Of a stretch of 64,000 bases of DNA, positions 1 through 64,000 are shown one piece after another. Source of the DNA: Kiritimatiellia bacterium (lineage in GTDB: Bacteria > Verrucomicrobiota > Kiritimatiellia > RFP12 > UBA1067); NCBI GenBank assembly GCA_050949565.1, contig JBMNFY010000010.1, positions 192,001-256,000 of the forward strand, written 5' to 3'. Positions within the stretch are counted from its first letter, which is position 1; the number at the start of each line of letters is the position of its first letter. The notes beneath the pieces are model-generated. The model did no database searches. It had not been told where the DNA came from and saw only the letters and a program-made list of their open reading frames with translations. The translations under genes and the position numbers were made by a program.

Positions 1-10
1 CGTTGGACGC

Positions 11-946
11 TTGATGACCAACCGCTATGTCTATGCCCGCGAGGAGTGGACCGTCGCCAGAACGTTGGAACAAATCCGCGCTATGGGCAATGATTCGGAA
101 ACCGTCATGATGATCTACATCATCGACGAGCGCGGTGTTCTGGTGGACGATTTGCTGTTGCGCAAACTGATTCTGGCCGATCCAGAGACACCCATATCTT
201 CTTTAATGGATCGTCAGTATGTGGCGCTGCACTCCTTGCAAGACCGCGAAGAGGCGGTCATGGTGTTCAAGAAATATGACCTGTACGCCCTTCCGGTCGT
301 CGATTCGGAAGGCGTGTTGCTGGGAATCGTCACGAACGACGACATCCTCGACGTCTCCGAAGAAGAGGCTACCGAAGACATCCACAAGGGCGTGGCCATC
401 ACGCCTTTGAGCGCGGGCTATCTCAGAACTTCGCTTTCCGTGCTGTACCGTAGCCGTTTGCCGTGGCTGGTGACGTTGGTATTCGTGAATATCTTCTCCG
501 GCGCGGGTATCGCGTACTTCGACACGTTGATCGGATCGTTCGTGGCGCTGGTTTTCTTCTTGCCGTTGCTGATCGCCAGCGGTGGCAACGCCGGCGCGCA
601 ATCCGCCACGCTGGTCATCCGCGGCATGGCCCTCGGCGAATTGACGCTGAAGGATTTCATGAAGGTCTTGTGGCGTGAAATCGTGGTTTCGCTGAGCCTC
701 GGGCTTTCGATGTCGGCGGCGGTGTTCTTTCTGGCTTGGTGGCGCGGCGGCCTACGTATCGGCGTGGTGGCGGCGATCTCCATGACTCTGATCGTGGTGT
801 GTGGTAGTTTGATTGGCATGACCCTGCCGTTCATCCTACGCAAACTCAAGATTGACCCCGCTGTGGCCAGCAGTCCGCTGGTGACCTCGCTGGCCGACAT
901 CCTGGGAGTGTTCATCTATCTGGGCATCGCTTCCGCGCTGCTCTAA
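11..946 (+). CDS. mgtE: Magnesium transporter MgtE (5' end truncated by window edge)
   Basis: CBS-pair region (YDLYALPVVDSEGVLLGIVT), then membrane domain with SGGNAGAQSAT and DPAVASSPLVTSLAD motifs. Confidence 0.93.
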   Translation: MMTNRYVYAREEWTVARTLEQIRAMGNDSETVMMIYIIDERGVLVDDLLLRKLILADPETPISSLMDRQYVALHSLQDREEAVMVFKKYDLYALPVVDSEGVLLGIVTNDDILDVSEEEATEDIHKGVAITPLSAGYLRTSLSVLYRSRLPWLVTLVFVNIFSGAGIAYFDTLIGSFVALVFFLPLLIASGGNAGAQSATLVIRGMALGELTLKDFMKVLWREIVVSLSLGLSMSAAVFFLAWWRGGLRIGVVAAISMTLIVVCGSLIGMTLPFILRKLKIDPAVASSPLVTSLADILGVFIYLGIASALL

Positions 947-1052
947 CGCGGGCGAAGCCCGAAATCCAATCTCACACAAAGGCACAAAGGACAAAAGGTT
1001 TTTTGGAGTGCTGCTCGTTTTTTTCTCACAGTGACACAGAAGGCACAGAGGT

Positions 1053-1075
1053 GTGGCACGGGCATCTTGCCCGTG
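1053..1075 (+). repeat. Single REP palindrome (GTGG foot + CACGGGC-ATCTT-GCCCGTG)
   Basis: Same unit recurs at many loci in the window. Confidence 0.85.
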
Positions 1076-1309
1076 TTTCAACGGAGAACCTTTATGGACA
1101 ATAGGTCGGGATGGGCATGCCTGGCGCCCAGCTCGTTCTCGGCGGTCCGGGACGTCCCGCCGTACTGTGCTGGCGTGAAACGCGCCATACGCTCAACGCT
1201 CAACGTTCAAGAGAAAATCCAAAAAACGGAACCTTGATTTCCGTGCCGAAAAGACGTATTGTTCGTGGGGTCTTTGGCCGGGTAAGCGTTAAACTTTCAG
1301 AGGTGCGAC

Positions 1310-2791
1310 ATGGGCGGTTTTTTTGGTGTGGTGTCGAAAGAAGATTGTGTGACGGATTTGTTTTTCGGAACCGACTATCATTCGCACTTGGGCACCATGC
1401 GCGGCGGCATGGCGGTCTTCTCGGGCAAGGGGTTCCAGCGGTCGATCCACGACATCTCAAATTCGCAGTTCCGATCCAAGTTTGACAATGAGTTCAAGCG
1501 CTTTGAAGGTCAGGCGGGGATCGGCGTCATCAGCGACAATGAAGACCAGCCGTTGATTATCTCTTCGCATCTGGGAGTTTATGCCATTGCGACGGTGGGG
1601 ATCGTCACCAATCTCAAGCCGCTGGTGAAGGAACTTTACGCTACACACGCCGCGCAATTTTCAGAGATGAGCCGCGGCGGGATCAATCCCACTGAGTTAA
1701 TCGCTACGCTGATCAATTCGCAAGCCACTCTGGCCGAAGGCGTACGGTACGCGCAACAAAAAATTGAGGGCTCGTGTTCGTTGCTGATCCTGACCCTTAA
1801 GGGGGAACTGTATGCGGCGCGCGATCGATTCGGGCGCACACCGGTCGTCATTGGTCAGAAAGTGGGGGCGGTGGCCGTTGCCCTGGAGTCGTGTTGCTTC
1901 CCCAACTTGGGATATACCATCACCCGTGAGTTGGGACCCGGCGAAATGGTGCTGTGTACACCCGATGGGGTGGAAACCGTGCTGCCAGCGGGGGAGCAGA
2001 TGGCGATCTGTTCATTCTTGTGGATCTACTTTGGCTATCCGCCGTCAACCTACGAAGGGCGGAACGTGGAGATGGCGCGCTACCGCTGCGGCGGCGCGCT
2101 GGCGCGCCGTAATCCTGTCGAGGCCGACTCCGTGGGCGGTGTGCCGGACTCAGGTGTGGCGCATGCCTTGGGGTATGCGGTCGAGGCGGGCATCCGCTAT
2201 TCGCGGCCGTTTGTGAAATATACCCCGACCTGGCCGCGCAGCTTTATGCCGCCAGATCCGAAAGCACGCGAGTTGATCGCACAGATGAAGCTCATTCCCG
2301 TGCCGGGGCTGATCCAGGGGAAGCGGCTGGTTTTTTGTGATGACTCGATCGTGCGCGGTACGCAGCTCATTGAGCAGGCCAAACGGCTTTATGACGACGG
2401 TGCGAAAGAGATCCACATGCGTATCGCGTGTCCGCCGTTGCTTTACCAGTGCCGCTTTCTCAATTTCTCGCGGGCTAAAAATGAGCTGGATCTGGCCACG
2501 CGCCGCTTCATCCGCGAGATCGAAGGTGACAACGCGGACATCGCGGCATACCGTGATCCGGATGGCGCTCCGTACCAGGAGATGGTCGGGCGCATCCGGC
2601 AGCGGCTGGGGCTCAGTTCACTGGCCTACCAGCGGATTGACGACCTGGTGGAGGCGATCGGTCTGCCGCGCGACAAGCTTTGCACCTACTGCTGGACCGG
2701 CGAGGATGTCGCAAAGCCCAATGGCTGCACGCACGGTTGTACACATTGCCCGTCGCCGTGCGCCGCGAAGTCCGTTACGCCCGCTCAGTAA
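1310..2791 (+). CDS. purF: Amidophosphoribosyltransferase-family protein (N-terminal Cys replaced by Gly)
   Basis: Ntn-like N-domain (AARDRFGRTP), PRPP-binding motif LVFCDDSIVRGT, C-terminal LCTYCWTG. Confidence 0.88.
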   Translation: MGGFFGVVSKEDCVTDLFFGTDYHSHLGTMRGGMAVFSGKGFQRSIHDISNSQFRSKFDNEFKRFEGQAGIGVISDNEDQPLIISSHLGVYAIATVGIVTNLKPLVKELYATHAAQFSEMSRGGINPTELIATLINSQATLAEGVRYAQQKIEGSCSLLILTLKGELYAARDRFGRTPVVIGQKVGAVAVALESCCFPNLGYTITRELGPGEMVLCTPDGVETVLPAGEQMAICSFLWIYFGYPPSTYEGRNVEMARYRCGGALARRNPVEADSVGGVPDSGVAHALGYAVEAGIRYSRPFVKYTPTWPRSFMPPDPKARELIAQMKLIPVPGLIQGKRLVFCDDSIVRGTQLIEQAKRLYDDGAKEIHMRIACPPLLYQCRFLNFSRAKNELDLATRRFIREIEGDNADIAAYRDPDGAPYQEMVGRIRQRLGLSSLAYQRIDDLVEAIGLPRDKLCTYCWTGEDVAKPNGCTHGCTHCPSPCAAKSVTPAQ

Positions 2792-3552
2792 CCGATCTTG
2801 AAATCGATACACTCGGCGGGGATGTCGAAGTGGCGCTTGACCAGCGCGGCGAGCGCCCGGACGCCAAAAATCTCCGTGGCGTAATGGCCGGCAAACACGA
2901 TGTTCTGTCCTAGGTTTTCGGCCAGATTGTACCCTTGCAGGCTAGGTTCGCCGGTGAGGAAGACGTCACAGCCGAGCGCGGCCGCTTGATCGAGCATGTC
3001 GGCGGCACCGCCGGACACCACGCCGACGCGACGCACACGGTCTCCGCCGAAGTTCGCAACGCGCAGTTCAGGAGTGACCTCTTTCCGCACGCGCTCACAA
3101 AAATCTTCCAAGCTCAGCGGCGTGTCGTAGGTGCCCGTGAACCCAATTGTGTTGCTACCACGGTAGTAGAAGGCCGGCGCAAGATCGCCCAAGCCCAGTG
3201 CTTTGCAGAGCTGCGCGTTATTGCCATAGCAGGGATGCGCATCCAGTGGCAGGTGCGCCGCGTAGAGGGCGATGTTGTGCTGAATGGCAAAGGCCACGAT
3301 CCGGTGGTTGAGTCCCGTGATCCGTTTCAGCGAATCGCCCCAACTGATTCCATGGTGGCAGATCACGCAGTCCGCGCCGCATTGCGCCGCTTCGCGGAGC
3401 AGCCGCATGCTGGCATCGACACCTGTGACCACGCGCGTGACCGTTCCCGCGTTTGCGATCTGCAAACCATTGTTCGAGACATCCTGAAATGTTGAACATT
3501 CCAGCGTGTCGTCCAATAGTGAAACAAGATCATCCAGTGCAATTTTTTTCAT
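2785..3552 (-). CDS. Nif3-like dinuclear metal centre protein (YbgI/DUF34)
   Basis: NGLQ, CHHG, HLPLDAH and AGHYATE motifs. Confidence 0.92.
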   Translation of the reverse strand: MKKIALDDLVSLLDDTLECSTFQDVSNNGLQIANAGTVTRVVTGVDASMRLLREAAQCGADCVICHHGISWGDSLKRITGLNHRIVAFAIQHNIALYAAHLPLDAHPCYGNNAQLCKALGLGDLAPAFYYRGSNTIGFTGTYDTPLSLEDFCERVRKEVTPELRVANFGGDRVRRVGVVSGGAADMLDQAAALGCDVFLTGEPSLQGYNLAENLGQNIVFAGHYATEIFGVRALAALVKRHFDIPAECIDFKIGY

Positions 3553-3567
3553 AGTTCTATCCTCTCC

Positions 3568-3828
3568 GTGGCATGGGCGTCCCGCCCATGACAGCGTGTC
3601 TTGCGCTCTCTGGTTTTACCCGCAGATTTACGCGCGAAGTGTTTTTTGGGGGCACTGCCGGGACTGCGGGGACTGCGGGTGGTGGCGGCGCGGCGCGCCG
3701 CCGCGGGCAAGCAGACGCTTGCCCCTCCCGGCGCTCCGCGATCCCGGATGCCGTACACATTCACCGCGCAGCGGTTCGCGTGCATGGACGGCCACGCCCA
3801 TGAAACACGGGCAAGATGCCCGTGCCAC
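3568..3828. repeat. REP at 3568-3590 and degenerate REP doublet at ~3780-3828
   Basis: GTGGCATGGGCGTCCCGCCCATG and CACGGGCAAGATGCCCGTGCCAC units. Confidence 0.8.
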
Positions 3829-3863
3829 CCCTCTGCGTCTCTGCGTCTCTGCGTTAAAAAATT

Positions 3864-4919
3864 TCAACTTTCAACGCTCACTCTTCTCGCATGCCCCGGC
3901 CCCGTGCCGATTTCACGGCCCAAGGCGAGCAGCCGCTGGCGTACACGCAACACGCACTCTTCGCCCTCTTCGTCCACGTCCGGCTTGTTGGGGTAGAGCG
4001 CGTACTGTGTCCGATATTTACCGGGGGTGAGATTCGGCATGAAAACGTTGGCGCCACGAGTGAGGACAAGGTTCCGCCCGTCCTGTTCCAAGGCGTCGAA
4101 CGCCGTCGTGGCCGGGATGTGCGCGTATGGATTCAGCAGGCGCAGCAGCGCGATGGTTTTGTAATACATGCTGCGGTCTTCCAAAAGCGGCTTGCCGGCC
4201 AACGGCGTGTCGGGATGCGCGAGGAATGGGCCGCACCCGATCATGTCCAGTTTCAATTCGGTCGCAAAGAGGATGTCGTTGGCGATCATCTCGGCCGTGG
4301 AGCCCGGCAGTCCGATCATGAAACCGCTGCCCACCTGATAGCCGAGTTCGCGCAGATCGTTCAGGCAGCGGATGCGTTGCAGGAAAGATTCATCGGGGTG
4401 GAGCGCAGAGAACAGCGCGTTGGATGTTGTCTCGAAACGCAGCAGATAACGGTCGCACCCGGCTGACTTGATCAGCGCCAGCTCATCGCGAGTGCGCACA
4501 CCGACGCCAAGCGTCACGGCTAAGCCGGTCTCGTTCTTGATCTGGCGCACGATATCGCTCAACAACTCGGCCGTGTAAAAAGAGTCGACGCCGGATTGCA
4601 GGACAACCGTACCGCAGCCCCAACGCTTAGCGTGACGGGCGATATCAAGAATCTGATCCTGACTCATCCGATAACGTTCGATCTGCTTGTTTTCGCAACG
4701 AATGCCGCAATACCAGCAGTTGTTTTTACACACGTTTGAGAATTCGATAATGCCGCGCAGGTGTACGACATACCCCATCACGCGCTGGCATAATGTGTTG
4801 GCGGCCTGATAAATGAGGTCGCAGGCTTTGCCTTGCGCGTTCAAGAGCGTGGCGAGTTCGGGCGCTGTGGGCCGTTCGCCGGCTTGGAGACGGATCAGCA
4901 GATCTTGCGTGAGCTTCAT
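3864..4919 (-). CDS. hydE: [FeFe]-hydrogenase maturase HydE-like radical SAM protein
   Basis: LRGIIEFSNVCKNNCWYC (CxxxCxxC), YLLRFET, GSGFMIGLPG, GANVFMPNLTP..YALYP. Confidence 0.85.
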   Translation of the reverse strand: MKLTQDLLIRLQAGERPTAPELATLLNAQGKACDLIYQAANTLCQRVMGYVVHLRGIIEFSNVCKNNCWYCGIRCENKQIERYRMSQDQILDIARHAKRWGCGTVVLQSGVDSFYTAELLSDIVRQIKNETGLAVTLGVGVRTRDELALIKSAGCDRYLLRFETTSNALFSALHPDESFLQRIRCLNDLRELGYQVGSGFMIGLPGSTAEMIANDILFATELKLDMIGCGPFLAHPDTPLAGKPLLEDRSMYYKTIALLRLLNPYAHIPATTAFDALEQDGRNLVLTRGANVFMPNLTPGKYRTQYALYPNKPDVDEEGEECVLRVRQRLLALGREIGTGPGHARRVSVES

Positions 4920-4963
4920 GATTCTCCTGAATTGTGGCTAGGGGTCCGTATGTCGAGAGTCGG

Positions 4964-7900
4964 TTAACTGTATGCCCGTGCACGTGACCAATTCCGCTCG
5001 GGACGCTTTTCCTTGTAGATGTCTTGCTTGGCGATGAAGCGAATGCCCTTGCGCCCGAGCAACTTTTCCGCTCCGGCTACAAAGCTCGGTGACGGATCAA
5101 CCAGAAAGGTCTGTCCGGACTGGATCAGGACGCGCCGTTTGTCCGGATAGATCAGACAGATCAGTAGGGGGATCGTGCCCGGATGCGATGCAACAAGGTC
5201 ACGCAGGGCACCGAGACGCTTGGTGGTGTTGGCGTCGGCCAGGATGCCGGCGACGATCTTCGCGCAAAAATGGCGTGGGGCATCGAGCAGCGGATAGACC
5301 TCACGTGCGATGATTTTGGCGGGCTCGTCGCGCTTGGAGAGTGTGCCGCACACCAAAACGGGTTGGTCAGGCACGCAAGCGCCTTCATACTTCTTGAACG
5401 CTTCGGAAAAGACCAGCGTCTCCATGCTGGTTTCGCCGTCATCCAGCACCAGCACGGCCCATGCTTCTTTTGATTGTTTGCTGATGCGCCGCGTTACCGA
5501 GGCAGCCATGCCGGCCACGCGCACATCGAAGTCATTTTTGGCGGAGGCGGCTTTGGCTAGGGACGTCGTCTGGATATCCTTGATGATGCGGCGGTAGCGG
5601 GTCAACGGATGGCCGGTCATGTAGATGCCGAGCAATTCGCGTTCGTACGTCAGGTTTTCCTTTTCGCTCCAAGGGTCACATTCGGGCAGATGGTTGGGGG
5701 CGGCGGAACCGGCGTCATGGTCGTCGAGCATCTCGAAAAGATTGCGTTGTCCGCTCTCCTGTTCGCGCAGCCGTTCGGCGGCGTTGGCAAACGCGAAGTT
5801 GATGGCGTTGAAAAGCCGTGCACGGTGCATGCCGAACCCATCCATCGCACCGCTTTTGATCAGCGCTTCCACAACGCGCTTGTTGACGACGCCGGGGTCG
5901 AGCCGCTGGCAGAAGTCGATCAGTCCCGTGAAGGGGCCGTTGGCCTTGCGTTCAGCTACGACGGCCTGCGCGGCGCACGCGCCGACGCTCTTAATGCCGG
6001 CCAGGCCGAAACGGATGTTGCCGTCTTCAGGGACAAAGCGGTCGAGACTGTGGTTCACGTCCGGCGGCAGAACGGTGAGACCCATTTCGCCAGCCTCCGA
6101 GACGAACCCAGGGAGCTTGTCGAAGTTGCCGATTTCCGACGAGATTTGCGCACACATAAACTCGGCGGGGTAGTGGGCCTTCAGGTAAGCGGTTTGGTAG
6201 GAGACCACACCGTACGCGGCGGCATGCGACTTGTTGAATCCGTAGTTGGCAAACTCGGTCATCGTGTCGAAGATCTTGTTGGCCAATCCGGCAGGCATGT
6301 CGCTGGTTTTCGCGCACCCCTCCACAAAGGCCGGGCGCTCTTTGGCCATGACCTCGGGCTTCTTCTTGCACATCGCACGGCGCAGCAGGTCGGCGTGGCC
6401 CAGCGAATAGCCGGCCAGCGACTGCGAGGCGCGTTGGACCTGTTCCTGATAGACAAAGATACCGTAGGTCTCTTTGAGTGTCGCCTCCAGTTTGGGATGG
6501 TCGTACACGATTGGCTCTTTGCCGTCCTTGCGGGCGATGTAACGCGGGATGTTGGCCATCGGACCGGGGCGGTAGAGCGCGGTCACCGCGATAATGTCCT
6601 CAATGCGGTTGGGCCGCAGTTCCGTCAGGACACGGCGCATGCCGCCGGATTCAAACTGGAATACGCCGACGGTGTCGCCACGCTGAAAAAGCTTAAAGGT
6701 TTTTTCGTCATCGAAGCGATTGAATTCCGGCGAGTTGAGGTCAAGGTCGATGCCGTGAACCAGCTTTACCAGATCGACGGCCTCCTGAATGACGGTCAGG
6801 GTTTTCAGCCCCAAGAAGTCCATCTTGAGCAAGCCGACCTCTGCGACTGCTTCTTTCGCGTATTGGGTGACGGGTTTTCCATCCTTATCACGTGCGAGCG
6901 GAATGATCTCGATCAACGGCTTGTCGCCGATCACGACGCCGGCCGCGTGTACCCCAGTGTTGCGATAGAAACCCTCCAATAGCCCGGCGTACTGCATGAT
7001 ACGCCGCAGGTCGGGATCGACCCGGCAGAGGGCACCGAACTCGGGATTCTCTTCTTTGGCCTTCTCCAGAGTAATTTTCGGATCATCAGGAATCAGTTTA
7101 CAGAAAGCGTTGGATTTATTGAGCGGGATCTCCAGCACGCGCGCGATGTCGCGGATCACCGTTTTGGCACCGAGCTGTCCATACGTCACGATCTGTGCGA
7201 CACGGTCCTCGCCGTATTTCTGCGTGACGTACTCAATCGTCTTGCTGCGGTTGGCCTGACAAAAGTCGATATCGAAGTCAGGGGGTGAGATGCGTTCCGG
7301 ATTTAAAAAGCGCTCGAAAATCAGGTCGAAGCGGATCGGATCAAGCTGCGTGATGTCCAGCGAGTAGGCCAGCAACGAGCCGGCGCCCGAACCGCGACCG
7401 GGGCCAACAGGCACCCCGTTGTTGCGCGACCATTTGACGAAATCAGAGACGACGAGAAAGTAGTTGATAAAGCCGGTCTTTTGGATCACACCCACTTCGT
7501 AATCGAAGCGTTCGACCAACTGCTTTTCGTCATCGTTTTTGGGCTGGTCGTAGTCTAAGCCGTAATGACGGCGCAGTCCGTCTTTGCCGAGATGGATCAG
7601 GTAGTCGAGATCGGATCCTTGCCAGTCATCCGGCAACTGGAACTCAGGGAAGTGCAGGCTCTCGGCGCTCCCGTCGGAGAAGGTCAGCTCCACATTGCAG
7701 CGGTCGGCAATCTCTTGGGTGAGATCAAAGGCTTCGACCTCGCCCGGAAAACGCTTCTCAAGCTCCTCGCGCGATTTAAAGTAAAACTCATTGGAGTCAT
7801 AGCGCATGTGATTGGGATCGCTCATCACGGTATTGGTCTGGATGCAGAGCATCACCTCATGAGCTTCGGCGTGGCTTTGGTGGAGATAGTGCACGTCGTT

Positions 7901-8512
7901 CGTGATCACCGCCTTGAGGCCGGTTCGTTTGCGCAACTCTCGCACGCCTTCGTTGATCGTCCGCTGTTCCGACATCCCGTGATCTTGCATCTCAAGGTAG
8001 AAATTGTCGGGGCCGAAAATTTCCATGTGCTCGCGCGCGACGCGCTCGGCTTCATTGAGGTTGTTTTCCAGCAGGTGCGAGTTGACCTCTCCCTTGACGC
8101 AAGCTGCCAGACCGATCAACCCTTCCGAATGGGCGCGCAAGGTCTCTTTGTCGATACGGGGCTTGTAATAAAACCCCTCCATGTGCGCGATCGTGTTGAT
8201 TTTAGCAAGATTGTGGTAACCGACATTGTTTTTTGCCAGTAGCACAAGATGGTGGTAGGGCAGAGTGTGGTCGCGTGTTGTCCGTGGGGCGTTGGCTAAG
8301 ATGTAGACCTCGCATCCGATCACCGGCTTGATGCCGTGCTCGTGACAGGTCTTGTAAAATTCGATTGTGCCATACATCACACCGTGGTCGGTCATCGCGA
8401 TGGCGGTCATGCCTAGTTCCTTGGCGCGTTTGACGAGTGGCGTGATGTGACAGGCGCCGTCGAGCAGGCTGTATTTGGTGTGCAGGTGAAGATGGACAAA
8501 AGGTTTTGACAT
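4964..8512 (-). CDS. dnaE: DNA polymerase III alpha subunit
   Basis: PHP motif FVHLHLHTKYSLLDG, GPGRGSGAGS, PDFDIDF, GLLKMDFLGL, YGFNKSHA; start placed at ATG 8512 (MSKPF). Confidence 0.97.
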   Translation of the reverse strand: MSKPFVHLHLHTKYSLLDGACHITPLVKRAKELGMTAIAMTDHGVMYGTIEFYKTCHEHGIKPVIGCEVYILANAPRTTRDHTLPYHHLVLLAKNNVGYHNLAKINTIAHMEGFYYKPRIDKETLRAHSEGLIGLAACVKGEVNSHLLENNLNEAERVAREHMEIFGPDNFYLEMQDHGMSEQRTINEGVRELRKRTGLKAVITNDVHYLHQSHAEAHEVMLCIQTNTVMSDPNHMRYDSNEFYFKSREELEKRFPGEVEAFDLTQEIADRCNVELTFSDGSAESLHFPEFQLPDDWQGSDLDYLIHLGKDGLRRHYGLDYDQPKNDDEKQLVERFDYEVGVIQKTGFINYFLVVSDFVKWSRNNGVPVGPGRGSGAGSLLAYSLDITQLDPIRFDLIFERFLNPERISPPDFDIDFCQANRSKTIEYVTQKYGEDRVAQIVTYGQLGAKTVIRDIARVLEIPLNKSNAFCKLIPDDPKITLEKAKEENPEFGALCRVDPDLRRIMQYAGLLEGFYRNTGVHAAGVVIGDKPLIEIIPLARDKDGKPVTQYAKEAVAEVGLLKMDFLGLKTLTVIQEAVDLVKLVHGIDLDLNSPEFNRFDDEKTFKLFQRGDTVGVFQFESGGMRRVLTELRPNRIEDIIAVTALYRPGPMANIPRYIARKDGKEPIVYDHPKLEATLKETYGIFVYQEQVQRASQSLAGYSLGHADLLRRAMCKKKPEVMAKERPAFVEGCAKTSDMPAGLANKIFDTMTEFANYGFNKSHAAAYGVVSYQTAYLKAHYPAEFMCAQISSEIGNFDKLPGFVSEAGEMGLTVLPPDVNHSLDRFVPEDGNIRFGLAGIKSVGACAAQAVVAERKANGPFTGLIDFCQRLDPGVVNKRVVEALIKSGAMDGFGMHRARLFNAINFAFANAAERLREQESGQRNLFEMLDDHDAGSAAPNHLPECDPWSEKENLTYERELLGIYMTGHPLTRYRRIIKDIQTTSLAKAASAKNDFDVRVAGMAASVTRRISKQSKEAWAVLVLDDGETSMETLVFSEAFKKYEGACVPDQPVLVCGTLSKRDEPAKIIAREVYPLLDAPRHFCAKIVAGILADANTTKRLGALRDLVASHPGTIPLLICLIYPDKRRVLIQSGQTFLVDPSPSFVAGAEKLLGRKGIRFIAKQDIYKEKRPERNWSRARAYS

Positions 8513-8659
8513 GTCAGCGGATCGGGCGTGCAGGGTGACGTGACAAGGGGCAGTGGCACGCCCTAGACACACCCCCCGTACGGCGACAAATCATACCAAA
8601 TTTGACCGTCGTAACGGAAGCCGAAAGCTCGGGGACGGCGATTCCGGAGCGCAGAGATA

Positions 8660-8690
8660 GGCAGGGCGATCTCGGTGAGACCGCCCTGCC
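8660..8690. repeat. GC-rich palindrome just downstream of the giant gene (REP-like or terminator)
   Basis: GGCAGGGCGATCTC-GGT-GAGACCGCCCTGCC, 14-bp stem with 1 mismatch. Confidence 0.5.
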
Positions 8691-8698
8691 GGTCAACG

Positions 8699-11600
8699 TC
8701 ACCGCATAAAGAGGACGGTGCCGCCTTCGGAGAGCAACAGGAGGGCGCTGTTGCGACGGACGAGCTTCCATCCAGAGGGTAGCTCCGTGGCAAGCGTCGG
8801 CATGCCGGTGATACCCGTCGTCGTCTGTATGAGCGTGTAGGTCTGTGCGCGATCAAGCGCCTCGGGGTTGTTGATGGTCACGACCACGCCGCTGATATCG
8901 AGCGCGCCGGTGACATCCACAAGGTCGCCCAGATCAGCGCGGTACTGCGTGCCGGGGACGAGGGTGACGTTGGAGAAGGCGAGCGTGCCGACCGCGCCGT
9001 CGCCGCCGGGGCTGAGGACGGAGCCAGAGGCGAGCACGCCGTTCGAGACTGTGCCGCTGCCGGTGACGGTGCGGACAGTCTGGGTGCTGGCGTTCAGATC
9101 GAGCACCGCGCCGGCCGCGAGGTTCACGTCTGCGTCGGCGAGCAGGCGACCGATGTCGTCGGGGTTGGCTGCCGGCCGCACAAAGACGTAGAGGTCGCGG
9201 ATGTCGAACAATCCGGCGTTGTAGGTCCAGGTGTAGTCGTAGGCGGTCGTTTTGTCGGCCGGCGGATTGGGATCGTTGCCGATGCCCACTCCGAGGTCAT
9301 TGTCCCGACTGCCGCAATGGGAGATGGAGAAGAGCACCTGCTGTGCACCCCAGTTGTGGATCTGGAATGAGCCGTGTCCGATGGAGGTGCTGTTGCCACC
9401 GTTATCGTTGAAGTCAAACGCGCTTGAACTGCCGCCGATATCGGGGAGGCCGAAACCGGTCCCGTAGTTGGAGGGCCAGATCTCGAGGTTGCCAGTGTTA
9501 ACGCCGTCGACATCGGTGACGGCGCCGACGTTGGAACGCACGTCCATGTTGTAGACTTTCTGCTGCCACATGAAGGTGGCACCGTTGCGGTTGGGATAAC
9601 CGAGTTTGGTGCGGTCTTGGGTATGGGCGTTGAAGGAGACCCAGACCCATTGCGACTCACTCTCGCCCTTCTTACGGATTTCGAGATAGTAAGCCACGCG
9701 GTCGAAGGGCGCGGTCGCGGCGGAGTTGTCGATGGTGTAGGCCGTGCCGTTATAGGCGTCAGTAGCCTTCGTGGAAACCGGCGAGTAGTAGACGATGTCA
9801 TAGCCGTCGGCGAGGGCACCGACTTTGGCGCGGATGGCGGCCGGTACGGGCATCGTACCGCCGGCGTCGACGAGGCGCAGCGTGCCTTCGTTGACCTGCA
9901 CGTCGGGGGCCGCCGCTTCTTCAACCACGGGCGCGACATCGCGCGTGAGGATGTAGAGGTCGCGACGGGTGTAATCGGTGGCGTTCTCGGTGAAGGTCCA
10001 GTCGAGATTGGCGGAATCATTGGGCTTGTTGCCGATGCCGATGCAGGGCTTGTAGTTAGGCCGCCCGAAGTGGTTGACCGCGAAGAGGGTCTGGTTCAGG
10101 CCGAAGTTATGGACTTGGAAGGAGCCGTAGCCGGCGGCATTGCCGTAGAAACTGTTGCCGCTGCCGCTGTTCCGGTCGTCGAAGTCATATTTGGTACCGT
10201 CACCGACATAACCTCGGTCGAAGGCGTTGGCGGTCGGGAGGGCATGGTTGTAGTCGTTCGGGTACCACTCGATGTTACCGGTACTCACGTCGTCCACAGG
10301 TGTGACATTGGCGTTGGCGCTGGCGCGGACGGTCAGGTGATTGACGCGCGTCTGGAAGCACATCCGCTTGTCGGTGATCGGGAAGGCCAGCTTGGTGCGG
10401 TCGGTGAAGGGCGGCTCGAAGGCGGCCCAGACCCACTGGCGGCCGTACGAGCCGTGCTCGAGGACCATGACATAGGCCACGCGGTCGAAGCGGTTGGAAC
10501 TGTCGGGGTTCTTCACGCTCCAGAAGGTGTCGTCCAAGATGGTGTCCGAGACCGTGGGAATCGAACCCGCATAGATGATGGAGAAGCCCTTGGCGAGATC
10601 GCCCACGCCTTCGGCCACATCGGCAGGGAGTTCCGGGACGACCGTAGAGACCGGTTCGAACGCGATGCCGAGCTCATCGTACGGATTGTTGACGGTGAAG
10701 AGCGAGCCGTCGCCGGGGTCACTGATAAACTCGCAATACTCCACGTTCGGGACGTGGCGCGCGAGGCGGTCGATGCCCCAGACCGGGCGCGTGCCGTCGG
10801 ACTTGGTCCAGTAGCCGCCGACGCCGCCGCCGCCCTGGCCGGCGCGGATTTCGATGGCGTGCGGGCCGGGGGAGAGGGTAACGGTGCAGTGTGTGCCTGC
10901 ATTGCCTTGATTACGGTAGGGCAGGATCGTGGTGAAGCCCTTGTTGAGGATGACGTTGCCGTCGATGCGCAACAGGAAGGTGTCGTCCATGTTCTCCATG
11001 AATGTCCAGGTGACGTTCGTCGACTCCCGGTTCCAGAGATAGCCGGTGTAGACATAGACGGAGTTGTCCGGCCACCAGGCACCGTTGACGGTCGCGCCGC
11101 CGCTCGAGGACCAGCCGTAACCGAAAAGGGCGCGGGTGGAGAGTTGGACGGCGGGGCCGTATGTGGCGGTGCTCACCGGGTTCGTGTTGATGGCGGCACC
11201 GTCGAGGCGGTATTCGCGCAGGCCGGGGATTTTGGCGTTGCGGATGGCAGCGTCCAACTCTTCGGCGCGCGGGATGACGCGGGTCGAGAGGTCAAAGGTG
11301 CCTTCGCCGTCCTTGACGAGCGACGAGGTGGCCAAAGCACCGCCAACAAGCGAACCGCCGTCAGTAACGTGCGTCGTGCGGTTGGTGTGGGGGGTGTTGA
11401 GGACCAACGTACCGCCTACGAAGACGAGGTCAGAACCGTCGGGCAGGGCACCGTCGACAGTGGAGACGAGGGTGCCGCCCGCAAGGGTGGTCGGGCCGCG
11501 GTATGTGTTGACAGCGGCGAGGGCAAGCGTACCGTCGCCGGTCTTGGTGAGACCGCCGTCAAGCGTATCGGGCATGCTGCGGGTGGCCCTGCGGATGCTG

Positions 11601-14600
11601 GCACCGGTGAGCGGGCCGCCGCCATTGAGCGAGACGGAGGGGTCGGAAGTGTAGCCCGTACCGGGCGAGAGGATGCGGAATCCGGTGACCGCGCCGTCAT
11701 TGAGGACGGCTTCGGCAACCGCGCCGACACCGCCGCCACCAGTGACGAGCACGGCGGGCGGTGCGATATAACCGGAACCTTGCGCATTGACTTCGATGTA
11801 GGAGAGCCCCATGCCGGCGGGTTCCAGCGGAAGGTCAAGCGTGGCACCGACACCAGTGGGGGTGTCGATGACTGCGCCGCCGGCATGGACGGCCAGGGTG
11901 GCGGGCACGTTGTTCGCGCCGGTACGCACGATCGAGCCGGACTCGCGGACGGAGAGGGTGCCGCCGTCGAAGTTGATGGCGGCGCGTGCGGTGTTGGCCG
12001 AATTGTTGTTGCCGCCTTTGCGCAGATACTTGGTATCGAGCACGCCGCCCTTGAGGGTGACGGCCGCCAACGGGGAACTGTTGCGGTTGGCGAGTGTCAC
12101 GATGTTGGCCGAAACGCGGGCGTTCTCCTCGATGGTGAGGAAGCCCCATCCGTTGTTGTACCAGTTGACGCTATCCCACATGCAGAGATCAAGGCTGGCG
12201 GTGCCGGTGTCGATGGTGCCGTTGCCGGAGAGGTGGAAGTGGCCGTAGCCGGCGCGGGTACCGAAGGTGCCGCCGTAGTAGGCTGCAGGGTTGTCGCCGC
12301 CTGTGCCTTGGGCGGGAACACTGCCGGAGTTGAAGACGACGCGGCCTTCGCCTTTGACGCGCAGCGTGCCGTAAGCGCTGCTGTTGTGCGAGAGCTGTGT
12401 GTAGCCCTTGTTGGTGAGTGCGCCACCGGAGATCTCGTAGTAGCCGAAGCCCGATTCGCCGATGCGCCCGTCGGCGGCGGCTCCGCCGGTATTGAGGAAA
12501 ACGCCGCCGGTCTGGTAGACCACGCCGGCTGAGGTGCCGTCGCGCCCGACGTGCAGGCGGCCTTGGATGAAGGCGTTGTCAGAGATCGTCAGGACGCCGC
12601 GCGAAGAACCGAGCGTGCCGACGCCGATGGCGGGCTGAGCGCGGTTGTAGCCGTTATCGGTCGTGGTGATAACGGTGTTGCCGGAGAGCGGAAGCATGGC
12701 GCAAGAGGCGGCCCAGTTGTCAACACCGACCTGCACGCCGTAAGGGCCGAGATCGAGGGTGCCGCCATCGAAGCTGTTCAGGTCGAGTGTGCCGTCGTGG
12801 ATGCGTACCGGTCCGCTTACGGGCCAGTTGCCCGTGAGCGAGAGGACGTAGGGTCCGAGTTTGGAGAGGCCGAAGGCGGGCCAGTCGGCGGTGTAGGTAA
12901 GATCGGCTTCAGCCGTGTCGATGCCGAGGTAGGCGGTGGGCGACGTGAAGGCACCCGAGGCGGCGAGTGCTTCGATCTGCGCGAGCGACCAGCCGTCGGC
13001 AGCGTGGCGAACGGCAAATTCGCCGGTGCCGGAGACTGTCAGCGAAGCGGGCGCGCCCGGCACGGAGCCGGGGGCGTAGGCATGGAGCAGCGAGTTGTTG
13101 ACGGTGGTGTGGCCGGTGTAGGTGTTGGCCGGATTGCGCAGGTAGGTGTAGCCGCCGTAGGTCTTGAGGAGTCCGCCTGCCCCGGAGATCTGGCCTGCGA
13201 TGTTGTTGTGCACGTACGACGTTTGTCCGTCGAGGATGGCCTGGCCGCCTGTCAGTGTGACCGGCCCGGCCCAAGTATTGTGATTGGTGGTGCCGGAACG
13301 GACGGTGAAGCGTGCGCCGTCGGCGAGGGTGAGCGACCAGTTTACGGGCGGAACGAGATTGTGGAAGTCGAAGCCCGCGCCGTCGGCGACGGTGAGCGTG
13401 TTGACGGCAGAGCCGCCGAGGTCGGTGGATGCCTCGATCCCGAGAATACCGCCCTCGACATCGATGGCGGTGTCGGGCGTCACGCCGGCGATCTGGGTGG
13501 AGGTGAGGATGAACGAACTGGAGCCGACTTTACTCAGCGAGTGGCCGGCGAAATCGAACAGCCCGTTGCGGATATCGAAGCGGCCACGGGTGCCGTTGTA
13601 GGGGAGCGGGGTGGGGCCGATACCGCCGATCGCGGCGTCGTCGGCGAGCGCGATGGACTTGAAGGCGTTGTACTGGAGCGCATCATGGTCCATGCGCAGG
13701 GCACCGAGTCCGTCCGGACCGCTGCCGGCGATCGTGATGGTCTTGTCGAGGGCGATCGAATTGTTGGGGGCCTGTCCGATGGCCAGCGATCCGCCGTCGG
13801 CAACAGTGACGGACGGCAGGGCGACGCCACCGAGTGACTGGGAGTGGGCGACCTCGAGGATGCCGTTGGAGACGGTTACCGGCCCGGTGAAGGTCGGGCT
13901 CGCAGCGCTGAGGATGACACGTCCCGCATTGTTGAGCGTGAGGGGCGCACTGCCTACGAAGGGGCCGCTGAACGTCTGCGTGACCGTCGCATCAGGCGCG
14001 AGCGCGAGGGGCGCGTCGAGGCGGGTTGTGCCGGTCTGAGAGACCGGTCCGGAGAGCGTTATCTCATCATTGCCGGCCGTGGTCAATGTGGTGGGCGCAC
14101 CGTTATCGATGAGGGCGGCAGAAATGTTAAGCGGACCGCTCAGGGCGATGAGGCCTGATGCAGGCGGTGTGGCTGCGGTAGCGAGCCGTTCGTTCGACAG
14201 GCCGAAACAACCGCTGTGGACGTTGCCGGAGGTCGCGACCGCATTGACGGCGATCTTGAGGGTACCGTTGGCCGGGGCCATGTAGCGGTAGACAATCGCG
14301 TTGGCCGAGTTGGGCTGGCTGGCGTAAATCGTGGTGGTGTCCGGGAAGGAGGATACGCTCGAATGGAACTGGTAGACGCAACGGCGCTCTTGGGTCGAGG
14401 ACGGCGGGTCCCAGGCACGGAAATAGAGCGTGATCTCGTAAATGGCGCCGGGGGTGAGCCCGGTGAGCTGGCCAGTCCAGTTGCTGTTGTAGTTCATGTC
14501 GTAGAGCAGCGAGAGGAGGCCTGAGCAGGTTTCGGGCGGGAGCGAGTTGGTCCATTCGTTCCAGTTGGCATAGCCGTTGCCGTTGGGGAAACCGGAGTAA

Positions 14601-17600
14601 TCGGTGCCGGTACCGTTGGCTGCGCCCTTGGTGAAGGTCACGCCGTTGATGGTGGCGGGGGACTGGTTGCCGAAGTCGATGAGGTGCGAGTAGGTCTTGG
14701 AGGTCGAGAGCCCGGTGGCGGCATCCGAGGTGAGGGGCACGATACGGACGGTGCGTAGGTCGGGATAAGTGATGTCCGCAGACGCGCCGGATGCGGTCAG
14801 GGTGCCGTTGATAACGGAGAGCGGTGCTTCGGGCTGGAGGTAGTTGAGGGCGAGAATGCCGCCGCCCAGATCAAGCGTGGCGGGAGCGGCTGCCGTATAG
14901 TTGAACTGGCCGAGCGTGGTCAGGGGGGCAGCGATGGTGAAGTCGCCTGCAGGCGCGGTGTCGGCTGTCGCGGCGTGACCGGCGGCGTCCGGGAGGGTGT
15001 CGTTCACGATGGCGGCGGCGGGCAGGACCCGCGGCATGAGGCCATCGGCGGTGCTGTAAGTGGCGGGACCGCCATTGAGGATGATGCCGTCAACGGGGCC
15101 GGCAGCGAGGCCGCTGATGAAGATGCGGTTTGCGGCGGTGCCGACCGAGGGGGCGTTGATGGTGAGGACATTGCCGTTGAGGGTGATTGCGGCGAATGTG
15201 ACCGATGACGCCGTGGCTGCGGCCGGGACGGTAATCTGGGAGGCCTCGGTCAGGGTGATGGCCGGGAGGGCGACGTTGTAGTTATCTGCGGCGGCGGGAT
15301 TGAGGGCGAGCGTGCCTCCCGCGAGGGTGAACGTGCCGGAGCCGAGGGACGCGCCTGCGGGGAGTGCGAGCGTGCCGCTTTCGATGGATGTCGCGCCGGA
15401 ATAGGTGTTGGCGGCTGTGAGGGTGAGGGTGCCTGCGCCGGTCTTGGCAAGACCGCCGGTACCGGAGCGGACGCCGGAAAACACGATGGGGCCGGACGCG
15501 TCAAAGACGAATGTACCCGCGCCGGTCATGTCGCCGGTGAGGTTGAGCGTGCCGGAGCCGGCGTTTTCAATGATGGCCCGGTCTTTGTCAACGGTGAATA
15601 TTTTGTCAGTGGAGGACGCGGTGGCGCCGGTGACGCGCAGTCGCGAGTAGATGCCACTGTCGAGCGGATTGACGAAGTTGACGGTCGTGCAGGAGCCGAG
15701 GGGGTTGGGGGTGCCATTGGGGGCGAGGAAGGCGACCTCTACGCTGTTACCCCTGTCGAACGCGAGCGTACCTTGGATGTCGTTGTCCGGATGGTTCAGA
15801 GCCAGCGTGCCCCGCGTCCAGCCGCCTGTGGTTTCAAACCCATTGGGCGCGATGAGTTGGACGTTCATATCGAGTCGTCGGCTCTGTATGGCGATACGGG
15901 CGCGCCTGGCGAGGTCTGAGGGAACGATACGCAGGGCCGCGCCCTCACCGTTCATCGAGCCGCCGACATTGACGGCGAAGTTCCAGTCGTTGCGGCAGAA
16001 GATGTTGGTGGTGTGCGAGGCGAAAATCAGGTTGAGAGGAAAATCATAACTCCAGAATGCGCCGATAGTCGTCCGTTCAGTGAAGGTCAACGGAGCATTG
16101 ATGTGCGATTCGAGCCTGATGTAGTTGGTGTCGGTCTCCTCGTGGGCGGGAGCGCGGCGGAGCGTGTTGAAGGTGATCGGACCGCTCCCGTACAGATAGA
16201 TGCTGCGGCTGGTGGTGTTGGTGTAGCTGAGGGTGAGGGTCTTGGTCGGCTCGTAGTTGTAAGCGTAAAAGTTTCCGTTGACGCACAACGAGGCGTTCAC
16301 GGTCTGATCATTGGCTGCGCCGGCGGGGAGTGTGAGCGTGCCGTTGGCGGCGAGTGTCAGCGTTTCTTCCGGCAGGCCGATCGTGTACGCGGCGGCGTCC
16401 GGGGCGAAGGTAATACCGGCGGCTGTGGCGCTGCTACCCAAGCCGATGGCTGTTTTGCCGTTGCCGTCACCGGTGAAAAACGCGGTTTCGGCGGAGGTGG
16501 GCACGGCACCGCCGCTCCAGTTGGCGGCGGTTGACCAGAGGGCGTCGGCACCCAGACCGGTCCACGCGCACGCGCCAGGCGTGTAGAAAGAGCCGACTAC
16601 GCCGGACAGGGAGGTGGTGAAGGGACCGCCGTTTGAGGCGGGAATGAGGTCGGTGATGGTACCGTTGAAGGAGAGTGTGGAAACGGTCGCTGGCGTAAGT
16701 CCGCTAAGGGTGAGTGTGATGCTGCGCTGGTCGGCGGCAAGCGGGGATATCGCAGTGACGCTACCGGCGGGTGCCACCGTCCAGGCGGTCGGGGTGGCGA
16801 CGGCAGGGGAGGCATCGAGGTCGATGGGCTTGGAGAAGGTGACGGTAGCCGTATTGTCCGGGGCTAAGCGAACGGTGGTGACGACGGGCGGCGCAAAGTC
16901 GCCGTACGGCGTGACGATGTTGGTGATGGCAGGGAACCACGCAGCCGCCATCTTGCCGTAGCCGGTGTCGTTCGGATGGAGATTGTCGTACATGTCCGTT
17001 CGTTCGAGGTAGGCGTGCATGTCCAAGAAATGGACACGGCGTCCGGCGTTTTGATGGGCCTGGACGACTCCTGCGACATACGGGTTGAAATGGTCTTTAA
17101 TGAGGACATATCTCGAATCCGAGTCATTGGCGCCGCGCTTCAGCAGGGTGGTCACGATGATGTGCGCGTAGGGGCGGGCGGCAGGCGATACGGGCGATGA
17201 GCGCGTCGAGTTCATCGATGGTGCCGGGGAAATTCGGCGCGTCGCCGGTGTCGTTCGTGCCGATGTGAACCAACACCACGTCAGGGTCCGCAATCTGCGC
17301 GAGCCAGCCGAGGATGTTTTCGTAGAGACCGCTACTGGCGGCGGAAACACGCCAGCCGCTGTGTCCCTCGTGGTTGATTTCGTCACCGAGGCCGGGATGC
17401 GTATTCGAGGTCTGCGTGCCGATGTAGTCGACGTTGTACCCCGCATTGGTGAGTGTCACGTAGAGCGGGTAGCGGTAACCGCCACCGGTTCCGCTGTTGT
17501 TCGATCCGTATGTGATGGAGTCGCCGAGCGGCATGATACGCAACGGCGGCGGCTGCGCCAGCACGGGCGTGACAGCGAGTAACGCACCCACACCGACCAA

Positions 17601-17657
17601 CAACCAACGGCAGGCAACGGAACACAGACGGTTAGAACCGGACAGACGGATTGACAT
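8699..17657 (-). CDS. Giant (~2980 aa) secreted/surface protein: signal peptide, SGNH/GDSL esterase, autotransporter-associated beta-strand repeats, PA14-like domain, duplicated C-terminal domain; frameshift near 17184
   Basis: ORF 17124-17684 gives the signal peptide and GDSITYG...GHSG...HIGTND; ORF 8699-17446 continues with DNLHPN and repeats such as GGLAKTGAGTLTLTAANTYSGATSIESGTL; AAGGAG RBS before ATG 17657. Confidence 0.85.
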
Positions 17658-17681
17658 AAGGCACTCCTTTTCACTCACTGA

Positions 17682-17957
17682 CAAGGGTAACCTCGCTTCG
17701 CTCGGTGGCTTTCAGACAGGAAAGAACGCGAAGAACAGCCCTTGTTTCTTCAAGGGTAACCTCGCTTCGCTCGGTGGCTTTCAGACAGGAAAGAACGCGA
17801 AGAACAGCCCTTGTTTCTTCAAGGGTAACCTCGCTTCGCTCGGTGGCTTTCAGACAGGAAAGAACGCGAAGAACAGCCCTTGTTTCTTCAAGGGTAACCT
17901 CGCTTCGCTCGGTGGCTTTCAGACAGGAAAGAACGCGAAGAACAGCCCTTGTTTCTT
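17682..17957. repeat. Four perfect tandem copies of a 69-bp unit
   Basis: Unit CAAGGGTAACCTCGCTTCGCTCGG...CAGCCCTTGTTTCTT starts at 17682, 17751, 17820 and 17889. Confidence 0.97.
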
Positions 17958-18076
17958 GTACGTTACCTTTTCACCTGCACCCACAGGCAGACCGAACGAA
18001 TCCTTTCTTTCCTGCTGGCCGGAACCATATTGCATTCACCGGCCAGTGTCAAGCGCAAAAATCAAATTATTTCCGA

Positions 18077-19363
18077 TCAGATCGCCAGAGTCAGTTGCCT
18101 GTAAACCGGCGACAGAGAAACCGCCGGACAATACGTCGCCGGCGCCGTGCGCGCAGACAGGTTCCCGCCCCATTCGTAGACCACACCTTTCGTCTTGGTC
18201 CAGATGCGGATCAGCAGCATGTTCGCGGAGCCGCAGGCAGGGCAACGTATCCCGCCCTTGGCAAAACGCCCCTCCAGTTTCCGGCTGCCCGGCTGTCCGG
18301 GGCGTTGGCGGGCAAAGTACCGCGCCACCTGTCCGGCGCGGCGCACCAGAACCTGCAACGCATCGGCGACCAGGGCATGAATCTTCTTCCGCACCGGCCG
18401 GGCATAGATGCCGTAGTAACGCACCATCCGGAACCCCTTCGGCGGGAGATGCCGTATCATCCGCCCGATGAACTCGGACGCCGGGATTGTCTCATGCACT
18501 TCGCCCTTGCGATGATCCTCGTACCGGTACGTGACATTCTGTCCGTCGTAGTTCTCGATGCGCCGGATCGAGATCGGCGGGGCGCTCACGTACTTGCACA
18601 GGTAGATTACCAGCCGCTCCACCGGGCCTGACTCCGGCATGCAGTCGCAGTCAAACCCCGTCGGATACTTCGGAAACATCGAGCCCAGCCTGGCGTGCCA
18701 AGCGGCTTCATAGGCCGTGCCGCGCACCGCCTTTCTCAGAGCCGTGAGAACATGGTACTGCCACTTCTTGCGCAGTTTCTTCGTGTCGAAGAAGTTCACC
18801 TGCCGCCAGGCGTTGTCCTTGTCAATGCCGCCCTCGCTGACCACAAAGTGAAGGTGCGGATTGCTGTTGCCGGCCCGTCCGTGCAGTTGCAGCACCGCCA
18901 TGATTCCCACGCGAATCTTTTTCGCGCGCCGCCATTCCCGAATCAGCTCCTTGACCGCCACCGCACCGGCATCCATGTACACTTTTAAAAACGCCTCTTC
19001 CGCCAAGACCAGGGGCCGCAGCATTTTTGGCACGGTCAGCACCACTTGCCGGTGGATCACGCCCTCAAAGAGCACTTTCCTCGCCTGATTCAACCACTCG
19101 TCCACCGCCATCTTGAAGCAGCGCAGACACAGCCGACTCTTGCAGGTGAATCCGACCTTCTTTGTCGTTTGGCAGTCCCGGCACTGATACTCGTAGTAGC
19201 CTTCGCGAATATCGCCGCACGAGAGCATGCGTTCGACGTTTTCCTGCCAGTGTTCCGGGATCGCCCGACCATGTTCCCGCTCGTAACTGGCCGCGAAACC
19301 TGTCCAATGCTCCATAAATATTCGCTGCCACAGGTTGAGTTCCTCAAACGGCCGTTGTGTCAT
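18077..19363 (-). mobile_element. IS91-family rolling-circle (Y2 HUH) transposase; element ends not defined
   Basis: Zn-binding CRDC...TCKSRLCLRC, HUH motif NPHLHFVV, YLCKY (Y2), RMVRYYGIY. Confidence 0.92.
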
Positions 19364-19791
19364 CCGCTGTCTCCTGTAACTCCTTGATATAACTCCTTGC
19401 CAGAGAGCAGACTATAGACCGTGTTCATTACAGGTTACAAGCAGAGAAATAAAGAACTGCGGATTTACGGACCGTGAGTTCCGAATCAGAAAGGAGATGG
19501 TCCACGGCTATGAAGGAGCGAGGCGCTTCGAGGTTCTGCGGTTCAACTGGGTTATGGGTAACCATCAGCTAAAAAACATGTCTCTTTACACGATTACTTG
19601 CTTTACTGGCTTAATCAGCAGTCGAGTTACAGGTTCCCATACATTCGTTAAAAACCGCACACAACGTTAATGCGTATTTTAAATAGTTTTCCCTTTTAGT
19701 CAATAGCCCGCACAAATTTTTTTTAGGCGCGCTGAATCCTTTCAATGGACAGTCGAGAGGGGATGGTCTAACATCTCTGGCAATGTGAGGA

Positions 19792-19892
19792 GAGGCTCTT
19801 GCAAAACCCCTCGTGGCATGGGCGTCCCGCCCATGAGACACGGGCAAGATGCCCGTGCCACACCTGCAAGCAAGGGGTTTTGCAAGACCCTC
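19792..19892 (+). mobile_element. 101-bp MITE carrying a REP doublet (copy 1)
   Basis: Terminal IR GAGGCTCTTGCAAAACCCC...GGGGTTTTGCAAGACCCTC, flanking direct repeat AGGA, internal REP doublet 19813-19861. Confidence 0.8.
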
Positions 19893-19904
19893 AGGAGGTT
19901 GTTT

Positions 19905-22334
19905 ATGAGACGGTTGAACGTGTTGGGATGTCTGGTGGTTGCAGGGATGCTGATGGGGGCGCGGGCGCAGGAACTGCCCCGGCCGCCGGAGGGCGGGCGG
20001 GTGTTCCCGGAGTGGCAGGCGTTGCGCGATGATGCCGGAGTGCGGAAAACGCTGTTGCCGATGGCGGGCACGCCGCAGGCGACGTGGGACGCGGCGGGCT
20101 ATGTGCGGCTGCCGGTCAACTTTAAGGGCATGCGCCATGCGCGGGTCAATTGGGACGTCAGGACCAAAGTCGATTTGCGCGGCAGCCGCGGCATTCAGTT
20201 CGATTTCTATTGCCGTGAGTTGGAGCCGTTCACCTCGTTCAGTGTCTATTTCCGTAGCGGCGACGGCTGGTATCACGCCTCGTTCTGTCCGGATCGCGCC
20301 GGCGTGTGGCAGCGGATTGAGATCGACAAGGCCGACACGCGCGTCGAAGGAAAGCCTGCGGGGTGGGGGCAGGTTGATGCGATCCGCGTATCAGGCTGGC
20401 GCGGGCGCGATCTGGATACGCTGTGCGCGATGGCGAATCTGGGCTTTGCCGGCGGAACGCCGCAAGTGCTGGTGGTGCGGGCCGATTCGAACGTTGCCGG
20501 TAGCGGCGGGGAAGGCAAGTCGTTCAGCCGTTACGCCTGGACGGTATCCTCAACCTTTGACCGATTGGGCATCGATTCGGTGCAGGTAGCCGATACTGAT
20601 TTGGCACCGGATCTGTTCGAGGGGATCAAGCTGGTGGTGCTGCCCTACAACCCGCGCATACCCGCAACGGCGGTGGAGCATCTTCGCGCTTATGTGGCGG
20701 GCGGCGGTAAGCTGCTGGTTTGCTATTCTCTGCCTGCGGAGATCGGCAAATTGCTGGGGTTGCGTGCGACGGGTAGCGTGGTGGCGGAGCCGACGTATTT
20801 TATGGGTTTCGCGCGCACCGCGCAGGGACTGCCGGCGCAACCTGACTTCGTTAAGCAGGCATCGTGGCGCACCACGCTGGCCGCCCCGCTGGAGGGGCAG
20901 TCGGCGCGCGTGCTGGCGGTCTGGCGCGACGGTCAGGGGAACGATACGCCGCATCCGGCGCTGACGCTGACGCCGGCGGGAGCCTTTATGGGCCATGTGT
21001 GGTTTGGCGGCGGCGTCGAAGGGCTGGCGCTGATGCGTGCGGTGGCGGGCGAAATAGTGCCGGATATCTGGCAGAAATCGGCGGAACAGGCGTTGGCGCG
21101 GATTGGCACTATCGGTGGCGCGGCGGATTTCGCGGCCTTTTGCGCTGCGGTCGAGGCGATGCGTCCGTCGCAGGCGGCGCGTGACGCGTTGGCTAAGTCC
21201 GTTGCGGCGCGCGATGAGGCGGCCAAGCATTTGGCGGCGAAGCGCTGGCACGAAAGTCTGAAGGCCAACGGCGAGGCGGACGACGCGGCGCGGCGTGCTT
21301 GGTTTCTGACGCGCAAGTCGCGTCCGGGCGAACACCGCGCTTTCTGGTGTCATAGTGCGTTCGGGCTGCCCGGCAAGAATTGGGATGAGTCCATCCGCTT
21401 TTTGAAAGAGCACGGCTTTACCGCTATTCAGCCCAATATGCTGTGGGGCGGGACAGCCTACTATCCGTCGAAGGTGCTGCCGGTCTACGAGGGACTGGCG
21501 GAGCGCGGCGATCAGGTTGAGCAGTGCGTGGCGGCGTGCCGCAAATACGGCGTGGCCTGTCATGTATGGAAGGTCAACTGGAACATGTCGAACAAGGCGC
21601 CCAAAGCGTTTGTCAAGCGCATGGTGCGCGAGGGCCGTGTGCAGAAGCTCTTCAGCGGCGAAGTCCAAGATAGTTGGTTGTGTCCCTCGCATCCGGCGAA
21701 TCAGGATCTTGAGGTCGCTTCAATGGTGGAACTGGTCCGCATGTACAAGGTGGACGGCGTCCATTTTGACTACATCCGCTACCCGGACGGCAACTCCTGT
21801 TTTTGTGATGGATGCCGGACCCGCTTTGAGGCCAAGCTCGGTCGGCGTGTGGCGCAGTGGCCGCAGGATACGCGCAGGGATGAGGAGGTCCGGTCGGCGT
21901 GGCTGGCGTTCAGGCGCGCCGGCATTGATACGGTGGTGCGGCGCGTCGCTCAGGAGGCGCGCGCGATCCGCCCCTCCGTGCAGATCTCTGCGGCGGTGTT
22001 CCGCAACTGGCCGCTTGACCGCGATAACGTTGGTCAGGATTGGGGCATGTGGTGCGAGCAGGGGTGGCTGGATTTCGTCTGTCCCATGGACTACGTCGAC
22101 TCGAACGTTGCGTTCCGTAATATGGTCAGCACACAGAAAACTTTCGCAGGCAAGGTGCGTCTCTATCCGGGCATCGGTCTTTCCTGCTGGAAGAATCCGC
22201 AAGATGCGGTGAAACTCGCCGAGCAGATCGAGGTTACACGGGAACTGGGCCTGTCCGGGTTCACGGTTTTCAACTACGACGCGAACGCAGAGGCGGTTCT
22301 GCCGTGGGTGCGTCTTGGCACTACGGCGGATTAG
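19905..22334 (+). CDS. Secreted glycoside hydrolase family 10-like (DUF187/GHL10) protein
   Basis: Signal peptide after AGGAGG RBS; EHRAFW, WLCPSHP, VDGVHFDYIRYP, GQDW...LDFVCPMDY. Confidence 0.85.
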   Translation: MRRLNVLGCLVVAGMLMGARAQELPRPPEGGRVFPEWQALRDDAGVRKTLLPMAGTPQATWDAAGYVRLPVNFKGMRHARVNWDVRTKVDLRGSRGIQFDFYCRELEPFTSFSVYFRSGDGWYHASFCPDRAGVWQRIEIDKADTRVEGKPAGWGQVDAIRVSGWRGRDLDTLCAMANLGFAGGTPQVLVVRADSNVAGSGGEGKSFSRYAWTVSSTFDRLGIDSVQVADTDLAPDLFEGIKLVVLPYNPRIPATAVEHLRAYVAGGGKLLVCYSLPAEIGKLLGLRATGSVVAEPTYFMGFARTAQGLPAQPDFVKQASWRTTLAAPLEGQSARVLAVWRDGQGNDTPHPALTLTPAGAFMGHVWFGGGVEGLALMRAVAGEIVPDIWQKSAEQALARIGTIGGAADFAAFCAAVEAMRPSQAARDALAKSVAARDEAAKHLAAKRWHESLKANGEADDAARRAWFLTRKSRPGEHRAFWCHSAFGLPGKNWDESIRFLKEHGFTAIQPNMLWGGTAYYPSKVLPVYEGLAERGDQVEQCVAACRKYGVACHVWKVNWNMSNKAPKAFVKRMVREGRVQKLFSGEVQDSWLCPSHPANQDLEVASMVELVRMYKVDGVHFDYIRYPDGNSCFCDGCRTRFEAKLGRRVAQWPQDTRRDEEVRSAWLAFRRAGIDTVVRRVAQEARAIRPSVQISAAVFRNWPLDRDNVGQDWGMWCEQGWLDFVCPMDYVDSNVAFRNMVSTQKTFAGKVRLYPGIGLSCWKNPQDAVKLAEQIEVTRELGLSGFTVFNYDANAEAVLPWVRLGTTAD

Positions 22335-22363
22335 GGCTTTGTCGGCCGATAAAACACAGAGGG

Positions 22364-22411
22364 GTGGCACGGCATCTTGCCCGTGTTTCATGGGCGGGAC
22401 GCCCATGCCAC
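22364..22411. repeat. REP doublet (REPIN)
   Basis: GTGGCACGGCATCTTGCCCGTG-TTT-CATGGGCGGGACGCCCATGCCAC. Confidence 0.88.
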
Positions 22412-22533
22412 GCCGCTTTTTGAGCAGGAGTGCAGTGACAAGGCGGCGCGTAAAAGCGGTGCCGTGATCCGCGCGTAGCGCGGCCCTTGTCACCGCACCT
22501 ATTACCTCTTACCTATTACCTATTACTTCCGCC

Positions 22534-22695
22534 TTATTCGACCGGCGAGAACTCATCTTTGCCGACGCCGCACTCGGGGCAGATCCAGTCGCCCGGGATG
22601 TCCTCAAAGGGCGTGCCGGGCGCGACGCCGTTGGAGGGATCGCCGGTCTCAGGGTCGTACACATAACCGCACACATTGCACACGTATTTCTGCAT
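22534..22695 (-). CDS. Rubredoxin
   Basis: [15 protein letters not shown]...[10 protein letters not shown], two CxxC motifs, 53 aa. Confidence 0.95.
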
Positions 22696-22799
22696 AGAAA
22701 AATTCCTTTCTTTGTGGCCCCTAAGTAAACTCGGTTTGCGGAAAACAGTCAACCGTTATTTCTGTCATTCCGTGTTCAACTCGCGAGGTGCGCATGTCG

Positions 22800-24108
22800 C
22801 GCGCGCGACCGGCCAGCGCAACACCTAAAGTTTTGAAAGCGGCCACGCGTTGAAGTACACTTCCTTCATGCGGTAAACAGGAAGGAGACAAAAGTGTCTT
22901 ACGAACGCGTGACCGAGGGAGAGCGTAACCAGATTTACGCTTTGAGGCAAGCCGGAAAAGGCATCAACGAGATAGCGCGGCAACTGGGTCGCCACAAGAG
23001 CACGGTGAGCCGCGAAGTGAAGCGAAACGCCGGGCAGCGGGGCTACCGGCCCCGCCAGGCGCACCGGAAGGCCGTGGAGCGGGCGAAGCGTCCCGGTCCG
23101 AGGCGGTTCACTGAAGAGGTTCGGCGCTACGCGGAGGAGAAGCTCCGGCTGGGGTGGTCTCCCGAGGCGATCTGCGGGCGGGCCGGGTTGGAGGGCCGCG
23201 CGCACGTGTGCAAGGAGACGATCTACAAGCACGTGTACGCAGACGCGAAGGCGGGCGGCGACCTTTGGACGCATCTGGCGCGCGCGAAGCGCAGGCGCAA
23301 GCGGCGCTGCCCCCGCCAGGAGGGGCGCGGGCGGGGCGTAATTCCCGGCCGGCGCGGGATCGAGACGCGGCCGCCGGAAGTCGGGCTGCGTGTCGTGCCG
23401 GGGCACTGGGAGGGCGACCTCGTGGCCGGCGCGGCCGGGACGGGCTATCTCGTGACACTGGTGGAGCGGGTGACCCGGTTCGCACTGGTGGGGTGGGTGC
23501 CGACCAAGGAGGCGGACGTGGTCACCGCCGAGATCATCCGGCTGTTCAGAGAGATCGGCGTGATCTGCACAGGGATCACGTTCGACAACGGCAAGGAGTT
23601 CGCCGGCCACGCCGAGATATCCTGTGCCCTGGAGTTGAGGGACGGCGTGTTCTTCGCCACCCCGTACCACTCCTGGGAGCGGGGGACGAACGAGAACACG
23701 AACGGGCTGATCCGGCGCCTGTACCCCAAGAAGTCCTCGTTCGCATCGATCGGCGCGGCGGAGCTCCGGCGGATCGACGAGTTCCTGAACGACCGTCCGA
23801 AGAAGTGTCTCGGCTGGAAGACGCCGAGGGAGGTGATGGGCGCCTTCCTTGCCGCAGCCGTGTGAGCGGCATTCTCCAGCAAAGGGCGAGACCGCATCCC
23901 CTTCCCCGCCCCCTCCGGCGGAATACCGCCGGAGGGGGCGGGGAAGGGCCGGCCTTGCTGTGCCCTTGCGCAGCCCGGCTCCCTGCTCTGAGCCGGTTCA
24001 GCCTTGCCAAGCCCCCTCCCTCATGCCAAAATGACCTTCATTCAGCACCTGAAGGAAGCGCGCGCCCGCCAGCCAGCGGCCAGCGTTGCGCTGGCCGCTG
24101 GCTGGCGG
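22800..24108 (+). mobile_element. IS30-family insertion sequence (ends approximate)
   Basis: Inverted CGGCCAGCGCAAC at ~22810 and GTTGCGCTGGCCG at ~24085 bracket the transposase. Confidence 0.75.
22894..23865 (+). CDS. IS30-family transposase
   Basis: HTH (LGRHKSTVSREVKRN), GHWEGDLV, ITFDNGKEFA, SWERGTNENTNGLIR. Confidence 0.96.
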   Translation: MSYERVTEGERNQIYALRQAGKGINEIARQLGRHKSTVSREVKRNAGQRGYRPRQAHRKAVERAKRPGPRRFTEEVRRYAEEKLRLGWSPEAICGRAGLEGRAHVCKETIYKHVYADAKAGGDLWTHLARAKRRRKRRCPRQEGRGRGVIPGRRGIETRPPEVGLRVVPGHWEGDLVAGAAGTGYLVTLVERVTRFALVGWVPTKEADVVTAEIIRLFREIGVICTGITFDNGKEFAGHAEISCALELRDGVFFATPYHSWERGTNENTNGLIRRLYPKKSSFASIGAAELRRIDEFLNDRPKKCLGWKTPREVMGAFLAAAV

Positions 24109-24185
24109 GTGTGGTTGAGCGGAACGACCGGGCGTGTTATCCTTCTCGGTGCAAGTCACGTTTTTCATTTGTTCGAGAGGGAAAT

Positions 24186-26804
24186 ATGCGGATCAAAAGT
24201 ATTCTGGTTGTTGGGCTGGCGGCGGCTGTTGCGTGTGCGGCGCAGGATAATGGGCGGGCGGGGTGGTTCCCGTTTGTCATTCCGGACTTGGCGGATACGC
24301 ACACTGCCGGCACGCCGATTGACCTCTCGTTTCTCAACGCGGAGCCAGCGGGAGCGCACGGGCATCTGCGTCCGGACGGCGAGCGGATTGTGGATGGCCG
24401 CGGTCGCGAGGTACGATTGTTCGGATCGAATATCTGTGATTACCATCCCATGCCGCCCAAAGAGCAGGCGCCGCGCATGGCACGGCGGCTCCGGGAACTC
24501 GGCTTCAACTTTATCCGCCTGCATTATTTTGATTTTGCCAAAGCGCCGGTCGGTATCTTGAACGAGGATATGCAGACCTTGAACCCTGAAAAGCTCGACC
24601 AGTTTGATTGGCTGATCGCTCAGCTCAAGGAGAATGGCATCTACGTGGACATCAACCTGCACGTCTGCCGTCCCTATCCCGGCCAGCCGAAGGAGGTGCA
24701 CCGTTTCGGCAAGGGCATTGACTTCATCTATGAGCCGTATATCGCGTCGCAACAGCAATACGCGCGCGACTTGATCGGGCATGTCAATCCCTACACCGGA
24801 CTCTCCTACGCGAAAGATCCGGCTGTGGCGGTGATTGAGTTGAATAACGAGAACACCGTCTTTCAGATCGCCTACACGCTGGCGGGACTGCCGGAGCCGT
24901 TTCGTGGCGCGATAACGCGCAAATGGAATGGCTGGCTCGCCAAGAGGTATGGCAACAGCGAGGCCGTGCGTGCCGCGTGGAATGCCGCTGCACAGGCTGA
25001 GAAAGGGCCGGAACTGTTGACAAATGGAAGGTTTCGCGAAGGCACGCGCAACTGGTCGTTTCAGAATGCCGAAGGCGCGAAATCCACAACGAGCGTGGTG
25101 AATGACGCTGCAGATGACGCTCCCGCGCTGCGCTGGGAGGTGACGGCGGGCGGCAGCGAGTCGTGGCATGTGCAGGCCATGGTGCCCGACTTGCCGGTCG
25201 AACACGGCAAAACATACGCGGTCGCCTTCCGGGCGCGTGCGACAGGCGACAAGGCCGTAAAACTGGGTGTGGGCATGATGATGCAGCGGCCTCCGTGGAC
25301 CTCCGCGCACGGCGGGGCGACGATCACGCTCGATAGCACATGGCGCGAGTATGGCGTGACCTGCACGGTCGAGAATCCTAATGCTATTCCGATGCGGCTC
25401 AATTTTGCGGTCGGACGCCAGACCGGTGTGATTGAACTGACCGATGTTTCGGTACGCGAAGGCCGCTATGCAGTGATCGGGCTGCGTGACGGCGAGCGCG
25501 TGGAGGTAGGCAACGTGCCGCTGGTGGCGGACACCGCCTGTCCAGAGCGTTCGGCGGATTTCATGCGTTTTCTGATGGTTGAGGAGGAGGCTTATGTCTC
25601 GGCGATGATGCGCGTGTTGCGCGATGAGTTGGGCGCGCGTGCGATGATCTACTGTACGCAGGCTAATTATGGCGGATTGGCCGGTCTCCGGCGTGAGGCG
25701 CGTCACGGCGACCTGATCGACATGCACTGCTATCCGTGTCATCCTCGTGTCGTAGAGGATGAAGAGGGGAGACGTCGCCACACGGTTCGTAACGAGTCGA
25801 TGGTTGGCGCGGCGTTCGGTCCGCTTGAGGGTACGGCCTTGTGGCGGGTGGCGGGCAAGCCGTTTCTGATGACGGAGTTTGATCTCAATCCACCGAACGA
25901 TCATGCATCGGAGAACTTTTCGTTGCTGGCGTTGCTCGCGGCTTATCAGGGATGGGCAGGGTTCGCGGAGTATTCGTGGTATAACTTCCAAGGTGGCAAG
26001 CAGGGGCACAACCGCATTCAGAGCCACTACGCCACAACCGGGCATGCGGGACAAATGTGCATGGTACCAGCGATGGCACTTCTTTTCAGGCAAGGGCTTG
26101 TCGCCCCAGCGCGCGAGCCACTCACGCTGGATGTGCCCGAGCAGGAGATCGCCGCACGTGTGGCGGACAATGTCTGGAGCGGCATGTCAGGTCTGCTTGA
26201 ACGGGGCAAAGGGAACGTGTCGGATGTGTGGCGTCGCAAGGTGTCATGCCGATTGGTGTCATCAGGCGCGGCGCTCAGCGGTGCGAGCGGATTGGACGGA
26301 CGCTCAATCGTCAGCGACACGGGCGAGATCGAGTTTGACCGACAGGCGGAGGATGCGGTGTCGCTGCGGGTCAATGCCCCGGCCGCGCGTCTGTTGATCG
26401 GCAGGGTCGGCGGCCGGGCGTTTCAACTCGGAGATGTGCGCATGGAGGTCGGCGCCGGCACGCGCAACGGATATGCCAACATCGCACTGGTCGCACTCGA
26501 TGCGCGGCCGGTGACCGAGTCGCAGCGTCTGCTGCTCACAGCCGTGGCGCGTGTGGAGAACGCCGGACAACGCTGGAACGACGCGCGTACCGGCGTGATA
26601 GAGTGGGGGGAGGGGCCGACGGTGGCTGAACCGGTGACGCTGACCGTGACCCTGCCCGGCACGGGATGGCGCGCGACGGCGCTGGACGGCAGCGGGGGGC
26701 GTCAGGCGCAGGTGCCGATGGACGGTGCTGTGTTGAAAACATCGGGGGCGCATGCGACGCTCTGGTATCTGCTCGAACGGGGTGCCCCTAAAAAGAGCCG
26801 GTGA
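24186..26804 (+). CDS. Secreted GH5-like glycoside hydrolase with inserted CBM4/9-type module
   Basis: Signal peptide MRIKSILVVG; GFNFIRLH, GIYVDINLH, VIELNNEN, ELLTNGRF (CBM start), PFLMTEF. Confidence 0.8.
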   Translation: MRIKSILVVGLAAAVACAAQDNGRAGWFPFVIPDLADTHTAGTPIDLSFLNAEPAGAHGHLRPDGERIVDGRGREVRLFGSNICDYHPMPPKEQAPRMARRLRELGFNFIRLHYFDFAKAPVGILNEDMQTLNPEKLDQFDWLIAQLKENGIYVDINLHVCRPYPGQPKEVHRFGKGIDFIYEPYIASQQQYARDLIGHVNPYTGLSYAKDPAVAVIELNNENTVFQIAYTLAGLPEPFRGAITRKWNGWLAKRYGNSEAVRAAWNAAAQAEKGPELLTNGRFREGTRNWSFQNAEGAKSTTSVVNDAADDAPALRWEVTAGGSESWHVQAMVPDLPVEHGKTYAVAFRARATGDKAVKLGVGMMMQRPPWTSAHGGATITLDSTWREYGVTCTVENPNAIPMRLNFAVGRQTGVIELTDVSVREGRYAVIGLRDGERVEVGNVPLVADTACPERSADFMRFLMVEEEAYVSAMMRVLRDELGARAMIYCTQANYGGLAGLRREARHGDLIDMHCYPCHPRVVEDEEGRRRHTVRNESMVGAAFGPLEGTALWRVAGKPFLMTEFDLNPPNDHASENFSLLALLAAYQGWAGFAEYSWYNFQGGKQGHNRIQSHYATTGHAGQMCMVPAMALLFRQGLVAPAREPLTLDVPEQEIAARVADNVWSGMSGLLERGKGNVSDVWRRKVSCRLVSSGAALSGASGLDGRSIVSDTGEIEFDRQAEDAVSLRVNAPAARLLIGRVGGRAFQLGDVRMEVGAGTRNGYANIALVALDARPVTESQRLLLTAVARVENAGQRWNDARTGVIEWGEGPTVAEPVTLTVTLPGTGWRATALDGSGGRQAQVPMDGAVLKTSGAHATLWYLLERGAPKKSR

Positions 26805-26838
26805 ACTTTAAATACCTGTCCCTTAGTTGTCCTGGCCT

Positions 26839-26948
26839 CATGGGCGAGACGCCCATGCCACGGGGTGTGGCACGGGCATCCTGCCCGTGTTTGCCCCATG
26901 GGCGGGACGCCCATGCCACGGGGGTGTGGCACGGGCATCTTGCCCGTG
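26839..26948. repeat. Cluster of four alternating REP units downstream of the MmeI-like gene
   Basis: CATGGGCGAGACGCCCATGCCAC and GTGGCACGGGCATCCTGCCCGTG units, twice each. Confidence 0.9.
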
Positions 26949-28273
26949 TTCTGCGTCATCCCCCGGCACGTTCCAGATTCAACGCCAGAAGCCGTTCGAG
27001 GATCACGTCGTCGGAAAGATCGGCGGGCCAGCCGTAGGCGGCGGCGACGGCGGCATCAAGCCGAGCATGGCAGTCGGCCAGCCATGTCGGACGGGCGTTG
27101 TAGAGCTTTGTAAGGGTGCGCTGCCTGAGTTCTGCGGCTGACGCGCCTTCGGGGTTGAGCCAGCGGTCGCGCTTCACGACAAGGTCACGGGCCGCCTCGG
27201 CGATAGCCTTGGTCTCCACGGGACGCGGAAACGTCTCAAAACTGGTCGTCGGTGTGTAGCGACAACCGCTTGCGGCCTCACGCAACTGCGTTCCTTGGGC
27301 GCGAGCCCACACTTCATGGAAACGGGAATGGAGAATGCCGAAAAAGGCGTCGTCATCACGGGCGAAGACCAGTGTTCCCTGATTACAAAGCACTTCAGGG
27401 GAGACCCAAACAAACAGACGGTGTTTTGATACTCCAGGCGTAGCGATATAGCGCCGCTTGCCTCGCAAGGCGGTACGCATTTCAGGCCGGGGTCTGGCAT
27501 ACTGCCACCACATGCCCCGGTAATCGTCGCGCCGCGTCTCGCGCACAGGCAGAACATTCGCTTTCACGTATTCAAACGGTTTTTCATACTGGGCGGCTTC
27601 CCCTATCGGCATCACTCCAAAGTCAATGGTCCACATTCCGCGCGAGCCTTGGGCTATATCGACCGCACTCACGACCGGGCGCACAACGTCGGCGTTGGGA
27701 CGGCCGTTGGGGTTTCCCTTGTCGGCGAGCATCACTGCGGCGGTTTCAGCATCAATATCAAAGGGCGCTTTGGGTGATGGCCCCATGAAACAGATTCCCC
27801 GATTCTCGGCGAGAATAGCTGCCGTTGTGATGTCGGCGCATGAGGTGAGATTGGCGTTGATCGTGGCGACCAGGTTGCCGTCGAGAATGCGGGACTGCTC
27901 CTCGCCGTCGTCGAAACCGACCATGCTGACGTGGACATTCGCGCCGTCGAGAATCCAGGGGCGGTCGCTCTCGGCCCAGAAGATGTCGCCGGATTCCTTG
28001 ATGCGCTTGAGCACCTCGCGGTTGGCGCCGCCGCGGATGCCCTGGGTGGCGAGTAGTCCGGCGCGCCTGCATTTGCCGACGGCGATGTGGGCACGGGCCT
28101 TCTCGAACCAGTAGCAGCAGAGATCGGCAAACGCCGGCACACGGCCTTCATAAAGAGCGAACAGCTGCTCGACGTAATCGCTCCCAAGCTCCTGCCGGAT
28201 ACGGTTCCCGCCCAGAAACGGCGGGTTGCCGATGATGAAGTCCACGGCGGGCCATTCAGGTTCGCGCACGTTT

Positions 28274-28376
28274 GTGGCACGGGCATCTTGCCCGTGGGGT
28301 GCTGTACTTGTGGCATGGGCATCCTGCCCATGTTGGCTCACGGGCGGGACGCCCGTGCCACGTCCGCCCGTGCCAC
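28274..28376. repeat. REP array 3' of the RAYT domain, translated in frame
   Basis: Encodes RGTGVPPVSQHGQDAHAT...HGQDARAT before EPEWP. Confidence 0.9.
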
Positions 28377-28407
28377 ACTGAACGCTTATGCCACACGCGA
28401 CGCCCAT

Positions 28408-29001
28408 CCATTTCCAGTCTGCCAGTCCTGCTTGTGCTGGATTCTTCAGCACGTACTCCACTTGCTTGCGAAAATCTTTTTCATCTCGGATGAGATGGTC
28501 ATAATATTCGGCCTGTCAGAATTCGCCGCTCCGGTTCAGGATTTCGTTCGCCTTCTTGGCCGTGAACGATTTCCACGAGTGCAGGATGTCTGCCACGTTG
28601 TGCCCTGCGGCGGGGCGTAGAACGGCATGCACGTGATTGGGCATCACGCACCAAGCCAGCAAGGTGTAGCGGGGGCCGTCGAAATGGGCGAGGGCGTCGC
28701 GCACGATGCTGGCGATGCGCTCGTCCTTGAGCCAACATGCGCCATAGCCGCTGTCCAGCCACTTCTCCACCTTTTCCGCATACAACACCGCCAGACGTTG
28801 GCGCTCAGACTCGGAAAGGTCGCGTCCCGCTTGGGACGCGGTCTTGACAATGTCCTCTCGCTCCATGATCCACTGCCGCAACACCTCTGACGGCAGAGAA
28901 TCACACAGCCGGAAGACAACGACATAGGTGGCGTTCTCCTGTGTCCAGTGCGGCAGATAGGCACCGTGACGTATATCCACGCGGGCAAAGGGGTTCAGCA
29001 T
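28408..29001 (-). mobile_element. REP-associated tyrosine transposase (RAYT, Y1 HUH) domain embedded in the methyltransferase
   Basis: YLPHW...YVVVFRL, AWCVMPNHVH (HUH), SWKSFTA, F*QAEYYDHLIRD, EYVLKNP (catalytic Tyr region); no stop codon at its own end. Confidence 0.9.
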
Positions 29002-29002
29002 C

Positions 29003-29291
29003 GTGGCACGGGCGATGTTTGTGGCATGGGCATCCTGCCCATGTTGGCTCACGGGCGAGACGCCCGTGCCACCCGCCGTATTCGTGGCATGGGCATCCTG
29101 CCCATGTTGGACCACGGGCGGGACGCCCGTGCCACCCGCCGTATTCGTGGCATGGGCATCCTGCCCATGTTGGCTCACGGGCGAGACGCCCGTGCCACCC
29201 GCCGTATTCGTGGCATGGGCATCTTGCCCATGATGGCCCACGGGCGAGACGCCCGTGCCACGTTCGCCCGTGCCACGTTCGTCCGCGCCAC
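29003..29291. repeat. In-frame REP array: 4 x 63-bp doublets (29021, 29084, 29147, 29210) plus half-REPs
   Basis: 21-aa repeat GTGVSPVSQHGQDAHATNTAG in the translation. Confidence 0.95.
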
Positions 29292-29695
29292 AGTCGATGA
29301 TCGCGCTCATCAGCCGGATGTTGTCAGAGAGGGGGCGCAGGATCGGATCGGCGGGGAAGCCGAAACCGTTGACGCGGATCCACTGCAGCCAGCCGATCCA
29401 GACGGTCATCTGGGCGAGGCCGTGCGCGTAGGGGTTGATCTCGATGCCGTAGAGCTGCCACGGGCCGACACCGGGCAGGTAGGTGTTCAGGCCGTGTGCG
29501 CTGGGGAAGATGACGGCGGCTTCGAGTTCGAGGTCTTTCAGTCGCAGAAGGGCGACGTAGAGGAAGTTGCCGGAGCCGCAGGCGGGGTCGAGAATCTTCA
29601 CTTCGCGCAGCCGTATCAGGAATTGGTGCAGGATGCTGTCGGCTTCGATCCGCGCCTTTTTAAGGGCGGCGGCACTCAATGGTTTGCGATTAGAT

Positions 29696-29906
29696 GTGGC
29701 GCGGACAATGTTCGTGGCATGGGCATCTTGCCCATGATGGACCACGGGCGAGACGCCCGTGGCACCCGCAGCATTCGTGGCATGGGCATCTTGCCCATGA
29801 TGGACCACGGGCGAGACGCCCGTGGCACCCGCAGCATTCGTGGCATGGGCATCCTGCCCATGTTGAACCACGGGCGGGACGCCCGTGCCACGTTCGCCCG
29901 CGCCAC
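29696..29906. repeat. In-frame REP array: 3 x 63-bp doublets (29714, 29777, 29840) plus half-REPs
   Basis: 21-aa repeat ATGVSPVVHHGQDAHATNAAG in the translation. Confidence 0.95.
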
Positions 29907-31020
29907 GCTTCTTTCCGGTAGCCAGCAGGCATTCGATGGTCGCCTTGATCTCTTCCCAGTCGCGCCGCAACGGCGTCATGACCACGGTGTCCACAACCCG
30001 TTCGATGTCCTCGCGTCCGGTGAAATGCGCGCCGAGCTGCGAACGCTTGGCCGGGTCGAGGCCGCGCTCGAAGAGGGTGCCGAAGATGGAGGGATCGACG
30101 GCGCTCCAGTCGAGCGACGAGACGGCGGCAAGCCGTTTGATGTCGTCGGGGGTGAGGCCGGGGACGGTGTGGTCGTCGAAGAGGCTGCCGTTGAAGTGGC
30201 GGATGGCCTCGAGACCGAAATCGCCGCCGGTGGCCATCGCCTCGAAGAGCGAGGTCAGGCTTCTGCCGAACCGCGCGGGGTCTGCGCCGGTCTTCTCCAG
30301 CATCCGGGTAAAGATCATGTCGGGCAGGAGTGCCGAGTCTTCGGCGAAGAGGCAAAAAACGATGCGGTCCAGGAAGTGGGCGACGGTGCCGGGGTCGAGG
30401 CCGCGTTCGCGCATGGCGGCGGCAATCTCGCCGATTCGGGCGGCGGCTTCCTGGGTGACGGCGACGCTGGTGCGGCCGGGGATGAGAGCCTTGGGATTGT
30501 GAAAGACGGCCCGCATGATTTCGATGTTGCGGGGCTCGGCGAGGGCTTCGAGCGGGATTTCGTGGACGTCGGATACGGTGCCGGTGAAGTTGGTGCGCAC
30601 CACGATGCGATCCAGATCGCACAGGACGAGCAGGGGCGGATTCTCCAGCGCATTGCGGTAGCGCAGGAGCTGGTCAAAGGCGGTGTCGAGATCCTTGTGC
30701 TTGCCCTTGTATTCCCAGCCAGCCGAAGAAGCCGCGCTTCCAGACATCGGCGAAGCCGTCGCCCCCGCCGTGCTTGGCGGCACCCTTCTCGAAGCAGAAT
30801 GACTCGCCGGTGGGATCGGCGGCTGCGGGCGTGGGATGGTCAAAGACATGGCAGAGGTCGAGAAAATGCTCTTGCGCGGCGGAGCGTTCCTTTAGCTCCA
30901 CCTTGCGCCACTTGGCAATGAACTCGTGTACAGTCATAGACAACACAATACCACGCGGATAAAGCCGGGAACAAGGCGGATGTGTAAGCTGACCGTTTCT
31001 AGCGTTTCTTGCTCATAAGT

Positions 31021-31131
31021 GTGGCACGGGCATCCTGCCCGTGTTTTGGCACCATGGGCGGGACGCCCATGTCACGTGTTCCGGCATCATGGGCGGGACG
31101 CCCATGCCACGAGGGTTTTCGCAAGAGCCTC
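31021..31131. repeat. Three REP units plus one MITE arm upstream of the MmeI-like gene
   Basis: REPs at 31021-31110 followed by GAGGGTTTTCGCAAGAGCCTC. Confidence 0.85.
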
Positions 31132-31151
31132 GTCTGCTAAAAACGGAGGGG

Positions 31152-32792
31152 TTATGGCAGCGCGGCCAAAGCCTGTTGCAGGTTCGGGTAGAACATCCGG
31201 TCACCCGGCAGATCACCCCAACCGGCTCTTCGGACGATATCTCTGACGCCCGCTTTCATGCCGGCGCAAGCGAACTGCACGTTGGCGGCGGCGCAGTCGC
31301 GCATCAGCTCCGTCAACATCGATACGGCCACGCCATCGATATCATTGACGCCGGACATGTCCAGCAGTACCCAGCGCACCTCGGGCTGTTGCGCCAGAAG
31401 TTCCCTGATCCGGTCTTCCACAAATCCGGCATTGGCGAAATAGAGGCTGGCTTCGAAACGCAGGATCAGTAGCCAGGGCTGCGTGACCGCATCCGGATAA
31501 CGCCGGAGGTCGCGAAACTCTTGCTCTCCGACCCGTCCCAGAATCGACATCCCCGGGCGAGCACTGCGCAGGACGAACAGCATGAGCGAAAAAGCGATAC
31601 CGGCTAGCAGTCCTCTGTCCATCCCAAAGCCCAGTGTCACCAGAAAGGTCACCACGAAGCTCCAGCCGTCGGCCTGCTTGATTTTAAAGAGGTACCGCGC
31701 TTCCTTGAAATCGATCAAGCCGATCACCGCCACCAGAATGATTGCCGCCAATACCGCATTGGGCAGATGGGTGAACAATGGCGTCAAGAACAGCAGCGTC
31801 AACAAGACTAGCGCGGCCGTGAAGACCGACGCCAGCGGTGTGCGTGCGCCGGCCTGATAGTTCACCGCAGTGCGGGAAAAACCGCCTGCGACCGGGTAGC
31901 CGGAAAACAGGCCGCCTGCCACATTGGCCAATCCCAGTCCAAGCATTTCACGGTTGGCGTCGATGCGATATTTCTCGCGGGTGGCGATCCACTTCGCCAC
32001 CGCGATGGACTCCATCGTGCCGACAAAGACAATCATCCATGCCGAAGGCAGCAGGTGCCGGATGCCATTCCAAGACATGTCGGGCAAACGCCAAGCCGGC
32101 AGGCCGCTGGAAACCTTTCCGACCGCGCGCACGCCGTACGCTTCCAGATTGAACGTCCAGACCAGCAGGATGGCTGCTGCGATAATCGGCAAGGTGACCG
32201 GGAAGCGCCAGCGTTTGAAGCGAGCCAGAAGCTGAATCGCGACAGCGCCCAAACCAATCGCAAGTGTCGGCAGATGCGTGTCAGAGAGGTTGCGCATCAC
32301 ATCCAGAGCCAGCGCCAGCACGGAGTTTCCGCCCGACAACTTGACCCCCAGCAGGTGCCCAAACTGGCTGAGGCCGATCATAATGGCGCCTGCGGAGGTA
32401 AAGCCGCTGACCACGGCATGCGAGACGAAGTTGAGCAGAAAACCCGCACGGCACAGCCCGAGTGCGATTTGTATCGCCCCGACCAGCAACGCCAGCGCGG
32501 CCGCCCGACCGGTTATCGTCGCCACATCGGCAACGGTACCCGCCGGTCCGACGCAGGCATCGGCCACCAACAGCGACACAATAGCGACAGGCCCGACCGC
32601 AAGTTGCCGCGACGTACCCAAGCACGCATAAGCGAGCAAGGGCACAGTCGAGGCATACAGCCCAACCACAGGCGGCAACCCGGCCAGCATCGCATAGGCC
32701 ATCGCTTGCGGCACTAACATCACCGCAACAATCAGTCCGGCGATGATGTCCTTACGCAAGTCCTGCCGACTGTAGGTCCGCAACCAGGTCAC
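31152..32792 (-). CDS. SulP/SLC26 anion permease with STAS domain
   Basis: DIIAGLIVAVMLVPQAMAYA, GGFSRTAVN, LYFANA...LDMSGVNDID. Confidence 0.93.
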   Translation of the reverse strand: MTWLRTYSRQDLRKDIIAGLIVAVMLVPQAMAYAMLAGLPPVVGLYASTVPLLAYACLGTSRQLAVGPVAIVSLLVADACVGPAGTVADVATITGRAAALALLVGAIQIALGLCRAGFLLNFVSHAVVSGFTSAGAIMIGLSQFGHLLGVKLSGGNSVLALALDVMRNLSDTHLPTLAIGLGAVAIQLLARFKRWRFPVTLPIIAAAILLVWTFNLEAYGVRAVGKVSSGLPAWRLPDMSWNGIRHLLPSAWMIVFVGTMESIAVAKWIATREKYRIDANREMLGLGLANVAGGLFSGYPVAGGFSRTAVNYQAGARTPLASVFTAALVLLTLLFLTPLFTHLPNAVLAAIILVAVIGLIDFKEARYLFKIKQADGWSFVVTFLVTLGFGMDRGLLAGIAFSLMLFVLRSARPGMSILGRVGEQEFRDLRRYPDAVTQPWLLILRFEASLYFANAGFVEDRIRELLAQQPEVRWVLLDMSGVNDIDGVAVSMLTELMRDCAAANVQFACAGMKAGVRDIVRRAGWGDLPGDRMFYPNLQQALAALP

Positions 32793-32803
32793 GGCGGGGT
32801 TCC

Positions 32804-34180
32804 TCAGCGGTTTTTCTGCGAGATCTGCCAGGCGGTCATACCGCCGATCAGGCTGAAGACCTTCGAGTATCCCCGGGACTTTAGGATGCTACCGGCGATG
32901 TTGGCGCGATAGCCGGAACCGCAGACAACGGTGATGTGACAGGCCTTGTCTAGGTCAAAATCCCCTGCGATGATTTTCCCGATCGGGATATGCAACGCCC
33001 GTTCGATATGGCCGGAGTCCCATTCACCGTCGGAACGCACATCCACGATCAGATGATCGGGATACTTCTCAGACACCCTCATCAGACTCTCGGGAGTGAG
33101 TTGGGGCAGATGGTCCAAAGGTTTGGCTTGTGCCGCCCATCCGCTGATACCGTCGCCGAGATAACCGATCAGACGGTCATAACCGGCCCGGCGGTAGATA
33201 TACGCGGCTTCTTCTGCTCTGGCGGGTGTGTCCGCGACGATGATGAGATCGGTGTCGGCCGGTATTACCATCCCTAGCCAGTTCACCGAAGATGGTGTCA
33301 GTCCGATATTCACGGAGCCCCGGATATGCGCCGCGCCGAAGGCACTCGGCACGCGTGTGTCGACAATTTTTGCTCCTCGATCCAGCGCTTCTTCGACCTG
33401 CTTTACATTCAGCAGATTGAAGGGAGCGGCCTTGACCAACGCGGCGGGGCCACGCCGATTCTTATCGACCATTACCGCGAAGTTGTCTGGCCGGACTTGA
33501 AAGCCCGTGGTCATGATCTCGTGGAATTGCTCGAAGGGCATGTTGTTCAGCAGCGGGTTGTTGCGGCGCTCAAACCCCAGCGTGGACACCGGTTTTGGGC
33601 TCATGCCGCGACCGCACAGCGAGCCTTCACCGTGGGCGGGATAGACTTCCACCCAGTCGGGGAAGCGGGCCAGCTTCACGTACAGGCTGTCGTACAAGTT
33701 TTTGACCTGCTCCTCCAATAAATCTGCTCCGGCCAGATCAGGCCGACCGATGTCGCCGATGAACAGAAGGTCGCCCGTCAGTAGCGCAAAAACGTCTTCC
33801 GACCGGCTGTGATCCGTCACAGCGAAACTCACCGAGTTTGGCGTATGTCCGAAGGTTTCGATCACTTCCAACTCTGCGGCTCCGAACCGGAAACGGTCGC
33901 CGTCGTGCAAGTCCTCATGCGGATAGCCCGCTTCGACACCGGGATGCACATAAATCTTCGCGCCGGTCCGCGCCGCCAGTTCATTGCTGCCGGTGATGTG
34001 GTCGGCGTGCAGGTGCGTGTCGAAGATATGTGTGATCCGGACGCCGTGTTGCTGTGCCGCCTGCAGATAACGCTCGACATGCCGCTCGGGATCGACCACA
34101 CAGGCCGTTCCGGAAGCCGGACAGCCGAGCAGATAGGAGAAACACCCCAGACCGTCCACTTTGAATTGCTGAAACAACAT
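32804..34180 (-). CDS. MBL-fold persulfide dioxygenase fused to rhodanese domains (CstB/Blh-like)
   Basis: DTHLHADHITG, GHTP, TGDLLFIGDIGRPDL, YPAHGEGSLCG, rhodanese VCGSGYRA. Confidence 0.88.
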   Translation of the reverse strand: MLFQQFKVDGLGCFSYLLGCPASGTACVVDPERHVERYLQAAQQHGVRITHIFDTHLHADHITGSNELAARTGAKIYVHPGVEAGYPHEDLHDGDRFRFGAAELEVIETFGHTPNSVSFAVTDHSRSEDVFALLTGDLLFIGDIGRPDLAGADLLEEQVKNLYDSLYVKLARFPDWVEVYPAHGEGSLCGRGMSPKPVSTLGFERRNNPLLNNMPFEQFHEIMTTGFQVRPDNFAVMVDKNRRGPAALVKAAPFNLLNVKQVEEALDRGAKIVDTRVPSAFGAAHIRGSVNIGLTPSSVNWLGMVIPADTDLIIVADTPARAEEAAYIYRRAGYDRLIGYLGDGISGWAAQAKPLDHLPQLTPESLMRVSEKYPDHLIVDVRSDGEWDSGHIERALHIPIGKIIAGDFDLDKACHITVVCGSGYRANIAGSILKSRGYSKVFSLIGGMTAWQISQKNR

Positions 34181-34196
34181 GCCCTGTCCTCCTAGA

Positions 34197-34847
34197 CTAA
34201 TCTAGGTTCTTGTAGCAGAACCACCAGTCGAACGCCTCATACTCTTTGCGGCGCTTCTCAATGACGGCTATGTCCACTGGCGGCGGGACAATGACCTTGT
34301 CCTTGATCAGCTCATTGTTCGGCCAGCCTGCCGGCATGGCGACTTTGTTGGCGTCAGACACCTGCAGGGCCTTGACCGCACGGACGACCTCGTCGATATT
34401 GCGGCCGGCCTCCTGCGGATAGTACATGATCAGACGGACGATGCCCTCGGGATCGACCACAAAGACCGCGCGCACCGTGTTGGTGCCCTTGCCGGGATGC
34501 AGCATCCCCAGTTTCAGCGCAATGGCATCATTGGCGGCGATAACGGGAAACTCGATGTCGACCTTCAATTCGCTCTTGATCCATTCGATCCACTTGATGT
34601 GTGAGAAAACCTGATCGATCGACATCCCGACCAACTTGCAACCCAGGGCTTTGAATTGGTCATAGCGTTTTTGGAACGCGACAAACTCGGTTGTGCAGAC
34701 CGGGGTGAAATCCGCCGGATGGCTGAACAGCACAAACCAGTTTCCTTTCAAGTCCCCCGGAATGTTCATCGGGCCCTGCGTGGTCATAACCGACAACTCC
34801 GGAAACTTATCACCCAACAATGGCATGCTGTTTCTTGCTTCTTCCAT
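34197..34847 (-). CDS. Peroxiredoxin (Prx6-type)
   Basis: [25 protein letters not shown]-terminal DWWFC. Confidence 0.93.
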
Positions 34848-35095
34848 GTTATGTTCTCCTTTTACTTGAATGACGATAACGTACCTGACGAATCACACCA
34901 CACGGTGTGAACCTGACCAAGAAGGAACCTCCTTCATTGCCAAAAGTATTCTGGAAAAAGGCTCGGGTGTCAACCCCCGTGAGGGATTTGGAAATTTAGG
35001 ATTTAGGAGTTTTTATTTGCGAGTTGAGTTAAGGTGTCCGGCTTTACGATAGGTTTACACTTTCTTCTTGAAGTCTAAGAAGAAAGCGGGTAGCA

Positions 35096-35488
35096 ATGAA
35101 GGACAGAATGAGGTACAGTGAAGCGTTCAAACTCAAGGTAATGGAGGAGCTGAGGGATGCAAAATGGAAGTCAGTTCAGGAGGCCGCCAAGGCATATGGA
35201 ATTTCGGAGATGTCGGTCTACAACTGGATGCACAAGCTCGGCTTCGAACATCTGAAAGGAAGGCTCGTTTACGTGAAGACACGGACGGAATTGGATCGGA
35301 TCAAGGAGCTCGAGGCGGAGAACCTCCGCCTCAAGCAGAGCCTCGCGGACGAGGTGCTCGACAACAGGCTGAACCAGGCGTTTCTTCGGATCGCCTGCCG
35401 GCGGGCCGGGACGACCGTCGAAGATCTAAAAAAAAAGAATGGTGGGATGCCGCCCACGACACCCACGAGCGGGATGGCCTGCCAGTGA
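35096..35488 (+). CDS. IS3-family OrfA (HTH)
   Basis: YSEAFKLKVM...YGIS..SVYNW and a coiled coil. Confidence 0.88.
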   Translation: MKDRMRYSEAFKLKVMEELRDAKWKSVQEAAKAYGISEMSVYNWMHKLGFEHLKGRLVYVKTRTELDRIKELEAENLRLKQSLADEVLDNRLNQAFLRIACRRAGTTVEDLKKKNGGMPPTTPTSGMACQ

Positions 35489-36315
35489 CGAGGCTTTGCG
35501 CCAGATGTGGAAAGAGCACGGTCGCCTACTACAAGGGCCGCAAGGCGCGCGAGAAGCGCGTCGGGCGGGAAGACGTCATTCTTCTGCTGGCCCGTCGCGA
35601 ACGCATTGTCAACCCGATGGCCGGCTGTAAGAAAGTGCTTTTCGCCATCCGGCCGGAAATGGCCGAGGCGGGGATCTCGATGGGCGTCAACAGCTTCTAC
35701 AAGCTGATGAAGGAGAACGGCATGATGGTGCCGAAACGCAAGAAATACAGCTGCAAGACGACGCGGCAGGACAAGTCTCTGGCGCCTTCGCCGAATCTGG
35801 TCAAGGACATGGAGATCAATGCTCCCGATCAGGCGGTGTGCTCGGACATCACGTACATCTACACGGAAGAGGGGTTCCTGTTCCTTTCACTGATGATGGA
35901 CATGTTCGTGCGCGACATCGTCGGCTGGGCGGTCTGCGACTCGCTGAAGGCCGAGGGCCCCCTGGCCGCGCTGGAGATGGCGAGCCGTGCGCTGAAGCCG
36001 GGAGCGAAACCCGTGGCGCACTCCGACCGCGGCTGCCAGTACGCTTCGCACGCCTACCGCGAGGCGCTCGAGAAGCTCGGCTGGCGGTCCAGCATGACGG
36101 AAGAACTCCACTGCTACGAGAATGCGATGGCGGAGCGCCTGAACGGCATTCTCAAGCATGAGTATTTCCTCAACACGCACTTCAAGACGAAGAAGGAAGC
36201 GATCAAGGCGATCAAAGAGGCGATCCGGATCTACAACACGCGCAGGCTGCACGAGAAGTGTGGCTTCAAGACGCCGGCGGCGTTCCGTGAGGAGACGATG
36301 AAAAAAGTTGCATGA
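35430..36315 (+). CDS. IS3-family OrfB (DDE), probably reached by -1 frameshift
   Basis: CSDITYI, HSDRGCQY, ENAMAERLNGILKHE, YNTRRLH. Confidence 0.9.
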
Positions 36316-36401
36316 GGTCGGCGGCCGCCGCCCCCCCCGGGGGGGGCGCACCCCTTGAAGGGAAGCACATCAATGTTCAACCAACCATCAAGAACCAAGT
36401 G

Positions 36402-37271
36402 TTAACCTGGAGCCGTGACTTGACACCGATCAGCAAGATGTCCGATCCATTCCTTCACGAGGAACGGTAGGCGTGTCAGTATTTCTCTGCCGATTAAAAC
36501 TTCGTCGACGTAACCCATGTGTAACATGTCAACGATCCGGCATAAGTAGGATTTCCCGCAACTCCACCATGTATAGTGCGCATCGATAATCAGATAATGT
36601 AGAACGTCTATATTTTCGGCGGTCGCAAGCTCCTCAATTTCCATTCCGTCCAGCAATGTTTCATAGACACCGTCAGCAACACGGCTACCGAAGGTTGTCG
36701 TGTAGTAATATTCCTTAATTTCCCAAACGGCGACCGGATTCAGGACGGACGGAAATGCGCCATCCATTCTTCTGGCAAACGTCCGCAAAGGGTTCCCGTC
36801 GCGCATGACGGTTGCTAGTGCTCTTGGGTCATAATCACATTCTTGCCCTTTGACAACGGACTCGATAAGCATGTTGACCATGCATGTCAGGTAGGCTGGT
36901 GCTCTCATTTTGCCCTTCTGCTTATTCATGGGCAACGGGCACTTAGGTTTGAGCTTTTTCTTTAGTGCTGTGAATTCTTTCTTTGCCTGTGTTACATCCA
37001 TGAGATTGGGCTCTACCACATTCAGAAGCAGATCGGCTCGGTAGGCGAAATATTCAACGAGTTTGTCCCATGTCGGGACGCCTTCCGGTAAAATTGCGTC
37101 CAGACTGGCGGGAGTAATGCCAATCTTATCCAACTGCTTTTCGACGACTTTACGTGATGGAACGTGGAGTTCACCCGTACCCCGTTTGGTGTATCCACAT
37201 TCCTGCCCGATCAACCGGACAAACGCCCAGAATGGTTTAGGCAATCCAAGAAAACGTGTATCAGGAGTCAT
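36402..37271 (-). CDS. Probable Type II restriction endonuclease (PD-(D/E)xK); last codons supplied by the IS3 end
   Basis: MDGAFP...WEIKE catalytic-like motif; overlaps a controller gene and lies next to a methyltransferase; lower GC. Confidence 0.72.
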   Translation of the reverse strand: MTPDTRFLGLPKPFWAFVRLIGQECGYTKRGTGELHVPSRKVVEKQLDKIGITPASLDAILPEGVPTWDKLVEYFAYRADLLLNVVEPNLMDVTQAKKEFTALKKKLKPKCPLPMNKQKGKMRAPAYLTCMVNMLIESVVKGQECDYDPRALATVMRDGNPLRTFARRMDGAFPSVLNPVAVWEIKEYYYTTTFGSRVADGVYETLLDGMEIEELATAENIDVLHYLIIDAHYTWWSCGKSYLCRIVDMLHMGYVDEVLIGREILTRLPFLVKEWIGHLADRCQVTAPG

Positions 37272-37488
37272 GGTGTGGGAGGTACTCCGCTAAGAAGGCG
37301 TTGAGGTCGAGACCTAACGCCCGGCAGATGTTGATTGTTTCGACGAAAGTCAGCAATCGCTCGCCTGACTCGTATTTGCTGACGAATGACTGATGGACGT
37401 TCAACTTTTCGGCAAGGTCTTCTTGACGGAGTCCAGCTTCGACGCGGCATTTTCGCAATAATTTGCGCAACGTTTCTTTCTTCACCAT
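37261..37488 (-). CDS. XRE-family HTH regulator (probable R-M controller C protein)
   Basis: 75 aa, GLRQEDLAEKLNVHQSFVSKYESGER; directly upstream of the REase. Confidence 0.8.
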   Translation of the reverse strand: MVKKETLRKLLRKCRVEAGLRQEDLAEKLNVHQSFVSKYESGERLLTFVETINICRALGLDLNAFLAEYLPHHDS

Positions 37489-37522
37489 CAGAAAACCGAT
37501 TTCGTTTCATGCATTCCAATAT

Positions 37523-38978
37523 CGCGGTCCGTCAAATAGAAAAGACACCGTAGGTTTTTTTGAGGCGGTGACGATCCGTCAAATACTGGACACCGAGGGG
37601 GTCAAGGGACGAGGGGCTGGTCAACGGCGTGAAGGGTGGCCGGGTTCCGCGCCCTGTCCCGCCGGTATTCCGGCGGGACAGGGCGCGGAACCCGGGGTGG
37701 TCATCCCTTGCGCTTCGCGTTTGGCGAGCTTGTTCTGCTTGCGCAGGATCAGCGCGTATCGGCGGCGGATGTCCTCAAGGAGGCGGATCGGATTGGTCTT
37801 TTCGCGGAGCGCGGTAAGACGCCGGATCACGGCGGGGTCCGCGTATCCCGACGCAATCACCCTGTCGAGGGGCGTGGCGGGCTTGTCGTAACGCTTGGAG
37901 AAGCCGTGCGAGTCCGGCCTTTTGGTTTTGGAGATGAGCCGCTTGCAGGGGCGGAAGAGGTTGTTGTACAGCGATATCTTCGCGCACAGGACGTCCATGT
38001 CCTTCTTGAGCTCGAGGCGGTCGATGCGCTCGTAGCCGAAATACTCGCGGACGACGGAGGCGTTCTTCTGCTCCACGCGGGCGTTGTCGTTCTTGTTCCC
38101 GGGGCGGGAACGGGTGAAGGCGAGGGGCGGGGGCGGTCCCGCGCGTAGCCGAGCACGTGGGCGTTGAGGAACTCCAGCCCGCTGTCCGAGTGCATGGCCG
38201 TGAGCGGGAACGGGAACGCGGCCTCGGCGTCGGCGAGGCCTTCCTTGGTCGCGGCCGCGCCGCGGTTCCAGACGCAGCGCAGCTCCGTCCACTGCGTCAG
38301 GCGGTCCGTGAGCGTGAGGATCCAGAAGAAGTTGCCGCTCATGTCGCCCCCGCAGAGCGCGACCGTGTCGACCTGCGTGTCGCCGGGGGCGGCGGGCGGC
38401 AGCGCCTCGCCCGGGACGCAGGGGACGCTCGACGCCAGCGCGTTCGCCCCGCTGCGGCGGTTGCGGCGGCGCGGGGCCTCGCGCGGGTGCTTGCGGAGGA
38501 TGCGCTCCATCGTCGACGCGCTCATGCGCAGAACCTGCGCCGCGGCCGCCTCGTCGACATGCTCGAGCTCGCGCAGCGCGGCCATCTGGCGGCCCGCCAC
38601 GGTCACAAGGTACTGGGGCGTCATGCGTCCCGAGGCGCGCCAGAGACGCAGGAACAGGGCTTCCGCCCCGGGCGTGTACGTCTTCCCGCGCCCGGCGTGA
38701 TCGCGGTACTTCCGGTTGCCGGTCAGCAGCCGGATGGCGTATTTGCGCTCGGCCCCCGTGACCTGGCAGAAGTCGTCGATCGCGGCACTCTTGGCCTTCT
38801 TGCTCTTCAGTTTTGAATAGGCGCGACGCTTCGCGCCGACGTATTCCATCGTGGCTTTCCGTGACATCTCGTTTCTCATGCGAGCCGATTCTAGCACGGT
38901 GTCCAGTATTTGACGGATGCGCTTGATTTCCGGACACCGCGATTTTGGCTACGGTGTCCATGACTATGACATACCGCG
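37523..38978 (-). mobile_element. ISNCY-like integrase-core IS with multi-box IRs and probable ATAT target duplication
   Basis: Perfect 22-bp inverted pair 37574-37595 / 38897-38918; outer CGCGGT...ACCGCG flanked by ATAT on both sides. Confidence 0.75.
37621..38879 (-). pseudogene. DDE transposase with 1-nt frameshift in a G/C run near 38130
   Basis: TQVDTVALCG, MHSDSGLEF in one frame; FTRSRPGNKNDNARVEQKN in the next. Confidence 0.8.
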
Positions 38979-39018
38979 ATATAGAATATTATTGATTTAC
39001 ATCTCAAATTAGGATATT

Positions 39019-39924
39019 GTGGTCGGCACAATGAGGGTAAAGGAAGACACGCTTGATATGTTCTACGGGACTGAGTTTCAGTATGTTCCGCCTTTCAGAA
39101 CGCAACTGCTCAAGTGGATTGGCAACAAGCAAAGGTTCGCCCATGAGATCGCCTCGTACTTTCCGACGGACGTTAAGACATACTACGAGCCGTTTTTGGG
39201 AAGTGGGGCGGTATTAGCCACAATGCAACCCCTGTCTGCCCTCGGGTCCGATGCGTTCGGCCCGCTGATTGAGATATGGGAGACGTTGCGCGACAACCCG
39301 GACGAACTAGTACGGTGGTACACCGAGCGATACAAAGAATATTTCGAGATGGGTAAGCCCGAAGGGTATGAGAGGATCAAAGCTCGGTACAATGCGGCAC
39401 CGAACGGGGCTGATCTTCTTTTTCTCTGCCGGAGCTGCTACGGCGGTGTTGTGCGTTTCAGAAAAACGGACGGGTATATGTCCACCCCTTGCGGTGTGCA
39501 TACGCCGATCACTCCTGGATCTTTTGCGCAGCGAGTACAGGTTTGGCGTCGACGCACCGCCGGCGCATCGTTCGCTCGGCTTGATTTTAGTGAGGCGATG
39601 CAGAGAGCGGAGAGTGGGGACCTTGTGTATTGCGATCCGCCCTATACCCATAGTCAGACCATTCTCTATCAGGGGCAGGGCTTTGAACTGGACCGACTGA
39701 TGCGCGAAATCATGTCCTGTAAGGAACGTGGAGTTCGCGTTGCCCTGAGCATTGACGGGCAGAAGAAGTCGGGTACGGTGAAGTGCAATCTCGACATTCC
39801 CAGTGGTCTGTTTGAGCGGGAAGTGCTAGTCGATTGTGGACGCAGTATGCTCCGCCGCTTCCAGCGAGAAGGTGAGACACTGGAAGACGATGTGGTTCAT
39901 GATCGCCTTCTGCTGACGTATTGA
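39019..39924 (+). CDS. Dam-like (D12 class) N6-adenine DNA methyltransferase; start uncertain
   Basis: LKWIGNK, YYEPFLGSGAV, LVYCDPPY. Confidence 0.92.
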   Translation: MVGTMRVKEDTLDMFYGTEFQYVPPFRTQLLKWIGNKQRFAHEIASYFPTDVKTYYEPFLGSGAVLATMQPLSALGSDAFGPLIEIWETLRDNPDELVRWYTERYKEYFEMGKPEGYERIKARYNAAPNGADLLFLCRSCYGGVVRFRKTDGYMSTPCGVHTPITPGSFAQRVQVWRRRTAGASFARLDFSEAMQRAESGDLVYCDPPYTHSQTILYQGQGFELDRLMREIMSCKERGVRVALSIDGQKKSGTVKCNLDIPSGLFEREVLVDCGRSMLRRFQREGETLEDDVVHDRLLLTY

Positions 39925-40124
39925 TTTTCCTGTGAAACCTAGTCTGTGAAACCTTTGTCACCCAAGCGACAAAATAGTTTCTCCTGCCCAATTCCAATTG
40001 CCCCGTGGGGATAGAGGCGCAACTGAAACCAAAGAACGGTGAAAGTTTAACTTGCTCTTTTTAGGCTGAATCGCTTTTCGCATCTGTGATTGCCGGAGCT
40101 GTTGATTGCGTGTATGATGGGGGC

Positions 40125-41048
40125 ATGAAGTCAAGCGTCATGGAGTTTTTCGGTTACGATGGATGTCTGGTGCTGGAAAATGATGTCGGCGTGCGTGTGG
40201 TGCTTACGCCGCTGGCCGGTGGGCGCGTGCTGGAATACGCGTTGAATGGCGTAAATGCCCTGTACCTTGATCCGGCGCAGAAGGGATGGCGTCACCAACC
40301 CGGCGTTCCGTCGGTCGATCCGTGCGGCGGACGGCTTGATGTCGGACCGGAGTGGACGATTCCGCCGCACCCTGATCTGTGGTTGGGGGACTGGACCGGC
40401 GAGATCACGGGAGAGGGTCGGGCGCGGCTGACGAGTCCGCGCGACCGCATGACGGGGTTGAGGGTGGCACGCGATTTCACGCTGGCAGCGGACAGCGCGT
40501 GCCTGTGCGTCGAGCAGCGCGTAACCAACGACTCCGCGCGACCGATCTCCTGTTGCCATTGGAGCCGTACGCTCGCGACCGGCGGCGGTATCGTCCTGAT
40601 CCCTTTGTCGCCCGAGAGCCGCTTCCCGAAACACTACATTCAGTACGGTCCTGGGCCGGTCATGAACTTCCGTCCCGATGATCCGCAGATTCGCATCCGT
40701 GAGGGGTTCCTAGAGATACTCGGGACGCCGCAGCGGCCTAAGCTCGGCATGGACAGTACGGTGGGGTGGTTCAGCTATTTGACGCGGGCCGGTCTGCTGT
40801 TCACCAAACGGTATGCAGTGGAGTCCGAACGGGTCTACGGTGAGATGGCCGGGCTCACGATATCGATCTGGTACTTTAAGGACGAGATGTGCGAGTTGGA
40901 GCCGATTGGTCCGCTTGAGCGCTTGGCGCCGGGGGTGTCGTTCAGCTTTAGCGAGGAGTGGTCGTTGCTACCGTGGCGGTATCCCGCGCCGGGAGAGTGC
41001 GTTGATCTGACGGAGTTGGCTGCGCGTGTTCGCAAAATCGAGGGTTGA
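40125..41048 (+). CDS. Hypothetical protein, galactose-mutarotase-like/DUF4380-like
   Basis: GGRVLEY N-terminus, ELEPIGP C-terminus, beta-rich; heads a sugar cluster. Confidence 0.55.
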   Translation: MKSSVMEFFGYDGCLVLENDVGVRVVLTPLAGGRVLEYALNGVNALYLDPAQKGWRHQPGVPSVDPCGGRLDVGPEWTIPPHPDLWLGDWTGEITGEGRARLTSPRDRMTGLRVARDFTLAADSACLCVEQRVTNDSARPISCCHWSRTLATGGGIVLIPLSPESRFPKHYIQYGPGPVMNFRPDDPQIRIREGFLEILGTPQRPKLGMDSTVGWFSYLTRAGLLFTKRYAVESERVYGEMAGLTISIWYFKDEMCELEPIGPLERLAPGVSFSFSEEWSLLPWRYPAPGECVDLTELAARVRKIEG

Positions 41049-41121
41049 GTTCGCATGATCGAGGTTGCCCATTGCGGAACGGGCGTTTATAGTTTGTCTC
41101 AACACGCAAGGAGGAAACAGG

Positions 41122-43212
41122 ATGAGAAATCTGCTGGGTATCACGTTGGCGTTCGGGACCTTGATCGCGAACGCGGGGGACATCGTACTGTTTGATGCGA
41201 CGAAGACGCCGCTGTCGGCGGTCGCAGCACAGTCGGGCGGGACGTTCGCGCTCACGGACGGGCTGCTCGCGATCGAGACGAAAGGCAACTTGGGTTATCC
41301 GGGTGTGCGTATCGCCGGCGAATGGGATTTGTCGGGCTGCAACCGCGTCACCTTCGAGTTGGAGCACTGCGACGGGAAGGGGGAGTTGCCGCTCACGGTG
41401 CGCTTTGACAATCCGGGGGCTGATCCCGGTAAACACACTGGCGTGCTTGTTGATCGCATCAAAATGCCGCGCAAAGGCGTGCACGCCTGTACGGTCGCAC
41501 TGCCGCCAACGCTGCCATCGGGACGTGCGATCAGCAGCAAGCTGGCCGGTATGCGCGCCACGCCGTTTCAGACGACCGGCGTGGTTGCGGATCTGGACTC
41601 TGCGCACGTGGTCGGCGTGGCCGTCTATATGCGGTTGAACAAGCTGGATTGGAAGTGGGGCGTCCGGCGCATCGTGGCACATACGGGGCCGGTCGCGGAT
41701 GCTCCGGCTTGGATGAAGCTGACGGAGAAAGAGTTTTTCCCCTTCATTGACGTGTACGGTCAGTTTAAGCACAAGACGTGGCCGGGAAAGATCCACTCCG
41801 ACGAGGAGTTGAAGGCGGCGGCGCGGCGTGAAGAGGCGGACTTGGCGGCGCATCCGGGGCCGACGGGCTGGAGTCGCTTCGGCGGCTGGGCGGGCGGGCC
41901 GCGGCGCGAGGCGACCGGACATTTCCGCGTGGAGAAGATCGAGGGCAAGTGGTGGATGGTGGATCCCGAAGGGTATCTGTACTGGTCGCACGGGCCGGTG
42001 CGCGTGACGCCCTCTACGGCGATCACGCCGCTCGATAACCGCGAGTTTTACTTCACGGACCTACCTGCACCGGATTCGCCGTTCGCCAAGTTCTATACCA
42101 CGCGCGATGAGCTACTCTATCCATATTACGTCAAACGCAACATTCAGCGAACGTACGATTTTTCGTCGGCGAACTGTTACCGCAAATATGGTGCGGGCTA
42201 TTACGAAATCTTCGCCGACTTGGCGCACCGCCGGTTGCGGAGCTGGGGAATGAACACCATCGCCAACAGTTCGGACAAGAAAATCTGCCTGATGGATCGC
42301 ACGCCGTATACCGACCGTTTTGAACTGAAGTCGAAGCCGCTCGCCGGCAGCCATGACGGCTGGTGGCCTTTCCGTGATCCGTTCGATCCCTCGTTCCGCG
42401 CCGATGTGCGGCGGCTGATGAACGAACACAAGGCCGAGATGCAAGATCCGTGGTGCTTCGGCTTCTTTGTTGACAACGAGCTAAGCTGGGGCGGCGAGAC
42501 CGATCTGGCGGCATGGACGCTGGAGTCGCCTGCGGATCAGGCGGCCAAGCGCGTCTTCCGCGAGCGCATGCAGAAGGCATACGGCACGATCGACAAGCTC
42601 AACGCGGCATGGGGCACAGCGTATGCGGACTGGGATGCGTTCCTCACTGTCTGCCGACGGCCGGGAGCGGGAGCCACTGCCGATCTCAAGGCGTTCACGC
42701 TGGAGATTGCCGATGCCTACTTCAAGAACATCCGCGAAGAGTTCAAAGCTGCGGCACCGAACAAGCTCTACATGGGGTGCCGCTTTGCCGGACGCGGGCC
42801 GGAGTTTGCAGTGCGTGTGGCGGCTAAGCACTGCGACTTGCTCAGCTACAACATCTACGCGCGCCACCTCAATGACTTCAAGTTGCCGGAGGGCATCGAT
42901 AAACCGGTGATCATCGGCGAGTTCCATTTCGGTGCGCTGGATCGTGGCCTTTTCCACCCCGGTCTGATTAAGCTGGAAAACCAAGAAGAGCGCGGCCGGG
43001 TCTACGTGCAGTATGTCACGTCAGCATTGAAGCATGCGCATGTGGTGGGCGTACACTGGCATCAATTCGGAGATCAGGCTACGACCGGAAGGTTTGACGG
43101 TGAGAATTTCCAGGTCGGGTTTGTTGACTGCTGTAACACGCCCTATCCGGAAACGATCAAAGGCATCCGCGAGGTTGGTTACCGTATGTACGAAATCCGC
43201 GGCGGAAAATGA
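41122..43212 (+). CDS. Secreted GH50-like (beta-agarase-type) glycoside hydrolase
   Basis: IDVYGQF..KTWPGK, WWMVDPEGY, RLRSWGMNT, GFFVDNEL, IIGEFHFGA, RFDGENFQVG. Confidence 0.82.
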   Translation: MRNLLGITLAFGTLIANAGDIVLFDATKTPLSAVAAQSGGTFALTDGLLAIETKGNLGYPGVRIAGEWDLSGCNRVTFELEHCDGKGELPLTVRFDNPGADPGKHTGVLVDRIKMPRKGVHACTVALPPTLPSGRAISSKLAGMRATPFQTTGVVADLDSAHVVGVAVYMRLNKLDWKWGVRRIVAHTGPVADAPAWMKLTEKEFFPFIDVYGQFKHKTWPGKIHSDEELKAAARREEADLAAHPGPTGWSRFGGWAGGPRREATGHFRVEKIEGKWWMVDPEGYLYWSHGPVRVTPSTAITPLDNREFYFTDLPAPDSPFAKFYTTRDELLYPYYVKRNIQRTYDFSSANCYRKYGAGYYEIFADLAHRRLRSWGMNTIANSSDKKICLMDRTPYTDRFELKSKPLAGSHDGWWPFRDPFDPSFRADVRRLMNEHKAEMQDPWCFGFFVDNELSWGGETDLAAWTLESPADQAAKRVFRERMQKAYGTIDKLNAAWGTAYADWDAFLTVCRRPGAGATADLKAFTLEIADAYFKNIREEFKAAAPNKLYMGCRFAGRGPEFAVRVAAKHCDLLSYNIYARHLNDFKLPEGIDKPVIIGEFHFGALDRGLFHPGLIKLENQEERGRVYVQYVTSALKHAHVVGVHWHQFGDQATTGRFDGENFQVGFVDCCNTPYPETIKGIREVGYRMYEIRGGK

Positions 43213-43215
43213 GTT

Positions 43216-43316
43216 GAGACGCTTGCTAAACCCCTCGTGGCATGGGCGTCCCGCCCATGGAACACGGGCAAGATGCCCGTGCCACACCTGCAAGCAAGGG
43301 GTTTTGCAAGAGCCTC
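43216..43316 (+). mobile_element. 101-bp MITE carrying a REP doublet (copy 2)
   Basis: Same IRs and interior as 19792-19892; flanking direct repeat GAGTT. Confidence 0.8.
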
Positions 43317-43403
43317 GAGTTGAGAGGGAGATGCGAAGCGGTCAGCGTCGATCCAGACCGCTTCGCGTCCACACAAAATCGGAATGGATCGAGGAGAATC
43401 ACG

Positions 43404-44180
43404 ATGCGTTTTAAAGACAAAGTTGTACTGGTGACCGGAACGAGCCGCAACACCGGTGTCGGAATCGCTGCGTTGTTCATCCGCGAGGGAGCCCGCGTCT
43501 GCGTGTGCAGTTCCACGCCGGAGAGCACGGCCAAGGGCGCGGCAGAGTTGCGTGCAATGGGGTTGACTGAGTTTAATGAGACGCCGGCCGACATCTCGGA
43601 CACCGAACAGGTCCGCGCCATGTTCCGCGTGATCCAGGAGAAGTTCGGCCGCATTGACATCCTGGTGAACAACGCCTGCAACCAAGGTATCGGGCCGGCG
43701 TTTGAAGAGATGGATCCGGCGTATTTCCTGTCGGTCATCAAGACCAATCTGCTAGGCACCTTTCAGGTGTCGCAGGAGGCGGTCAAGATGATGCTGCGTC
43801 AGGAAAGCCGCGGTGTGATCGTCAACCTAGGCTCCAATGTGTCGATGCGCGCGATTCGCAACCGCACCGCCTACGTGGCCAGCAAGGGTGGTGTGGATGC
43901 GTTGACGCGCTCGATGGCCTTGGACTTGGGGCCCAAAGGCATCCGCGTCAACATGGTGGCACCGGGCTACATCTTCACCGACCGTTGGGAAAAGCTGGAT
44001 GACGATAAGATCAAGCGCCGCCGCTTGAACTGTCCGCTCGGCGTCGAAGCGACAGCCGATGACATCGCGCAGGCGGTGGCCTTTATGGCGTCCGATGCAT
44101 CGCGCAACATTTGCGGCGAGCGCTTGGTGGTGGATGCCGGTTGCAGCGCGCAACACATGCCGGTGGATGTGGATGTGTGA
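43404..44180 (+). CDS. SDR-family oxidoreductase
   Basis: VTGTSRNTG, DILVNNA, YVASK, IRVNMVAPG. Confidence 0.92.
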   Translation: MRFKDKVVLVTGTSRNTGVGIAALFIREGARVCVCSSTPESTAKGAAELRAMGLTEFNETPADISDTEQVRAMFRVIQEKFGRIDILVNNACNQGIGPAFEEMDPAYFLSVIKTNLLGTFQVSQEAVKMMLRQESRGVIVNLGSNVSMRAIRNRTAYVASKGGVDALTRSMALDLGPKGIRVNMVAPGYIFTDRWEKLDDDKIKRRRLNCPLGVEATADDIAQAVAFMASDASRNICGERLVVDAGCSAQHMPVDVDV

Positions 44181-44246
44181 TCCGTCTGATCTGTCCAATC
44201 CGTCTGATCTGTCCAATCTGTCCGATAATCCCGATAACAAAAAACC

Positions 44247-45506
44247 ATGAAAGTTTCAAAAAGCTACAAGTGGGAGTTGCTGGCGCTGCTGTCGGTTGCC
44301 TTCTTTTTCCATCAGGCAGACCGTGCGTTGTTCAGCGTTATGTTGATCCCGATTCAAAATGAGTTGGGGCTGACCGACGGCCAGATGGGCGCGATCGGCT
44401 CGTGGATGTTCGCGACGCTGGCGGTGATGGTTCCGATAGCCGGATTTATGGGCGATCGGCTGAGCCGCAAGTGGATCATCACGTGCAGCCTGATTTTTTG
44501 GAGCTGCGCGACGGCTCTCACGGGAATGGCTACGGGGGTTGTCGGTCTGATCCTCTTCCGTAGCGTGGCGACGGGCGGTGGCGAGTCTTTTTACGCGCCT
44601 TCCGCCTATGCGCTAATCGCGTCGTACCATAAAAAAACGCGCTCTTTGGCGTTTTCTGTCCATCAGGCTGCGTTGTATGTCGGACTGATGTGTAGCGGCT
44701 ATCTGGCAGGTATGATCGAAGCGGCCTTCGGTTGGCGTATGGTCTTCTATCTGTTCGGCGGTGCCGGTGTTCTTCTCGGCCTTGTTTTCATCTTTCGGTT
44801 GAAGGACGCGCCTGCGGAGTCGCAGCCGGACAAGCCTGCTGCCGTCGATAAGCCGTCGATCTGGGAGTCGATCCGCGTGCTGGTGAAGACGCCTAGCGCG
44901 CTGCTGGCGACGGCCGGATTCTGCGCTGTGGTTTTCGTGAACAACGCCTACGTTTTCTGGGCGCCGACCTTTGTGATGGAAAAGTTCAAGAGTTCCGCGA
45001 CGCCGATGACGCTCACGCAGGCAGCGGGTGGGACGATGCTCTATCATCACTTGGCGGCGTTCGCGGCGATCATGGCGGGCGGGGTTCTGACTGACTGGGC
45101 CGTGTCACGTTATCCGCGTTTTCGCTTGTTGTTGCAGGGCACGGCGTTGTTGCTGGGGGCACCGATGATCTACTGGATCGGCGTGGCGAACGGCGTCACG
45201 GCCACGTGGATCGCGATGGCGGGATACGGGATTTTCCGCGGTCTCTTCGAGGTCAATACCCATGCGTCACTGTTCGACGTGGTGCCGGCGAGATTCCGTT
45301 CAAGCGCAGTCGGGCTGATGACGATGACGGCGTTCTTTTTGGGCACAGTACCGCCCAAAATGATCGGCAAGTTCTGTGACCTGCACGGCAAGGTGGCCGG
45401 CATCCAGCAGGGCTTCACGGTGCTGGCGTTCGCTTACGTTCTGGGTGCAATCGCGATATTCTGTTCGATGTTGTTCACGTTCAACCGTGACCGCGTAGTA
45501 GAGTAG
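44247..45506 (+). CDS. MFS transporter
   Basis: Multiple TM helices, GFMGDRLSRK motif A. Confidence 0.92.
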   Translation: MKVSKSYKWELLALLSVAFFFHQADRALFSVMLIPIQNELGLTDGQMGAIGSWMFATLAVMVPIAGFMGDRLSRKWIITCSLIFWSCATALTGMATGVVGLILFRSVATGGGESFYAPSAYALIASYHKKTRSLAFSVHQAALYVGLMCSGYLAGMIEAAFGWRMVFYLFGGAGVLLGLVFIFRLKDAPAESQPDKPAAVDKPSIWESIRVLVKTPSALLATAGFCAVVFVNNAYVFWAPTFVMEKFKSSATPMTLTQAAGGTMLYHHLAAFAAIMAGGVLTDWAVSRYPRFRLLLQGTALLLGAPMIYWIGVANGVTATWIAMAGYGIFRGLFEVNTHASLFDVVPARFRSSAVGLMTMTAFFLGTVPPKMIGKFCDLHGKVAGIQQGFTVLAFAYVLGAIAIFCSMLFTFNRDRVVE

Positions 45507-45607
45507 GAGGCTCTTGCAAAACCCCTTGATTGCAGGTGTGGCACGGGCATCTTGCCCGTGTTTCATGGGCGGGACGCCCATGCCACGAAGGGTTTAGCAA
45601 GAGCTTC
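45507..45607 (-). mobile_element. 101-bp MITE carrying a REP doublet (copy 3, inverted)
   Basis: GAGGCTCTTGCAAAACCCC...GGGTTTAGCAAGAGCTTC; flanking direct repeat GTAG. Confidence 0.8.
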
Positions 45608-45622
45608 GTAGGAGAGTGCTTT

Positions 45623-46795
45623 ATGAAAATCACCGGGATTAAAACGTTTGTCTGTCACGCCTATCGAACGAACTGGGTGTTCGTCAAAGTGCTGACCGAC
45701 GAGGCCGGTCTCTACGGGGTCGGTGAGGCCACGCTGGAGTACAAGGAGGCTACCATCGTCTCCGCGTGCCAGGATCTGGAGCGTGACATGCTCGGCAAAG
45801 ATCCGCGCGACATTGAGGCGATCTGGCACAGCAACTACCGCGACGCCTATTGGCGTGGCGGACCAGTGCTGATGAGCGCGATCTCGGCGATCGACATCGC
45901 GCTGTGGGACATTCTTGGCAAGAGCCTGGGCGTGCCGGTCTGGCGGTTGCTGGGCGGGCGTGTGCGCGACAAGGTGCCGTGCTACGCCAACGCCTGGTTC
46001 GCAGGCGCGAAAGAGCCGGAAGAGTTTGCGGCAAAAGCTGCTGAAGCGATCGAGACCGCTGGTTGGAAAGGGCTGAAGTGGGATCCCTTCGGCACCGCCT
46101 ACCGGCAGCTTGAACCACAGGCGTTCCGCAAGGCGATGCGCTGCATCGAAATGGTCTATGAGGCGGTCGACGGCCGCGCGGAAATTTTAATTGAGGGACA
46201 TGGGCGCTTCGATCTGCCGACCGCGCTGCGCATCGCCAATGCGCTGGAGGCGTTCAATATCCTCTGGTTTGAAGAGCCGATCATCCCCGATACAATCGAA
46301 GCGATCGCCGATCTGCGCAGCCGCGTCAAGGTGCCGCTTTCGTTCGGCGAGCGGCTCTACAACACCTGGCAGTTCCGTACGCTGCTGGAGGCGCGTGGTG
46401 CGGATTTCGTGCAGCCGGACGTCTCGCACGCCGGTGGCATCACCGAGTTACGCAAGATCGCGGCGATTGCCGAATCGCATCACATCCCCTTCTGTCCGCA
46501 CAACCCCAGCGGGCCGGTGGCCAACGCCGCCACGCTCCAACTGGCCGCGTCGCAACCCGGCTTCTATCTGCTGGAGACTATGGCCAACGATGTGCCGTGG
46601 CGGCGCGACGTGTGCGACGAAGCGGTCACGTTGCATGATGGCGAGATGCACATCCCGGCGGACCGGCCGGGGATCGGCGTGGACATCAACGAGGCGGCCA
46701 TTGCGAAACATCCCTATCAACCGATCTCGCTCCGCCACTACAAAGGCACCCTGACCGAGATCCGTCCCGCTGACGCAACGGCCTTCTTTAATTGA
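45623..46795 (+). CDS. Mandelate racemase-family acid-sugar dehydratase (galactonate dehydratase-like)
   Basis: GVGEATLE, SAIDIALWDILGK, WFEEP, GERL, QPD, PHNPSGP. Confidence 0.88.
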   Translation: MKITGIKTFVCHAYRTNWVFVKVLTDEAGLYGVGEATLEYKEATIVSACQDLERDMLGKDPRDIEAIWHSNYRDAYWRGGPVLMSAISAIDIALWDILGKSLGVPVWRLLGGRVRDKVPCYANAWFAGAKEPEEFAAKAAEAIETAGWKGLKWDPFGTAYRQLEPQAFRKAMRCIEMVYEAVDGRAEILIEGHGRFDLPTALRIANALEAFNILWFEEPIIPDTIEAIADLRSRVKVPLSFGERLYNTWQFRTLLEARGADFVQPDVSHAGGITELRKIAAIAESHHIPFCPHNPSGPVANAATLQLAASQPGFYLLETMANDVPWRRDVCDEAVTLHDGEMHIPADRPGIGVDINEAAIAKHPYQPISLRHYKGTLTEIRPADATAFFN

Positions 46796-46799
46796 GTGC

Positions 46800-47819
46800 A
46801 TGGACGATAGAGACATCCTTCAGCCGGAGACATTGTTGACGCGCGACATGCGGCTCAACGTCAAAGAGGCGGAGGCGGGGCAACCGCTGGCCGCTTATCT
46901 GGCGTCGCGCTTTACGTATCATGACCATGCGGCGTGGTGTCGGCTGATCGACGAAGGGCGTGTCACACTGAACGGAAACCCCGCTGCGATACAACATCCG
47001 CTTGCGGTCGGGGATCGCATCCAGTACGACGCATCCGGCATTCCTGAGCCGCCGGTGGATGACACGTTTGCCGTGGTATGGGAGGACGCTGATCTGCTGG
47101 CCGTGAACAAGTCGGGCAACCTGCCCTGCCATCCGGGCGGACGCTACTTCAACCACACGCTCTGGGCCTTGCTGCAAACACGCTGCGGATACGCGCCTCC
47201 CGTTTTTATCAATCGTCTGGACCGCGAAACCTCGGGCGTGGTGCTGATCGCCAAAAATCGGCGGGCGGCGGCACATCTCTGGCGGCAGTTTGCCGCGCAT
47301 CGGGTGGACAAGCGCTACACCGTTTATGTTGAGGGGCGCTTTCCGGAACGCATCGACGCCGCAGGCTGGTTGCTGCCCGACACAGCTTCGGTGATCCGGA
47401 AGAAGCGACGCTGGATTCCGGCTGTCTCACCTGCCGCAGCGCCAGTTCCAGATGCCGAGTGGTGCGAGACCGCGTTCACGCGCCTTTCGTGCGGTAACGG
47501 AATCAGCCGTGTGACGGCCGAACCGCGCACAGGCCGCCTGCATCAAATCCGGGCGACGTTGTTCTCGTTGGGCTTTCCGGTGACCGGCGACAAGGTGTAC
47601 GGTGTGGACGAGACGGCCTTCCTGCGTTTTTGCACCGACGCCCTCACAGAGGTTGATCACATGCGGCTTCGCATCAAGCGGCAAGCACTGCACGCGGCGT
47701 GGCTCCGCTTCCGTCACCCCGCCAAGCAGAACTGGGTCGAAGTTGAGGCTCCGCTACCGTCGGATATGGCTGCGCTAAACGGGCTGTGTCACTCGCCGAA
47801 GACCTCGACCTCGGTATAG
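46800..47819 (+). CDS. RluA-family pseudouridine synthase
   Basis: NRLDRETSG, TGRLHQIR, QALHA. Confidence 0.92.
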   Translation: MDDRDILQPETLLTRDMRLNVKEAEAGQPLAAYLASRFTYHDHAAWCRLIDEGRVTLNGNPAAIQHPLAVGDRIQYDASGIPEPPVDDTFAVVWEDADLLAVNKSGNLPCHPGGRYFNHTLWALLQTRCGYAPPVFINRLDRETSGVVLIAKNRRAAAHLWRQFAAHRVDKRYTVYVEGRFPERIDAAGWLLPDTASVIRKKRRWIPAVSPAAAPVPDAEWCETAFTRLSCGNGISRVTAEPRTGRLHQIRATLFSLGFPVTGDKVYGVDETAFLRFCTDALTEVDHMRLRIKRQALHAAWLRFRHPAKQNWVEVEAPLPSDMAALNGLCHSPKTSTSV

Positions 47820-48463
47820 TGGTTGTAAGGGTCCGAGGTGTTGCCGTTGCTGGTGATCCGCACATAACGCGCTCGCACGCCGTTGCCGGCGATCCGGCGG
47901 CCGAAGTGGTCTTCGAAATACTCTTTGTCGTTGCCGCGGCCGAGCCCAGCGCTGTTGTCGTAGTCATTGTTAAAAAGCGTGACGACGCCGGTTTTAAAGG
48001 AAGGATCGCTGGAAACCTGTACGACCGTGTCGCGGTAGACGCACTGCTCAGGTCGTTCACGCCAGAGGCATACCGCATGGATCGCGACGTTCGTGCCGAG
48101 GTCAATCTGAATCCAACGTACGCCCGGAGCGAGTTCGAGGTAAGCGGACGGACTATATTGCTTGTCCCCGTCAGTGACCAGCGCGAGGTCGCGAGGTGAC
48201 GCGGTATTGTCGTTGCAACGCACCGCGCATCTGCCGGACAGTAGACGCGTGCCCGCCGGTACGAGTAGGGGCGGGGGCGGTACGTTGTCGCCCCGATACG
48301 CCTCGCGATGCGGCGAGCGCACGTCGATCGGCGTGCCTTCAAAAGTCGGCTTGGGCAGTGTTGGTGCCAGCGCCTTCACCTTCGGCTCTTCACACGTAGC
48401 CGTCGTGGCCAAAACAAGCATGGCGAAGCCCGCTATCGAAAAACTGCGCATAAAGTAAGTCAT
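47789..48463 (-). CDS. Secreted protein with discoidin/F5-8 type C-like domain
   Basis: Signal peptide; VTDGD...WIQIDLG...ARYVRI...EVEVFG. Confidence 0.65.
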   Translation of the reverse strand: MTYFMRSFSIAGFAMLVLATTATCEEPKVKALAPTLPKPTFEGTPIDVRSPHREAYRGDNVPPPPLLVPAGTRLLSGRCAVRCNDNTASPRDLALVTDGDKQYSPSAYLELAPGVRWIQIDLGTNVAIHAVCLWRERPEQCVYRDTVVQVSSDPSFKTGVVTLFNNDYDNSAGLGRGNDKEYFEDHFGRRIAGNGVRARYVRITSNGNTSDPYNHYTEVEVFGE

Positions 48464-48478
48464 ATTATCGCTCAGTGC

Positions 48479-49687
48479 TTACAGCGCGTACTGCGGGATC
48501 TTCAACGTCTCGCCGTCCTTCATGGCGGACATGTGCGCGTAGATGCCCGAGACCGTCGTGTTCAACGCGCAAGCTACGTCGCAGACCGGCTTCTGTTTGA
48601 GCAGGATGGCGCGGATAAAGTCATCGCTCAGGTAACCGTGCGATCCGCCGTGTCCGCCGGCCGGCACGCCTGGCGGCAGCGGTGGTTTCTCTTGTGCGAC
48701 CTTCGAAATATCCGCCTGACCGGAGTAGCGCGCTTCAAAGCTGCCCTTCTGCCCGTAGACGCGCCCTTTCTCGCCGCCTGCGCCGGGCATGTCCCAGCTT
48801 ACCGCCATGCGCGCCATGCCGCCTTCACTGGTGCGGAACAGCGCGATCTCGGAGGCAAACGGATTGTTGTAGCGGTTCTTCCCCGGCTGGTTGTCGGGCA
48901 GCAGGCTCGGTATGGCCAGGCACGAGACCGAGGTGAAGGAGCCGCCGGTGACGCAGGTGTAGAAACCGTTCGAGTGGGTCGGATAGTACTGCGGCGGCAA
49001 GCCGACGCGCCAGCCGTTGTAGGAGCCGATGTGCTTGTCCATGTAGTGATAGTACTCGCCCTCGGTGTAGATCATCTTACCGAAGCCGCCCGCCTTGTAG
49101 ATCTCGCGCATCGCGTAGCATTGCGGGCGGAAAGCCGTGGTTTCAAACAGCGCGTAGACCAGACCGGTCTTCTTGACCGTCGCCAGCAGTTCGTCCGCCA
49201 GTTCCAGTTGTTCCTCGCCGAAAACCGCCGGCACGGCCGAAGCCACATGCAGCCCGCGCTTCATGCCCTCGATGCAGAGCTTGGCGTGGCTCGGCGCGTC
49301 CGTGGCGATAAAGACCGCCTCGATCTCGCGGTCTTTCGCGTACATCTCCTCGCACGAGGCGTAAGTTTCTTTAGCGCCCGTGACTTTTGCCAACTCCGCG
49401 CAGGCGTCGGGGTTCAGGTCGGTCGCCGCGACGACCTCAACATTCGGGTGGTTCTGGAACCCGAATGACGCGCCGAATTTACAGACCCCGTAGCCCACGA
49501 TACCGACTTTGACCTTGCGGTCGGAAAAGGGCGTCCATGCCGCCGCTTTGACCTTGCCTGCGTTGGTCTCGTCAAAGCCCGCAATCTTCGGCGCTTGGGT
49601 CTGCTGCGCCTGCGCCAGCGTTCTGGCTGTCAGCGCGGCTGCGGCAGTCGTTTGGAAAAAAGTCCGTCTGGATAGGATGTGCGCCAT
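48479..49687 (-). CDS. Tat-exported Gfo/Idh/MocA oxidoreductase
   Basis: SRRTFF signal, VGIVGYG, IATDAPSHA. Confidence 0.88.
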   Translation of the reverse strand: MAHILSRRTFFQTTAAAALTARTLAQAQQTQAPKIAGFDETNAGKVKAAAWTPFSDRKVKVGIVGYGVCKFGASFGFQNHPNVEVVAATDLNPDACAELAKVTGAKETYASCEEMYAKDREIEAVFIATDAPSHAKLCIEGMKRGLHVASAVPAVFGEEQLELADELLATVKKTGLVYALFETTAFRPQCYAMREIYKAGGFGKMIYTEGEYYHYMDKHIGSYNGWRVGLPPQYYPTHSNGFYTCVTGGSFTSVSCLAIPSLLPDNQPGKNRYNNPFASEIALFRTSEGGMARMAVSWDMPGAGGEKGRVYGQKGSFEARYSGQADISKVAQEKPPLPPGVPAGGHGGSHGYLSDDFIRAILLKQKPVCDVACALNTTVSGIYAHMSAMKDGETLKIPQYAL

Positions 49688-49747
49688 GTCTTGTCTCTCC
49701 TTTTGTTCATTGTCGTGCTGGTCAAGCTGTCCTCTTCTTCCGTACGC

Positions 49748-50983
49748 CTATAGTGTGATCTCAGGAATCTTGATCGTTTCACCGCCCCGCATCGCGCTCA
49801 TGTGGGCGTAGACACCGGCGATCGTGGTGTTGAGCGCCGTGACCACATCCACGCAGACCTTGTGCTCCGGCACGAGAATGCCGTGGATGAAGTCGTCTGT
49901 GAGGTAGCCGTGCGAGCCGCCATGTCCGCCGCCGGTCATTCCTTTGGGCAAGGCACGTTTGCTCCACTTCTTCGCGTTCTCCTTCACCTCTTTTGAGAAC
50001 CAGCCGCAGTAGCCGCCCTTCTCGGGAACGAAACACCCCTTCTGTCCCCAGATGCGGCCGTCCTCGCCGCCATAGGATGGCGTGTCCCACGAGACGAGCA
50101 TGCGCGCGGCGGAGCCATCTTCGCACTTGAACATTGCGAACTCGCTGCCGTAGGGGTTGTTGTACTTGTTCTTGTGGTAACGTTTCTTAAGCGAGGGAAT
50201 GCCCGTACAGACCACCTCGGTGAAGCGCTTGTGCGTGACGCAGGTGTAGTAACCATTGGAGTGGGTGGGGTAGTACTGCGGCGGCAATCCGATGCGCCAG
50301 CCGTTGTAGGAGGGCGTGCCCTGTCCGTCCAGAGTGTTGTCGCCGCAGTGGAAGTATTCGCCCTCGGTGTATGTGATCGCGCCGAGCATGCCCGCCTGAT
50401 AGAGCTTGCGCATCTTGAAGCAGGAGTCGCGGAATGCCGAGGTTTCGTTCATTTGATAGAGCTTGCCGCTGCGCTCCACGGCGTCAAGGAGACGCGGGAC
50501 GTATTCGAGTTGCTCTTCGCCGAGGAATGCTGGCACGGCGCTCGCCACATGGAGGCCGTGTTCGAGGGCCATGATGGCGAGCGACACATGGCTCGGCGCG
50601 TCCGTCGCGAGGTACACGGCTTCGAGCTTATCCTCGGCCGCGTGCTTGATCATCTCCTCACAACTCGGATAGGTCTTCTGCGCCTTCACGCGCTCTTGCA
50701 GCAATTTACACTTTGCGGGATCGAGATCCGTGCAGGCGACCACCTCCACGTAGGGGTGGCTCTGAAAACCGAACGCTGAACCGAACGAGCAGACGCCTTC
50801 GCCCGCGATGCCCACGCGCACCTTGCGGTCGGCGTATGGAATCCAGTCGAGACTCTCGTCCGCGCCGCTTTTCGTTTCGTCCAAACCTTGAATCTTCGGC
50901 TTGGACGTTTCGGCTCCCTTCGCTCCGCTCGCCGCAAGAAACGCGGCACTCGTGCCCATGAAAACCCTACGTGAAAAATCCAT
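49748..50983 (-). CDS. Tat-exported Gfo/Idh/MocA oxidoreductase
   Basis: SRRVFM signal, VGIAGEG, LATDAPSHV. Confidence 0.88.
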   Translation of the reverse strand: MDFSRRVFMGTSAAFLAASGAKGAETSKPKIQGLDETKSGADESLDWIPYADRKVRVGIAGEGVCSFGSAFGFQSHPYVEVVACTDLDPAKCKLLQERVKAQKTYPSCEEMIKHAAEDKLEAVYLATDAPSHVSLAIMALEHGLHVASAVPAFLGEEQLEYVPRLLDAVERSGKLYQMNETSAFRDSCFKMRKLYQAGMLGAITYTEGEYFHCGDNTLDGQGTPSYNGWRIGLPPQYYPTHSNGYYTCVTHKRFTEVVCTGIPSLKKRYHKNKYNNPYGSEFAMFKCEDGSAARMLVSWDTPSYGGEDGRIWGQKGCFVPEKGGYCGWFSKEVKENAKKWSKRALPKGMTGGGHGGSHGYLTDDFIHGILVPEHKVCVDVVTALNTTIAGVYAHMSAMRGGETIKIPEITL

Positions 50984-51015
50984 CTCATGCCCCTTTCTTG
51001 TTTGTACAGCGGGAT

Positions 51016-52212
51016 TCAAAGCTGAAACTGCGGAATCTTCAGCGTCTCGCCATCCTTCATGGCAGACATGTGCGAGTAGATGCCCGAGACCGTCGTGTTC
51101 AACGCGCAGGCCACATCGCAGACCGGCTTTTGCTTGAGCAGGATGGCGCGGATAAAGTCGTCGGTCAGATAACCGTGCGACCCGCCATGCCCGCCAGCCG
51201 GCATGCCGGGCGGCAGCGGCGGTTTCTCTTGCGCCACTTTCGAAATGTCTGCTTGGCCGGAATAACGCGCCTCAAAGGAACCCTTCTGACCGTAGACACG
51301 CCCCTTCTCACCGCTCGCGCCGGGCACATCCCGGCTCTTCACCATGCGCGCCATGCCGTCCTCGCTGGTGCGGAGCAGTGCGATTTCGGTGGCGAATGGA
51401 TTGTTGTAGCGGTTCTTCCCCGGCTGGAAGTCGGACAGCAGGCTCGGCATGCCCAGGCACGTAACCGAGGTGAAGGAGCCGCCGGTGACACAGGTATAGA
51501 AAGCGTTCGCATGGGTTGGGTAGTACTGCGGCGGCAAGCCGACGCGCCAGCCGTTATAGGATGCGATAGGTTTGGCTGAGTAGTGGTAGTACTCGCCCTC
51601 GGTGTAGATCAGCTTGCCGAAGCCGCCCACCTTGTAGATCTCGCGCATTGCGTAACATTCCGGGCGGAACGCCGAAGTTTCAAATAGCGCGTAGATCATC
51701 CCCGTTGACTTGACCGTCGCCAGCAGTTCGTCCGCCAGCGCCAACTGCTCTTCGCCGAAAACCGCCGGCACGGCCGAAGCCACATGCAGCCCGCGCTTCA
51801 TGCCCTCGATGCAGAGCTTGGCGTGGCTCGGCGCGTCCGTGGCGATAAAGACCGCCTCGATCTCGCGGTCTTTCGCGTACATTTCCCCGCACGAGGCATA
51901 GGTCTTTTTGGTGCCCGTGACCTTGGCCAGCTCTGCGCAGGCAGTGGGGTTCAGGTCGGTCGCCGCGACGACTTCGACATTCGGGTGGTTCTGGAACCCG
52001 AACTGCGCGCCGAATTTGCAGACCCCGTAACCCGCGATGCCGACCTTGACCTTGCGGTCTGAAAAGGGCGTCCAAGCCGCCGTCTTCACCTTGCCCGCGT
52101 TGGTCTCGTCAAAGCCCTGAATCTTCGGTTGGGGCGTTTCAGCCCCCTTCGCTCCGCTTGCCGCAAGAAACGCGGCACTCGCGCCCATGAAAACTCTTCG
52201 TGAAAAATCCAT
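51016..52212 (-). CDS. Tat-exported Gfo/Idh/MocA oxidoreductase
   Basis: SRRVFM signal; core closely matches 48479-49687. Confidence 0.88.
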   Translation of the reverse strand: MDFSRRVFMGASAAFLAASGAKGAETPQPKIQGFDETNAGKVKTAAWTPFSDRKVKVGIAGYGVCKFGAQFGFQNHPNVEVVAATDLNPTACAELAKVTGTKKTYASCGEMYAKDREIEAVFIATDAPSHAKLCIEGMKRGLHVASAVPAVFGEEQLALADELLATVKSTGMIYALFETSAFRPECYAMREIYKVGGFGKLIYTEGEYYHYSAKPIASYNGWRVGLPPQYYPTHANAFYTCVTGGSFTSVTCLGMPSLLSDFQPGKNRYNNPFATEIALLRTSEDGMARMVKSRDVPGASGEKGRVYGQKGSFEARYSGQADISKVAQEKPPLPPGMPAGGHGGSHGYLTDDFIRAILLKQKPVCDVACALNTTVSGIYSHMSAMKDGETLKIPQFQL

Positions 52213-52257
52213 TTTGTTCCCCCTCTCATTCACATTGGCGTGATACCCAATTGGTGT

Positions 52258-54054
52258 TCATCTGAACAGCCGGTAGCGGTTGGGCGCGATGGTCTGTCCC
52301 TTGTGAACGTAATCGCTGTCGGTGTAGTTGCAGATGATCTCGGCACCGTTGGAGAAGGCGGTGCGGAAGACGTTGGGCGCAAGCTGCTCGTGTTGCTCCA
52401 TGAATTCGAATTGCAAGTCGGACAGCGCCTCAAATTCGTCATAGCCCTTTTTAACAAATGCGGCTGTCTGCTTGAGTTCCTCGTCGGTGGCGCACCTCAG
52501 ATCGATCTCGCCCATCCAGTTCTTGTTGTCGGATTTGAACTTGGAGTAGATGTAGAACGTCGGCCGTCCGTTGAACTCGACGAGCTTGGTTTGGGTGAAG
52601 AGGTCTTTGGCCGGGGCGTTGACCGTCTCGGTGAAGGGGTTGTTGAGGATGATGCCGTTGTAGACAAGCTGCCAGATCGGGATCAGACGGTCATGCATCG
52701 CGTTGTGCTTGCCGGAAAGTCCGCCGAAATAGACGTAGAGCGCGTAATCAAGATTACCGCAGGCGTAGTCGAAGCCACCCTCTGAGGACACCCCGCCAAT
52801 ATGGTCTTTGCAGGCGGCGAGAATGCGGTCGAACCACATCGCGCTCTCCTTGGGTGTGCAGGGATGATTGGGATCGAAGCAGCGCGGCGGCTGTACGATC
52901 GTGATAACATCGATATAGTGCAGGCCGCGGAAACCGAGGTCGGCCACCTTGCGGATGTCCTGCGGATAGAAGCGCGCAAAGACGCGTTGCGGACAGAGCG
53001 AATACATCCGGCCGCCGCTCCAGACGGCATGGGAGTAGGGCGTGCCGTCTTGGCGCTTGACCGGCAGATCCCAGTCCCAGACATTGGCGATGCTGTAGCC
53101 GTCAGAACTGTTGGTGTGCCCGACAATCCGGTAGCCCATACGATGCGCCTTGCGGATCAACTGCCGTAACTTCGCCTCACCGCCCAGCGCTTCTTCTACC
53201 GGGAACATCTGCGGCCAGCGTCCGTCGTGGCCCTTCTGGTTCCAGCCGACCAGACAGAGCTGCGCGCGCTTGACACCGACGCGCTTGAGGGCGTCCAGAA
53301 TGTCGCCCACGCGATCAAAGGTGACCGCGACCTTCATCGGCGGCTCGGTGGCGAGGCTCTGTTCCATTACCGGGCTGGGCGCGGGCTTCCAGCCTTGGCG
53401 GATACGGATTTCGGGGCAGCGCGCGGCGTAGTCGAGTTCTGGCTGCTCTTTTATGCGTACGCTGATTGGCTTGCAGACCTCGCGCAGGAGCTGGTAATTA
53501 CGATAGGCGCGTGCCATACCGGCATAGTCTGCGTTGCGCCCTTCGAGCAGATGGTAGTGGATAACGATATCGTCCGGCGGTACAAAGCCAGCCACCCGAA
53601 AGCGCGGCGCAATCGTATACACGCCTTCTTTGGCGCGCACGTGCAGGTCATACTCAAAACGCATCGTGGCGACAATGCCGACGAATGTCGCGCGCGGATT
53701 CTTCATGCCGAAAATCGGCATGTAGTTGCGTCCGTGGACAACGCTCGGCCCGCCGATCATGTAGGCACCATTCTGCAAACGGAAGGTGCCGAGAAAGCCG
53801 TCGGGCGTCACGTAGTAACCCTCCTCACCGACTTTGGCCGTGGCGAAATCCGGCAACACCGACACCCACTCCACACCTTGCGGCAACTGGCTGCGCTTGA
53901 CGATCACCGTCACCACACCCTTGGCGTCGGGCGTGACCGACACCGTCTTCTTCTCCTCGTGCTTGTCGGTGAACGTGTAAGTCAATTCCACCTGCGCCGC
54001 CATCAGGCCGCACACGCAAAAAACCGTTAGTATCGAAAACAACATTCGCTTCAT
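52258..54054 (-). CDS. Secreted putative glycoside hydrolase (DUF5696/GH129-like)
   Basis: Signal peptide; ADYAGMARAYR, VGWNQKGHDG, GLHYIDV, SSEGG. Confidence 0.65.
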   Translation of the reverse strand: MKRMLFSILTVFCVCGLMAAQVELTYTFTDKHEEKKTVSVTPDAKGVVTVIVKRSQLPQGVEWVSVLPDFATAKVGEEGYYVTPDGFLGTFRLQNGAYMIGGPSVVHGRNYMPIFGMKNPRATFVGIVATMRFEYDLHVRAKEGVYTIAPRFRVAGFVPPDDIVIHYHLLEGRNADYAGMARAYRNYQLLREVCKPISVRIKEQPELDYAARCPEIRIRQGWKPAPSPVMEQSLATEPPMKVAVTFDRVGDILDALKRVGVKRAQLCLVGWNQKGHDGRWPQMFPVEEALGGEAKLRQLIRKAHRMGYRIVGHTNSSDGYSIANVWDWDLPVKRQDGTPYSHAVWSGGRMYSLCPQRVFARFYPQDIRKVADLGFRGLHYIDVITIVQPPRCFDPNHPCTPKESAMWFDRILAACKDHIGGVSSEGGFDYACGNLDYALYVYFGGLSGKHNAMHDRLIPIWQLVYNGIILNNPFTETVNAPAKDLFTQTKLVEFNGRPTFYIYSKFKSDNKNWMGEIDLRCATDEELKQTAAFVKKGYDEFEALSDLQFEFMEQHEQLAPNVFRTAFSNGAEIICNYTDSDYVHKGQTIAPNRYRLFR

Positions 54055-54229
54055 AAACGACTTCCTCGTTTTATTAATGCCCGCCGAAAACATCTAACCC
54101 ACCGGATGGACACAAAATACACGGAAGGGACAGGCGTCTGCTTGCCCGGACGAACAGACGCTCGTCCTTTTTCACGTATGGGATGGTCCGTTCAGCTCGA
54201 TTTTTCGACGGTAGGTTAACACGGTTGTA

Positions 54230-55582
54230 TCAGTAATCAAAATAGGGTATGCGTTCGATTTTTTCGAAACGCGATTCGGTATCGTTGCCGGTCTCAGTCC
54301 GATAGGTGTCGAATCCGATACCCTTGGCGTGCGGTCCGGACCAGGCGAACAACGGCTGCTTGTCGGGATCGGCGCCCTCTTGCCAGAAGATATTGCGGTT
54401 GCACGCCACTTCGTTCAGCCGGGGATTGTAAAACCAGATCATCCGCTCTGTCGTGTTGTAGAACCGGTTGTCGTGGTAATGAAGCTTAAGGACTTTCGAT
54501 TCCAGACGATACGCCAACAGGTGGGTTCCGTTTTTGTTGGGACGTTGTACATGACCCCATCCGAAGCCGCAGTCATAGCTGCTGTTGCCTTCGTACGTCA
54601 CGCCGGCGACCTCCGACTCTGGATTGGAGAACCAGATTTCATAGGCCTGTTCGCAGAGATAGACGATGTTGTTGCGCCACAAGACATCGCTCACGCGACA
54701 CTTCTCGTTGCCTTGGTTGGTCATGGCGGTGTCGTAGATCTGCCAAAAACGACAACCCTCGACCACGCAGTCAGTCGCCGTGCACCAAAACTCCACGCCG
54801 TTGCCGTAACGTGTGGGCCTATCGTTACGCGTGTACAAATGGCCGCCACCGATCCAGAAGAAATCGCAGTTGCGGATCCGTGCATGGCTGTGCCCGGCAC
54901 CGCCGACACCGTGCGCGGCGGTATAGCCAAAGGCCAGTCCGTCCAACACATACCACTCTGGTTTCTTTACAGACACACTGTTGATTTTGGGCGCCGCCTC
55001 AATGAAGCTGTAAAACTCAGCCGGATTTTTTTCGGAGTAGAAAAAGATCGTCCGTGGACCGGCCGTAGACGAAAACGGGCTGGAGAAAAAGTCGCCCTGC
55101 GCACGTAGCTCGTCGACAGACCACCGCTTGAATCCTGCCGTTTTAGGTGTCGTACCTTTCTTGACGAGCACGATATTGCCGATGTCTGCATTGACGTTTG
55201 TACCGCCGCCGATGGTGGGCACGACTTTCCAGATGTTATTGCCCGTCGACTGCCAGAGCGCCGGATCGGCAAGATCGACGCTGCGCATGATACGGGGCTT
55301 CCAGTCGGCGTTCTCGCCCGTTCCCGGATAAGAGGTGTACGTGACGGGCGCTCCCTGTGTCCCCGGCTGGACATTGAGGCTCCCGCGCCACATCTGCCCG
55401 CACTTGAAGCGCACGCGGTCGCCGGGATTGAGCCGGGCCGCGTTCACGCGCTCAAGCGTTTGCCAAGCCTGTTCCGGCGATGTGCCGGGGTTCCCATCCC
55501 GGCCGTGTTCGGCATCCACATAGTAATCGGCAGCCTGCGCCGATACGCAGGCGAGCAGGCACGCAAACAAAGTAGCACGCAT
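54230..55582 (-). CDS. Secreted right-handed parallel beta-helix protein
   Basis: YYVDAEHGRDGNPGTSPEQAWQTL N-terminus, GNGVEFW repeats. Confidence 0.75.
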   Translation of the reverse strand: MRATLFACLLACVSAQAADYYVDAEHGRDGNPGTSPEQAWQTLERVNAARLNPGDRVRFKCGQMWRGSLNVQPGTQGAPVTYTSYPGTGENADWKPRIMRSVDLADPALWQSTGNNIWKVVPTIGGGTNVNADIGNIVLVKKGTTPKTAGFKRWSVDELRAQGDFFSSPFSSTAGPRTIFFYSEKNPAEFYSFIEAAPKINSVSVKKPEWYVLDGLAFGYTAAHGVGGAGHSHARIRNCDFFWIGGGHLYTRNDRPTRYGNGVEFWCTATDCVVEGCRFWQIYDTAMTNQGNEKCRVSDVLWRNNIVYLCEQAYEIWFSNPESEVAGVTYEGNSSYDCGFGWGHVQRPNKNGTHLLAYRLESKVLKLHYHDNRFYNTTERMIWFYNPRLNEVACNRNIFWQEGADPDKQPLFAWSGPHAKGIGFDTYRTETGNDTESRFEKIERIPYFDY

Positions 55583-55587
55583 GACCT

Positions 55588-56778
55588 TCAAAGCTCCGGA
55601 ATGGGGGGCACAATGATCGGCGCCCATTTGTCTGGCGGGGGCGCTGGCTCTTCCGGCACGGTGCAGTTCTTTAGGACGGCGTCGACGAACACGACCGCGC
55701 GCAGGCCATCCTCAATGCTCATGAAGCCGCGGGCGGGGGGAGCGAGACTCTTTTGGGCTTTGCAGGATTCGTAATAATCCGCAAAGGCAGAGTAGGTTGA
55801 CGCGAGCGCGGCGATGTAGGCCGCATCGCTACCGAACGGGTTGGGGCCGGGTTTCTCTCCCGTGGCGGGGATACCCTCTGTCAGGACACGCTCCGAACCG
55901 TCAACGTCGCGCACGATCAGGCGGTGCGGCTCATTTTGCGACCACAACAACGCGCCGCGGTCACCCATGAGTTCAATGGTGAGGCCGTCGCGCCGTCCGG
56001 TAGCGATTTGACTGGCGAGGAACACACCGCGCGCGCCTCCAGTGAAGCGCACAAGCACGCTGCAGTCATCGTCCAAGATACGCCCGGGGACCGTCGCCCG
56101 CAGATCCGCGCAGACCTCGCTGACCGCCAGGCCCGACAGCCATTCCGACAGATAAAAGCAGTGGATGCCGAGATCAAGCAGGCATCCCGCCGGACCGCTG
56201 CGCCGCGGGTCGGCTCGCCAGCCAGCTTGTTTGTTACCGGCCGTCTCAAGGCGTTGTGCCATCCATCCCAGTGGGTAGCGGGAGACGATTTTACGGATCG
56301 TGCCGATCATCTGCTCCTCAAGCAGGAGGCGGCGCGCCAGTTGCAAGGCGGGATAACCCTGATAGACCATGGCGATCCCGTACACCAACCCGCTTGCCTG
56401 CTGCTTGCGCGTGAGATTCAGCCCTTCGTCCAGATTGCAGGTAAAAGGCTTTTCACTGAACACGGAGAACCCTGCGTCGATTGACGACATCGCGACCGGA
56501 TAGTGCATCGCATTGGGTGCCAAGATGGACACAAAGTCCATACGTTCGTCTTCGGGCAGGGTTGCCTCCCGGCGAAACATGTCACGGTAAGTGCCGTATG
56601 AACGCCGCGTAGGGAGTTCCAGGCGCTTGCCGGTTTCAAACGAGCTTTGTCGCGTGGAGCCAAACGCACCGCAAACCAACTCCAGCCGACCGCACTGCTT
56701 AATGGCGGCACGATGGATATCGCCGATGAACGAGTCATTGCCGCCGCCAACAATCCCGACACGTAAAGTTTTACTCAT
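55588..56778 (-). CDS. Gfo/Idh/MocA oxidoreductase (cytoplasmic)
   Basis: VGIVGGGNDSFIG, PNAMH, SEKP, DLGIH. Confidence 0.9.
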   Translation of the reverse strand: MSKTLRVGIVGGGNDSFIGDIHRAAIKQCGRLELVCGAFGSTRQSSFETGKRLELPTRRSYGTYRDMFRREATLPEDERMDFVSILAPNAMHYPVAMSSIDAGFSVFSEKPFTCNLDEGLNLTRKQQASGLVYGIAMVYQGYPALQLARRLLLEEQMIGTIRKIVSRYPLGWMAQRLETAGNKQAGWRADPRRSGPAGCLLDLGIHCFYLSEWLSGLAVSEVCADLRATVPGRILDDDCSVLVRFTGGARGVFLASQIATGRRDGLTIELMGDRGALLWSQNEPHRLIVRDVDGSERVLTEGIPATGEKPGPNPFGSDAAYIAALASTYSAFADYYESCKAQKSLAPPARGFMSIEDGLRAVVFVDAVLKNCTVPEEPAPPPDKWAPIIVPPIPEL

Positions 56779-57055
56779 GATCTCTTACACCTGTCATAAC
56801 TGTGAGCCACTGTGAACCTATTCACATCATGATGCACCAATTATAGGGCAGATTGAGATATTCGCCAAACAAAAAATGATTGTTTTCGTAAAAGCGTGCC
56901 AGCGTACTTTTCCGCGCACTTTTCGATGGGGTACGCTGATAAGGCTAAAGGAAAAAACAGATCGAAATCGGGATTTGGATCGAAAGGGATTGACTCACTT
57001 TGCCTCCCCCGCATAATAAGCGCCGATCTATCCTATGGGAAGGCGGAATGAGAGA

Positions 57056-58807
57056 ATGAAGCGTGTGATGATTCGGATCGTGTCCGCAGTACTGGCTGCG
57101 GAGGCCTTCGCGGCGTTGCCGAAGATGCCGGTGCGTCCGACGCCGGATGCGGCGACACTGAAGATGAATGCGGGGCGTGAACTCAAGTTCATGAACCCGC
57201 TGCCGCGACAGCGCTGCGGGGGGAAGACGTGTGGCACCTACAACAACCGGGAATTCGCGTGTCCCGGCCTGCTGACAACGCAGGAGCACGATTTAGGCGA
57301 TACGATCTGGAACCTCCGTAAAGTTGTGTGGGCGGACCGCCGACTGGTGGCGATCGATGGACGCTATCTCATGTGCCAACTCAATTGGATTCGCGATCAC
57401 GTCCACCAGATGAAGGGCTTCTGTCACTGGGAACACGACCTCACGAGCTTCCTCGATTTCATTCTCGACACACAACGCGCCGATGGACAGTTCTTCGAGC
57501 TTATCAAACAGATCGACGACCCCCATTGGATGTTCGTGCCGGAGGATTGTTCGGTGCTGTATCCAGAAGACAACCAGTCGCTCGTCCGGCTCGAACTCGA
57601 GGCCGACATCGAATACCTGATGGTCGAGGGCTGTGTGCAGGCATGGCGCGTCACGGGTGACGACGAGTGGTTGAAGAGGGCGTTGCCGCGGCTCGAGAAG
57701 GGCATCGACTACCAGACGAGCGACGTGAAGCGCTGGGACCCGGAGCGTGGACTTTGCAAGCGTCCCTATACCATCGACACTTGGGATTTCACGAAGGATC
57801 CCGGTTCCGCGTGTAACCGTTCGGTGGTGCTCACAGAACCGATGGCGATCATGCACGGTGATAACACCGGTGTCTATCAGGCCATGAGCCAACTCGCCTG
57901 GGTCAACGAACGCTTCGGTAACGCGGAGAAGGCGGCAGCATGGCGCGCGCGTGCCGCGACGCTCCGCGCGAATGCCATGAGGCATCTCTGGAACGGGAAG
58001 TTCTTTATCCATCAGCTTGCGATCAACTGCGAGCCGTACGATGAGAACGAGGCAGAGCGTCTCTCCATGAGCGATGCCTACGCGCTCAACCGTGGCATGT
58101 TGACGCGGGACGAATGCCGTTCGATTATCGAGGAGTATAAGGGGCGGCGTGCGACCACGAAGGCGTTCGCCGAATGGTTCACGATCGATCCGCCGTACAA
58201 CATGAAGATCGGAAACCATCCGCCTGGCGAGTACGTGAACGGTGCGATTTGTCCATTCACGGCCGGCGAACTCGCCAAGGGCGCTTTCGAGAATGGGTTT
58301 GAGAAATATGGATGGGACATTCTGCAGCGGCTGGTGAAAATGATCAAGGAGGACGACGGCAAGCTGTTCTTCCTCTACCATCCGACGACGCGCGCGCCGC
58401 AAGGACGCGGTCCGAGCGCCTGGGGCGCGGCTGCGGTTCTGAGCGCGATCGATCAGGGTCTTGCTGGCATCACCGACCTCGACAAGCAGTACCGCCGTCT
58501 TCGCTTTGCACCGCGTTGGGCGGTCACGGATTACACCGAAGGACGTTATCTCACCGGCTACGAGCGCGCCGCGAAATTTGTCGACACGCGTTGGGTGTTC
58601 ACTGACCGTGGATTGCGCTACCGCGTGGAGTCGCCGGCACAAGAAGTTGTCGCGCACATTCTGTTGTCCGAAGGCCGCCATGCGTCGAAGGTGCTCGTCA
58701 ACGGTGTCGAGCAGCGCTTCACCGTCACGAAGGGCGAGTCGGCGGACTACGTCGATCTGGTCGTGAAGGGCCATCCATCTATCGACTTCGAAGTCCTCTA
58801 TGAGTGA
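57056..58807 (+). CDS. Secreted six-hairpin (alpha/alpha)6 glycosidase-like protein
   Basis: Signal peptide; WIRDH, EADIEY, DTWDF, EYVNG motifs. Confidence 0.6.
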   Translation: MKRVMIRIVSAVLAAEAFAALPKMPVRPTPDAATLKMNAGRELKFMNPLPRQRCGGKTCGTYNNREFACPGLLTTQEHDLGDTIWNLRKVVWADRRLVAIDGRYLMCQLNWIRDHVHQMKGFCHWEHDLTSFLDFILDTQRADGQFFELIKQIDDPHWMFVPEDCSVLYPEDNQSLVRLELEADIEYLMVEGCVQAWRVTGDDEWLKRALPRLEKGIDYQTSDVKRWDPERGLCKRPYTIDTWDFTKDPGSACNRSVVLTEPMAIMHGDNTGVYQAMSQLAWVNERFGNAEKAAAWRARAATLRANAMRHLWNGKFFIHQLAINCEPYDENEAERLSMSDAYALNRGMLTRDECRSIIEEYKGRRATTKAFAEWFTIDPPYNMKIGNHPPGEYVNGAICPFTAGELAKGAFENGFEKYGWDILQRLVKMIKEDDGKLFFLYHPTTRAPQGRGPSAWGAAAVLSAIDQGLAGITDLDKQYRRLRFAPRWAVTDYTEGRYLTGYERAAKFVDTRWVFTDRGLRYRVESPAQEVVAHILLSEGRHASKVLVNGVEQRFTVTKGESADYVDLVVKGHPSIDFEVLYE

Positions 58808-58922
58808 CGCTGGACGTAATCGGTTGGTGACAGGGATGTGCGAAGATGATGCGTTTCCGTGCGAAGCGCGGGCGGCGGGCTAACCGATTACAATTGCATG
58901 GCCGCAGGCATTTTGCCACACT

Positions 58923-59795
58923 GTGTCTATGAAAGATAAGTCTCAGCCAGTTGTGTCGTTTGTGGTCTCAAGAGTGCAGGCGGGCCAGTCGCTCCAAGAG
59001 TTTCTCGCCGCACGGCTCTCAATTTCCAAACGTGCGGCCAAAAATCTGTTGGATGAGCGGGTCGTGTGGGTCAACCGCCGATGCGTGTGGATGACACACC
59101 ACACGCTCAAAACCGGGGATACCGTAGAATTGCCAAGTGCCAACCTGTCCAAGCAGTCGGCGGCGTCGCCGGCGTCAGCAATCCGAATTCTGGTGCAGGA
59201 TGATTTCTATCTGGTGGCCGACAAACCGTCCAATATGCTTTCGGTCGGCGCGCGCAGTGTCGAAGAGACATTGCGCACGCAGACCGGTCTCGCGACGTTG
59301 CGGGCGGTACACCGTCTGGATCGTGACACGACCGGCTGCTTGCTGTTCGCTAAAAATGATGCCGCGTTCGATGCTGCTGTCGAAATCTTTAAGACGCGCC
59401 GGGTCAGCAAGCACTACCGCGTGATCGTGTACGGTCGTTATGAGCGTGCCGCTTCGACCGTGGAGCAGGAGCTGGACGGTGAGCGTGCGGTCAGCCACAT
59501 CCAGCGTGAGATGGCCACCAAAGACGCCAGCTTTCTCAAGGTGAAGATCGAGACAGGACGCACTCACCAAATCCGTCGTCACCTCGCCTCGTTGCGCCAC
59601 CCGGTGCTGGGCGATCGCGAACACGGCATCAAGCACGCGCGCGATCCGCGCCTGCTGACGGTGCCGCGCCAGATGCTCCATGCCGCCGGTCTGGAGATGC
59701 CGCATCCGATGCTTCCAGGGGAGACGCTCAAGGCGCACAGTCCGTTACCGGCCGATTTCCGGCGTTGTCTGAAACTGTTCGGCATGGGTAAATGA
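58923..59795 (+). CDS. RluA-family pseudouridine synthase
   Basis: HRLDRDTTG, TGRTHQIR, QMLHA. Confidence 0.92.
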   Translation: MSMKDKSQPVVSFVVSRVQAGQSLQEFLAARLSISKRAAKNLLDERVVWVNRRCVWMTHHTLKTGDTVELPSANLSKQSAASPASAIRILVQDDFYLVADKPSNMLSVGARSVEETLRTQTGLATLRAVHRLDRDTTGCLLFAKNDAAFDAAVEIFKTRRVSKHYRVIVYGRYERAASTVEQELDGERAVSHIQREMATKDASFLKVKIETGRTHQIRRHLASLRHPVLGDREHGIKHARDPRLLTVPRQMLHAAGLEMPHPMLPGETLKAHSPLPADFRRCLKLFGMGK

Positions 59796-59818
59796 GGCGG
59801 ACGTAGGGATCGCTGCGC

Positions 59819-62611
59819 ATGCTCAGTTTCCGTACAGTGTGGGTGACACGGCCGCCGGGACGACAATCGCCGATCTTCGACCTCTTCAAGGGTGATGAGG
59901 GTGAGGCTGCCGATAGTGAGCAGGAGACGCTCTACATCACTCAGGATACGGTTGCGTTTGAAGGATTGCTGCCGTCCGAACGCGCGTATGCAGTCGATGT
60001 GCTGGCCCTACATGCTTTCGCCTTTCCGGACACGCCGGAGGATAACGCGGCGGAGCACTTGCGTCAGGGTGGTGCCAGCGGTGCGGGCCTCTGGGAGGTT
60101 TGGCGCACGATCGAAGCGCGGTTGGCAGCGTTGCCGCTCTGGACGCTGGAGACCATCGAGTTGATATTGCGCGATCTGGACGAACGCGGTCTGGCGCGCG
60201 TGTTCGGTCATTTTGCCGAGTGTGCCCGGCGCGCCGGAACGCGATGCGGGCCGTGGCTGGAAACCTTTACGCCCGATGCGCGCCGGAACGAGCGGCGTAC
60301 CTTGCCGCCGCATGCTGACTGCACCCCGCTGGACGTTGACCGCCTTGCCTCGCATCTGCTGCCCGGCGGCACCTTCTCGCGCCTGATGCCCGGTTATGAA
60401 TCGCGTCCCGGACAGGTGGAGATGCTGCGCGCGGTCGCGCGGGCTTTCAGCGAGGGCCGACACCTATTGGTTGAGGCTGGTACCGGTGTCGGCAAGAGCA
60501 TTGCCTACCTGATCCCCGCCGCCGCATGGGCGTTGCTCAACGATGTGCCGGTGGTGGTCAGCACCAATACGCGCAACCTACAGGCACAGCTTATCGAAAA
60601 AGATTTGCCGCTGGTCCGCGCGGCGGTGTGCGGCAACGACAGCGCCACTCTACGCGTGGCTGTACTGAAGGGGCGCTCGAACTATGCTTGTCTACGGCGG
60701 ATCGCACTCCTGTTGGAGCAGAGTCACTTTGAACTCGAACGTCCCGAACTGCGCCGCTTCGCCTTGGCGTTGGCTTGGATAGCGCAGTCACCTGATGGCG
60801 ATCTCGACACCTTTGCCGGCGCGGGTCATGCCGATGCCGTGTTTCTTGCCAAACTGTCGTCGACCGCTGAAGAGTGTCCCGGACGCGCCTGCCGCTATTG
60901 GCGTCGATGCTTTTTGCAGAAGGCGCGTGCCCGCGCCGCCGCCGCGCATGTGGTCATTGCCAACCACGCGCTGGTTTTTGCCGAGTCGCAGGCCCCCGGT
61001 ACCGCTTTGCCACCTCATGCTCAAATCGTATTCGACGAAGCGCACAACTTGGAGGAGGCGGCGACACGCCATCTTTCCACAGAGTTGACCCAAGCGCGCC
61101 TCAACCAGTTGTTGCGACGTTTGAGCCGTGGTCGCGGCAACCGTGCGGGCGGCGTGTTGGAGGTGTTACGCAATCACCTTCAAAAGGGCGCGATAACGAC
61201 CAACGAAGCATCAGCCAAAGCGTTGCGGCGACAGATCCGCCAGATTCGCAGCGCACTGGAAGAGGTGCAGAATAGCGCCCGCATCTTGTTCGAGGAACTG
61301 CATGGCCTCATCCAGCCGGGCCATGACCCGGTACGTTTCCGCTGTGTGCCGTCCTCCGCCGCAGTGTCTGTGGAAGCCGACGACCTGTTTGCCGATGACG
61401 AGGGTGACGATGCGGCGACGATGTGCGCAGATGGGATGCCGTTTTCCGGTGCATTCACGCGCGAGGTGTGCCGCGACAAACAGTTCGCAGCGTGCCAGGG
61501 CGGTTGGGATGAGGCCGAGGTTCAGCGTTGTCGGCTGGCCGTTAAACATGCGGTTGCGGAGGCCTCTGGCCTGTTGCTGGAGTTGGGCGAGGCGCTGCGC
61601 CAGACCACGGAGGGCGAACTCGCGCTGTATGATGATCAGGCGGCGAATGTCGAGGGTGCGGCAGCGGCGTTGCGTGCCTTCGCGTTGGATATGGATTTCA
61701 TTCTGGCCGCCACCGATACGGAGCATGTCTTTTGGGCGGAGCCGCCGAGCCGCAGTGCCGGGACTGCCAATCTTTACGCCGCGCCGCTGAGCATCGGTGA
61801 GGCGTTGGCCGAGTTGCTCTACCGGCAGAAGGCAACGGTGGTGTTCTGTTCAGCGACTCTGCGCGTCGGCAGTTCATTCGGCTATATCAGCCGACGTCTG
61901 GGGATCGATCGCCTTGAACCTGAACAGCTCATGACCTGTGTGGCGGAGAGTCCGTTCGACTACCTGACGCAGTGCGCGGCTCTAGCTCCCGTCTTTTTAC
62001 CTCCGCCCACCGGCTCCACCGGCGGCAGCTATTCCGAGCAACTCTGCGGTCTGATGCTGGATGTCTTCACGCGGACACGCGGTCGCGCCATGGGGCTCTT
62101 CACCAGTTACGAGATGATGAACCAAGTCGCGCGCCTGCTGGAAGAGCCGTTGCGCGCGGCGGGCATCCGGTTGTTGGTACACGGCACGAACGGAACGCGC
62201 GACCAGATCACGCGGATCTTTCGCTCGGGCGGTTCCTGTGTGCTGCTCGGTACCCATTCATTCTGGGAGGGCGTGGATGTGGCGGGCGAGGCGTTGAGCT
62301 GCGTGGTGATGGCGCGCCTGCCGTTTGCCGCCGTGACAGATCCAATCGTCGAGGCGCGCTGCGAGCAGATCGAACGTGCGGGCGGTAGCGCCTTCCGCGA
62401 GTTCTCCCTGCCACAGGCGGTTATCCGCTTCCGGCAGGGGTTTGGCCGCTTGATCCGTACACGGGCGGATAGGGGAGTGGTGATTGTCGCGGACCCGCGC
62501 GTGATGACCAAGTCCTACGGCGCGACGTTCCGCAAAAGCCTGCCCTGCCCGCTGCTGCGCGTCGGGAGCCGTGACGAGCTGCTGACGCGCGTGGAAGTGC
62601 TCTTCACTTAA
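59819..62611 (+). CDS. dinG: DinG/YoaA-family ATP-dependent helicase
   Basis: RPGQ, EAGTGVGKS, KGRSNY, DEAH, SAT, FWEGVD, RQGFGRLIR; Cys residues consistent with an Fe-S cluster. Confidence 0.9.
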   Translation: MLSFRTVWVTRPPGRQSPIFDLFKGDEGEAADSEQETLYITQDTVAFEGLLPSERAYAVDVLALHAFAFPDTPEDNAAEHLRQGGASGAGLWEVWRTIEARLAALPLWTLETIELILRDLDERGLARVFGHFAECARRAGTRCGPWLETFTPDARRNERRTLPPHADCTPLDVDRLASHLLPGGTFSRLMPGYESRPGQVEMLRAVARAFSEGRHLLVEAGTGVGKSIAYLIPAAAWALLNDVPVVVSTNTRNLQAQLIEKDLPLVRAAVCGNDSATLRVAVLKGRSNYACLRRIALLLEQSHFELERPELRRFALALAWIAQSPDGDLDTFAGAGHADAVFLAKLSSTAEECPGRACRYWRRCFLQKARARAAAAHVVIANHALVFAESQAPGTALPPHAQIVFDEAHNLEEAATRHLSTELTQARLNQLLRRLSRGRGNRAGGVLEVLRNHLQKGAITTNEASAKALRRQIRQIRSALEEVQNSARILFEELHGLIQPGHDPVRFRCVPSSAAVSVEADDLFADDEGDDAATMCADGMPFSGAFTREVCRDKQFAACQGGWDEAEVQRCRLAVKHAVAEASGLLLELGEALRQTTEGELALYDDQAANVEGAAAALRAFALDMDFILAATDTEHVFWAEPPSRSAGTANLYAAPLSIGEALAELLYRQKATVVFCSATLRVGSSFGYISRRLGIDRLEPEQLMTCVAESPFDYLTQCAALAPVFLPPPTGSTGGSYSEQLCGLMLDVFTRTRGRAMGLFTSYEMMNQVARLLEEPLRAAGIRLLVHGTNGTRDQITRIFRSGGSCVLLGTHSFWEGVDVAGEALSCVVMARLPFAAVTDPIVEARCEQIERAGGSAFREFSLPQAVIRFRQGFGRLIRTRADRGVVIVADPRVMTKSYGATFRKSLPCPLLRVGSRDELLTRVEVLFT

Positions 62612-62778
62612 GGGACGGGTTACCTTGCCAGACAGCTTGACCGCTTGCGTCTGGTATTTTGTTGTCCGCGAAAAAACACGATTGATAATGCCTGCCGGTA
62701 AAGCGTACGCTGACGGCGCGCCCTTTTTGTGGGGGCGCACGGAGCCCGGTGCGGCACGGGCGGCGGGGAGATAGCACG

Positions 62779-64000
62779 ATGGATGGAAATCTTTTTTGCG
62801 GCGGAACGGATGCCGGCGGGACGGCGTTTATCGGGCTGCCGGGTATTTTGCTTGACATCCCCGACATCATCTGCCTCGGCCCGGACAACAGCGCGTCCTT
62901 TTCCGTGTCGGCCAGCTTCGTGCCCGACGGCGAGGAGATCGCGGGGCAACCGCAGTGGTTCGTCAGCAGCGGGACCGCCACGCCGGAGAGCGGCAACATG
63001 GAGACATGGGTGGACGCGGTTTTCCCCGCGCCCGCGCAGCAGGCCCAGGGGGCACCCGCACCGATGGGCGCGGGCGTGGAAACAAACGGTTCGCCGTCGA
63101 TCACGGCAGAGATCGGCGACAGAACCGTCACGCGCACGCTCGATCCGTCCACGCCGGACGACCCCGACGAACCAGACCCTTGGGACGGCCGGCGTTTCAT
63201 CACCCGCTCCTACGGCGGCGGCACGGAACCGGTGGCGCTGACCTACGCGCTCGCGCACAGCAGCAATGCCGTGACGTTCGCGTGGCACGGGCATCAGGAG
63301 GACACGGTGCTGGAGTGGAGCATCAGCGGGAGCGGGCCGCGCTTTCTCAAGGACGGGCAGGAGGTGTCCAAGGTGACACGGGACCTCTCGGTCTCGGTCC
63401 TGCCGCGCGGGACGGTTTCGAACTTCAAGATCAGGGCGAAGGTCCTGACGCAACTTGGCACGGTCATCACGCGGCAGACCGAGCTGCGCGTGATCAGAAT
63501 CATCGCCGAGCCGGTTCTGTCGTTCGATCAGGGCGCGCCGGTAAATCCCTGCGGTCTTTTCGTCGGCGGCTCCGCAACCTTCCAGATCACATTTTCATCG
63601 AACGTCAGGGCAGAGGATGTGCAGTGGTCCGTTGCCGACGGCAACGCCGCGCTCGCCTTCGGTCCGCAAAGCACCGCGCCCCAGATCGTGGTCGGCCTCG
63701 CGCCGGGCACGGAAACGCTGGCCGCCAATATCGCGCACTACGTCGGCCCGCCGCCGCAATTCAATTTCGAGGTGTACCCCTATGCCGACCCTATCGCCTT
63801 GCATTTCATGCTCATCTGCGATAACAACGGTAACCACGCCGGATCGGCGTCCGACATCCCCGGCCTCATCACCGGTGTCAACGACATCTACCGCCAGGAG
63901 GGGCTCCGCTTTGCGCAGGCCTCCGTTTCGTACACGAATGAGATATCTTGGTACCTCAATTCGGAGATCAGCAATATTCAGCGAGAAATCGTCAACGTCA
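62779..64000 (+). CDS. Hypothetical beta-rich protein, runs off the window end
   Basis: Open frame from ATG 62779 (GGGGAG upstream): ...ILLDIPDIICLG...IIAEPVLSF...VNDIYRQEGLRF; missing from the ORF track because there is no stop in the window. Confidence 0.65.
   Translation, partial: MDGNLFCGGTDAGGTAFIGLPGILLDIPDIICLGPDNSASFSVSASFVPDGEEIAGQPQWFVSSGTATPESGNMETWVDAVFPAPAQQAQGAPAPMGAGVETNGSPSITAEIGDRTVTRTLDPSTPDDPDEPDPWDGRRFITRSYGGGTEPVALTYALAHSSNAVTFAWHGHQEDTVLEWSISGSGPRFLKDGQEVSKVTRDLSVSVLPRGTVSNFKIRAKVLTQLGTVITRQTELRVIRIIAEPVLSFDQGAPVNPCGLFVGGSATFQITFSSNVRAEDVQWSVADGNAALAFGPQSTAPQIVVGLAPGTETLAANIAHYVGPPPQFNFEVYPYADPIALHFMLICDNNGNHAGSASDIPGLITGVNDIYRQEGLRFAQASVSYTNEISWYLNSEISNIQREIVNV

Follow-up and report, generated by a model that had tools for sequence, protein, structure and literature searches.

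RAYTs (REP-associated tyrosine transposases) are viewed as 'domesticated' transposases that stand alone, occur in single copy and tend the REPs of their genomes. Inteins and homing-endonuclease inserts are selfish nuclease genes that lie in frame within conserved, also essential, host proteins. Two published systems stand close to the locus described here. The first is the REPtron, or RAYT-REPIN system, known from TnpA-REP of E. coli (4ER8) and from the RAYTs of Pseudomonas (PMC3333891, PMC3479197, PMC5581495, PMC3733652, PMC6006769). The second comprises the Rickettsia RPEs and the intragenic GTAG and CGTC REPs, in-frame hairpin repeats that add 20-80 residues to proteins that are otherwise normal, for which the verrucomicrobial Opitutus is named as the richest case (Di Nocera et al. 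2013, PMC3733652).

In this work we analyse a 64,000-nucleotide stretch of a Kiritimatiellia genome (the window) in which a RAYT and its REPs lie inside a restriction-modification gene. Like the RAYT-REPIN system, the locus combines a Y1 HUH nuclease with REP hairpin flanks of its own, is the one copy of its subfamily in a genome with 473 REP cores, and has its best structural match in 4ER8; unlike that system, the RAYT has neither a start nor a stop of its own, is nested in frame, and has REP flanks that would be translated. With intragenic REPs it shares in-frame hairpins encoding extra residues, and it differs from them in carrying a whole transposase domain, a case that the portions of PMC3733652 available to us do not mention. 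With inteins it shares recurrence at the same site of homologous hosts, where filled alleles coexist with empty ones; it differs in that its ends are DNA hairpins and in lacking Hint or splicing motifs, and so presumably stays in the protein. We could find no description in print of in-frame REP-RAYT-REP nesting or of such a habit in this RAYT family, and the intragenic REP tables of PMC3733652 may bear on it. Our preferred reading, to which we give a probability of roughly two in three, is that a start-less, stop-less REPtron is translated with its MmeI-family host as a tolerated domain insertion. Among four mechanisms proposed in a first-pass annotation of this DNA, that of an insert 'tolerated as a loop fusion' fits best.

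Architecture of the cassette and its host gene

The host gene belongs to the MmeI family of type IIL restriction-modification enzymes (Table 1), and its D..EXK motif, assigned with the help of an alignment to MmeI, is taken by us to be that of the nuclease. Like MmeI (5HR4), it combines this nuclease with a helical spacer (MmeI_hel, E 3e-13), a gamma-class methyltransferase with motifs I and IV, and a target-recognition domain (MmeI_TRD, a borderline 26.9 bits against a cut-off of 27), in the order typical of the family, and an empty homologue from the same genus matches the 5HR4 structure at E 2e-42. It differs from MmeI in two in-frame repeat inserts and the RAYT domain, and in that the window copy is inactivated.

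The cassette runs on the minus strand from 29292 down to 28264, a length of 1029 nt or 343 codons (97 of REP array 2, 204 of RAYT and 42 of REP array 3). It occupies a loop between methyltransferase motifs III and IV and splits the MmeI_Mtase profile of Pfam into an upstream and a downstream match. Both sides share one frame, in which the only stop is the TGA of Table 1. The first-pass annotation had described a frame-preserving REP-RAYT-REP cassette in an MmeI-family enzyme with a frame common to both flanks, and this description holds: its coordinates, 28265-29291, are correct within 1-3 nt, and the motifs on which it relied (DPACGSGNF, SAIID, LPHW, VMPNHVH, F*QAEYYDHLIRD, YVLKNP, EPEWP and GNPPF) all lie in one minus-strand frame. 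It had placed the cassette between motifs I and IV; the position ahead of motif IV stands, and the interval narrows to that between motifs III and IV. It had missed array 1, a further in-frame REP array that lies ahead of motif I.

Table 1. Features of the RAYT-bearing restriction-modification gene and its surroundings (window coordinates; a dot marks features given no strand).
Feature	Position	Strand	Remarks
Whole MmeI-family type IIL restriction-modification gene, broken here	26956..30946	-	G004 orthologue is a single 1375-codon frame
GGCT 4-nt duplication, frameshift just before nuclease EYK (GFFGW|EYKGKHKDL)	about 30721..30724	-	not in G004
REP array 1, 72 codons, three 63-nt REPIN units, GTGV(P/S)PV..HGQDAHAT	29689..29904	-	in-frame linker between helical spacer and methyltransferase ('site 1')
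Methyltransferase domain, part 1: motif I DPACGSGNF, end ...NIRLMSAIID	29293..29688	-	MmeI_Mtase profile positions 8-85
REP array 2, 97 codons, four 63-nt REPIN units, upstream flank of RAYT	29002..29292	-	
RAYT (Y1 HUH), 204 codons, in host frame, own stop absent	28390..29001	-	Y1_Tnp 25.2 bits
In-frame TGA at invariant RAYT Trp162, upstream of catalytic Tyr183	28516..28518	-	TGG in G004
REP array 3, 42 codons, downstream flank of RAYT, end ...HGQDARATNVR before EPEWP	28264..28389	-	
Methyltransferase domain, part 2 (EPEWP, motif IV GNPPF), then target-recognition domain	26956..28263	-	MmeI_Mtase profile positions 136-257
Intergenic REP cluster directly downstream of gene, same REP family	26827..26950	.	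families D3, D4
Intergenic REP cluster directly upstream of gene, same REP family	31016..31121	.	families D3, D4

Within 1.5 kb of the window RAYT lie 14 REP cores, compared with 0-2 around other Y1 matches. Over the 473 cores the stem positions covary (pair 5-19: 258 CG, 201 TA; pair 10-14: 272 AT, 196 GC), and by this pattern the REPs are evidently maintained as hairpins. Same-strand cores are spaced at 63 nt in five of six intervals inside the gene and in none of 48 outside it. Comparison with empty alleles (G005, G010, G031 and G028), from which the inserts are absent, together with the hairpin covariation, identifies arrays 1-3 as in-frame insertions of the REP/RPE type. A genome-wide census placed 31 of 253 REP clusters in frames open for at least 100 codons on both sides, two of the 31 being arrays of this gene; most of the remaining 29 are intergenic and merely happen to be joined to their neighbours, and the notion that this genome holds many intragenic REPs was dropped.

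The RAYT segment scores above the Y1_Tnp (PF01797) cut-off of 23 bits both in the window copy and in the same-genus orthologue from genome G004 (28.4 bits), and its frame encodes the HUH (NHVH) and the tyrosine (YVLKNP). Its stand-alone relatives of 112-359 aa number at least 4539 at E<=1e-3, several of them named at source 'REP element-mobilizing transposase RayT'. In an AlphaFold model the RAYT part reaches a pLDDT of 80-95 and the REP peptides stay below 50. The methyltransferase parts reach 50-75, with a pTM of 0.45, their alignment being too shallow for the model to demonstrate the fold of a methyltransferase bearing the insert. The best Foldseek match in the PDB is 4ER8_A, the E. coli RAYT with a bound REP hairpin (E 7.3e-7, TM (target) 0.55), followed by the IS200, IS608 and ISDra2 TnpA proteins. 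The peptides at the junctions are REP-derived (GTGVPPV.., ..HGQDAHAT) and vary among hosts. In agreement with the first-pass annotation, Pfam finds no Hint or intein domain at E<=0.01 in the window gene or at E<=1e-4 in further fused loci.

In the arrangement that we propose, a REPtron, that is, a RAYT with its flanking REP/REPIN hairpins, would reside in a host coding sequence without a start or stop of its own, filling a surface loop of the methyltransferase, between its motifs III and IV, that tolerates inserts. The whole cassette would be co-translated, with the RAYT probably forming an extra globular domain on disordered REP-encoded linkers; the host enzyme would stay functional, and the RAYT would be expressed solely through the host gene.

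Lesions of the window copy and the intact orthologue

The window copy is a recently inactivated pseudogene with two lesions, the frameshifting duplication and the in-frame TGA. Because the TGA at Trp162 precedes Tyr183, this copy cannot make the catalytic tyrosine. The two lesions are seen again in DNA contigs of run X13, whose sample carries no flag as a possible source, and of run X2, possibly the source sample; one RNA-library contig of run X15 is free of the 4-nt duplication and carries an extra C after 30233 (depth 8; allele or error). In the window lineage the gene would thus appear to have just died, the frameshift destroying the nuclease motif and the TGA removing the part of the RAYT with the catalytic tyrosine and everything downstream. 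The pseudogene state had escaped the first-pass annotation.

The G004 orthologue, at the same locus of an independent assembly, is open over its full length, has TGG for TGA and is without the duplication, retaining the intact D..EXK and the uninterrupted frame that the window copy has lost. The number of REP units differs between the two alleles in all three arrays, and the indels besides the 4-nt duplication are all multiples of three (63, 78, 63 and 219 nt), a count to be read with the possible collapse of tandem arrays in short-read assemblies in mind, which would likewise preserve multiples of 63. The gene may survive only where inserts and changes in the arrays keep to a length divisible by three. 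Over 923 host codons the window genome (G000) and G004 differ with a dN/dS of 0.12 at a dS of 0.073, similar to neighbouring genes (dN/dS 0.10 and 0.05); judged from these substitution rates, the host parts are under purifying selection. Between the two genomes, divergence in the RAYT segment is roughly a tenth of that in its flanks (synonymous changes in 1 of 205 codons vs 44 of 923; Fisher p=0.002), so that the host divergence may partly predate the present RAYT copy and the dN/dS argument is weakened accordingly.

These data bear on the view that the insert is junk in an already dead gene and its open frame an accident of GC-rich composition, which we hold to be distinctly improbable. The frameshift and TGA, both confirmed in metagenome contigs, speak for it; long chance frames do arise in GC-rich DNA, and most 'through-frames' at this genome's other REP clusters look accidental. 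Set against it are the intact 1375-codon orthologue, the host dN/dS, the same architecture in the diverged homologues P0131 and P0132 at 70-81% identity, the retention of catalytic residues in 128-129 of 129 fused RAYT domains, and hosts that include ValRS, AlaRS, MetH and IspG.

A misassembly joining two loci through REPs, the objection that the first-pass annotation had raised against itself, is hardly credible. The short-read contigs of all four runs consulted do break inside REP arrays, but the parts follow one another in the same order in the 416-kb G000 contig and in G004, in the JGI protein P0122 from another source, and in P0131 and P0132, whose contigs measure 42.8 and 5.1 kb.

Insert sites among MmeI homologues and the fate of the insert

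In P0131 and P0132 too, this site is occupied by a RAYT. Their identity to the G004 protein is 75% and 70%, respectively, in the RAYT and 74-81% in the host domains, as would fit a long residence of the insert. Among the observations that count against the preferred reading of a tolerated, co-translated insertion are the two lesions of the window copy and the position of the empty G005 allele, which is nearer to G004 in its N-terminal half (85-91%) than are the RAYT-bearing P0131 and P0132. At the cassette position P0295 has a single REPIN and G005 an empty site. A survey of the 120 MmeI homologues closest to the empty allele found at least 14 extra residues at site 2 in 12 of them, most being in-frame REP peptides of at least three families, and at site 1 a different RAYT subfamily lies in frame in two MmeI homologues. 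The distribution suggests that the insert sites are permissive loops. The site may further act as a REP 'landing pad' at which a RAYT arrives or is replaced, whether through recombination of in-phase REPINs with one another or because the cassette transposes as a whole.

An alternative is a removable insert: the RAYT itself, or recombination between the direct REPIN repeats, would cut the cassette out of the DNA, or it would be lost from the RNA, as a switch that restores the enzyme in some cells. Direct in-phase REPIN repeats flank the RAYT, homologues with a single REPIN or an empty site exist, unit numbers vary between alleles, and the RAYT segment looks recently exchanged, all of which would suit this alternative. 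We nevertheless consider it unlikely, since removal before translation would leave the stop-less RAYT and the in-phase downstream junction unexplained across diverged lineages, and Pfam gives no group I/II intron or intein signature. Two DNA and two RNA-library runs compared with 26700-31200 showed no joint skipping 28264-29292; all are contigs that break at REP arrays, in which rare forms are invisible, so that they establish neither that excision fails to occur nor that the parts are transcribed together. RNA-library contigs leave the RAYT body (28361-28964) without cover, and their cover is patchy elsewhere as well. Joints 26950>31087 were rejected: their sides are at most 45 nt and run REP to REP, and they most likely stem from other REP loci.

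RAYT domains fused to other host proteins

The first-pass annotation had proposed a search for the same RAYT clade in unrelated hosts, and the outcome is positive. At E<=1e-3, at least 1689 proteins of 360-2000 aa match this RAYT (4113 candidates scored), a figure that, like that for stand-alone relatives, comes from length-filtered candidate sets and is a lower bound, not a frequency. Among the matches listed, all 120 have the full RAYT domain and 10 have two, and hosts include ValRS, AlaRS, MetH, Sua5, IspG, TatD, MenF, XseA and HypF. At 10 genomic loci that were fetched, Pfam places host domains in the RAYT frame, and in a 301-genome sample of the class 59 among the 150 matches listed lie in open frames of at least 450 aa. 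The HUH residues H123 and H125 are kept in 129 and 128 of 129 fused domains, respectively, and Tyr183 in all 129. GC-rich DNA can lengthen open frames by chance: a 1446-aa valS frame in G099 (one long frame inspected) was rejected as a fusion, being a chance upstream extension, and a 251-genome sample of the phylum yielded no valS frame with a RAYT.

Genes for restriction-modification enzymes and DNA methyltransferases are frequent as hosts in the list of 120 matches (MmeI, Eco57I-like, type ISP, N4/N6 methyltransferase, HsdM, HsdR and DUF1156), and the nearest RAYT relatives all lie within restriction-modification genes. Both facts would suit a co-opted HUH nuclease working as a defence part, for example on single-stranded phage or plasmid DNA. 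We regard this as very improbable: the ranking follows similarity to a RAYT whose own host is a restriction-modification gene, close MmeI homologues do without the cassette (at least 103 of the 120 listed have no sizeable site 2 insert), and the flanks are ordinary genomic REPs. The coupling of a nuclease to defence that the first-pass annotation had suggested is not supported, the same RAYT family occurring in hosts from ValRS to HypF.

One large RAYT subfamily is thus routinely located in frame within other proteins, essential enzymes and phage-defence methyltransferases among them, with its catalytic residues intact. Next to inteins, it would be another natural case of a selfish nuclease hidden inside host proteins. 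Annotation is affected, in that such genes are at present broken up, given the wrong label 'transposase' or set aside as fusions. For protein engineering, the insertions would mark surface loops that accept a folded 200-residue domain on disordered linkers, and the dead G000 and intact G004 alleles form a directly testable pair.

A wider proposal, which we offer tentatively at somewhat less than even odds, is that life inside genes is the regular strategy of one RAYT subfamily. The cassette would borrow the expression of its host, be protected from deletion in genes that are needed (aminoacyl-tRNA synthetases, MetH, IspG, a restriction-modification methyltransferase), and move or be replaced at REP landing pads in permissive loops. 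Such a strategy would amount to an intein-like niche without protein splicing, with restriction-modification genes also serving as vehicles for the horizontal spread of RAYTs. It is hinted at by the low divergence of the RAYT segment and by three further results. Stand-alone and fused RAYTs are interleaved in the tree, with 18 state changes; the RAYTs at one Eco57I-like host site do not form one clade (p-AU 0.0085, for a group named after the tree had first been seen); and stand-alone frames that run on for at least 20 residues do so in the same REP phase in 19 of 20 cases at the C-terminus and 17 of 36 at the N-terminus.

The cassette and its repeats

The first-pass annotation had described an in-frame REP-RAYT-REP cassette (RAYT, REP-associated tyrosine transposase, a Y1 HUH nuclease; REP, a hairpin repeat) within a restriction-methyltransferase gene. 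Pfam matches, together with motifs lying in one frame, confirm this arrangement in a gene of the MmeI family, the motifs and coordinates first quoted being right to within 1-3 nt. The MmeI_hel, MmeI_TRD and MmeI_Mtase profiles all match, the last being split by the insert into positions 8-85 upstream and 136-257 downstream, while Y1_Tnp is matched within the insert at 25.2 bits (cut-off 23).

Features of the window gene, its REP-RAYT insert and the two insertion sites
Feature	Position	Strand	Length	Description
MmeI-family type IIL restriction-modification gene	30946 down to 26956	minus		nuclease, helical spacer, methyltransferase, target-recognition domain
Additional in-frame REP array	29689-29904	minus	72 codons	linker ahead of motif I, upstream of insert
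Insert in methyltransferase	29292 to 28264	minus	343 codons	REPs, RAYT, REPs
Insert, upstream REP flank			97 codons	four 63-nt REP doublet units, translation GTGV(S/P)PV..HGQDAHATNTAG
Insert, RAYT			204 codons	motifs LPHW, NHVH, FWQ, YDH, YVLKNP
Insert, downstream REP flank			42 codons	REP-derived; stops right before EPEWP...GNPPF
Site 1				unalignable linker following GRK(R/K)
Site 2				short loop, ...NIRLM.SIL (motif III strand) to EPEWP..GNPPF (motif IV)

Across the genome, 473 REP cores (at most four mismatches to a 21-mer) fall into 253 clusters, mostly as inverted doublets 24 nt apart, and two stem pairs covary (CG 258 and TA 201; AT 272 and GC 196), with 8 and 5 of the 473 cores unpaired; the repeats are genuine REPs. 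The genome has no second RAYT of the window copy's subfamily, and among its Y1 genes this one alone is densely surrounded by the REPs (14 cores at up to 1.5 kb, against 0-2 for the other genes). Same-strand cores inside the gene are spaced by 63 nt in five of six intervals, versus mainly 56-60 nt for tandem cores elsewhere in the genome (63 nt in 0/48), a comparison to be read with the caveat that assembly collapse also preserves multiples of 63. Clusters of the same family flank the whole restriction-modification gene (26827-26950 and 31016-31121), and REP-to-REP joints linking the two, with very short sides, occur in metagenome contigs; these joints most likely come from other REP loci. On the plus strand, the second half of a long upstream frame (23154-26804) appears to encode a secreted, carbohydrate-active-looking protein, and the initial ~330 codons seem to be a chance extension due to GC-rich sequence.

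Empty and intact alleles

Empty-site alleles, which the first-pass annotation had proposed to seek among MmeI-family homologues, were found in four comparison genomes (G005, of the same genus, G010, G031 and G028), the G005 protein matching MmeI itself (PDB 5HR4) at E 2e-42. In the 120 homologues closest to the empty allele, WIGW and GNPPF are separated by 50-51 residues in 89, by 55-61 in 14 and by at least 65 in 12; four others comprise three with different distances and one in which the anchors were not found. Inspection of all 12 with at least 65 residues revealed in-frame REP-type peptides at site 2 in ten, belonging to at least three families; one of these, in the database protein P0295, is a lone REPIN of the window cassette's family. 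At site 1, occupied in the window gene by a REP array alone, two MmeI homologues (P0310 and P0361) have an in-frame RAYT from another subfamily (SRGYLPHFDH, MPNHVHVMIE), accompanied by GAGVPPA-type repeats of its own. Given the REP peptides at site 2 of homologues and the RAYTs at site 1, both loops appear to be recurrent, tolerated landing places.

A non-RAYT insert of ~150 residues also lies in frame at site 2 of MmeI homologues (locus L030, G035:C32, and protein P0273); repeats of a separate family (SRESGIGSRES ... PIPDSRLPIP) flank it. P0285, P0347 and P0309 contain shorter versions, and in G035 the host frame upstream of the insert is broken.

The genome G004, of the same genus, shares the locus down to its neighbours, which are genes for a SulP transporter and an MBL-rhodanese protein; there the orthologue is a single 1375-codon open frame that has TGG at the site of the window's TGA and lacks the 4-nt duplication. 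The JGI protein P0122 represents the same allele, and because the architecture recurs in both, misassembly is excluded. The window and G004 alleles differ by 87 substitutions over 3846 aligned columns and by indels of 63, 78, 63 and 219 nt, every one of which lies within REP arrays and is a multiple of three. Over the 923 codons of the host parts, dN is 0.009 and dS 0.073, and the resulting ratio of 0.12 (0.10 and 0.05 for the two neighbouring genes) indicates that purifying selection acted on the host gene until recently.

Synonymous divergence between the window and G004 alleles is sharply uneven among the segments between REP arrays, with synonymous codon changes in 8/345, 13/139, 1/205 (RAYT) and 23/439 (chi-square p 9e-5; RAYT versus host, Fisher p 0.002), each segment bounded by the three arrays having its own level. 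Synonymous divergence of the RAYT segment (28390-29001 against 1836-2450 of the G004 locus L024, G004:C150) is ~10 times lower than that of the host or neighbouring genes, which suggests that recombination broke within the arrays or that the RAYT was replaced recently, and weakens the inference that all constrained host divergence occurred with the present RAYT copy in place.

RAYTs nested in other host genes

The same RAYT was also sought, as initially proposed, in unrelated hosts, and in-frame fusions were found in, for example, ValRS, Sua5, MetH, XseA and HypF. Stand-alone relatives of 112-359 aa numbered 4539 of 4930 candidates, and relatives of 360-2000 aa, from a length-restricted search, 1689 of 4113; all 120 matches listed in the longer range contain a full-length RAYT domain, and ten contain two. 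According to precomputed Pfam domains, the hosts among the matches listed include class I aminoacyl-tRNA synthetases (21, mostly ValRS), Sua5/TsaC (16), N4/N6 methyltransferases (14), type ISP enzymes (10), Eco57I-like enzymes (9), MetH (5), DUF1156 (4), TatD (4), AlaRS (3), MenF (3), IspG (2), helicases and HsdR. REP-type peptides again border the RAYT inserts in other hosts, and fused copies derived from isolates are present in Opitutaceae TAV1 (P0236) and Pontiellaceae B1224 (P0176). In a 301-genome sample of the same class, 110 genomes gave a match at E<=1e-20; among 150 listed of the 185 matches, 89 lie in frames of at most 380 aa and 59 in open frames of at least 450 aa, the latter being an upper estimate since GC-rich DNA extends frames by chance. 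Ten of the longest frames were inspected and all ten hold recognisable host sequence in the frame of the RAYT, with Pfam host domains on both sides in seven (XseA, HypF, HsdR, an SNF2/NOV_C helicase and three Eco57I-type enzymes) and on one side in three.

With 129 fused and 40 stand-alone RAYT domains placed on one tree, the host labels show strong clustering (48 changes versus 119 when shuffled, with 0/200 shuffles as low), and stand-alone copies are interleaved among the fused ones (18 changes). The window RAYT groups with P0131 and P0132 (MmeI, same site) and with three other restriction-modification enzymes that have inserts at other sites; a clade of the three MmeI copies, at support 68, is neither shown nor rejected. 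Identities among the MmeI copies run in parallel (RAYT 70-75%, host domains 74-83%), consistent with long co-residence. For six RAYTs at one Eco57I-like site, a group named after the first tree was seen, a single clade is rejected (p-AU 0.0085).

Certain MetH, IspG and DUF1156 proteins (P0123-P0129, P0134, P0137, P0139) have two in-frame RAYT domains each, and since each position forms its own clade on the tree, these point to two old insertions inherited together. In HypF (locus L041, G132:C74) the RAYT directly follows the YrdC/Sua5-like domain, the same relative place as in the stand-alone Sua5 proteins P0152-P0200, between PF01300 and the next domain.

Among the fates first proposed for the cassette, which included excision, looping out and coupling to defence, the best supported is a loop fusion, in which host and cassette would be translated together, the insert forming an extra domain held by floppy linkers that the REPs encode; the in-phase, multiple-of-three indels argue for this reading. 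Expression would depend on the host gene, given that the RAYT lacks an initial methionine in P0131, P0132 and the majority of the other fused copies, and frame-breaking changes would be purged by selection. For G004 residues 438-1075, an AlphaFold model (alignment of 72 rows, pTM 0.45) gives a pLDDT of 80-95 for the RAYT, below 50 for both REP-coded stretches and just 50-75 for the methyltransferase parts. The best PDB match is 4ER8 (E. coli RAYT with REP hairpin, E 7e-7), with IS200/IS608/ISDra2 TnpA ranking next. Excision from DNA or RNA is a less likely reading: nothing here supports it, and it would leave the stop-less state of the RAYT and its in-phase downstream junction unexplained; the cassette has no intein features, in agreement with the lack of Hint motifs noted at first. 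A dedicated defence role is unlikely in view of the wide range of hosts.

Full-text literature searches turned up no account of RAYTs lying in frame within host genes. Intragenic REPs are treated by Di Nocera et al. 2013 (PMC3733652), who also refer to the RPEs of Rickettsia, and a passage of Quentin et al. 2018 (PMC6006769) reports that unexpectedly long family members were thrown out as fusions or annotation errors. The in-frame nested variant of the REPtron (a RAYT with its REPs) is widespread and appears to be undescribed.

Lesions in the window copy

The window copy represents this variant in a recently inactivated state. Between GFFGW and EYKGKHKDL, directly before the nuclease E-X-K, the frame is shifted by a duplication of 4 nt (GGCT, ~30721-30724), and the TGA already noted in the RAYT lies at 28516-28518, upstream of the catalytic tyrosine, at the position of a Trp that is invariant in 129/129 fused and 119/119 stand-alone relatives. 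Both lesions are real, since DNA contigs from sequencing runs X13 and X2 covering 28332-29047 and 29862-30787 do not differ from the window at either; X2 may be the sample of origin, and X13 carries no such flag. Digester, sludge and bioreactor metagenomes account for 14 DNA runs in which the stretch is near-complete (0.97-0.99 of sampled words). In X15, an RNA library, a single low-depth contig is free of the 4-nt duplication and has an extra C after 30233, and may reflect either a third allele or an error in the contig.
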